A stretch of DNA of 56,699 nucleotides, counting the filler, from Catajapyx aquilonaris (Eukaryota), in the NCBI GenBank assembly GCA_000934665.2. It is 2 parts of 2 records of this genome, joined end to end, with 100 filler letters (N's around TTAATTAATTAA, not from the genome) between each part and the next. Parts side by side here need not be neighbours in the genome. Positions count along the whole stretch, not along the records: positions 1 to 28,305 come from JYFJ02004935.1; 1 more part is not named here. One strand, given 5' to 3'. Every line of letters begins with the position of its first letter. The stretch's first letter is position 1. Position numbers and translations under genes: made by a program. Shown piece after piece: positions 1 to 56,699 of this stretch. The notes below the pieces were generated by a model. That model ran no database searches and had not been told where the DNA came from. It was given only the letters and a program-made list of their open reading frames with translations.

Positions 1-95
1 CGTTTCCGGACACGGTTTCCTATGTCAAAAATGTTTGTCTTGGTCCCCTCTATTACCCCTGGAAGTTTGTAAAGTTAGGTCGTAAACACCCTGTA
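1..95. mobile_element. Right end of a Tc1/mariner-type non-autonomous element
   Basis: Ends in CACCCTG+TA, the reverse complement of the TA-CAGGGTG terminus also seen at 33739-34172. Confidence 0.4.
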
Positions 96-690
96 TACAT
101 ATGAAAGGGCAATCTTTTCTCTAATTTTAGACAAAATCACTTGTCCCACCATGGTACAAGTTTTTCCAAGCCACTGCAGAAGAAAGCATCAGGATGGCTA
201 GGAAACCAGTGATGAACAGTCTTTCACTTCCTCTATGTCACTGAAGTGCTGATGGGCCAGGTGCTTATTCTTTCATTGGTATGAAATAATTGTCTTAACC
301 ATAGTCTACCATCTCTTTGAACCCAAAAAGAAGCACTGGCTTGTCAAGACCTCAGCGACATAGAGGAAGTGAAAGAGGCTGTCTGCCACTGTCTTCCCAG
401 ACACTTCCTGGATGTTGCTGAGGTCTTGACAAGTCAGTGCTTCTTTTTTGGTCCGAAGAGATGGTAGACCATGGTTAAGACCATCATTTGGTACCAATGA
501 AAGAAGCACCTGGCTCGTCAGTACTTCAGTGACAACGAGGAAGTGAAAGAGACTGTCTGTCACTGGCTTCCCAGCCATTCTGATGCACTCTCTTCTGCAG
601 TGACATGAAAAAAATCGTGTCCCGCTGGGACAAGTGCACCAAAGTGACTGTGTCTGAAATTAGAGAAAGACTTGCCCTTTCATATGTATA
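94..690. mobile_element. Mariner-derived foldback MITE built from the transposase 3' end
   Basis: Inverted termini TATACATATGAAAGGGCAA...TTGCCCTTTCATATGTATA. 480-660 (+) reads as a degenerate mariner C-terminus (YFSDNEEVKETVCHW...KKIVSRWDKC). The same segment recurs in alternating orientation. Confidence 0.8.
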
Positions 691-739
691 TCCTCCTGAG
701 ATCTGGTGTTGACACAGCTTGAAGTCACCCTCATTTCGC

Positions 740-1020
740 GTGAGCTGACTTGATCTCCCCCACCAAGGGCGATTTGCCAAGACGGCGCTAGAGTCAAGTG
801 CCGAGATAGGTGGCGCCTTACCGAGCGGCCAACTCGGAACCATCTTGGTCGACTCTGACTGTCTGAGGTAGTATAGGAGGCCTTTACTACCCCAGACAAT
901 CGGAGTTGACCAAAATGGTTCAGAGTTGGCCGCTATAGGTAAGGTGTGCTATGTCGGCACTTGACTCTAGCGCTGTCCGTGGCAAACCCCCCTCGGTGGG
1001 GGAGATCACCTAAGCTCATG
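740..1020. mobile_element. Imperfect ~280-bp foldback (MITE-like)
   Basis: GACGGCGCTAGAGTCAAGTGCCGAGATAG (781-809) pairs with CTATGTCGGCACTTGACTCTAGCGCTGTC (949-978); pairing continues inward to a loop at ~873-883 and outward to GAGCT/AGCTC. Confidence 0.75.
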
Positions 1021-1667
1021 GAGGTAGCAATGTCCTGGTAGGTATAGGGAGTGAATGGGGGCTGTTTCGACAACATGTCGACATTCGAAAAAATAAATAA
1101 ATAAATCTCCGAATGGGATGCAACTTTTCTGTACCTGCCTGTACCTGGTACACCCACAAGGAAGTATGTTATGCACTGCAGTTCAGTTTTAAAATCTAGA
1201 ATAGCGAGATGCCATGCTAGGAAGTAAGAATAGAAGGAGCAATCCCCATGTGTGAAGTTTTGGCATTTAAAAATAATTTCATATTTATCTCTTGAGAGGA
1301 ATTGCTACCTTGAATTCCACAAATCAATGCAGAAAACATTGTTTGGAGGATAGCACTATGTGAGTGATCCATTATTTAAGTGGCATTTAACTTTTCAGCA
1401 TTCATCCATTCTGCTTTTGTGGTAGCAATTGAGTCCTAATGTCCTCATAGGAGGACATTATTATTATTTCATTATTTTGGCTAATATTTTAGAACTGTAA
1501 TTTTTTCTAATTTTTTTATTGACAATATGGAAAATGAAACAGGAACTGGCATTGTGTTACAAAAATTTTCTCAGGTCTCAGTTGGATATGTCAGGTTCAG
1601 TTTCTGTGGTCGAAGCTTCAGAATTTAAAAAATTGTCATTTGCTTTTTGATTCTCTTTCGTATTAAG

Positions 1668-1812
1668 TAACTTGGTGTGGAGAAGAAACTCAACTCACAT
1701 TAATATTAGTGGAAATGTCACAGACTGCTTTCTTAGTAGCTGGGAATCTGGATGCTGGGCTTGCAGGGTCTTCAATATTACCTATTCACATGCCATTATT
1801 CTGGATAGCAAG
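1668..1812 (+). CDS. Internal exon of an unidentified gene (xTWCGEETQLTLILVEMSQTAFLVAGNLDAGLAGSSILPIHMPLFWIA)
   Basis: Pyrimidine tract + AG at 1667, open frame, donor AG|GTAAGC; phase 2 fits the exon at 5070. Confidence 0.5.
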
Positions 1813-1938
1813 GTAAGCCACTAACCGACAATATTTTCACTATCACGAATGTGAGTTGATTTTCGTTGTTCATTTTACGCTGCTTTATTATGTGCTGATT
1901 CATATTAATGCTGCTTTTAAAATTTTCTTGGAAACTAT

Positions 1939-4656
1939 TTTTATTTATTTATTTATTTATTTATTTTACCCTGTGATGGGGCGGAGCCCATATAGGGGGG
2001 TTGGCACACCACCATCAGTTTTATTGTGGTTTTTCTTCAAACTCCAGTGCAGGGAATCAAGGGCATTGGGTGAGGATAGGCATTTGTTGGGGATGGAACA
2101 TGGGTGCAAGTGCAATGTCTGAAAAGGGGTCATGTGCTGTTCCCCCGGAGGTTAGGTGGTCAGACACCTCCAAGGCGCAGGTAAGAGACCCTCCTGACGC
2201 AGGTGAAAGGGAACTCCCACACAGAAATCGTAGTATCGTTATATATATATATATAATACTCTAGAAGCGAAGCGCAGCGGAGAGAGGCACATAAATAGGG
2301 CGGCCATGACAGTAAGGTCATCCGCCATGGCTGCTGCCCTGCCTGTGCTATGGATTCGCGCCTTACCGCCAGCTATTTGTGGCTGTGGTCGGGTATCACA
2401 ACACCGGTGTTCATCGGTGCTACATTGTATTGTAGCGCACAGGTGCCACACTGGATTCCGCCGACTTATGGTGCAGTCGTGCGCTGTCTTTGAGTGCAGT
2501 AACCCGCGACACTCCGGAAAACAAGCAGCTGGGCATTTCCTTTCACATGTTTGTGAGCATATGTTTGTGTTTTCTAATTGTTTATTACACCGGTTTACAC
2601 TTGGATTGTCAGCAGTGTATGCAGGCACTTTATTAATTAATTAATTAATTAATTAATGAGGTACTAGACAAACTAGAGCGTTCTAGTTTGTATAGTGTAG
2701 GCCTACCTCATTAATTGGTTCTGATGATTCATTGTTATCACTGTTAAAGTCAAGTAACGCAATGCTGTACAACTGCACCAACAGGACTATATATTAGACC
2801 GAGACTAATATAGTCCTGTTGGCTGCACTGCCTTGAAGCGTCAGTTGCTATACTGAAAAGGGCAAACCATGTTGTTTGATGATTGATGTACAGTATTCCT
2901 GCATGTACTCCTGAATATTGTTAGTCATTAACTCATTATAATGCTGCCAATGGCAGTTGAATAAAATTATAATAAAAGTATGTGAGTGGTTGTTGTGGCC
3001 TTCAGTTCCAGAACTTCCGCATTACGCCAGGGATTGGTTCCAGCAACACAGCCACGTAAAGTGAATTGAAATTAGACAAAATATTATTATAAAGCTAGTA
3101 ACTGAGAATGGTATTTTACCTCCATACCATACCATACAATTTACCATATTATATGCTTTATTTATCACACGTACACTTGTGCAAATGTAAAAACGAAGAA
3201 GCATAAAATGACTAGTACCTGTACATATGAGGCAACTTTACATATGGTGTAAGGGTATTCTAAAATCTAAAATAATGTACTTGCAGATTTAATCTGTAGT
3301 ATTATTTCCTTCGCAGCCGGTCTTTATTTGCTGTGGCTACATGTCACTGTGACTTTTGATTTTTGCAATAATGTCTTTTAATTTCACATCATTGCTTACT
3401 CTGACTGTCAATGAAGATGCATCTTTGGGAATACATAATATTGTTTATGTTCATTTAGTATTGTTACATTATTTTCTCATTTGTAAGAATTTTATCACAG
3501 TAGCAGATACTGCACTAGGATAAAGTAGATAAACCATAAATCCTGACACCTATGGGGTATGGTTCAAGTCCATTTCCTGTATATTTTTAAATTCTGTAAA
3601 ATTGGTGTCCATGGTTTGTGTAACATCTGTTATGTACCCTCTGTTGCCACCACCTGTGTAGTTTTCCATTCTTATCATAAGTAGGTAGCATGGGACAGCA
3701 GTGAAGTTTCGGGGGTAACAATAAATATTGCAGTAGCCCTCGCAGTAGCCATTCTGGAATCACTCTTGTGAACATCAGGTAACCTCTACTGATATTACCA
3801 CCTGCCAGTAACAGGAATTAATTTTTTAACACTTACATTCATTCTTAAAGGTCCTTTAATCTGCATAAGTGTGATTTATTAGCTCTGCTTTCAGCTATTT
3901 TGCTTCAATTTAAAGTTTAAACCTTATACACATCCACAATAACATGCAATAATAATTATTGTATAATATTGTGACTGACATGTTACTAAATAAAATTACT
4001 ATCCTTCCGTAGACGTTGACATCTGCAAGTAGCCTACTGTACATTTAAAATGACCCATAATTATTTTGGGACTGGTCACAAAAAAAGCTTAATTTTCAAG
4101 CCCTTCTTGAGGTAGCGCTAGACGAAGGACAAAAGCACGGCTCTTTAAATCGTAATCAATTGACATTTGATTTTGCAAAATTTTATCAAGTTTAAACAAA
4201 AAATCTTGTGCCACAAGAATCTATTTCCGCTTATTTTTGTTTCTTCTGAAAATCGAGAGTTACAAGCAAACCCAAGCAAACCCATATTTGACAACCCAAC
4301 CCAACCAATACAGAACTGATGTAAGCGAGGAAATGGCCGATCGATAGACATGAATATGCATCAATATTTGACACATTCAGATTTGGACATTTTAAAGTCT
4401 CTTGGGAAGCTACTGTCTCAAAAGGGAAGGTAAAACCAGGTAAAACTCCATATGATATACAGGGAGTAGCGGGCTAGTTGACCTGACTGTCATGGCGGAC
4501 CTGCGCACGCACCCAGGACGGCCCGATTCCATCGATGTGTCGTCTCTAGAGATACTTCGTATCTCTATCTCTGTGGAACTCCCAGGCAGGGATCGAACCT
4601 GGGACCTTTCACTCAGCAAGCCGAGGCGTTACCATCTCGGCCACGGCACCTCCCCC
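1939..4656 (-). mobile_element. tRNA-derived SINE (~350 bp) interrupted by a DNA transposon: body/tail 1939-2219, head 4576-4656
   Basis: Head has A box TGGCCGAGATGG and B box GGTTCGATCC; (TAAA)n tail; 13-bp TSD TCTTGGAAACTAT at 1926-1938 and 4657-4669; an uninterrupted homologous copy lies at 8301-8533. Confidence 0.9.
2220..4575 (+). mobile_element. Degenerate THAP-domain (P-element/THAP9-like) DNA transposon
   Basis: CACAGA...TCTGTG termini; direct repeat GAACTCCCA at 2211-2219 and 4576-4584; inverted subterminal motif GCCATGACAGT(A/C)AGGTCA at both ends; THAP start MVQSCAVFECSN...(frameshift)LGISFH at 2468-2547. Confidence 0.75.
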
Positions 4657-5069
4657 TCTTGGAAACTATCTTAAAATAAAAAAGTGTGAAAAATTGGAGT
4701 ATCACAAAACAATATAAACAGACTCATCTCTGTAACACACTACAGTAGATCCATATAGTGCATTGTACTGTACTGTACATGCTGTACTCTACTGCATGTA
4801 TTTATAACAATCAAAATTTGAACGTCTTTGAGGATTCCCACCTCCCTCTCCCTCAGTCCATCCCAGCTTCTCTTTATGATTGCAACACAACTTGCATTAT
4901 CCTTTCTGTCGCACCCAGCCAGTCCAGTCCCCCTAGTTGGATCATTGATAGTTTACTGTTGTTAAAGTTCTGTGCTTGAGTGAATTTCAATGTGTTACAA
5001 GGTGTTATTTCAGTGTTACAGTTACATTAAATGCACAAAATACTCAGCATTTAAAACAACTCTTTGTAG

Positions 5070-5200
5070 AAAATGTTTGGAAATTTTGGAACTTCTCATT
5101 GACTTCCATTATCATTTTGTCTCATTTTACACCAATTCTCTTTATGCTGCTATGTCACTGGAACCAATTACCAGTTTAAAGTGGCTGCTTCCTGTACCTG
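5070..5200 (+). CDS. Internal exon of the same unidentified gene (KCLEILELLIDFHYHFVSFYTNSLYAAMSLEPITSLKWLLPVP)
   Basis: CTCTTTGTAG acceptor, open frame, G|GTGAAA donor (phase 1), 78-nt intron to the next exon. Confidence 0.55.
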
Positions 5201-5278
5201 GTGAAATATTCATTTTTTTGGCAATATTCAATTAATTTTTTGTTATTTCTGCGTCTCTTTCATGACACCTAAAACCAG

Positions 5279-5583
5279 GGGATCCAGACGATTGTCCTTA
5301 CGATGTGGATTGGATTCGGGGAGACCTGGAGTCCATATTTAAGAGAACAGCCCAGAACTTAAAGACAGAATCCTTAACGAATGACGATAAAGCTGCAATT
5401 TTGAAAGGTGCTATGCAGGAAGTACTAGTCATGCTTGACGAGAAGAAGGAAATACTCAACATCAGAGCTTCTGAAAGGAAGAAGAGGTCACAAAAAGATT
5501 CAGAAGGTAAAAGTAACGTTTCAAAGCAAAGGGATTCCAACAGGGCTGCTGCGCAAGAAAGTGCGTCTGCAGATTTAAATTAA
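5279..5583 (+). CDS. Terminal exon of the unidentified gene (DPDDCPYDVDWIRGDL...charged helical tail)
   Basis: CCAG acceptor (phase 1), ~100-codon open frame ending in TAA, protein-like composition, AATAAA at 5893-5898. Confidence 0.65.
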
Positions 5584-6017
5584 TTGGATAAATATTCACT
5601 TGAAAATTGAATGAAAACAATGTTGGTCTAATTTTTCTTTGGATTTTCCAGAGTCTCAGTTCAAGTAGAGTGACAAGTGACATGTCGAAAGGTACCCCCA
5701 ATATGGATCAGCTGTGGGCATTGAACAAATAATGTTTGATAATTAAATCAGTTTGAAAGAAAGTTCAGCTCTTGATTCCAATTACCTTATACCCGCAGTA
5801 ACATTTACTCATATCTGTAAATAGGGAAATTGATTATTGGCTTTTGTATATGTAAAGGCATATGCAGCTATGTTAAACTTGAACAAACTGGCAATAAACA
5901 GACGTAATTTAACCCTGGAATCGAGATGTCCCTGAAAGTGATGCTAACTGTGACGTGGGGTATTTTAGGACTCCATGCCATAATTTAATTTTTATTAATT
6001 TTTATATAATACTTTTG

Positions 6018-6282
6018 GGAGGCGGAGTGGTGCTGCGGTAATGTATGCGCCCACAGATGTTAAGGTCCCGGGTTTGATCCCAACCCGGGGACACCCCCTT
6101 CATCTCGTGTAGAGTTCATGAGTCGTCTCTGACTTCGTCTCAGGTGGAATTTCCTTAGACTAATCCACCCGGAGGAGCTCACAAAACGACCACATTTCAG
6201 ACAAGACACTGCACTTACACATCCCCTCCTGTCATCCTGCCCGTGTAGCCCAGGCAACGAAGGGAAAATAGAAAAAATAAAT
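6018..6282 (+). mobile_element. tRNA-derived SINE, second family
   Basis: tRNA-like head with A-box-like TGGTGCTGCGGTAA and B-box-like GGTTTGATCCC, unique body, A-rich tail. Confidence 0.65.
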
Positions 6283-7210
6283 GGTGTAGTTTTGAAATTT
6301 GGCACAATTGTGGGGGGGAGTGTCCTAAACGACATACTAAAAGTCCCCGCGGGTGGGGTGTCCGCGGGGGGTAGGGGGGGGGCGTTTAAAGGTTGTTCTT
6401 TTAGGTTTTTCTTGAATATCTCAAAACGTAAGGGTTCTAGCAAGAAACACCATATGTACAAAATTAAACTACATTTAATGTCCTACAAAACCGCCCTCTA
6501 CATGTCTTCTGTAGGATCAATAGTTTGGAAGATAGAGGGGGATGAAAAAGTGCATATTTCGAAAAAGTGGTTGAAAATATTAGTTTTACTTTTTAAAAAG
6601 GAAGTTTTTATTACAATTGTGGCTATTAACTAGAATATTATACCCATAACACATTATACCTACATAAAAGTTTACTCACTTGATCATAATGAAAGCTCAT
6701 CAGCTTCTTCCACGACTTGATCAAGGTCGAACTCCTCCTCTTCTAGAGGTGGACCATTAGTGCAGGTACCACGGCAGGTGCCACAAACAGATGAGCATTG
6801 AATGCCAGCTTTCCGGCACCCACATCTTCCGCCACACCCAGTTGTACAGCCACACAATATGGAGTTAAGGATTGTGTCAGGAGCTACCGGGTCCTTTGTT
6901 GTCAATGGGAATAAGGATCCATCCTCTCCTCGGGCCCACCCCACTGGTCAGGAGGTAAGTGGTTATCAAGCCACTGCTGTACCTGTAAGTAACTCTAAAC
7001 GAGTGTTGCTCCGCGGTGCCTTTGGTTGGAGGAAGTGAGGAGAGATCAGATTTGGTCTTGGTTGATGATATCAGAAATACTGCATATCGATGGTTATTCA
7101 AGGAATGAACATTAGCAGGGGCGTTGCATAGCGAGGAACATCTTCTCTACCGCTTGTGAGACAGCATCTGGTGTCGATGAGGAGTCATAAAACATGTCAG
7201 CAATGTCTCT
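6283..7210 (-). mobile_element. Academ-like transposon 3' part (LPPT motif, Cys8 zinc finger, presumed terminal region), inverted
   Basis: 6684-6944 encodes GWARGEDG...APDTILNSILCGCTTGCGGRCGCRKAGIQCSSVCGTCRGTCTN, matching the Cys8 finger that follows the XPG domain in Academ transposases; frameshifted. Confidence 0.7.
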
Positions 7211-7212
7211 TA

Positions 7213-8302
7213 TCCCCATTCCCATTCCCATTCCCATTGTCCCTCTTCAATGAGGGTGGAATGCGGAAGTCAACGAGAAGTCATCACTCTATGATGCATT
7301 TCCTGCAGAGAGTAGTATAAGTATGGACCTGAAAACGATTATCAACGTTGTAGATGGTGGCTTCCTCCTTCACCGTGTGAAATGGAATGTTGGCTGCAAG
7401 TTTTCTTCTATTTGTGATCAGTATGTAGCTTATCTGCGTAAACATTATGGTGAAAACTGCACAGTGGTTTTTGACGGTTACGGTGATGTCAACAGTACAA
7501 AGCTAGCAGAACAGAGGCGAAGAGTCACCACGAAAACATCAGTTGATATTAATTTTGATGAGGACATGCATGTCACTGTTCAACAGGCACATTTTCTTGC
7601 GAATGGAAACAATAAGACCAGGCTTATTCAATAAATTACTAACACAGAAAATGGCCGCTAAAGGAGTTGAAACGAGAGTCGCTACAGGGGATGCTGATAC
7701 TACTATTGTGAGATGTGGGTTAGAGAAAGCAGCTTCTCATCCCACTGTTGCTATAATAGGGGAAGACGTAGCTACTTGTTGTTTTGACACCACCAGCAGA
7801 AAGTAACATTTATTTCATGAAGCCTATAGCAGGGGAAAAGTAGAAGCGAAATTATTTTCGACGAGAAAACTGCAGCAAGAACTTCCTTTTGCCAAAACCA
7901 TCCTTCTTCTCCGTGCCTTTAGTGGATGAAACACAACCTCATGTACGAGTATTTATAAAAGAAGCAAAGCAACAATGGTGACCTTGTTCAAAAAACAATT
8001 AGGCCAGATGAGAGACATTGCTGACATGTTTTATGACTCCTCATCGACACCAGATGCTGTCTCACAAGCGGTAGAGAAGATGTTCCTCGCTATGCAACGC
8101 CCATGCTAATGTTCATTCCTTGAATAACCATCGATATGCAGTATTTCTGAAATCATCAACCAAGGCCAAATCTGATCTCTCCTCACTTCCTCCAACCAAA
8201 GGCACCGCAGAGCAACACTCGTTTAGAGTTACTTACAGGTACAGCAGTGGCTTGATAACCACTTACCTCCTGACCAGTGGGGTGGGCCCGAGGAGAGGAT
8301 GG
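7213..8302 (+). mobile_element. Academ-like transposase remnant, XPG/PIN-like nuclease domain (pseudogenised)
   Basis: Motifs SLFNEGGMRK, VVDGGFLLHRVKW, CTVVFDGY, ATGDADTTIV, IIGED, LPPT..AEQHSFR spread over several frames. Confidence 0.75.
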
Positions 8303-8533
8303 CTTGCTGATCGAAAGGTCCCAGGTTCGATCCCCGCCTGGGAGTTCCCTTTCGCCTACGTCAGGAGGGTCTCTGACCCGCGCCTTGGAGGTGTCTGGCA
8401 ACCTAACCTCCTGGGGGACTGCACATGGCCCAGTTTGAGACATTGGACTTGCACCCGTGTCCCCTCCCCAAAAAATCACAATTCCCTTCCTTATTTCCCT
8501 TTCTCCCCTGCACGGTGTTGGAAGAAAAAAAAA
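8301..8533 (+). mobile_element. 5'-truncated copy of the SINE family at 1939-4656
   Basis: GGCTTGCTGA..AAAGGTCCCAGGTTCGATCCC..GGGAGTTCCC followed by the same body; ends in an A-run. Confidence 0.85.
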
Positions 8534-8713
8534 TCAGAAAATTGAGATTTAAAAATGGTAGTATTCCACCCCCCTAAAGGAGCGATGATTCTCCCAATGG
8601 GGCCAGTAAAATAAAATGACATAAAAATTTTATTTTTAATTTTAATGCATTTTAATTCATTTGGGGTCCTGAAAGACCCCATGCCACGGTTGCAGGGAAG
8701 TTTGGATATCGAC

Positions 8714-9139
8714 TGTCAGGTCCAGCAACTGCGGTACCATACCCTGGCTAGCTCATGGGTCTTTAACGACCCTTTACGTGTTTGGCCCTGAAAGGGGCCG
8801 TTGGTAATGTTGGTCCTGAAAAGGACCGGTTGTCTGATGTGCTGCGGAGCTCGGCGGTCTGATGTTCCTCGATGAAGGCTGCAGATAAAGTGAGTTGTCC
8901 GCGCCTTGGGTGCCGCTTTTATGGGCAAGGCGCGGACCTTGTGGAGGTCAAGCCAGAATTCTGGCCTTGAAGGCTTTTGGCGGGAAATGAGCAGGGGAAA
9001 GGAATGGTTAGGAGGCCGATGAGAGTCAGGGGAAGTTTGTCGGTTATATGAAGCCGGCAGGGCAGGGCTTGCCTGCCGGCTCACCATAGGTCCAAATACT
9101 AGGTTCAGTAAAATAATTATACTCGGACTGGTGATAACA
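8714..9139 (+). mobile_element. Possible solo LTR
   Basis: TGT...ACA ends, near-matching 4-bp flanks CGAC/CGTC, GC-richer than the flanks, TATA-like site at ~9045 and AGTAAA near the 3' end. Confidence 0.3.
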
Positions 9140-10680
9140 CGTCTATTGCTCTGAGGCTACAGCCAAGCAGAGGAGGAGCTCAGCAGCCATGCTCCTTATA
9201 CTACAGTATTTCGGCCACCAGATGGCGCACAATGGCAGTGACACTTTGAGACAATTTCCAAAAGAGGAGAAATGCCGTTCTGACACGATGAATAAAATAA
9301 CATGGGACTGCTCGCCAGGCAGTGTACTGCAAACAAGTTTTGTACATATCCATGTAATAAATTGTATGACTATAGGAATAACATCTGGTTCTCCAGGACT
9401 CGGAACCTAACCTGGTGCATCACATATCCCACAGGTCACTTGATTCTTCTGCAGAATTTGGTCAGCAGGATTGGGGAGTAAGTAATAGGCTACTATAAAT
9501 AATGGGTACATAACATAATTATGCTCTGCAGCATGGGTGGTTCACTATGCAGATCAAGATGAGTATGCATTGACGGATTAAGCGAAAAGAAAGGACCTGG
9601 CAAACCCAATGAAAGGTTTTGCATTCAGAATGAAGCTATGACTTCCTCGAGCATTTAAAATATTTTACGATTTACACTTCTCTCCTGGGAGGGCAGCAAT
9701 GATAACTGCTATGGTTACTACGGTCACATTTCTTATTAATGTTATTATGAAAAAATCATTCTAATGGCATGGCTATTTCTTTCATGATACAAAAGTGAGT
9801 GATGCCATATAGTGTGGGCCAAAGGTCTCATCTTCAACTCCCAAGCCTTGCATGTACAGTGCTGGAAATTAATGGATATCCACAGTGTCTTTCCTTCATC
9901 TGGCACCACATGGCGCCAGTTCAAATGGGCAAAAGAACTGATAAGACCACTGTTAAGACAGAGCTGCTGCTGGATGAGTGAAAATCATTCCGGTCATATT
10001 TGAATGAGTGACACGGATGTTGGGTCTGCCGTTTATTAATACAGGAAGTACCCGTTTTACGACGTTAATTGATTCCAGCAAGAACATAGCGGCGTAAAGT
10101 GAAAAGGCGTAAAATGAGACAAAGTAATCATGTAAGTAAATGAGATAGGTTACAAGATTTCCAAAATTTTCTCATACTGTATAGCCTACTAATATTGCTG
10201 TCTTTAATGCCCAATATTTGAAACCTTTATTACACACATTTTATGGGAGGTTCCAGGTTGAGGGTCATCCGGTTCTGAGGGCTCGTTTTCTCCTACAGCA
10301 AGATCTGCATTGCACCTAGGGTATTTAACAAAGGTTAGAGTATTGGGGGGGGGGGGGNGGGGGGAGTGCCGAGACCAATAATACGATATCGCCAATCTTG
10401 CATATAACTACCATTATTTGATTCCGTGACTTCAGGGCGCCATGTATCAATTGCACCATTCCGCTTGATGTAAAGTTATCAAACGTAGCCTACTTACAGC
10501 ACTAAATCAACCCAGTCCTGTTACATGGGTGGTGCGCCAAACCCTCCCAGACTGCTCCCAGATTAATGTCTCAAAACTGCAGGTCTCACTATACTATTGT
10601 ACAATAGGCGCCCAGGTAACTAAAGTAACTTTCCGCATGAGGGAAATACTCGTAATCAGAGAGTGGTCTTAATAATATGA

Positions 10681-11870
10681 TTAAGATTCATTAGGGCTAG
10701 TTTTCGCAACCAGACGGTACCGAAAACGTGAGTAGATAATTATACTGTCTCCACACAACCACAACTGATGCAACCATTCATACAGCAACTTCATGCAGTC
10801 GGTGTTGGTGTCCAAGTACCATTTCAGGAAACAGCCATCATTATCCCCACCCAATTCAGGCGGCCCAATTGTGTAAAGCAATCCGGTGCAAATCCGTGCT
10901 ATGAGCATCGTACATTTGGGCAACAGTATATTGCCTATCGGTGCAGCATAAGTACGCTGAACGGAACTGGGATCCGTGTCCAGTGTGCCGAAAGCAATCC
11001 CCAAAAGAAAGCGCAGATTAATGCGCTCTAAAACGATAAAAACCGATTATCTGGTTGGGGCATGAGCAACCTTCTCCCCGCTACTCCTCCCTTTCTCCGT
11101 TTTAATCATGGGACGTATTCACACTGGAAAAGTTTTAGTTGCAGTGACTAATATAATAAATTTATTATACAGTATTGTGTTTGAATTTTTTCATTTTCTG
11201 CATCTAAATACTAGTTACAACTATAGTGTATCACGTTGCAGTGACTAACCATATTTAGTTGGAGGGTCAAGGACGAGCATTGTGGGTCAATAAGGAATAG
11301 GCTACATGCCCTACGTCAGACAATAAGAGATGAGGTGCTAGACGGCACAACTGGAAACCAACAATCCAATTACCTATGTGTCCAGACCTTAGAGTCACCC
11401 TGTACTGTACAACACCACTATTTCTATTTGAACATACTCTGTATACTGTATAATTATTGTATACGATAATATGATTTTGTAGTAACTTACACCAAAAAAT
11501 CCATCCTAATTAGAACGGATCCTTTCCCACTGGAAAAGTGCAGTTGCATCTTAGCAGAAAGCGGGAAAATTGCCTATCTTTTTGCCTAACATGATGAAAC
11601 CCTATGCAGTCCCATCATCGTAGGGAAGAGATTATTAACTTCGGTTACTCTAGCGACCAAGCGACAAGTTAATGTGGTCCTAAACTGACGCTTCTAATGG
11701 GTTGCTGGAAACTCGTTACACTAGTTGCTGGATTAAACTAACCATAACAGGGACCTTGGTATATACGAGTCTCTATAGAGCACCTTTACTGTTGTTGCTG
11801 TTGTCAATGCAGCAGGTTTCATGGTCAACTTCCGGAAATATACCGGAGGTATATTTTTAAAACAGTCACA
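10681..11870 (-). CDS. Putative 4-exon coding unit of unknown function (exons 11870-11743, 11529-11491, 11399-11374, 11027-10681; ~179 aa); separate gene or C-terminal extension of the M16 gene
   Basis: GT-AG sites with compatible phases (0-2, 2-2, 2-1, 1-stop) give a stop-free product CDCFKNIPPVYFRK...ERINLRFLLGIAFG...KLLYEWLHQL...; no family recognised. Confidence 0.4.
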
Positions 11871-12259
11871 CTGATTTTAAACTGTTTTTATTGCCGAAAG
11901 GGCCGACCATGCATAAACTCCACTTCTTCTCACAGCCGTGATACTAAACTCCTGTTGCTCCATTGTCCTACTCCGGTTGTTCCATCGGCCTACCACTGTC
12001 TTCCATCGGCCCACTCCATGTACTCCTACCATTCATACCTGTCGATGCTATACTTAGCATCCCGATCGTACTTCTGAATGTCTGAAATCAAAAGAAGCTA
12101 AAATATTAATTGAGCCTCATAATTTTGAATTCTAGAGGATAGTCTGCAGACTTGCATGTGTATGTAAGAAGTAAATGCATGTACCGTATGATAAGCCTAT
12201 TTCAAATGTAGTGATATACACTCTAACCATAATGTTTTATGATTAAAAACACATGCGTA

Positions 12260-12614
12260 CAGGTTGAGAATCCTTTATCCGAAATTCAACAATCCGAAAG
12301 TTTTTTAAATGCTGATATGGCGCGCCACAAATGGGAAATTCATTGTGAATATAGCATATGACTAGCATCATTACTTGCATCTGTACGACCATATACCTTC
12401 TTAAAAATTTATATATACTTCCGGGGATAATGTATAACCCCCGAAAATAAATGTAGCCTATGTGGATATCGTGGTCAGGCATTTATTACATCCCAAAGCT
12501 GGCCCATTTTCGAGATGCAAATGTATACAGACTACAGAGATTCCAAAATCCGTAGAAATCCGAAACACAAACACTTGAGGTTCCAAGCATTTCGGATAAA
12601 TGCTTCTCAACCTG
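12260..12614. mobile_element. Tigger/pogo-type MITE
   Basis: TA|CAGGTTGAGAATCCTTTATCCGAAA ... TTTCGGATAAATGCTTCTCAACCTG|TA; TIR resembles Tigger elements; TA TSD. Confidence 0.9.
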
Positions 12615-13040
12615 TATTAGGCAATGAAGGTCTGACTAAAAGAAGAAGAAGAAAAAAAAAGCAAACAGGATTCTAGTACTGTTCACACGAATGAGGACCA
12701 GATAGGCCACACCTCCTGCCAAATGTCATGCCCAGTGTTATTTCCAAATGTGGAACTGAATCAACACACCGTAGATTCCCTCTTTGCACCTCTTGGCAAA
12801 TCAGAAGTGAGCCAAACAGGGAAATATGATGAAGTGCTACTCCAAAGATATATGCCTTCAGCATAAGCTTTTCCTGACACTAAACACGTATTTCCAAATA
12901 TGTATTTTCAGTGGATGTGGCCTATACTGGCCTTATTTGTGGGATCAGTATACTATCAGATAGTTGGTTTGGATCAAGCCCTTATTAGGTTCCTTGTATT
13001 AAGCTGCGAAGTCAGGATATCCCGTCTAAGGCGGTTCTAC

Positions 13041-16000
13041 CTAGAGTCCTAGACTATATGGCAATAACTTACTGCAGTTTGATGGGGCCTGGAGGTAATT
13101 CGGAAGGTGCATCAAACATAACCGCAGAACTTCGTTCATGCGCAGTGGCATTCCATCCTCATCAACAGGCCATGAAGTCACTTGGTGGGTATGACAGCGT
13201 ACTGGACATGCAGGATTCCCAGATATCTGTGAAATAAATGCAATATTGCAGAGAGATATCGAAAGATATCAAAGATCATCAATGACAGGAACCTTGCCTT
13301 ACCTGGATGCTAATTTTATGGCGGTTCCTTTCGGTAATGTTGAGAAAGAAATCTCTACACCAATCGACAATAGCACGAAGTGATAGTTCCTTCAATGCAT
13401 TTATCTTTGTAAAAAATGAATTTTGTGATGAGAAATAATTCCCGCCATTCAGTTCACTACTGGACTTACTCGTTCGTGGCGCAGCTCAGCATCGGTTAGG
13501 CCAGCCCGTATGTGAGGATCGACAATCGGGGGTGCACAATCGATCACCTGCTTCTTCATCTTATGAACAACATTGTCAGGGATACGAGCAAGTCGGGAGG
13601 TAGTTCCTACCAGATATCGATCTATATAATTGTCCAGGTACGGTGCGCTAAACATCGATGACTTGCTGGCCAATGTCAGGACCAGCCCACACACATTTCC
13701 ATTACACATTTTCCTAGCTTGAATCATGAAATCACAATGGCGTCCAGTATGGATGAGTTGAATGCACTCCAAGTAGTTTAGAAGGAGCTGAAAGCATTTC
13801 TTTACTTTAGGACTGGACAATATGAGCGCAACAAGAAGAAAGTGAGTGCCGCAGTTTTCTCACCGACACCATGCTCAGCATGGTGTACGACTCCGACGTA
13901 TAGGAGCCGATGTGGTAATAGTTTGTCACTACGGTCGTGGAGTCTTTCAAATTGAAGTTCGTAGCCTTCAACAGCAGGGATTCCTGTTTTGGAGCTCTGA
14001 TCAGCTCAGGCTGTATGTGGAAAATAGCGCATCACGTTATTGCATTTTGGATAACAACTTGCGGTTCTAGGATTTCGTCCCCGGCAAAACATCCCCGGAA
14101 TTTTCGTCCCCGCCGGGATGTTCGCAAGGACAATTGGAGAAACATGTCTTCTAGTGCAATTTAATATAATTAAGGGTAATAGCCATACAGAATATACCGT
14201 GCGTCGTCGCTATGCTGTCAGTGTAAAAATTATGCGAATGATAAAATCATTTAAAACGCTCTCAATATAAAAATAATGTCAGTGCAAGAGGGAGGGAAAA
14301 CAGCACATTATATAGGTGAGCAATTAAATTGCAAGATTACAATATTACGGGCAATGCCACGAGGATAATCCACTACATCGCGATTGTCAAAGTGTGTCAC
14401 TATCGACTATATCCCTTTTGCCCATGATTTGTAGTTCTTTCGAGGATGCACAGATGCAACTCCGGCAATTCTCTGCTATAGAGCATTGGATAGCATTGTT
14501 CTTGATTGATTATCCCGTCTGACTACGCTCTATTTTCGGATATTTTCCTTGGAGACATACCCGACGAGGACGTTATTATTTTGTCGGGGACGTAAGTTGT
14601 CGGGGACGAATTATTATTTTCCTGTAACATGCCTCTTAAACTAATCACAAGGCTTCAATACCCACTGCAATAAACACACACTTAACCTTGTTCTTCAATT
14701 TAATTCCATTAATATATTGCTGCGATTATCCATTCTTCTGCATTCCATTCTATTTTACCGACATGACTTTCCTAGTCCCTGTGCTTCCAATGACTTTGTA
14801 AATTTTTTAAATAGTGTATTCTATACGTGAGATATACTTAATGACCCTGCATTAAATTTCATTCTTTGACTATTATTATGAATTTCAATATTGTAATGTA
14901 GAATAATGATGTGCAAATTATTATTTGTACATTACTTGATACGTTGCCTCATTTCAATTTGGGTTTCTCCTGCTGGCGACGCGACGCCTTGTTGGTATTT
15001 TGTTTCCGATATTATTAAAAACATCGATTAACTTTCGGTCCGTATTTTTTTTTTCTTCTTGAATGTGGGTTGCACCAATTAAGGTATTTGATAACTTAGG
15101 ACGGACAAATTATTATTACACTAGAGGTATTCACTTTTCGCGACATTAACATAATATTGTTACAAGGAATTAAAATAATAAATTACTTATAGGTTGTTTG
15201 CATGACTAAACATTTTTGATTGGGTCGCAAGGCCATTGCACTGACTGAGATCTCCTCTAAGAATACGTCACCTTTCCAGCTTTGATATGTTCTTAGCCAG
15301 GACTAGTTACTGTACACTTATTGAAAAATTCTCGCAAACACATGCGTCCAGGAAGTGGAATCTAGATATCTGGGGATTTCAGTGGCAGAAATTAAGCGTA
15401 TATTATACCAAATTCTATGGATAGTTGATTTGCTTGAATATAATACATAACATTGAATGTGGAACTGAATTGCATTAGATTGAAAAATGGCAAATTGGGT
15501 TGAATTCAATAGTATTCAATAGAATGGTTAGCAAGTTCTCAAGTCACTGAATTGAATTAAGTTAATTCATTTTGCAAGCAATTCTCTGAAAGGCATCAGA
15601 AAGTTGAATCCAGAAGCTAAATGTGGGCAATCAAAACATACCCCCATTGAATCTTCCTCGATCCGATTAGGGAAACGACGTTCCATCATTTTTCTCATAA
15701 GCTCACGTAGTCTGACATGTATAGTGCCTTCGAACTTGCATCTTATGACGAAGGTTTTGTGGACGATGCTGTTAAAGGCGCCCTTTGTTAATTTTTGAAG
15801 ACGTCTGCGTTTCTCCACAGGGTTCCAGCAGGTGCGTTTTAGTAAGGCTTGGAGAAAGCATCTAGGGATACATGGAAAGACTCTTGTCATATTGCCATAA
15901 GGAAAAAATGCACGATTTATTATTACCAGGACATGAGGTTTCATTCAATATCAAGCCACTGGATCTTATGTCTGTCCAAACTAAAATTTCTCTTTCAGTT

Positions 16001-19000
16001 TATAATTATTTTTATGCACAAAGCTAGATTTTAGGGTCCAGTAAAAATATTACATGCCAATATACTGTACGTATTAGGCTAAATGTAAGTAACCGTTCGT
16101 AACTTGAATGTCAATAATCCTTTAAACTTTAAACGTTGCGTACGAATGGCATTGGTTTCCTTGAAGTGTGTGGTCAATAAAGGTCTGAACTCATATCTGC
16201 TTTTAAGTTCGATGTTTTTTTTTGCGCTTGAGAGGGCAAAATACAATAATATATTGAATAGTGGCATGACTGTATCAACAGTTGGCAAGGGTGCCAAGAG
16301 GAGGGAGTGGGAATGGCTAGAGGGGAGAACCCACGTCACCACACATGGGGACTGTGATTGGTTGCTTGCAGAGTGTGCTTGCGCGTCCGATCTAGATCGA
16401 AGATGCAAGCACAAGATGTCAACAGGTGCCCTCTATGAAAGTTAACTACCCGCAGGCAGAAATTGCGTACGATTGCAAGCATTATTTTGTGACTTCCACA
16501 CGCAAAAGTCGGAGTTACAGGCAGATAATATTATGAGTTCAGACCAAAAGAGTGCACCCAAATTGCAAGCCTCCCTTCCTCCACCCTGCAGGGTATTTAA
16601 TGGTTGCATCCATTCAACCTAATATTGAGAGGTTATTAATATTAATATTAGATATGAAAGTAACTCTTTGAAGGTGAATATACTTAATAAAAAGCAAGTG
16701 AAACAAAAAAAAAACTTGTAGGTAGGCAGACACTTAAAATGACCTCCCTGTACAGGACGATTGTAGTAGCAAGCATGCATGTATCTCATAAATCAATATT
16801 CTGATATGACGGCTATTACTAGCAATTATCACAAAAACCTTCCATTCTGTAAAAAAAAAGGGTAGTAAGACCTCTATGGTGGATAGATATTAATTAAAAT
16901 TACATCGTTGCTAAGAAAAGAACTTTATTATTATAGAGAATACCGATATAAGATTTTTTCTGGCGTTGTACGAAGGAATTCGCTATAAACTGACAGGAAA
17001 AGGATCGTCCGTCACGCCGAGCTGGTGTCATGTTCAAACTGTGAAACCTTTATCATTCTGTAAGGGTTTTTGAGTTATGCTTCGTCAAAAAAGCGGAACA
17101 TTTCATTGTTGTTTTCGGTCGTTTGGTCTTACTATAGGGACTATGGTCCCTACAATATTTCATAACAGGTGTACCGGACGCTACCGGACGTATATTGGTC
17201 CAATAGTGGGATAGTGGTCTCAGTGGCTTTGTATAGTATGTTATTATTATTGCCTACCATTCATTGCGTGAAGTTGTTTAGCATTTGACCTGAAACACCA
17301 TCAGTTTCTAAAGGTTTGCTTAAAAGTCGCGAATCAGCTCACCTACTAAGAGCAGTAGGCTGCATGCAGCTCCTCTCGTAGATCTTTAAAAGCATGTCTT
17401 GTCCCATCTTAAATTCAGTGTCCCTGATGATGTCCGGAAAAGCTATCATGTGACCAGAAATTGTTGCCACCATCACCTACAATGGAGACACCACAGAATT
17501 ATTTAAATCGTTCAAGGTACCTCTGATCATAACTCACCGGAAGGCTCATGGAATTTCCAGATATAGTGATGCTAAGTACATGCTCAGTGTTTCGCATAGT
17601 CCATTTCATTCCAGCATGGCTTGCAGAATAAAGATCCGGAGTAACCCTTTGTCGCAGGAGAAGCGTATAAAGATCCAGAGCGACAACAAAATCCACTCCG
17701 ATATCTTTGTTAGCACATGTTATGACAAATTCGCACTTTCCTCGCTGAATGTCCTGCACATAATTCCCTTTGTCATATACCTCCAAAATCTCTGTACTCA
17801 GGTACTTGTTCTCGTGTGGAGGGGGGTGAAATTCAGGGAAGGGCTGCACCTCAGTTAAAGTCAAAAGCAGTAGTGGAGAGACATCTGCAACAAACAAGAC
17901 AATAATTATGAACAAACACTAAAACCTGTAAAATGTGACCCTTACGTGTGAAGCTATAGTCAAGTTTAGTCCAGTATTCGGTGATGATGCGACGAGCATT
18001 AGCATATACAGGGGATAATGACATGATGTTTGCTTTGAGAGGGGCCATTCCCTTCAGCAGGAATTTGAGAATGCTCTGCGAAATTTAAAGGCTCACTGAT
18101 AACAAATTTTACTGTCACACAGACAGGCTCTAGTCAGGTAGTTCGGAATAAATCACTCACAATTGGATGAAACTCTACATACAAGTCATGATCCAAAAGC
18201 GCCTCTGGAGGATAGTAATGCATCGCGTTCGATCTGTCCACCAACATGTGCATTGGGGGAGGCTCTTCATCATCCAACTGAAACTTCAGCATGGCCCCAA
18301 TTTGGAAGCCTTTGAATATCTCTTCCTTGACTCCGTCTCTAGCTATCATACCAAGGTAGGAGAATAGTGCCAATAAAATCTCGTTCTTTTTGGTAAATCC
18401 TAATTTGGTCAAGTATATCGAGACGGTCAAGACCGAGTATGTAAGAGTGGACTCGGAGATCCTGCAGTCTATGTCGTATGCCAAAAATCTGTGCCAAGTC
18501 ACAATTATTTTTTTTTAAAGACTCTACCATCATAAAATACTTTATAATTATTTTCATTTACCTGTCCCGAACGTAAGCAAGAAGGCTTCCTTGACCTTTG
18601 TGATTCAGGAAATTTAATATGTATGCTAACGGTTTGCACTTGAAATACCCATAGTGTGAGGGCAGGCACCAACTGACACGCATCTGCAAAATGCCAAGTG
18701 GACCATTATGGAATGCATGTTTACGCGCCAAGAAGCATATACGTATGTATAGGGTGAAAGACTGACCTCGTAAATGTCGAAGGGTGAAGCGACCCGGTAC
18801 ATCTTGCAAAAGATGTTGTCGTCACAAGGACGGGAGATTTTGACATAGATGGCTGGATGTAATACGTTCGGACTATATCTTTCCATGGTGGAGAAGGCTC
18901 TGCAGACAATGAGCTCCAACTCGTCCATGTTTTGAGGTCCTGCCACAGCCAGGGACATCCGACTGCCCACGTAATACTGGCACATAAAAGCCATCAGCGC

Positions 19001-21441
19001 CCTCCGCATATTCTCTCTCAGTGCGGGACAGCTATGCTTCCCGAGGCTGAACATGCTCATAGGGTGGGTTGGGTCGGGCAGAACTCTCAACAACCTTTTA
19101 AACCGTCCTTCTCTTCCGGAATTATTCCTGAATTGCTCTAAGCAATGTGAGAGAAACTCGTGATTAGGATCAAAGACACTCTTCGCAGACGTTTTCCTGA
19201 TTTGTACACACAAGATTAGCCTACCTGCGCAGGAATCAGTAGGCTAATCTTGTGAATTCCAGCTCACACTGGGGTTGTGCACACTCTGCTAGAACCATCT
19301 CATTTTATGCTCTGTTCTTGATTCAATCAGAAAATTGCGGTGACTGTCAACAATGTCAGCAATGAAACTATAACGACTGCAGGCTTGTGACTTCTGTGCA
19401 ATTATCTGGTTGAATTCAATACAGTATACATACTAATGACGAGTTCTTATCATGACTCAACCATTTCATGCAATGCATAGGTTACATTTCAAGTAGGCCT
19501 ACTTATAGTGTAGTTACAAACTGTCCTCTCAGGCCACCTCAGACCGGTTGTACTTGTATGAATACACATTAGGGGTCACTAAGAGTTTTGCTACTGTTTA
19601 GAGTTTAGACTGACAAGTGCTCATGCAATTGGCCCTAAAACTGCAATGTATTGTTCCGTAGGAGAGGGTGAGGCAAAGCAGAGTTGTTAAAAAATTATTC
19701 GGCATTAGGCTTGGCTATCTCTTTCTTCAAACAGATCCCTTCCGCCCAGAGGAAGAAGAAGGTACCATATAGTTTTTTGCGGGAATAGGGTTTTTGTGAC
19801 TATAACATGGCTTTTTTTTAAATCAGTCATTAATGCAAAACCATGCATCGTGACCAGACTATTGGGTATATGACCAGGTAATTTTAATATAAAACAGTGC
19901 AACATGATAATAAGGACATCAGTGATTTTTTTAGAGACTTTACCTGTTACAGTGTGGGGCTGGTTGAACCAACAATGGGGTTTGGGGTAAGTCAGACCAT
20001 GATCCGCGAAAAGGTGACAATGTCTCTGGCTTATAATCCCATGTCCATTTAACTTATATCCCACCGATAGAGAGAAGAAAGGAAAATAAGGAAAAAGGGG
20101 ATCCAGATTGTAGCACATTAAATCTGCACATTTCGGATTTAAAAAAATGAATATGCGGCGTCATTCTCCTCCTGAGAGTTTCTAGTTATCCCATAAAATA
20201 ATTCACCTTACTTCATAGGATACTTAATGCACCCTACGTCATGCACAACCTGTTGAATCACACTCACAGTCAGACCTAATAAAAATGTGATCTTATAAAT
20301 GTAGTAAATACTTTGAAGATTGCACTGCTAATGGAAAAATGACAAAGGGCGTATTAGCTTCATGAAAATGAAAACGAGCAATCTGCTCAAAGAATGGAAA
20401 TATTTATGGAAAACATTCAAATGCTAAAAAATATTCTGCCTGCCTCTTTTTGCCCCCCNNNNCCCCCCCGGTGTAGATTACCCCGAATGTGTAATTGATC
20501 CTAACTGACGGCTGATGACCCTCCGTCTGCTAGATTTGCCTTCAAGCCAGAATATCTGACTTACAGGATAAAACACTTCATGCACCATACAATCATAATA
20601 TTCGCATAATCTTACATACCTTCCAAGAGAGCTAACTTTCTTTGAAATGCATTCAGGTCGAACCTTGGCCTTACGAAGGCGTCCGAAAAGCGGTCCAAAG
20701 CCTCTGGCAGATGCTTGGCGTCAACTGTGAAATAATATGTGACGAGTTCGTGTTCAGTCATGGACCACATCTTCCCATTATGCTCCTAAACAGAGAAATA
20801 AAAGTTTGGAGTGAAAACCATACAGGAGGGGTGCATGTTGTCGTGAAAAGGTGTCCTGACCCGAACAAATTTGTCCATATCATCTGGCTCGGGATATTGA
20901 GCGCTTCCCATGAACACGGTGTGCTCCACAAAACGGGCCATTCCAAGCCATTCCTCCGGGTCGTGTATGCTTCCTGCACGAAAACTCGCCGAGACTGCAA
21001 CCTAGTGGTGGACAAGTGCAAGTTGGAGTAGTAAATAAAGAGCCTCCTAAATGTACAAACTGGTAATGCATTTTAATCACCTGCTTCCAATTAACTTTTT
21101 TTTGCAGGGACACGGCTCCTCCTCTGTGCATAACGAGGTTCCTATACATGTGATAACCACAATAAGACATTTAGGATAATGCGGAACGTGAGACACGAAT
21201 CTCAAGGGAACAAGACTGACCTATACTCGCTATTGTCACGGGATGGCTTGCATGGTGGGGGATATTTCCCAGGGCTGCTTCCGACGAAAAAATTTCGTGC
21301 CATGTGTAAAATGTGTTGACACTCCTCTCCAAGCTGGTTTCCGAAGCAACACCAACAATACCCGACTCCTCCATTGTTTTTCTTGACGATTTTAGCACAA
21401 AACCAGACAAGTGACGATCGCTTGTTTACACCATTGCACAT
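13041..21441 (-). CDS. Insulysin/nardilysin-like M16A peptidase homologue, predicted catalytically inactive; 15 exons: 21441-21221, 21141-21081, 21001-20861, 20785-20620, 19137-18767, 18683-18562, 18488-18161, 18075-17946, 17884-17538, 17476-17343, 15861-15642, 14010-13864, 13787-13470, 13404-13303, 13226-13041 (~997 aa)
   Basis: All introns GT-AG and phase-compatible; total 2994 nt without internal stops. Colinear M16A motifs: KPSRDNSEYR, GSIHDPEEWLGMARFVEHTVFMGSAQYP, YYFTVDAKHLPEALDRF, HPMSMFSLG, YYVGSRMSLAV, KPLAYILNFLNHKGQGSLL, HPPPHENKY, TNYYHIG, HKISIQISG, terminal LLPY. Start codon and last exon are less certain. Confidence 0.85.
14062..14631. mobile_element. Non-autonomous DNA transposon with subterminal repeats (intronic)
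   Basis: TTTCGTCCCCG repeats at the left end and inverted CGGGGACG(AA) repeats at the right end; short imperfect TIR. Confidence 0.55.
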
Positions 21442-21517
21442 AGGCAGTATCTTCCTGTGATGCCTTTAGCAGACAGGTTGGGGCACTCACCCCCGCCCGT
21501 GGATCCGGTCGCTTCTC

Positions 21518-22094
21518 ACAAGGGAAGGTCACAGGGTGATAATGACGGATCTTGATGAAATTTAACATGCTAATACAGGACAATATATGATACCCAAAAA
21601 TGAAATATTTCGTGCGGAGGCACGAATTTTTATGTGCAAAAGTTATGACGTCTTAAAGTACCAAAAATAATACATTTTCATTCATAATGGGATTACATTA
21701 GCGACCACACATAAGACCACATTGAAGTGTGTAATCAGTTTCTACACTTTGTCTCATCGGAAAAAGTCCTACATAACGGCTCTGTATCTCTTACAGTTTA
21801 GGCCTTGATACCTGTCCACAGACGGACGGACGGACAGAGCCGTTCTGTATGACTTTTTTCCGACAAGAAAAAGTGTAGAAACTGATTACACACTTCAATG
21901 TCATTATATGGGGTCGCTAATGTAATCCCATTATGAATGAAAATGTATTATTTTTGGAATTTAAGACGTCATAACTTTTGCAAATATGGGCCTCCGCACG
22001 AAATATTTCATTTTTTGGGTATCATATATTGTCCTGTATTAGCATGTTAAATTTCATCAAGATCCGTTATTATCACCCCGTGACTTTCCCTTGT
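21518..22094. mobile_element. ~577-bp foldback with ~255-bp arms, DINE-1/Helentron-associated-like sequence
   Basis: ACAAGGGAAGGTCAC...AAAAAGTCCTACA is mirrored by TGTATGACTTTTT...GTGACTTTCCCTTGT; the spacer carries a GACGGACGGACGGACAGA microsatellite. Confidence 0.8.
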
Positions 22095-22516
22095 CAGTAT
22101 ACCTTTAAATAATAATATTATGTTGAATCTAATAGTGCTTTAATTAATGTCTATGCTACATGCCTCGTAAGGAGGTCAAGTACTACCCGGACTTTTCAAA
22201 TGATAATTATCAGCATGAGATGATGCAATACTGTATGGTCAGTTGATCACACATCTTAAAGTCACTGCATGCGCCACTGCACTGTACAATGCATCATTGA
22301 CATCAGAACCGAACTACAGCTCTACCCTTATTATTCCTGGATTTTTTTGATAATCTTTTAATATTGTTCTCTTACTTTTAAGAATGCAGAGAATCAGAAT
22401 GGGTTGTAATATTAGGCTTACTCTGATTTAAAAGTTGTGGCCTAAGAGCAAACCATATTATTTTGTTCAAATGTCTATGCAGGTCTATACCTCGTTTCTC
22501 TACACTTAGACAGAAC

Positions 22517-22890
22517 TTGCAGATGATACTTTATTTGCTATATTTAAAGTTTCTACACAGTCTAATATCATGGTTTTCAGTTGCAATATGCATCTGATTT
22601 TGAAATCATGCTAATCAATTTGGAGATCGCGAGACAAGTTGGTGATAGGTTATATAATTTTGGGGAAGGTAAATTGGTGAGGTCATACTTAATTTTTAAA
22701 TGGGCACATTAGCGTAACTCATGTGACCTAGTTTGATGAATAATAGAATATTGACATTGGACGTAATAATACAGTAATACGTATTATTTATAAACACACC
22801 TCCCTCTGCTTTTGATCTGCAGAAACCTGAAAACCATGATATTAGACTGTGTAGAAACTTTAAGTATAGCAAATAAAGTATCATCTGCAA
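22517..22890. repeat. ~63-bp inverted repeat of a LINE reverse-transcriptase fragment
   Basis: 22517-22580 is the near reverse complement of 22828-22890; translates (I)FADDTLFAI, a YADD-type RT motif. Confidence 0.55.
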
Positions 22891-23406
22891 AGATGTATTA
22901 TGGTATAGATGAATTTTTTAAGAGCGCAACCGAGTGTGCATCCACACTCGCGCAAGTTCATTATTCCGACAACAACGTTGCTACAGGATGCACCCATAAA
23001 GGCTGATGTGAAAGTGACATCTCACTTGACCCATTTGTTGATATTCATTTAATAGTTATTGAATTCTTTAAATTTATTCAATAGTTATTTGAATTTAACA
23101 GCACTGAATTGATCCTCCTTTACCATTGAGAAAATTACAAAATTTGAATTGTGTTAAATTGACAAATATTGTAAATAATTCAACCCACGTACCTCACTTG
23201 ATTGACACTTTTTTGCAATTATGGCTTTCACCTCTCTCCATTCACACTATTATGCACCTTGCAGGTGGCGATTAAGTGGCCTGCGACAAACCGTTTTGGC
23301 AGCGCTTTCGACTGGAAATTGCCAGGGAAACAATCATTTTGGCCCCCGTGCTAATGCTTAGAGATACCTAGCGGAGACAGCAGTAAGCAGACAACTCGGA
23401 TGTTGT

Positions 23407-26400
23407 TTATGTAAAACCTACCTCTGGGAAACTGGGAGAGAAATCCTGACTATCACTCCCCATCACCCACCCCACCCTGCTGCCCCCGTTTCCCTTTCCA
23501 AATGCATTAATTGAATTCTCCAAAGCGTACAGCATGCCAGGCATGAATTCCGGCACATAAGATTTTGCTCTCTGGAAGAAGCACTCAACCAGCTTTTTGC
23601 CCATTTAAACTTACTGGGTTTGCTCACTGTTAGTTCGTTGTAGGTGCGAATAATGTAGACCTATTCATATTGCGGCAATTTATGACAAAATCTGCTGAAT
23701 AATGCTCTTACCTAATGATTTATTAGGGTTATCAATGACAATATAATTATTATGGATGAAAATAATATAGAGGTGTAGGAAGAAATTACACATTTTATAT
23801 TACTGTCAATTAAATTCAGGACTGTGAGTCTTGGCGTTTGCATCTCCCAGAACACTTTCTGGATTAAACGAAATTATTGCCAGGACGCGAATTTCGTATC
23901 GTGACTGGTTCAGAAAACCCCCATAAAGCGTTGTGGCAGTTTTGCCATGTTTCCCTACGCCAGCGCGATGTAGGTGATGGGGTGATGGACGGAGTTGCCC
24001 TTTGTATTGGTGTTGCTGTATGGTTTTTCCTTACCGCACCTTTGTTGTGGCCGTGCCAAGCACGGCACGTCGAATCGCGTGATTTTTTTTAGTTCATTTT
24101 GCGAGTGACAGCGAGCTGAGCTCTTATTGTGAGTTATGAATCCGCCAATGCATAGTCCGTGTTGCCGTCTCGTGCATGATACGTGAATTTGGAGTATACC
24201 AAACTGCTTGTCATGACTTTTACATAATTTCTCAGGTCAAAAATGACAAAAATGATTGCGATAATATTGCGATAATAATCAGGCATGAAAGAATCCAACT
24301 TGGTGGATACCATTTTGTGGCTGGTTTTTGGATAACTTTTTACCCAGACTTTCATGGGGCCTCCAGCAATGGTTTTTGAGCGAACCGTTTATATAGTAAT
24401 GCATAGAAAAAAAATACCACATTATGTGCCACAAAATATATTGCTCACGTACAAAAATTAAGAAAAAAATACACTATTATATTTCCACTGTTGTCGTGAT
24501 TCTCAAGTGTCTCATGAAATATGGCTAAAGTCATGATTTGTGGTTTATGTTGGTCCCAGAATTTTTATACATCATGCATGTAATGTCCTCCTACCTTTAC
24601 CTTTCAGTGAGTGGCCCAAAAATTTGGAAATAGTTATTGCCTGCCAATTACATTGTGAATCAGTGGGTATGGACTTAAAACTTCCAATGTATGCCACTTA
24701 TTAATCTAAATCATTGACGAAAATGTATCAGTCCTAAAGAAAAATGAGAGCCTTGTCTCACCTTGTTGAACAGTCCCAGTGTCAGCCATGCATCCAACCT
24801 CTCTGCCACCAAAAGGGTAAATAATACCTACTCCTGAAAAGAAAATGCTTTTTCAATCTCGTTATTGTTGCTCTCACCACATGTTCACCCTATAAACATG
24901 CTAATCCAAAAACACTTGGCCTCTACAATTATTGATAAATTGGATATTCAATATTCCTTTATTTACCCAAGACTTTTCCTCCATTGACACTTCACTATTA
25001 CAGGGCTCAAAGCTATTCTGATCAAACAGATTCCAAGTCTCTCTGTTCTCCAGCACACTTGCTTTTTCCAGGAGTGCTTTGCCCCTTCTTATCCGGGAAG
25101 TCTCCTCCCCCCTTGTCCCTCTCCTCATCATGGTGCGAGTCAAATATTGTGGTGACACAAATATCAATCCGAACCAACAATGTGACACTTGTCAATGTTT
25201 CTTCTGAGTTAACTCTCTATGATGAAAAGAAGAATGTGACTGTAGTGCATGCTGGTATTTGTATTCCAATGACACAAAACATGGCATTATAAAGTGAATG
25301 TTGGGCATGAGCTGTAGGAAAAAACATAATGCAAACCGGCTTGTATTTACTGCAAATAATAAGGCACCAAAGAGTCTAAGTATGCTAATTTAACTTGACC
25401 CTGATCTCCTGAAAAGTTGGATCTGATTGGAATGCATTCTTCTTCCACACTCAGTTGCCCAAAAGTGTCAGACTACATATCACTAAAATGCTGATGGAAA
25501 ATTCGGAACAAGTGCTTCAGCCTAATGTTTTAATAACTTGTTCTAGATTTACCATCGATCATGCAACTGATGCTAAATTGTGGAAGTCAGATAAGCTAAT
25601 GAGATGACTGATTCAAACTGTGGCAGTGTAGAACTCTTACACTACTGTCTACATTAATTTGATTCCCACCCTCAGAAGTTAAAATAACAACAAATACAGT
25701 ACCAAAATAGAATATTTTAGTTCATAATGTCCAAGTGTACTGAAATAATGAGATTTTCTTACTCAAGAAAATAAACAACTTTCTAGTAGGAGTCCACATT
25801 TCATCAAGCGTATCTATTCTTCTTTCAATATCCTTTGATCTGATGAATATAATATTAATATTAGGATAATCCTGATGGCTTCTCAAACTCTACATTTTAT
25901 ACCTTCAAGCTCCCTCACTAAAAGTCACCGATTTTTTTTCAAAATTTACACTTTTCTTTTTGCCTTTCCAATGCACTTATCTAGGACAGCTCTTACTTCC
26001 TTTCTTGCTTCAACTACGACATTTGCTTTTTCTTGCATTCCACTACTGTAAGTGCCATTTTAACAGCCGGGAAACAATAGTGACAGTGATGGCATCCAAG
26101 CTGAAACTTGACTTACATGACAAAATTAAATGGCCATAAGAATGTTCAGACAAATATTACCTCAAAATTATTTTTATTATTTGAAGAGTACTACTGTGTA
26201 GTGAGGTAATTAATATCAACTTTTAGATTTTGGTACTACAGCTTTAAAAAATTAAAATGTCACAAAATTGTGACTTACACGACACACAAAGATGGTATTT
26301 AAACTTGCTCATTTTTATGCTGAATCAGTCGTTGCAATGAAAAGATAAATATATGGTACATGCATCCAGTTCTTATGTGATAGAAATCACAGTTTACTGT

Positions 26401-28299
26401 ATGAAAAGCACTAGCTTACTTGTTGAACTATGAAGATTTTTATGGAGCCTCAGAACAAAGAAATTTGCACACCCGCCATATTGGAAATAAACAGTGTTAA
26501 CATGAACGTATGTGACAATTTTCTAATATCTGTTCAAAAATTTAAAATACACAATCTCATCTTTTAGAAAAGATCATGATATCATAGAAATTATTTATTT
26601 TAAAATCTGACCCTGATGTATACTTTTGCATGGAATTAGCCTCCTAGAAATAAGATGCATTGAGTTGGACGACCATTAAGGTGCCATGTCTTAGACCACC
26701 TTGGGCCTACCCTTGGGCTTGACCATGAAGAGACTTTTGGGGGACCTTGCAGATATGTGGAAATGGTGGATTGTATTTCTTAATGTTTCTTGTGGGCCCT
26801 GGTATGAGTCAATTTCATTGGCCCTGGCAACTTCTTCGAAGGCAGTCGCATGCACTTCATCTTTGTCTGGTGGTGCTGCAGACTCTCCCGTGGGGAGGAA
26901 GTTAAATGTAGCCTTGATTCATGGTTAATCAAGGTTACAACCTAACTTCCTTCCCATCGTAAGATATTATGCACATTGGTTGGCTTCCCTGTATGTCCAC
27001 CACCATAAATTAATCTAAGTCCACCGCTTTGATATCTATAGCTCCATCCCTTTCTTCAGCCGGGAGCCAATCTCTGGCAAATCAGACATTGTCTCAGGTT
27101 CAAATGGCTGTGCATGGCCTTTCTTGATCAGCATGTCTACCAAACTCACGTCTCTCATGTCACACAACTTGATCAAGGTTTTTCTCCCTCTCTCTGAAAA
27201 TGCCATGTTGATTAACATTGCTGCATGACATGATAGATCAAACCACAGCAATTTCTTCAATTGCAACATTCTACATTCATTAATATTAGTTATTCACATC
27301 AATTAATATTAATGGTGCATAATGGGAATAGGTTTTCCTAGTCGAAACCATAGGTTCAAAAATGCCACAAAGCAGTTCATTAGGCAAAGAATATATCTAA
27401 GTAAATGTCCGCACTCACATGACTTTTCTCAAGAAACAGTGACAAGGAAATGGATAAGTTATGCAAAAAGCACATTTAAAATTATGACAGAGTGAAACTT
27501 AATTACATCAATTGAACATATCATATTATCATCATGGTAGTATCTTTTCAACAAATAAAATTGACTTTAATACTACCGGTATTCAAGAAAAATATTTTCC
27601 TTTATTACAGGAGGGATCAGAAAAGAAAGAAAAAAAAAACCTTTTTTGTTATTGAAGCGAAAAAAATGAATGCACATTCAAGTCTATCTTGAGCAGATGC
27701 AGATGGAAGGATCACCACTTTGGCATTCTTTTTCTATTTCTTGTAACATCAACAGTCTTAGAAATTTGCACGGATAGCTGTCTGGTTGGGTGTAAACTAG
27801 GTTACTCACTTCATGGTTTGAGGGGGTCATGTTATCTTAATTGTACAGTATTAATGACAGTTAAATGTTATTCCAAAGAAAAATGATTCCATCCTACAGG
27901 AATAAGGCCCTGCTGCAAATTGCATTAAGGTCATTTGGGCCAGAAAACATTACCTTATGGCAATGTACAGCTGCCAAATGGCTCATACTGCTTTGTGTAA
28001 ATTAGCCACTGCTTTCACATATCAGTTTTGTGGCATGCAAATTCATGCACACCATGAATCTAAGCTCATACTCACAATTCCAAGATGAGTTACCCGAAGA
28101 CCAGGCTCACTAATAACCCTCTGCACTGAATTCTTGGTTTCCTTTTCCCAGCCTTTCTCCTCGTATACAGGCAGCATGCCTCCAAGGCTGCAATGAGTAT
28201 AGCCAATGGAGGTAGCTCCTGACACTCAGCAGGCAACTTAACCACATCTTCAAGAGGTACTGGAGTGCTGTAGCCATATTCCAGCAGAAATGATGTACT
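23407..28299 (-). pseudogene. Degenerate Tudor-domain gene (best exons ~28299-28076 and ~27193-27036; further disrupted fragments down to ~23400); 5' end lost in the gap
   Basis: FLLEYGYSTPVPLEDVVKLPAECQELPPLAI / HCSLGGMLP...GW is an extended-Tudor signature but needs a frameshift at ~28196. The next exon LIKLCDMRDVSLVDMLIKKGHA matches the SN-like end. Stops and frameshifts follow downstream. Confidence 0.6.
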
Positions 28300-28305
28300 C
28301 TAGGT

Positions 28306-28405
28306 NNNNNNNNNNNNNNNNNNNNNNNNNNNNNNNNNNNNNNNNNNNNTTAATTAATTAANNNNNNNNNNNNNNNNNNNNNNNNNNNNNNNNNNNNNNN
28401 NNNNN
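28306..28405. other. Artificial assembly spacer
   Basis: Exactly 44 N + TTAATTAATTAA (stops in all six frames) + 44 N = 100 nt. Confidence 0.95.
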
Positions 28406-31293
28406 TACATCAGACCCTTGACGACCACCCCAGTTCCCCAGAAGCAATATATCAAGGAATTCCCTGTTTTAACCTCCTATCAGGCCAACCGCCACCCATC
28501 ATCCTGCCAATAAAGTGAATAGGGAATTAGCGGTTGGCACGTTGCGAGCCCCATGCCCTGCTGGGCTCTTTAGTAGTAGCAGCCTCCGCCCAATCCAGGA
28601 AATGGCGCCCTAATCAGCGGCTAGGATCTAATGAAATTAAGGCCAGGGCAGTTTTTCCATCGTGCTTGCTTGACAAAGCGCGAAGCAGGCTGGCGTGAGA
28701 ATATATATAAAAAAATACTGAAGAAGCTTCTGCTGATCGAGTGTTACGGCCACCAGAACAACCCGGACCTCATGGCCTCAGGCCACACGTACACGTCCAA
28801 AAACCCACCCTGATCTCTCCACACACACTTGACAGTACAACGCCGCCGTTCGCACCTCGTTTCGGATTTTTCATGACAGCACCTTGATTGCGCTTCTGAA
28901 AAGGTGATAAGGAGATGCCTAATTCCGATGGGAGCCACCAGCCACGAATTGGTGGAAATTGTGGCATGACCGGAGGTTTCATAAATCTAGGCAAGGCGTG
29001 AAAGCATGGTCAGAAGGGGGCAGTCATCCACTCCTTCTGGCTTGTATCTCGTGGTTTGGTGCTGATTGCTCCAACAAGGCGGCGGAGGCGTCGTGACGGG
29101 GATTTTTTTTTTTACCTTTAACCTCCAGCGCCGCTTCGTAGGGGGCGATGAAGGGTGAAAAAGGACGATGGGAAATAACGCCCATTTCTAACCTTTGATG
29201 TTTAGGGTTAATACAGGTGAAGTACCAAAGTACCGTGTCTCAACGTACTTCTTGTCACAGTCACACCCAAAAATTGCATGGTCACAACTCCATAAAACCT
29301 TCTAACCTAATATTGGCCGAATAATGCATCACATCCTAAGCCGACCACGATTTTGCACAGTTAATTAATATAAAAAAGATATAACGCCTGTAGCAGAACC
29401 TTCCGTTCCTAATGGCTGGTTTATAGCTCTTCTAACAAATGGTATTCGGGCAAAGTACCTCGATTTATAAAGCGCAGATGTTCATTACTCGGTTCGTTGC
29501 CGCGGATCGGCAGATTCGATACACTTCTGATTCGAAGTAAGTATCCAGGAAGTGACTGGCACCATTCAGCGTAACATTTGGGTTCAGGGAACGATGTACA
29601 TGTAAAAAAAAAGTTACGATACAGGCTGTAAAAAGTGTGTAAACATAATGATCAAAATTTAATTTCCTCTCTGTCATGTTTGGTTGCGTCAAACTTGTTT
29701 CACGGTTCTCGAGTAGCAAACCAGTTCGAACTCTATCCGATTCAATTACTTCAATTATTTCAAATTTTCGAGTTCTGACCTCACCCTGTATGTGCGTTCT
29801 ATAACCCAAAACTTGGCTGGCTCCTAATCCCCTTGTTTCTGGACGAGCCTAATTAAGCTTAAGCCTGCGCGTTTCTCAAGTGCTCGTAAATCATAACGCG
29901 AGCTGTTATTTGTACTAGTCATTACGAAGTGTTGAAGAGAGTCCTTTCCCACGGACCTAGAGGACCTCAAAGTGTGGCCCAGTCAGGTCACATAAGGCGT
30001 ACTTATATACCAAGGGGTGTGGTGGTGAAGTTGGCTCGTTTGTCAGATTAATTACAGGTAGATGAGCAGGTGCAAAGTGCAATCCAATTATTTACAGGCT
30101 GCTGGTAAAATCCAGCCTCCACTAAGGAAGAACCTTTGATAGGCGCTCTGATAATATTAAGCGAGTCTGTCCTTTAATTATATAGTGTGATATATTTTAT
30201 GTTAAAGGGCGGAGACTTGGATATGTCTTCATTTAGAGTGAGATTTACCTACATGTCAATAGAAGTCCGGTTCTAAACACTTTGGCCGTTATTGAGATAT
30301 CGGGGGGCTGTTGGCTGGGCATCCACACCCACTTCATGCATGGTTACATATTTTCCTGCCCTATAAGCGCCGTTTTTAGACCATAGAGATTAATAATTCT
30401 GGCCGGTTACCGGTTGAGTTACGGCGAGAACCCCAATTAACCAGTGGTCCTAACAATGTTGCATGTGTCAGACCGGCCCAGATAAGCGTTTCTTATGAGT
30501 ATTAATATCTTGGATCAATGTGTTGTTGACACCTGCTGGACTGACACAGGTTTATAGCAGTTACGTTAGCCTCAATTGAGGTTGCCATTGCGCCTCGTAG
30601 CCTCCAAGCAGGTCCCACCGACACTCCCGCCCTCTATGGGGATAGAGTTAGTTAAAAGCATTATATCAGGAAAAAGCTTGAGTGCAGGATGACCTCAAGA
30701 ATCCATCCACCTTCTGTCCATCAGCGAGTGTTTCACCCCCTGGCCCACCCTCCCATTAGGAAAAACAGGGAAAGCATTTCTTCCTCACCTGTTAATTGTC
30801 TCTACACCATCTACAGTGTCATCTAGTGTTCATGGAATGGAGGGTAGCCTGCGTGACTGGAATGAAAGGTTCCATTGGGGGGGACTGCCACTTTTCGAAG
30901 GGCCCTTGATAAGACAAGGACTGCTGCGTCCTCCAGTAGCTGCTGTGCAATCATTGCCCGAAGACTATTGTTGTCTGATGATCTGATGATGGAATGCCCC
31001 CAGAAAAATATGCCCTTGCGTTGGGCTTGATGGACATTGAGTTATTTCGAGGGGTGGTTAATAGAGGCTCTGGAAACACGAAAGGAACTAAAATGCGGAT
31101 ACTGGTGTGTACTCTAGTCGTTTTATTTTTCTGGCCACATAAAAGCAGCTCACTGATAAGTACAGCAATTGTTGCATAAAAGCAAAAGGATATGCCTACA
31201 TCTCATTTGTAACAAATAATATCCGGAGACTGATTATTCACAACACTTTGAGTGAGAGAAAAAAAAGAAACACTTAAGTAGACACGATTCGAC

Positions 31294-31299
31294 TTTAAT
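31294..31299 (-). terminator. Likely polyadenylation signal (ATTAAA) of aristaless
   Basis: Minus strand ATTAAA followed ~20 nt later by a GT/T-rich tract (GTGTTTCTTTTTTTTCTC); gives a ~830-nt 3'UTR. Confidence 0.55.
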
Positions 31300-32100
31300 A
31301 CTGGATATTTTGCCGGATTAACGTTAAAATTTTAGTTACACTATTACATCATGCAGAAGTTTAGACTATGTCCTGCAAGGGTACTGTACAATATACGTAT
31401 CTGGTTTTTACATTATCCTCACTGAAATTCCAGGACGGAAATAGTTCCAGTGTATGTTCTGAGTAGACAGGACGGAATGAGTTATTGTGTAGGAACTGTT
31501 GAGGAAATATTGGCCACACGACAGAATGGACAACCCACAGGCACCAATAAGGCACCGTATATATTCTAGTGAACGATTTAAAAATTGATATGTAATTCCA
31601 TCACTTCACGTGCACTATAGAAAAAAAAGAAATTGTCGTCGATGTAACACCGAATGCACGTTGTGAAATACGGACTCTGATTGGGCCGGCTTCATGATGG
31701 ACCATAAGTACAGAACGCGTGAAAGTCATGCAGACCCCAAATTTAGGAGGTGACACAAAATTTAGCTCATTTCCTGATTTGATCATCGGAGAGTACACTT
31801 CTGACACCATTGTAGCACCTCAATGGATCAACCAATTGTTCTGGATTTACCATCGATCAAACCGGCCCCGAGTACAATGAACAATGACATACAGGAGGTA
31901 TGTAAAATCCCAGTTTCAACTCAACTTCTAACGAAAATATACTATGTACATGTCGTAAAGCCTGGTTTAAGCCATCAGCTGTTGTTGGACGGACAAGTGG
32001 CTGCGCTGCTCCTTGTGCACGCACAGTCACGCACTTGTTTTAAGCGTATCGGTCGGGCAAACCATGAGTATTTGTGCTGTCCCAGACGCGGAAACCTTCC

Positions 32101-32766
32101 TTAGCTGATCATGTCTCCATTCTTCCTGAGCATCTCCAGGCGAATCTCATGTTCCCTCGCCTTGAGCCTGAGAGCCGCGATGCTTGAGGTCCTTCTGTCG
32201 AACTCGACTGTGGAGATGGGCGGCCCCTGGGTGCTGCCACTGCTGCTTGGGGGCGATACGCTTCCGGTGGTTGGCGGTGGAGGAAGATGGCCGAAGAGGG
32301 CTGCCTGGTACTCCGAGGTGGCCACGGCGGCTGCGGCTGCTGCGGCCGCATCTAACTTGGGTCGATGGGCGGACAGGTTGGCCAGAAGGCTTTGGAATGA
32401 TGCTGCGGGCGGGTAGGGCAGCCCCATCATGTGGGCGGCCGCGGGTGGGAGCAGGGGCGCCCGGTAGTGGTGGCCCAAGGGCGGAGGGAGGTAGTTGGCC
32501 GGGAAGAGAGCGGCCGAGGGCGGGAGGTACGCCGGCGGAAGGCGAGGCGCTGCGGCAGCTGCCGCGGCCAGAAACCCACCATCGAACGCCTTCCTCGGGA
32601 AGGACAGGGGCGAAAAGGGGCCGACCATGGGCGAGCTGTTGGACCCTCCCGAGCTGGGGCTCAGTGGGCTCATGGTCAGGCTGGGGCTGTACGGGCTGTA
32701 CGGATGGGCCTGAGGACCCACTTTCTCCTGCTTGCGCCACTTGGCCCTCCGGTTTTGGAACCACAC
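32101..32766 (-). CDS. al: aristaless last coding exon (homeodomain helix 3, polyalanine tracts, OAR domain)
   Basis: TTTCAG|VWFQNRRAKWRKQEKVGPQAHPYSPY...SFQSLLANL...RRTSSIAALRLKAREHEIRLEMLRKNG, matching insect Aristaless motifs. Confidence 0.96.
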   Translation of the reverse strand: MWFQNRRAKWRKQEKVGPQAHPYSPYSPSLTMSPLSPSSGGSNSSPMVGPFSPLSFPRKAFDGGFLAAAAAAAPRLPPAYLPPSAALFPANYLPPPLGHHYRAPLLPPAAAHMMGLPYPPAASFQSLLANLSAHRPKLDAAAAAAAAVATSEYQAALFGHLPPPPTTGSVSPPSSSGSTQGPPISTVEFDRRTSSIAALRLKAREHEIRLEMLRKNGDMIS

Positions 32767-33740
32767 CTGAAACGACAACGACAGGACCATGTACTCACTT
32801 AGGTCCGGTACTAAATGCAAAGCGTACTTAAAAGTAGCAGCGACTAATGAAATAGCAGCGAGTAGAAAAATAACTATTGCGCTATACTTGTCCAGCCCTT
32901 GTCGTGTAGCATCGACAGGAAGTCCCAAATTTGGTGGACACGTGGCAAATTGCGGAAATGACTGCAGCTGCTGTGGCAGGAATGATTGAAGATGGGCCTG
33001 CGAACTTTGCACGTAGACAACGTGAAATTTGAAGTCACATCGCCAACAGTTAATAGCAGTCTGTTCCTTCTCTTTTGTTGTTGTTTTTGTTTTCCTTCCT
33101 CCATGTCTGGAGATCTTCTAACAAGGCTCAATTTGTCATTTCTAATGAATAACAGCAAATTACATCTAGCTGGTCTGTCATTTCCTTCCGGACAAGACCT
33201 CAAGAAAACAAAGATGGGTATCTGAAGGGCACAAGACAAATTTTCCGCATCTGGAAAATTGGTTGAGTGGGTTGGAAGGGCAAAGCTGACCTCCCTCCCT
33301 ACCTCCTTTTTCCCCCCATGTCACAAACCCTTGCACGCATGGCGGGGGTGGTCGAAATTAATCAGGACACGCAAAGCAAAAGAAACATTTTAAAAGGCAT
33401 GCTTGGTTCTATTGAAAAGTGGACAATGGGCAGTGCGATATGCACGAAATGTGGGGGCCTGTTCCTGTCCCTGCCTTAGTATTGCGAGCTTACTTCTCTT
33501 GACAGATCTCAAGGTGAAAGACACATATGGCATGCAGATTGGATTGACTTATATGGCGACATGATTAATGGAGCCTACACAGGCAGTACAAACTCGGCCC
33601 AATTAGAATGCCGGACGTTGCGGTTCATAACAAAATGTCACGGTTTGTATCGCTAACACGTCACACTGTGTCCTGATAATGAGTCGTTTCCACCTAATCG
33701 CATTTACCAGTTTCCACATTCGAAAAGTTGCCGGGGGTTA

Positions 33741-34170
33741 CAGGGTGCTCCAAGATCGTGGGTCGTTTTTTTTGTAACTGATATCTCCCGAAGTGGTTAT
33801 TAGCTTGCTGTGCCCCCATTACGCCCAGGGGGTCGAATGTAGCAGTTGCTATACAGGGTGTTACAAGCTCGTGGGTAGTTTTTTATAACTGATATCACTC
33901 GATAGTAGTTATTTTTGTAGTTTGTTGTGCTTCCAGGGGGGTCGGATATAGCAATTTCTAGAGAATGGGGCACCTGGTTATGGGCACAACAGGCTACAAA
34001 AAATAACTGCTATCAGGTGATATCAGCCATTTAAAAAACGACCCACTAATTTGGAACACCCTGTAGAATGGGGCACCTGGTTAGGGGAAAAAGCTACAAA
34101 AAAAACTACAAAGAACTACTTCGGGTGATATCAGTTATAAAAAAGCGACATACGACCTCGGAACACCTTG
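33741..34170. mobile_element. Tc1/mariner-type MITE with doubled arms
   Basis: TA|CAGGGTG left ends at 33741 and 33854; CACC(C/T)TG|TA right ends at 34063 and 34170; arms are inverted homologues (AACTGATATCAC/GTGATATCAG). Confidence 0.75.
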
Positions 34171-34176
34171 TATATT

Positions 34177-34464
34177 ATGTTAAATCGGCGCTCCATTGGG
34201 TGGGGGGGGGGGAGGTAGAATACCANAGGTAGAATACCACCATTTTACCACTCAATTTTTTCTGAAATTTTCTTCAGAAATGGATGGGGCCAAAGATAGG
34301 AGATCGAAAGGAAGGAAGCGGCTGTTGGCCTATTGTACGGAAGCGACCCCGGAATTATCCTGGGAGGGGCTGGGGGTCAGTATCGCCGGCCCCCGAAATC
34401 GAACCTAGGACCTTCCGATTAGCAGTCGGACTCCTTAACCACTGCACCAACCTTCTTCGGTTTA
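34177..34464 (-). mobile_element. tRNA-derived SINE, third family
   Basis: Minus strand TGGTGCAGTGGTTAAG (A box) ... GGTTCGATTTC (B box); 15-bp TSD AACACCTTGTATATT at 34162-34176 and 34465-34479. Confidence 0.8.
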
Positions 34465-35859
34465 AACACCTTGTATATTGTGACTATTTATAAAATAAAT
34501 TGTAAAAAATAAAATTACTTTCAAGCATTTTATTAGTTAAATTTTATCAGTTAGTATTAACTGATTAAGGGTATAAGCACTAGCAATATTTCCGGGGTGT
34601 GACCCCATACCATGGACCAGATTGACCTCATCTGAACCAGCCAGTAAACAGCCTAGTCATCTATCCTCCCAAAGAGTGATGAGTCACGTCCGTTTCATTA
34701 AGAAATTAATAGATATAGTCAGTTAATAAGGTTAAACAGCCGGTTAGAGAGCATTAACCTGCCCTGCGCCCTCTAGATATCGCGCGATACTGGAAGCGAT
34801 ATTCCATCCGTTCCAAACGGAAAAAAAAACCGGTCACGATTTCTGGTTTTTGGGTCCCCCCTCTCGACACCGGATTCATCCCTGTGCATGGATTCTGCTT
34901 TTATCTTTTGGACCACCACCGCCCATTATCTCCACGAGTTGGCCATTTTCTACTTTTCACCCAACCCCGCCCGTTGACCTTCCCCTTGATTGCCCTCCTC
35001 TATATCCTTTAAAAGAAAAAAAAAAGTTGGACACGGCCGGACGAAGATGGGACAATTCGGCCACCCACATTCATAAAGACCCTAGAGTGGACATTAGGAC
35101 GGTCGTTGGTCCCTGAGCACTCCTCTCTTTTTACAGATAAGAAGTGACACTTTACCTGCGCGTGTTTAAAGCTTTCAGCGTTACTCGTGTCAGCTGCGTA
35201 GGTATATATGTCACCCCTTATCTACCTGGGGGTCGTATGCCATTTAATTGCTGCTCACCCTGTCATTGTCGCTTATAAGTGCGTGCGGTGTAGATAACTG
35301 GATATTAACGAGTTTGGACTGGCCAGGTTTAATTATCCGAAGAGGACGATTAGTCTTTTACCCAACAAGAGCGATTACTGTAATGGCGAAGCTGCAATCA
35401 CATGTTATTACCCGCTTCTTTTCTTTTTCCGTGATTGAAATCAAGAAGAGTTGTCAGTGATTGAGGAAGTTCGAAGGGGGGGAAATAAAGGTGTAACCGC
35501 GTGATCAACGTTGGGATGAGCAATCAGGCGTCTCCAGGATATGGGAGGAGTTGCCAGTCTTTCACGGTCAGCGGTGTGACTGCAGGCGTTTGCCCCGGGG
35601 CGCAGTTGGCCCGTGGCGAGGTCTGGTAATTGACCGGTACCGGTACGGTTTCCTCATCTTATTCAAATCGACAGGCCCAAAGGCGATGGTAGCGATTATT
35701 TGTAACGGAATAGCTGCTATGCTGTCGGCAAGTTCTTGCATCCAAATTTAAAAATTAATAATATCATAAATAACGAATAAGTAATAAATAGCAGATAAAT
35801 ACTAACACCCGAACAGTAATAATAAATACATAAAATAAATAACCAATACCATAATAATT

Positions 35860-36320
35860 CTAATAGTGAAATAAATAATAACTGATAATACTAATAGTGA
35901 AATAAATAATAACTGATAATACTAGTAGTGAAATAAATAATAACTAACAATACTAGTAGTGAAATAAATAATAACCAATAAATGTGAAATAAATAACTAA
36001 TCAAATTTTATTAGTTATTATTTATTTCACATTTATTTGCTATTATTTATTTCACATTTATTTGCTATTATTTATTTCACATTTATTAGAGATAATGTGA
36101 AATAAATAATAGCTAATAAATGTGAAATAAATAATAGCTAATAAATGTGAAATAAATAATAGCTAATAAATGTGAAATAAATAATAACTAATAAATGTGA
36201 AACAAATAATAACTAATAAGATTTTATTAGTTATTATTTATTTCACTACTATAGTATTATTTATTAGTTATTAAAGTATTTATTTCACATTTAATGTGAA
36301 ATAAATAATAGCTAATAAAT
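35860..36320. repeat. AT-rich ~25-28-bp minisatellite with orientation switches
   Basis: Unit AAATGTGAAATAAATAATAGCTAAT and its reverse complement alternate in five blocks. Confidence 0.9.
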
Positions 36321-37600
36321 ATTAATTAACAAACACGAAAACAATAGATGCAGTAAATAGCTAATTCTAATACTATTGGTGAAATAAATAATACATATGA
36401 AATACGAAATAAATAATACCTTGAACGCAAATAATAAATAAATAAATAAATAAATAAATAGCTACATAAAACTAAATAAATATTTCAACCCAATTTTGGT
36501 ATGTTGTCTCACACATTTAATAGATGGGGTTGTGGATAATTTGTAAAAAAAAAATAACGCCAGATTGCCGAATCAGATAGGTTTAGACTTTGGAGGGCTT
36601 CCAACACTAGAGAAATGGGCATCTTTCGTGCCCAAACCTTTTTAGTCAAAAAACTGGACCTTTAACCTACAGGTTGGGCACTCTGGAGGACGAACCAACG
36701 TCTGGCAGCAGAAGCAATAACACAAAAAAAAAGAAGAAAGGGGGCTAGCAATTTATCCTTTTACAAAGCTGCTATTTTTCAACGTTTGCTTTCGATTTCT
36801 CCACCTGTACTGTTTGGAACCCTAGTTCGCCCCTGGAATCTCCCAACCCCATTTGATTTACCCCCTCCTGGGTCGGTTGCTAAGGGTAAGAAAAAAAAAA
36901 TACAGACAGCAAACCCCCCTTCGGCTTAATTACGCAGGGGGTATATAAAAGTGACGGTCATGGCCAAGCGCAGAATTACTTATTGATTTTCCTCGCCCTA
37001 ACGTTTAGGATAAATCTGATAAAGTGTAACCTGTCAAGTCTCCAACCTATAGCTAATAATCCGGGATTGTTATTCAGCCAACAATGATCAGTGCAAATTC
37101 AGTCGTTAACCTCCCTACACTTTATAGGCACGTAGTAATTACCAATTTTCTAATGACGACAGCTGCGGTCGACACCACATAAATACATCACGGTCGTGTA
37201 CCAATTTACCTGACTAGTTCATGCACGATCCCTCCCCAGAGGGCAGAATGATAGGGGGAAAAAAAAAACTAGGGAGGAATAGCAGAGTAATTCGATAATT
37301 TCCCTCCTCCCCTTGCGCGTAATTTATTTAATTAAAGTCAATTAGGGTAATGTCCCGGTGTTTCCTCGAATAAATCTATGGAGGATGAGACGGTTGGTGG
37401 TAGCAAAATTGCTGCACGGAAGCGCCATGTTTGGGCTTCTTCGGACCGTTAATGGCGCAAAAATGGCCGTGACAAAACTATTCACTTTTTCGTCTATCCT
37501 ATTATGAACAATTCTACTAATACAGACTATACAGTGCCGCACAACCACGTACAAAGGACTAAAAATTAGCTGCTACTTTGCTGTAATATGCTTAGACCAT

Positions 37601-37923
37601 ATTCTAAGGTAATTTATAAGGTAATTTATAAGGTAAATTCTAAGGTAAATTCTAAGGTAAATTCTAAGGTAAATTCTAAGGTAAATTCTAAGGTAAATTC
37701 TAAGGTACTAATTTATAAGGTAAATTCTAAGGTACTAATTTATAAGGTAAATTCTAAGGTACTAATTTATAAGGTAAATTCTAAGGTACTAATTTATAAG
37801 GTAAATTCTAAGGTACTAATTTATAAGGTAAATTCTAAGGTACTAATTTATAAGGTAAATTCTAATGTACTAATTTATAAGGTAAATTCTAAGGTAATTT
37901 ATAAGGTAATATTCTAAGGTAAT
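37601..37923. repeat. Tandem repeat, 12-bp and 27-bp units
   Basis: (TAAGGTAAATTC)n followed by (TAAGGTACTAATTTATAAGGTAAATTC)n. Confidence 0.95.
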
Positions 37924-39456
37924 ATGGCGGTCGATTCTTTTGTTTCAGAACATACTGCATGTGGTCTGATCAATAGGAAGCAATTATTGTTATTGTTGGA
38001 CCGGAACTTGCTGATATCACAGCTGCCAACACCGAGCACTCTCATTTGTCACTTACGATTGGATTTTTTTTTAAAGAGGGGGGGAAGAGCATGACAGTAA
38101 ACACCTGTCGAACCGGGTTTTAACCCAACCGGAGCGGTATTGGACAAGCCAAAAATTATTGCGTGATGATGAGCCGATAAGGTTTTGGTTAACGAGTTTA
38201 CCTGCATGAGTTATTCTCGGGATTTGAAAAGGACCTTCGAAAATATGACTTCCTGCAATGTACGTGCGTAATACACTAACATTTTACTGTGAGATTTTAA
38301 CCGGGGGTATATTCGTGATCGGATGATTAACCGTGCAATTATCTGCATCAACAACAATCGCTTCTGGCGATGTGTTTGTGGCATCCAGACTCACCTTTTA
38401 TTGCCTTTCTCTAACCGAACCCCCCCCCCCCNNAAAAAAAAAAAACCCGCGAACGAGTGACTGTGAATTAGAAACTGTGAAATGAACATTTGTTTTTGAG
38501 CTCCCAGCATGACCTTAATTACACAGCGACACCGAAAGCCAGTGGCGTAACGGACCAGCCTTTTCATTTTCACCCTTTTTTGCACTCCGATGCATCCGGA
38601 TTATTGTTAGTTCAGTGACGATTTGGCTCGTTTGCGAATTAATTTCGCGCCGGTACAGTCCAAAACCAAAAGAGCCAGTTCTAACCATTTCAAACGAGGT
38701 ATGTATACGTATATGTCAACGACTGTACTAGTACAGGGTGCATGTCTTTTACATTACTGTACTTACTTTGTACAGTCATGTAACCGGTGTGATCTGAACC
38801 GCGACTAATAAAAAGTGATTAAGGGCGACAATTTACCTCCGTAATCAACCAGTCTGAAACTAAAAGTGCCCCTTAGCTTTCCGGAGCGTAATTGACGTTT
38901 CCTTTTAATTTAATAATCCCCCCTTTCGCGTATGCGTTAGCGGTGTATAGTGTGCGTATACGTGAGCGACGGAGCGTAAATTTTGACATCAAGCCCTCCC
39001 ATATTCCCTCAACTCATATCCCCATGTGGCTGCCTCCAATTTTGGGAAGTGGGTCCCCCCCTTCTTCTTGTGTGGTAAAGGCCACTTGAAAGGAAGGGGG
39101 TTAATTGCAAAATGCCTTGCCAGGAGTCGCTGTTTTTTTTGTTGAACTTCAAAAAAATGGAGGAGGGTAATATAGAGACCCACCGCACGCAATCTAATAT
39201 GCATATTGACATGGGTCGGCCCACCGTTCATCAGACTGTGTGACGTGGCCCCATGTACGCTCCAGTGATTGAAATCCCCGCAACAAGGGCCAATTAAAGA
39301 ATCACTCTAGGGCTGCCTTCTAATTATTGGCGTGTCGGTTTTAACCTCCATTCTAGCCCCCGCCAACCTGCTCAAAGTGGCCACTTAAACGGCAGCTTAG
39401 CCTAATTGGATGATACCGCCGGGTCATTTTGGGGATGTGCGCAGTACCGTTTTTCA

Positions 39457-39936
39457 GCGGTGTTATAGGGTATAGAGTGGGTAGGTGCTGAGACCTGGCG
39501 TGCGATTTGCGAGTCGCAACTCGCCCGGAAGGTCTCAGCACCTACCCACTCTATACCCTAAAACAGCCCACGGACACTACCCCTACAGTCTTATCTTATC
39601 GCCTGCCGGGGCATTTTGCATGAGGTGCTCACTTGAGAGCGCCATGAGACATTTCACTGCTATATTATGTGGCGACCCTACCGGACCGCTCTGTACTTTA
39701 TAGTTACAAAAGGGAAGCGCTACATTGGGGGACCCAACATGGTCGCCGGCGGTCATATTGGGCCCGCATGTAGGGCTTCCCTTCTACCTAAGTTCAGCGC
39801 GGTCCGGTAGGGTCGCCACATGATATAGCTGTCTCATAGCGCCCTCAAGTGAGCACTTCATGCAAAACGCCTCCGGCAGGCGATTAGAGGGAGTGACCAG
39901 ACCTGAGTATTCTAAGACCATGCCCTAAAACACCGC
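39457..39936. mobile_element. PIF/Harbinger-like MITE containing two internal hairpins
   Basis: TIR GCGGTGTTATAGGG / CCCTAAAACACCGC, flanks TCA/TAA; internal stems 39466-39560 and 39598-39884. Confidence 0.6.
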
Positions 39937-42024
39937 TAATGCTTCCATACAGGGTTGCCAATCCGAGATGACTTGTCCTATTCTTGTAAGCTGTTTTGTG
40001 GCTAAATAGTGCTTCAATGGTCAAATGGTAGCCAACAAAATTCGACTAACTTCCAATGACACAGGTTGGCTACACTGATGGTGTGGGGGTTGTTCGCATC
40101 ATTTCGAGGAGATAACGATGACTCGGCAGGTTTGATCGCACAGTAGTTCCTTCAATGCTGCGTGTTTCACACACTCATGCTTCCATTGCGCCATGATAAG
40201 CATTGTCTGAGTCTCACTTTTGTTGCTTTTATCGGCTCGCTTCCATTTGAACTCAGCGTGGGATTGCGACGCTGATCTAGATTGAATTAATTCCTGATTG
40301 GAGTTGGCACAACTGGTTTCAAATTTAGCCCCGGTCCTAACCCCGACATTTTGACCACGATCCCTCCCAAAAATACGACGGCATCTGTGGAGAATCGGCC
40401 ACGTCCTCGTGGGAGCCTCCTTGGCTATTCACAAAATCGCCAATCACTCTCGGGTAATTAGCCAAGATAGATAGCATAGCGTTGGCAGTTTTCTTATTGT
40501 TTTCGAGGGGACAAAGGAGAAATTAGCTTGATTTAAAAGTTGGCTGATGAAAAAGCGCTACCATAATGGACGAGCCGCAGGGGGGCAGAGCAGTGGGCGT
40601 TGTTAGAAGATTACGGCCAGGTCCTTGGGCTTTTTGGCCGCATACTTGGGAGGAACTTGGAGGGGGCTGGCCTCATTTTTGGAGCTTTTGTTGGGCAAAA
40701 ATGGAACAATTATTCACGCAGAGGCGGTCCAAACAAGCCCGACCGAAAAATGTTAAAATTAGATTAAGCAGATGGCAGCACCTATCCTACAGCGCCATCT
40801 ACAGGCGATTATTATTTTTTCCACTAAACGACTAGCTAGATGTGATTCAGCACCGTTACACCTCATTATACCCATGCACGTGCGATACGAGACCGTGTAA
40901 GCACATGTGACAACCCGTTTCGTTTTTGCGGCAACCAGATGGAAATCCGCGAGACCTCCATATGTCAGTCTCGCTGCACGTTTGCAAGCGAAACACACGC
41001 CCATTTTGATTATCTCGTGTCACTTTCAATGGCGCTTGTTTGCGGTTGAAATCAAGCACGTCATCCTGTATAAAGCCCCTACTCGGAATCGATCTCTGTC
41101 CCAAAAGTCCGGAAACCCTACTTGGAAAAGTGGTATACCCTAGACGTAATCACTCACTCTATTAGCCCCTGCGGTTCTAATGAAAAAAAACCAGCTAAGT
41201 GCCAGACAGTTTCTGATAGAGAAAATTCTATTAATTCCTAATATTGTACCAGCTATTTACAACTTTTCCAGTCAGATAGCTGTTCTTCTGAAAATATCGG
41301 ATTAGTCCGACTGATAGCCGTTAATGATTTGGCGTGACGTCACGGAACCCCCCTCATGATTTGTGAGTATTTCCACCGAACCATCGATTCCTAGAAAGAT
41401 TCTCCGTAAAAAAAATACTGGCGGCCTAATGAGAAAATTGATATGTGAGGTCCCAACAAAAGTCCACGCCTCCTCCTCCTTTGGTTAACCATAGTTTTTT
41501 TTTGTGGCCTACTGTCATCTACCTGGGTATATGTATAACCCCGAGGCGAGACTCCGGCTGGGTTTATGGAGCCGGGGAGCAGGGCCTCCTACAGAGACAC
41601 AAATTAGTTGTAAATGAATTGTTTTGACGCAGACCGCATTAGGACCGCCAGGAGGGGCAAAGGTGAGGACTACATCGGGGACCCGCCGAGATGCAACAAA
41701 AAAATTACCAGTGACAAATCTAGGATTCGGCAGGGACACCTCGAAGGTACGACACACACACAAAAAAACAGGAGGCTCGTACCATAGGACGTTAGAAATA
41801 TAAATGGGCATTTCAACGCGAGTCTTTGTCATTTTCTAACGTACCTTAACCGTGTAATTAAGGGGAACCGGGGACGAAGAGGAATGTCTTTGGATATGGT
41901 TCGGTGGTACGATTGAGTTGTGGTCACTGAATCGATTGGTGAACACAGAACGGTGCACCTTGGTGTAATGAAATTGTTTCAGAAATAATGTAGATATCAT
42001 AAATATTGAGAATATCTGTGGAGA

Positions 42025-42325
42025 ACGGGATCTGGACTTTTCGCCCCCGCCATTTCGCTCCCGCCGTTTCGCCCCCCGTTTGAAGCATTCGGTTGGGCAT
42101 TTCTAGAGAAGTGACCTGCCCTTGTGTGTAGTCTGGCTACGGCGGGTGCGGGCGCTGATTGGCTCGCAGATTCGCGTAGCCCGAGACCCGTCGAGAACAT
42201 CGATATTGAGAAATAATCTGTCGAGAACGGCGATATTGATAATTCTCCATCTAAAACGTCGATATTGAGAATATCTCTTATCGAGTACATCGATATTCTC
42301 GATGTAATTATATCGTGAATATCGA
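42025..42325. repeat. Transposon-like fragment with TTTCGCCCCC repeats and ~30-bp tandem repeats
   Basis: Three TTTCGC(C/T)CCC copies, then about four copies of TCGAGAACATCGATATTGAGAA-like units. Confidence 0.65.
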
Positions 42326-42376
42326 TAAGGAAAGTATCAATAAATTGATTAAAATTCCATCACCAGATGTCCTTAC

Positions 42377-42422
42377 CTGTATGCGCGCTTCAGTTAACCC
42401 AATCTTCATCGCCAGTTCCTCC
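42377..42422 (-). CDS. al: aristaless 46-nt homeodomain exon (EELAMKIGLTEARIQ); not present as such in the ORF track
   Basis: TTGCAG|G GAG GAA CTG GCG ATG AAG ATT GGG TTA ACT GAA GCG CGC ATA CAG|GTAAGG; phases 2 and 0 fit both neighbouring exons. Confidence 0.97.
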
Positions 42423-44691
42423 CTGCAACGACAAAAGACAGTCATGAATACCGGTCACGCTTAATGTGTGTAATGAATTCGATTGAATTCGGTCCCCGTC
42501 ATTCGGACAGATAGACAGGTCCTGCATGTGTATGATACAGAATGACAAAGGCCGAACTCGTATGACGGGTCGTGACCATACCGGTGTGAAAAGGTGTCCG
42601 AAATAGGACCGAATCGGTCGTGTCCACACATTAGGCCTAATGTACCCTCTTGAGAGAGGCGCAACAAGTGCTCATTAGGTGGCTTCTAGGGGGTTCGCAT
42701 GACCTACACCGACATTGTTGCTGTGACAAGCACTTTTAGGGAGTTTCAATAGGTCCAATTAGGCGGCGCGATATGTCAGTCCCCCTCCATATACAATGAC
42801 ACACTGTGCATCTGTTTCCTCTTGTCATGTTGCGCCATTAATTGAGGATAATTCCATGTAATTGTGTAGAGACAGGCAGCCGGAAATCGCTATTACACGC
42901 CTAGGTCCGTCTATAAAAAAAATATCCGGGTAACTAGGTGTGTTTCCGCGGAATTCTGGGTGGTGAAAGAGAAAAGGGCAATCCGGTTACGCTCCGATTG
43001 CTGGGGCTACCATTACCGAAACAAAGTCGATGACTGTTGCTGTTACCACGTTTCACTGCTGCAAATAGGCGCTACTGGAGCTGGCTCAATAAGAGATGGC
43101 GCTACTAGCGCTACTAATGCGCCTTGATCAAAGATGGCGCCAGTGACGCTGGCTCAATAAGAGATGGCACCACCAGAACAAACCAAATTGGGCGGAGTCA
43201 TCAATTGCCACGAATGCTCACAAGTGAAGCCACTTAGATGACTTGAATGACGCCCGCATCAATCTGAATATAAAGATAGTGTGGTTGTACCGCTAATGTG
43301 TTCTTAATGCTGCAAAGTAGATCAATGCCGGATTTGATCCAATGAACATTTACCTCTCTACTCTTTTTACTTATCTGCAAAAGTTACTGCGACGTAACAC
43401 TTTATTCCACTGATAAAGACGCTCGACTTGTTCCTGAACCTCGATGTCTTCTACTTTTTTTTTAAAAACAATTCACTGAACCGAGTGGTGCAAGAGTTGT
43501 CCATTATACGGTATCGGAGTGGCCATGTTGTAATCTTCTTATAGGAACGGATTTCATCAAGGGTGACAGGTATGCCACATGTTGAAGTGTGACCATACGA
43601 CAAACATTTTCAGACTATGGCTCCAAGAAGTGTCTGGAGTGTTTTGGTTATGCCCCCTCTTCTTTTCTCTACCACCACCGCGGGCTCCCTTTGGCTCCAT
43701 CCAACCTTCAGAAATGGTGGGGTGTTGGAAGGTGGGCAGGGGTAGGAAGGTGGGGAGAGTAATTGCCAGGCCAAGGGGAAATTACGGGGTAGTGGGGCCT
43801 GTCGGGAGTCCCTGCAATTTAGCGTCATTACGTATTGTCCACTTTAATGAAGTTTCCGTCGGGGCCCGTCATTAGCCCCGCTGCATTAAATTAATAAAGT
43901 GAGAAAATGTGTTGGGGAGCTGCCGGTCAGGGGGCTCATTCGGATGGCCGGCCTCGCCTTCATTCCTGCATGCATTTCATAATTAGATTAACCTGTGAAA
44001 TTTTCAGGGGGTTTGAAAAATGCTACCGATGACTTGGCACTTGGGTCTGGAATGTGGATGGGGGGTAGCCAGTTCATTACTAGGGCGCTCCGATCGCACA
44101 GGATGATTAGATCGTGATTAGCATGATGCACTGTGCTGTGATCCGTTCCATCATACGAGTCCCCTCAGGCGGTCATGTTTACAAAGTTTATTTATTTACA
44201 TTGGGATGACGGGAGTGTTTTTTGATTCATGAAGATTGCCATGGGTAGTACGGTAGTTGATGTCAACAAACTGCACTGAATTCAAATCGTTCGACACGGG
44301 CGGGCGGACATGTTGGCAACGTCGTAGAAAGGTGTGTTGATATCCCTGCCACACAAACCGATCATTGCATAAAATATTTTAGAAAATAAATCAGACACTA
44401 TAAATCACATGGGCGTCCTTCGCACGTCGCATCATTCTCAGCAAATAATTGCAGTAATTACACATGCACAAATGAGTTCATGTCATTCTCATGTAAGATT
44501 GCATCGCCAACAACAAAATCTCGTCACACTTCCTGCAAGTGTATTCTCATGTTCATACCGCAAAAATCCCCCCCAGAAGTTGGCCAGAACCAGCCCAACA
44601 CGCGACTTGGCTACCATGTGAAGACTTGCAGATGTTTGACATCACGCAAACCGGTTGGAAATAAGGTGTCGCAAATTTTTGCATAACTCAC

Positions 44692-44978
44692 CTTGTGAAC
44701 ACATCTGGATAGTGTGTCCTAGCAAATGCCTTTTCCAGTTCCTCAAGTTGGTAGCTAGTGAAGGTAGTCCTGTACCTTCTTTGCTTCCTCTTAGGTGCGA
44801 ATTCGTCCATCTCTCCCTCACTATTGGTTTCAGATACACCAACCCCATCTCCTCCAGCTTCCGAACTCTTCTTGTCTTCCTGGTCCTGGTCACCACCTAG
44901 TCGTTCTTCAGGTCCACTTGAAGATGGCGCTGGAGACGCTCTGGATTTGTCCTCTTCCGCCGGCGAGTCCACACTTAT
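44692..44978 (-). CDS. al: aristaless exon with acidic N-terminal region and homeodomain helices 1-2
   Basis: CTAAT branch + CACAG acceptor; ISVDSPAEE...[46 protein letters not shown] donor. Confidence 0.96.
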
Positions 44979-45226
44979 CTGTGGTCATTAGTGGGTTAAT
45001 AACAAGGTCAGGAGTGTCGTCTGGCACAAAAAGATGGGACTTTGCGTGTCATAATTTCGGAAGGAAGAGCCGGAAGTAGGCGGGGTTCATGCAGGTGGCG
45101 CTGGGCTCAAACTGGAAATTTGGTGCAATAAATTTGCGGGAAAGCCAATTATTTTGTGGTTAGGCCTCTAGGGGGCTTCCGGCGGCCATGCATTATTTTG
45201 AAGATACAGGGTGGGTTGAAACGTAC

Positions 45227-45268
45227 CTCTTCCACGCAGGTTGGTTCGGCCTTTTCCGACACCCCCAT
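45227..45268 (-). CDS. al: aristaless probable first coding exon (MGVSEKAEPTCVEE)
   Basis: ACCATGG Kozak context, resembles the fly Al N-terminus MGISEE, GAG|GTACGT phase-0 donor; total CDS 1041 nt = 346 aa. Confidence 0.8.
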
Positions 45269-45761
45269 GGTCGATGTGGCAGTGTCGTTGGTTGTGTCTG
45301 TCGGGACCTCCGTGGTCCCCACGTCCAAAGGCAATGTTGTGCACACTTCTGGCCGGTCTTCCTTTGTTAAGGCCGAGTAATCTGTAATATACAAAACAGC
45401 GGGTATTGTTGAGAAAACATCTAGCTAGTGAGACACACTCGAGTGCACGGGAATGTAACTGCATAAAAATGCATATCCACAACGTAACTACTCTTAATGA
45501 GTATCTGTAACCTCATAAAAATGCTGTTGACAAAAACGGTTAGGCACGATGGTATTATGTAACTGCTTCGTAACAACATCGTTAGTTCCTAGTTTTTTTC
45601 TCTCGCGGAGTTACTGATTTTACAATTATTACCAGGCACTATTGTGACAGACCTCGTGAGTTATATTGCCTCGAAATAAGCATGAAATGGTGATTTCGTA
45701 ATAACCTGGTAATTTGCATGATTAGGAACTGAAATAATTATTTACATGTAGCAGGATGAGC

Positions 45762-46035
45762 ATTACAAGGTTGTAACTACATAGGATTTTCATATTGCAG
45801 TTACAACCTTGTAATTCTCACCCCGTGCTATGTACATTTTTATTGTATTTACTCTAATCATTTCTTTCAGAAACATATATTATTATAACTTATAATAATG
45901 TTTCTGAAAGAAATTATTAGAGTAAATACAATAAAAATGTACATATCGTGGGGTGAGAATTACAAAGTTGTAACTACAATATGAAAATCGCTACGCTCGG
46001 CGGTGCGGCTTCGCCCTCCCCAATGTGGGGCTTCG
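45762..46035. mobile_element. Foldback (arms ~100 bp, 45785-45989) followed by a Helitron/Helentron-like GC-rich end
   Basis: GATTTTCATATTGCAGTTACAACCTTGTAATTCTCACCCC... is mirrored by ...GGGGTGAGAATTACAAAGTTGTAACTACAATATGAAAATC; GGCTTCGCCC-type hairpin motifs follow. Confidence 0.65.
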
Positions 46036-49000
46036 TCCACTTCGCGTTATATAACATTGTTTCTCAATGCTAAATGGTTTGGCCTAATGACACTCCCGGA
46101 CAAATCTAGCACTAACTACATCCCCATCTTCAGTCAAACCCCGCGTACTAACTCCGTGAAAGTGCTCAGTAAACCCTGGTATTATTATGCATCGATTTAT
46201 TATCGCCCCCATCGCATAATAACTCCCGGTATTAATACAAGGCCGATCAATTCAGGTGGGTGGAATGGGGAGCTAAGAACTGTAAACTTGGTGGCGTCAA
46301 ACCCCCGTGGTTTGTTGTTAGGGCTACCAGATAATTAGCGCATTGAAATAAATTAAAGCTAATAGAATCCAGATCGGTAATCATGCCCTGGAGGGCCTCC
46401 TTGCGTGCTGCCCATACATCAACTTTACCCGTCATGCATTTTCGTGTTGGAAAGGTTTTTATACAGGCCTGGTTTTAACCTGACCAAAAGGATGCTGCCG
46501 GTGCTTATGTGTCATCCTGTAAGGACTCCCTTAATTCTGTTCTTTTCAAAAAAAAAAAAAATGGTATACCCTAAAGGAGAATCACGATCTAGGTTTTTAT
46601 GCCGACTTTGATCCGCTAACGGAAAACAAATGACTCCAATTATCATTACGACCCTATTGATTATGAAGATAATCGCAATGGTAATAATTACAATAATAAG
46701 CAAACTTCCCGAAAGGTATATACGAGTACAGGGTGAGGTTATTTCCTGCCCCATCTTTTTTTCAACCAAATGAGTGGTTCGTATACAGATTTCTGTATCA
46801 ATAAAACCATAAAACGTGGAACTAGCTTTATGATGTTGCTCAGGTAGGTTGCATTATTATCCCCCCCACTAATTTTTTGAAGGCGGATTAGGGGGGGGGG
46901 GGGGAGGCAAGGCTGCCACATGGATTCCCTTAATAAGCCGCCGATGGCACTTTTTTCCACCTTGGCTTTTTATCCTTATGGCGCGCTCCCATGCGATGAT
47001 ACATGTTTTCATTAGTGACGTGACTTAGTTCCTTTACGATTAATAATTGGCGCAATAATGGCGCCAAGCAGGTATGTTGATTGAGGATATAGTTCGCCAC
47101 GTTGCAACCAATTTTTTATAAGGGGGGTGCTAAATTTTCCAGCTTCTGATCAATAAGCATGCAATGTACAATAGGAGCTAGTAAATTCAAAATGCGGCTA
47201 AGTGTCCTCAGTCTGGCAACATGCTAATGATTGATTAATTTCTAGCCAGAAGAAACGGCAACGTTTAATCACTGCGGGTGGCCACCCGAAATAACAGGTG
47301 GGTCAGGAGACCGCACTATGTTCCATATAAACATAATTTGCATAAAGTAAAATTTATTTTACGTTAATTATCCATTTCATTATTAACTTACATAATTTTT
47401 ATTCATTTACAAGCGCGGTAACTGACAATAAAGTTGCCTTGTTGTTGCACAAAGGCAGCCTAATTGGCGCCAGTTAATTAGAACTGGCTAAGAATTTGTC
47501 AAGAGACCGCATATGAAATATGGCTCGTTTGCTGATCTCGCATGCATGAAGTGCGTTCTTATCACCTGACATAATATATTCATAGTTGATTGATACCTGG
47601 TCGAGTTGGAATGGATGTGAGGCGCGGGTTTTAATGCATAGAAAAGGGGGTGAAAGACACATTGCATCGGTGTCGTGTCGGCGTTGGAGCCTTACCTCGT
47701 TACCTTTTACGGATTAATGAAGTCGTTTGATTGCAACCGGGTAGTGCGTGCCACTTTGCCAATGAGTCATTCATTACCGAGGGAATTATTTGTGCACCAA
47801 CCGGTGGTACCGCCGGACCTTGTGTGGTAACAGGAGAGAGGTGTCCAACTTAGTTAAGGTCATATGTACCGAACCCCCAAAATACTGTACCGTATTTTAA
47901 CTATTATTGCATCAACAGATGGAAGCGGATCTGTTTGTTACACACACAAAAAAAGTGGTTTTTACACCGTGTCCAGTAATTGCTGATTATTGTCTAGGTT
48001 GCGAAATAGCTTCATTTAATCACTTTGTTATCAAGGTTTCTTGGGATACCTGTCCTTGCAGCGTGTTTCTTCATTGTTCGGGGTGAGTCAGCACCGCGTC
48101 CCAAGATCTCTAAATGAAATCATTGCGGTTTCCATTATTTTCCCCTTCAATACCGACATCCTGAGAAAATTACCAGCAGCTCATCTCCTCTAACCATTTT
48201 TTTTTTGTATTCTTATAACCATTTCTTTCCATGCATATCAAATGTCGTGATCTAATTAAATTAGGAGGCCACTTTCGTGCACTCGGCCCAAAACGGGTGA
48301 GATACCGCGAGTTTTGCGGGGTCGCCGATCATGCAATGTAAACGAGCCCTCAATAATTACAGGCCAGGTTTATAGGTTGGGTAGAAAAAAAAATTGAGAG
48401 AATCAATGGTGCAATATGCTGTGGGTGCGGTATACCCACACACGTCAGTGTCTGTCCTCCCCCTCAGCACCTGTCACAACTCCGGTTTTGGGGGAGCTGT
48501 CATGACCCGGGTGGTATCAACAGGTCCTACTAACGACCACCATGAAACGGAAGGCAATGTCGAAACGTTTTGTATCTAACCTGCCAAGCACTATTCTTTT
48601 GAGTCCAAAAAAAAACACACCCTAGAACAGTAGGTGGGACCCCCACAAGGCTGTGCATGCATCGCAGCTAATGAGGATTCGATACACCTTATTTTGTAAC
48701 TAATATTAAATTTCGGTTCTCTCTCTGCAATTACCAGGCGGCGTCTCTGCCGCCATGCAATCACGCAACCTGCGCAGAACCCACGCGCATAGAGTCAAGT
48801 TGTGGATCACAAATCATGACGAATTGAACCAAATGGCAAATTGTTGCTAGGTGTGAATGAGGTAATTGAGGTCAATATTTTATAGAGACGTATATAGGTC
48901 GACACTAGCAAATTAACAGATCTGGTCAGTGACAAGTAATGGGGTTTGAACAGGTAAAAAAAAATTAGTTGGAATTCCTGCCATTTGGTAATTCTCAATA

Positions 49001-52000
49001 ACGGTCCTAAAGGCGTCGAGGGTTCAGCATGCCTGAGATTAATCTAATGGAAGGAGGCGAAAAAAGAGCTGCATTAGCAGTTAGGAGAAGTAGCTTTTAT
49101 CGCAGAATGTGGCAGAGCCACACGCCTTCTGTAATCACAAGACCCAACAATTTAAAGCCGCAATCAAGGAATAGGAGAGTACAAAGGAAATTCTCGTGTT
49201 TGTGTTAGCCTTGAGATTGCCCTAGAGTTGTAAGATGGGGGAAGGTTTCTTCAAGTTAGAAAAAAAAAATACAGGCGTTTCCCTGTCAGCTGTTTGGAGC
49301 CTTTTTCAAATTTGGAGGATGGGCACCCCTGATGACAACCGACAGCAACTTTTCTACTTTCAAAAAAAAAAATGGCTTTATCTTATAAATTAAATTAGTG
49401 ACATATTCACACCCTTCACATATCTACAAATCTAAATGGAACTCCTGAGTTTTCTACCAATCAGAAGTCTTCAAACTTTCTGTGCCAAATTGTATATGGA
49501 ATTTCTACGACACTTTGTGTGTTAGGTGTGAATGCAAGGGAGCGGCCATAGTGTAGATAGAGGCTGGTCTGGACGGCGGCGCAAATGGGCTTATCGGCAA
49601 AACTGGTTTTTCTCCATTCGGTGGGCGCCAGCCAGATTAGGGGTCGAGCCTAGCCACCAGTCTGATTCACAACCACAACAACCACTACATAATCTGTGCA
49701 TTAAACCTCAGATTGGCATCGTGTATGGCCAAGTGATAAACTAGCCAGAAGGAAGCCATTTTCAGGCCTGCCCCATGTCACCCTCGTTATTTGAGTGAGA
49801 AAAAGAAGCTTGCGTACCTTCTTACTGTGGATTGACATGCGTGTAATTATTCTGTACTCCTGGCCACAACAAATATATTCTGAGCAGGGTTAATAAGCGG
49901 CTTCAAATCGCGACTGTCAGGTTACTGACAAGCTGCTAGGTTGGAATCTCCCCGCTGACTTGCGAACATGGCGAAACATGTGTACGTTTCCTGGATATGT
50001 TAGGAAGGTATAAAAAAAAGGGCGTCTTGCAATTAACACCTGAAAATGACGGCTGAGAACTCCTGCAGAGAAGATATCTCTTAAAAACATGGCTGTGTTT
50101 TTCTACTCAGCTCTTATTAGGGTGGAACATGTTGCTCGAATTTAATATCAACCTTATCTGATTTCTGTAGCAAATAACATCCATTGGAGCTCAGCAATGG
50201 ATGAGATCCCAGCCGGATCCTTTTTCCAGGGCAATGAAATTACTATTGTTTGGACCGTGATTGAATGCGATTGGGGCGAGGCGATTAGGGCCTTGTGGAA
50301 ATTCTTCTAAATTCCCTTGATGCCCAGAATCATTTGTCTATCGGCTGAGAGATGAGCCTTGTGTGAGCATTCGGCTCATTTGTTCCTGTCTTCAACTCAC
50401 TGATTAAACCTTGCTCTCCGCCCATTCATTTCCATGTAAGCGATTAACTCCAATTACTACTTATAACGTCAGGTTACACGCATCGTGATTCCATAGAGGA
50501 AATACAGGCGGATCAGCGACATTTTTTCGAATAGTTCCACCACCCATCCACCCGAGGCGCTGTGTCCACCCCATTGCGAATGCGCAGAACGGGGGCCAAT
50601 CGGAAGCGTCGCGGTGACAATATGCGGCATAACCATACAACTAAGGATTTTAATATTATAGAAACAGATTTGACCCCCTTGGAAGTAGCCTTGAGAAAGC
50701 GGCAAATGTGAAAACCGCTTGATTGCTGAGCAGCTATGCTAGGATGAGTGAACACAAATGAGGTGAACCTGAAGGGCAAGCCCAATAGCTTCCATCCACT
50801 ATTAATATGGAGGCAGAAGATGGAGCTGTCGCAGACCCTGTGGGACTCCAGGCCCCTTACGCCAGGGGGCCATGGCCGTCTCAAAGGAAAGCTCATCACA
50901 GTGGCGGTTTCTTTAGTTGGCCCGCCTCTATCACAACCATCCATACACACATATGAAACAGCAAAAAAAATACGATCAATGTAATATGTTTCCATTACTT
51001 CGCTCTAGATGGTTACAAGACGCTATGTAATTGAATACAAGTGGTGACCCCCAGAGGCCCTTCGTGATGGCGATGTAGTTGAGCGGTCAAACTTGCAAGA
51101 GAGGTTATTTCTCATTTTGTTGTTAAGAAGTTACAGATGTGCATCGGGAGGCAGCTTGCTTTTCGTGTTCTACAAGGCCGCCCTTTAGTCAGCCGGCCCA
51201 GCACTGACGATTGTCATATTCCCATTCGTCACTGGCCCGTTTGTTTCGAAATAAAAAAATTTGGACGTAGCAAAGCCTGATAACAGGAGAGATAAGTGGG
51301 AAATGGGAGAGAAGTGAAACTTCGAGACGGGGGTCAGTCATGATAAAAAGATGTTGGCTCGAAAGGGTGGAAACGTGGAGCAGGTTCATTTGTTGTTGTG
51401 AAATGATCGGCGAAATCGGTACCGCTGAACCATCTATTCATGTTGGACGTCACGCCGAAGGGAGGGTCAGTGGCGGTGTGACGGAGAGTGACGTGGGGGG
51501 AAGGGATGGGAGAAAATACTATTGATGACTAAAAGTAACTGCTTAAAACAAGCAGGTTAGTGCCATAAAATCGCTGGTCACTAAGAGTGTTTCAAATGAA
51601 TTCACTGGATGTGGTTTTATGCTGATATAACAGGTGTAAACCTCCAAAATTGATGTCTTGTTATTTTTCATATAAACAGGTATGGGATGGTTTTTGAATA
51701 AATTCATGTGTTAAGTGTTTATCAATAAAACTCAAACACGCATGCTTATCCAGATTAAAATATGTCAGTAACGTTTATAAAAAATATATAATTAAGAATA
51801 AATTTCGTAATAAAAACCACGCGACATAGTTACAGTATAGTTCCTATTAACAGTTTGTTTCTCACAAGGTATTGTATTTGGTCAAAAAATAATAAGATAC
51901 AATGATACGTGACTGAAACTGTGCAGGAAGAAGTGGCGGTAAACAATTTTCACCACAATTATAAAATACCGTTGCGTTAATTAATTAATTAGACAAGGAA

Positions 52001-55000
52001 CATGGTCAGTCGAGGGCAAAACCATTACTAAAAGTTATTAAATTTATTGCAATAATTGCTCTCTTAATTTTTACTTTTCTGCGGGACATTTATATTATTT
52101 TAGGCACAAAAGATGCACTAATAATAATAAAATTAATCCAGGCAAGGTGAGGCCTATTTCAGTAAGAATGATTCCGTTGATATCCTCCGGTTTAGTTATG
52201 CCTATTACCTAACGTTTCGATAAAACACGAAATAACATCTGAATATTTTGTTCATCATCATATCGTCACATTGACACTATTTTCGCACCTTGATGAGGTA
52301 ATCGAGCATGCAGAGAGAGTCATGCTGCATTGATCACTTGTGTTAGGAATGGTTCAGGTAAGTTCAATATTTATGCCATTCCTCTCGGTGATGCCGAGTC
52401 ACCCCTGGCTAATTGTGAAATTGATAGAGCGAAACAAGTTATTTTCTTTTAAATATTTGCTGTATGTAAGAATCAGCCCCTATGTCAACAAGCCTTATCT
52501 CCGCTTTTACATGATTTCTTGCGAAAAACTCTATCTGTTCAGGAAAATACAAGGGTTAGAATGAAGCAAGATTTCTGCAATTGCAGATTTGGCATATCAA
52601 AAAACATACACCAGTAGGCCTATATCTTCCAATTCCAGAAAAAAAGATACAAAAATATTTGACAGGTTTCCAAAATTTCCTGCCAGAAATCCCATGCAAT
52701 TTTGTCATTTGACACAGTGTACAACAGATACCCCATAAATGTACAGTACATCTCAATAGGCCTATTAGGTGAAAGCAAAAATTAGGAGGAAATGTCCGCT
52801 TATGTTGGCTTATGTACCGCGAATACCTTTCAGTTCCCTAATTTTCTACAATGCAACTGGTCTTAAGTTGACCTTAAGTTGACCTTATTTTAATTACGAA
52901 ATTCAGTAACGCGTACGCACCATTTGAGCTAAAAAAATTGAGGTGGTGATTTCAGATGATTTTATTTCTTTTTCCTCACGACCTGCACTCTGACATATGC
53001 AATACGTTAGGTAGCCACCAGTGCTTATCTAATTTTATTTGTCATGGAAAAGTTACATCAATTTCACTGTGCGTGTCACACATGAAATTATGTGGCTCAT
53101 TACGGGCACACAACCATTCTACATTGCATAAAAGTAAGTGAACCAGTTTGTTTTATAGTGTCTTTGTTCCATGCACCTTTTCACATTCCTGTACCTCCAC
53201 AACTGATGTGTCACAACGTAGCCTACACACATGGAGTGGAAGACAACTATGACAACGATGTCACTTACAACATTATTCCGGGCAACCCTTCAATTGTAAA
53301 TCAGGAATGATCTGAGAGTGACACAGTGAATTGCAATAATTCACAATTTCGTAAGATTTTCTCCATAAGGACACGCCAAATTTTGCCATTAATGTCTAAC
53401 TATTTCTAATGCAAGAGTGTGACACAGCTAAATGACCAAAAGCACACCTTCAGCACAAAGGCTGACTCGACGTATTTCGAGGGTCTTTGGCTGACTCATG
53501 CCCGGTTCCCAAATCTTTCAACTGCACATTAACAGCTAGCTTGTTTCAGTTATACCTGTAGTTCTTAACGGCAAATTAAAGCCAATTAATTAATTAGGTT
53601 GGAGAAACCGGGCTTGAATCTCATTGTGTCAGAGGGTGATGTAGTGGCCATCTTCTGAAATCTTCAATATTATTTCATAATTATTCCACCTTTTAATTAA
53701 CGTGTGGGGGACGAATCAGTTGAATCGTATTTCCTGGCTATATATCACACTGTTCTCTTTCCTAGATCTATCTCCGGTCATAAAATAGATGATGCGAAAT
53801 AAAGTAGACGCGTCATGACTTCTGCTATAGTGACATAACCCGATTTCTCAAATGTGTAATACAAGTTGCCAAATGTGACATTAGAAGTGAAATTACGTGA
53901 TCATTATTTTATGCTGTAACCACTGCTGAACTAACTTGTACCTTTGGCATAAAGTGACGATGCATTATATAATTATGGAAAATACATCAACTAGTTACTT
54001 TTGCTTCTGCAGCGCACACCATATGGGGACGCTCCTTCAAGAATGACATTTGCATGCCATTAATAATATGATGAGATGCAAGATAATCACTATAACAGAG
54101 TAATGGTCAAAATGATACTCTCATCTATAATAGTTTTAAAAATGGATGTGCGGATTTTATGCATTATGTTCCACTAGAAATATCCGCAGTGCTGCGTCGC
54201 GTTTTTTGCTGTATAACCTTATTAATACTTAGTTCTATCTAGTAATGAGTTGTATGGAATATCAAAAACACCTGCTAGTATTCGGTTGAATGGAAGCCTT
54301 CAGTCACTAATTGCCCATTTTGGCCCAAGAATGGTTCGGACCATTCATCAAAGCCTAAATCATCTGCAGTTGTTTAAAAGGAGGCGCGAATTCGAGATTA
54401 TATTATAGCATAATATTTTTAATAATCTAATGTAGCTGCACCATAGACACTTCAGAAAAAAAGGAGATTATCGCCAAAAATATTTTACCACTATACGAAT
54501 TTCAGTTGGAACATAATATTCTACGCAAGTGGAAACAACAAAGTACAATCACATTTCTCCTATAGAGTGATGCCAAAATTTGAAAAAAAATGTGCAATTA
54601 CGGCACCCTCGGGTGAATTACACTGCACCCATACACACATATAAAATAGTTTTGTTCTGCCTATTATCTTCGTGGAAGCTGCATATACGTCAGAAACGGA
54701 GCGGGAAGAAGTATGAATTGGTTAAAAATACATCATATCTAATGTTGCGATTCAGCATTACAATGGCTCAGGCTCAGGACCATTTCACGGAAAAAAAATA
54801 AGAGCAGGTTCCATACTTTGTTTGTAAGGAGTTAGTAAAAGAAGTGGGCGGAGGGGATAGTTTGCGGATAATTCGAAAGGGTGCATAGAGGCATTCAAAA
54901 ATTACATGTGGCAGGCCAGGCGTAAAACAGCATTTTGTATATATGGTAGTTGCATATAGAAAGTAGGTGTCAATAGAATACCATGCTTGTACAGTACACA

Positions 55001-56699
55001 AAACATGGATTCTTGATCACTTGATGTGTCACGTATATAGTACATCCAAATTCACAACATGCAAAACGACAGTGCATTATTTATATTGTCTTACTTTTTG
55101 TTTCAAGTCAATGATTTTTTTCTGCACTTGTCTGGGCAATTTAATCAATTTGGTTAGTCCCTATTGCGGCAATACTAACAAGCCCAATGGGAAAGCAATG
55201 TGGCTTCCCTGGTGATTGGGTGAATTGGTGGCAGTGATCAATGGCAATTACCTACCGCTATATGCTAAGGATAATAAAGCAGCCTCGTTAGCCTGTTGTG
55301 GTCGTGAGTCAACTCAAGTGCATAACGACGTCTCATGTAATCCAGTGCACTGCAGAAATAGTCCAATATTGGCTCATTATTTTTTAGTAGTCTCGCGATG
55401 CACCAAATTTAGAATAGGCAATTTGGTGTTACTGCATGAATGCGTCCAACTTTGCCTGCATAGGGCTAGTAATTACCTATAGTAGGAATTGTCATTTACT
55501 CAAACTACTATAAACGACAATATGATGCTTTATAATATGGCAATGGTGTCATTCTTATTAGCTCGTTTATTATAATTTTATAAATTATTCGCCTGTGATT
55601 TAAATAAAATAGCAGCAGATATTGTGATGCCACTCGTAAATAGGAAAATGTTTGATAATATTTTCAGCAGCTCAGTGGATGCTGTAATTTAGTCATACAC
55701 ATAATGAAATTAACATATTTGCAGTACATAAAATTGGGTTATGACAACACTGTATGGCATTCAATATTGCAGTTAAAATTCAAGCATACATGAAATAATA
55801 TTTGCCAAATCGTTCGCATAAGTTTTGTCCAATATTAATGTATTGTTAAATGTTATATTACTGGCACCATTGCATATTAACTTTTAAAATGTAAAAAGTA
55901 CATGGTGCAATATAAACACTAAATGAACCAACATGAAGTGAAACAATTATTTTTCCTTGCTGCTAGATGTAGCAGATAAAATATAAAACAATCTAATAAC
56001 TGAGATTATTGAAAACGCTAGTGACGTCAATTAGGCCTACTTATAAATATGATTTCTCATATGGCTGTCAAAATAGCGTGCATTATTATAATATTATATT
56101 TTATAATATATAAAGGTAACTCTACTAAACCACACACCACAAGCTTTCCATAAGTAGCATAAGCTTACTGTTTGACTGGAGACTAAGCCAATATCTCATG
56201 CTCTATTTCCCAACATCACTCAATCTCCTATTACTTTCAAATCGTCCATTTGTACAAATACACATCAGATATTGCCCTTTGAAGAGTTGACTGACTTTTC
56301 CATTCCCCTTACCAACAAATGTCGACTTTGACAAAACCCAATCTAACAGATCTGCCACTGCAAAATGTGTGGCAGTTAACCAATAATAAATTCAGTAGGC
56401 TCCGGTCAGTCCAGTATGACATCCTAAATCGTGTTTTTTCTCCCCGATATCAACGCATAATACCTGTATCAGCCTTCCCAGAATGCTATCAGATCACGGT
56501 ATCTCAACCCACTATTATGATGGGGGAAACTGCAAATAACACATTCACCTCTAGTAATCTGCCACATGAGGGACTGCCGCGAGCCAAATCGTTCAGTCTG
56601 AACCAAGATGGATAAACAGGGTATGGTGGCAAAACTGGGGCCGTTTTCCCTCTAGCGGGGTGTGAGTGTGAAGTAAGGTCTGGCCGCCAGAGGCGCAGC

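Follow-up and report, generated by a model that had tools for sequence, protein, structure and literature searches.

A candidate M16A pseudopeptidase gene in Catajapyx aquilonaris

Non-proteolytic roles, as chaperone, shedding enhancer or transcriptional co-regulator, have been assigned to both IDE (insulysin) and nardilysin, and disentangling them from catalysis is difficult. Here, we asked whether an M16A-like gene on the minus strand of a 56,699-nucleotide stretch of Catajapyx aquilonaris DNA (the window) still encodes a working peptidase and, if not, whether selection has kept it. Arthropod genomes often contain dead, fast-evolving duplicates of enzyme genes. Our data suggest that this gene is probably a retained 'dead enzyme', as judged from its sequence. 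We consider it very likely that the predicted product is not a working peptidase, and we favor, with less confidence, the view that it is a fast-evolved, non-catalytic M16A duplicate whose fold was kept by selection. If so, a natural catalysis-free animal M16A protein would show which surfaces and motions the non-proteolytic roles require, a significance tempered by how frequent dead duplicates of this kind are and by the chance that the gene is confined to one lineage.

The gene model is a DNA-based prediction of 15 exons running from 21441 to 13041 (Table 1). Splicing of the model gave phase-compatible joins, GT-AG boundaries at 14 of 14 introns, and a coding sequence of 2994 nt for 997 amino acids and a single terminal stop, in agreement with an earlier note on this DNA that had described 15 phase-compatible exons without stop or frameshift. 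Since the first ~60 amino acids have no homology support from the M16A profile, the start codon is uncertain, the candidates being the ATG at 21441 and an in-frame ATG at 21303. Alternative in-frame splice choices exist at two junctions (exon 4/5 and exon 12/13), neither of which gives back a Glu at the third zinc-ligand position. An extra exon at approximately 15302-15187 was rejected, as it is phase-incompatible and homology does not require it. GC3 was 0.53 compared to an intron GC of 0.38, and CpG observed/expected values were uninformative (coding sequence 0.75, introns 0.70, window 0.72). A run of 4 Ns lies inside intron 4. An inverted-repeat element of high copy number terminates 74 bp upstream of the first ATG. 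A 127-aa out-of-frame ORF with a strong start context begins at 21374, and the read contigs contain hints of another copy.

Table 1. Predicted exons and zinc-motif remnant of the M16A-like gene, with positions in the window.
Feature	Residues	Position	Strand	Remark
Exon 1	1-73	21221..21441	-	M16A homology limited to aa ~62-74
Exon 2	74-94	21081..21141	-	Without acidic insertion
Exon 3	95-141	20861..21001	-	Peptidase_M16 PF00675, E=1e-7
Degenerate zinc motif RFVEH		20921..20935	-	Within exon 3: R117, E120, H121
Exon 4	142-196	20620..20785	-	PF00675, E=1e-8; WSMT and K191
Exon 5	197-320	18767..19137	-	Contains Q198 = IDE E189
Exon 6	321-360	18562..18683	-	Exosite K349 = IDE E341
Exon 7	361-470	18161..18488	-	Domain 2; match to human IDE 372-461, E=2e-4
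Exon 8	471-513	17946..18075	-	Spliced model, profile alignment
Exon 9	514-629	17538..17884	-	Peptidase_M16_M PF16187, E=9e-6, under curated cut-off as lone exon
Exon 10	630-673	17343..17476	-	Spliced model, profile alignment
Exon 11	674-747	15642..15861	-	Spliced model, profile alignment
Exon 12	748-796	13864..14010	-	Spliced model, profile alignment
Exon 13	797-902	13470..13787	-	Altered R/Y loop
Exon 14	903-936	13303..13404	-	MAFFT placement; beyond HMM-aligned stretch 62-878
Exon 15	937-997	13041..13226	-	Stop TAG 13043-13041; tail without profile match

We found that the predicted protein gives a whole-model match, with all four domains, to a profile built from 156 full-length M16A proteins (E=3.3e-113). 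Domains 1-4 scored 172, 117, 45 and 16 bits, respectively, compared to 0 bits or less for shuffled sequences (50 shuffles each). Pfam PF00675 exceeded its cut-off on exon 3 and on exon 4, human IDE was among the top PDB matches for exons 3, 4, 5 and 7, and the segment between the flanking anchors of exon 2 is 30 residues long, as in 152 of the 156 references. The ESM Atlas returned M16_C clusters for exon 5 and nothing usable for exon 13; an AlphaFold model of exon 13 alone was discarded (pLDDT 44). The protein is a single chain of ~1000 amino acids with four M16 domains, that is, of the M16A fold family.

Zinc in IDE is bound by H108, H112 and E189, and an R/Y pair completes the active site (reviewed in PMC12731061). 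Where active M16 enzymes carry the inverted motif HxxEH, the protein reads RFVEH (20935-20921), as had been noted before. R117 (CGT, 20935-20933) occupies the position of human IDE H108, the first zinc ligand (H108R), and Q198 (CAA, 19135-19133) that of E189, the third (E189Q), while the general base (E120 = IDE E111) and the second His of the motif (H121 = IDE H112) are retained. The earlier statement that the zinc-binding residues are lost thus holds for two of three ligands and fails for H121. Q198 lies 81 residues from the first-His position, a third-ligand spacing identical in 156/156 references, all of which have Glu at that position. Since K191 (20638-20636, exon 4) corresponds to IDE E182 (E182K), both Glu residues of the REVNAVDSEH segment are changed, as the note had it, and the alignment to IDE also agrees that WSMT (20767-20756, exon 4) stands for NAFT (N139W). 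The distal Glu and the domain-4 Arg/Tyr pair of active M16A enzymes are both missing, with H809 (13751-13749) at R824 (R824H) and F816 (13730-13728) at Y831 (Y831F), both in exon 13; these assignments have high posterior in the HMM alignment, at positions that are R and Y in 156/156 references, and sit in a domain only about 14% identical. The R/Y loop, a domain-4 loop closing onto the active site, has gained H809, H813 and C814 at positions that are R (156/156), Q (154/156) and L (148/156) in the references. Each of the substitutions H108R, E189Q, E182K, N139W, R824H and Y831F occurs in 0/156 references, and the canonical residues occur in 155-156 of them, a count that is circular for H108, because the references were pre-selected for HxxEH, and not for the other positions.

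Residues that contact substrate are altered as well. The exosite Glu of domain 2, E341, binds substrate N-termini (PMC4355285); its position is Glu in 148/156 references and Lys in none, and here it is K349 (18599-18597, exon 6), so that this mark of the IDE group is absent. The protein is basic (pI 8.9) compared to acidic animal IDEs (5.3-6.4), and its N-terminal half has a pI of 8.7 compared to 4.9-5.7 in six animal IDEs. The N-terminus is mildly presequence-like, with 5 K/R and 0 D/E in its first 30 amino acids as counted from an uncertain start. Our data indicate that most of the predicted substrate-binding residues have been lost along with two of three zinc ligands.

Could the substitutions be artefacts of the assembly or the gene model? 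The model is predicted and has 4 Ns in an intron. A CAT or CAC at 20933-20935 in the reads would have undone the claim; contigs of runs X1, X3 and X4 read CGT there with 0 other letters, and the longest read contigs have 0 other letters over the exons, with no variant listed in any exon (contigs of run X5 cover repeats only). Because X1, X3 and X4 represent one sample, possibly the source of the assembly itself, this agreement excludes assembly error only. However, the changes are distributed over five exons, and the alternative in-frame junctions bring back no ligand. We regard an artefact as largely refuted already and as extremely improbable.

The hydrophobic core is kept at 173/192 columns (90%). 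In 200 neutral simulations run at the same identity, the mean was 57% and the highest value 66%. Near-invariant columns are kept at 39/68 (57%) compared to 20-21% under neutral simulation. The figure for the core, however, accumulates over the entire distance to the references, a large share of which is ancient, and the aligner may have raised it. An unselected frame survived 2% divergence in 0.05-4% of simulated runs, and the site changes require at least 10 nucleotide changes, three of them for N139W alone; catalysis therefore appears to have been lost while the gene was still constrained. Since the core is kept above neutral drift and an unselected frame would rarely survive, this intact gene with a constrained fold has the character of a selected pseudopeptidase, and we are highly confident from these sequence comparisons that selection kept it until very recently. 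Active-site columns were kept at 2/6 compared to 37/62 other invariant columns (p=0.39), or at 3/10 compared to 36/58 (p=0.085). As this loss is not significantly above that of other columns, it fits a release of constraint and is no proof of targeted removal.

The earlier proposal of a protein kept for a non-catalytic role gains from the further site losses, the core retention and the intact frame, but its peptide-cage option is weakened, because Lys has replaced the exosite Glu, Trp is the first residue of the NAFT strand and the N-terminal half has turned from acidic to basic. A trap of the IDE type would close round peptides and sequester them uncut, as inactive IDE E111Q does with amyloid-beta as a 'dead-end chaperone' (excerpt of PMC9776231), and all four domains are present. 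Against it stand a Lys seen in no reference at the exosite, the Trp together with the absent R/Y pair, and the pI shift, and we judge a trap unlikely; a protein-binding scaffold is more likely than an IDE-style cage. The protein might still be a metallo-enzyme, with residual activity or with a rewired metal site in which H121 and E120 act with E197 or with H809/H813/C814. E120 and H121 are retained, the loop residues are newly gained, and bovine core I, with YFVEH, has low activity following detergent treatment (PMC12731061). Yet only one of the three ligands is unchanged, neither transition-state residue is retained, E197 is one position off register on its helix where the spacing of 81 is invariant, and the local His/Cys cluster can be chance because the protein is Cys-rich overall, so we hold this possibility to be slighter still.

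A recently dead or nearly neutral copy would be a divergent paralogue that was functional for long and lost its function late, perhaps after re-duplication or a 5' transposon insertion. The inverted-repeat element close to the first ATG, the out-of-frame ORF and the hinted second copy would accord with this, as would a Cys content of 3.1%, above all 156 references (maximum 1.9%), which relaxed constraint would yield. A frame with 14 intact introns, however, allows only about 1-2% neutral divergence, and even a gene dead now would have been a selected non-catalytic protein before; we think such a recent death improbable. More speculative than our preferred reading, and a little less doubtful than these alternatives, is the idea that the protein represents, as its first member, a small and lineage-specific family of full-length animal M16A proteins, to which the hinted second copy may also belong, and in which the IDE/nardilysin clamshell has been put to a new use. 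It could form a non-catalytic chamber or scaffold, basic-lined, that serves clients in the germ line or in mitochondria. Alternatively, its metal site could be rewired between domains, with H121 of domain 1 coming together with the new H809/H813/C814 of domain 4 to sense or lock the closed state.

We looked for relatives of the gene. Word-based searches for homologues yielded 145 candidates for exon 5 and 2 for exon 3, none of them at E<=0.01, which is weak evidence. When exon 5 was compared by phmmer with 1.84 billion representatives, 33 matches resulted, none better than E=1e-7; apart from the repeat protein P0001, they are generic M16A proteins from bacteria, protists and sources without a name. 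A profile of two proteins and exons 3-7 gave 4608 matches, among the best 120 of which identity to the model did not exceed about 23-30%. No orthologue was found among the homologue-search, phmmer and best 120 profile matches. Identity to IDEs was 29-33% in domain 1 and 14-16% in domain 4, and the protein is no closer to animal IDEs than to bacterial M16A proteins. Two quick trees placed it outside the animal IDE clade on a terminal branch of 6.4-10 changes per site, and with these quick trees and this long branch its grouping with six animal IDEs in a single clade was not rejected by an AU test (p=0.68). Nardilysin was not recognised among 185 fetched proteins, and the FMGS motif was rejected as a nardilysin diagnostic since it is present in IDE-like references. 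Several stretches of domains 2 and 4 presumably resemble nardilysin more than IDE. The parent, as far as these sequences tell, may have been an M16A peptidase gene, IDE or nardilysin alike.

Compared with IDE (human PDB 2G47 and 2WK3; arthropod P0158 Planococcus, P0149 Eriocheir and P0161 Orchesella), the protein has the same length and four-domain architecture and identical domain-1 spacing, and both are without the acidic insertion, whereas it lacks H108, E189, E182, N139, E341, R824 and Y831. Nardilysin (NRDC; Drosophila Nrd1), also M16A, is an active enzyme. Unlike nardilysin, the protein has no N-terminal acidic domain: no insertion or acidic run precedes the zinc motif, with at most 4 D/E per 20-aa window in the first 130 amino acids. 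Non-proteolytic roles of nardilysin are described in excerpts of PMC5665917 and PMC6339878, the latter on fly Nrd1 as a mitochondrial chaperone of Ogdh.

M16 pseudopeptidases are already known. MPP-alpha and the bc1 core proteins (M16B) combine the M16 fold with a motif that is dead or modified, YFVEH in bovine core I compared to RFVEH here (PMC12731061; excerpt of PMC11266112). Each is a subunit of ~500 aa and two domains, paired with a partner, whereas the present protein has its four domains on a single ~1000-aa chain, and here the half that is normally active would be dead as well. Among the divergent INS proteins of the apicomplexan parasite Cryptosporidium parvum, an expanded M16 family, 10/22 have HXXEH and 12/22 lack it (excerpt of PMC8092296); their motif loss and that of the present gene would be independent in origin. 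In excerpts of a 2024 review of pseudometallopeptidases, the M16 entry is only MPP-alpha, and 'nardilysin' and 'insulin-degrading' were not found (PMC11266112). We found no full-length animal M16A pseudopeptidase in print; supplementary degradome tables could list one.

We hypothesize that an M16A peptidase gene, IDE or nardilysin, was duplicated in an arthropod-type genome, and that the duplicate, no longer bound to catalysis, changed very rapidly under selection that maintained its four-domain clamshell fold. The 997-aa protein would bind no catalytic zinc and cut no peptides, and would work by contacting other proteins, in the manner of a scaffold, chaperone or structural protein, not by IDE-style peptide caging. 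Direct pointers to germ line or mitochondria in our data were none. Scaffold, chaperone and germline roles are suggested by analogy; by such a guess the protein would be limited to certain tissues, with the male germ line or sperm mitochondria as the likeliest site, and a germ-line role is a tentative proposal that we rate somewhat below even. Its models are metallopeptidase duplicates tied to sperm. The S-LAPs, of another family (M17), are catalytically altered and rank first by mass among fly sperm proteins (PMC3469443, PMC8623413), and a structural role has been proposed for them after loss of their catalytic residues (PMC3469443). Testis expression is known for the M16 gene CG10588, whose product is present in sperm (PMC3469443, PMC8623413).

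Splicing of the predicted M16 gene gave a coding sequence of 2994 nt and a frame of 997 aa with a single stop at its end, which bears out the 15 compatible exons free of internal stops proposed in the earlier note. All 14 introns are GT-AG introns; 11 measure 61-85 nt and three approximately 1.5 kb. We found that a profile of 156 full-length M16A proteins matches the model over residues 62-878 as a single domain (E=3.3e-113), and each of the four M16A domains alone outscored all 50 of its own shuffles. A Pfam scan (the tail and 13 of the 15 exons, exon 2 not among them) gave Peptidase_M16 matches above cut-off for exons 3 and 4, and weaker M16_C or M16_M matches for exons 5, 7, and 9. The M16A identity suggested earlier is thus upheld by the profile and by exons 3 and 4. 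Residues 1-60 and the last 57 are without profile support, and since this includes the N-terminus the start codon is uncertain. Contigs from three DNA runs span the M16 exons with zero variants listed and carry CGT, not CAT or CAC, in RFVEH, as first read. All three runs derive from one sample, from which the assembly itself may have been made; they thus rule out an assembly slip and do not give independent confirmation. The observation of a candidate M16 pseudopeptidase gene is genuine.

Domain 1 of the model aligns to human IDE at an offset of 9, with R117 at IDE H108, E120 and H121 retained at E111 and H112, K191 at E182, and Q198 at E189. Single mutants of IDE at H108 or E189 are inactive. 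The IDE zinc ligands are H108, H112, and E189, with E111 as general base (PMC12731061). The zinc-residue loss claimed earlier therefore holds for H108R and E189Q and not for the H112 equivalent, while WSMT in place of NAFT and the change of both Glu in the REVNAVDSEH segment agree with the alignment. Since the first-His position and the third ligand are 81 residues apart in the model and in 156/156 references (pre-selected for HxxEH), E197, next to Q198, is out of register; alternative in-frame splicing at the third-ligand junction supplies no Glu at that position either. A domain-4 Arg/Tyr pair completes the M16A active site (PMC12731061). The pair is R and Y in 156/156 references and H809/F816 in the model, a loss absent from the earlier list. 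The exosite Glu of IDE, E341, which anchors substrate N-termini (PMC4355285), is K349. The model has a pI of 8.9, compared to 5.3-6.4 in six animal IDEs, with values above 8 also in 9/156 M16A references. By these sequence criteria, the predicted protein belongs to the M16A fold family and would not qualify as an active M16 peptidase.

Quick trees gave the model an extremely long branch of 6-10 changes per site. It keeps 173/192 hydrophobic-core and 39/68 near-invariant columns, a retention perhaps somewhat inflated by the aligner, compared to 57% and 20-21%, respectively, in neutral simulations to equal identity. An unselected copy, simulated to decay by substitutions, splice-site hits, and indels, survived intact at 1% divergence in 2-23% of simulations, a share that fell to 0.05-4% at 2%. 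We reasoned that, because the active-site changes (N139W alone takes three mutations) exceed what this neutral-survival window allows, catalysis was lost under continuing constraint, and so its loss would have preceded any end of constraint on the gene. Loss was not significantly commoner at active-site columns than at other invariant columns (p=0.39 and p=0.085), which cautions against over-reading it. Core retention and the intact frame fit the earlier proposal of a gene kept for a non-catalytic role, with its peptide-cage option weakened.

We hypothesized that the gene encodes a four-domain M16A shell without catalysis, which would act via its outer surfaces or a remodelled chamber. We think a scaffold, chaperone, or structural role rather probable, and favour it over all rivals. 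Non-catalytic roles could have been inherited, since the parent proteins have them; Nrd1 is a chaperone of Ogdh in fly mitochondria (PMC6339878), and IDE in its inactive form traps amyloid-beta (PMC9776231). By analogy with the germ-line precedents of S-LAPs and the testis M16 gene CG10588 (PMC3469443, PMC8623413), a germ-line role may be considered.

The strongest rival, a recently dead copy, is improbable. Behind it ranks an IDE-like peptide trap, also unlikely: inactive IDE traps amyloid-beta (PMC9776231), but the chamber of the model has lost its peptide-gripping points and acidic lining, losses that favour the shell hypothesis above. A residual or rewired metallo-enzyme is less likely still, even with the His/His/Cys gained in the R/Y loop and with bovine core I (motif YFVEH) keeping low activity (PMC12731061); most speculatively, H121 might form a new metal site together with these acquired residues. 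An artefact is hardly credible given the variant-free contigs spanning the exons.

No orthologue was found among the matches listed by word-based searches or exhaustive phmmer. Among the proteins compared, M16A members from bacteria, protists, fungi, and animals are all about equally far from the model (22-30% identity); quick trees place it outside the animal IDE clade, but an AU test does not reject membership (p=0.68), and no nardilysin was in the compared set. The intron sizes and the aristaless-type homeobox gene in the window suggest an arthropod origin. Domains 2 and 4 may be nardilysin-like. The acidic domain of nardilysin (PMC5665917) is missing. M16 pseudopeptidases are known already, namely MPP-alpha and the bc1 core proteins (PMC12731061, PMC11266112) and, of the 22 Cryptosporidium INS proteins, the 12 that lack HXXEH (PMC8092296). 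No account of a full-length animal M16A pseudopeptidase was found in the mostly open-access article texts searched or in the excerpted 2024 review PMC11266112.

Each run also contained one extra contig, at locus depth, that matches three pieces of 41-48 nt, and the locus contigs break with short overlaps implying exact shared segments in exon 9 (~36 nt), exon 7 (~50 nt), and exon 6 (~31 nt). These data hint at a second, diverged M16 gene copy elsewhere in the same genome. Since the matched pieces contain intron sequence, they suggest that this putative copy is a fairly young duplicate rather than exon-specific conservation.

Positions of the M16 gene and of other features in the window
Feature	Position	Strand	Remark
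M16 gene	13041-21441	minus	predicted
Out-of-frame ORF, ATG	21374	minus	strong context
Inserts in long introns 10 and 11	~16850-17200 and 14080-14540		repeat-derived; part of these introns
MITE-like element	21515-22097		high-copy
Inverted-repeat element	22517-22890
Pieces matched by extra contigs	ending at 13251; 13423-13470; starting at 13853		read contigs
Regions hinting at second copy	~13204-13893, 17684-18682		read contigs
ORF pieces	7254-7634, 8075-8230	plus
Tudor-domain-like fragment	28299-28088; possibly 27197-27036, 25216-25022	minus	TUDOR E=0.018, below cut-off
Filler gap between records	28306-28405
Aristaless/Arx-type homeobox gene	32101-32766, within 44691-44984	minus	homeodomain pieces and C-terminal OAR motif
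Tandem repeat	37570-37917		short units

The MITE-like element has long terminal inverted repeats, lies upstream of the first ATG with its near end 74 bp away, and reaches a read depth of ~24,000 in its bin, compared to 24-31 for the M16 gene. The intron inserts show raised depth and an opposite-strand joint. The out-of-frame ORF runs for 127 codons across introns 1-3 into exon 4 and may be due to chance or may damp main-frame translation. The Tudor-like fragment adjoins the filler gap, has an apparent frameshift near 28198, and may represent, upstream of the M16 gene, the 3' terminus of a Tudor gene or pseudogene. The homeobox gene and the M16 gene lie on opposite sides of that gap. By eye, the plus-strand ORF pieces resemble a decayed transposon-associated protein, with no match in Pfam, and the tandem repeat yields a repetitive 115-aa ORF.
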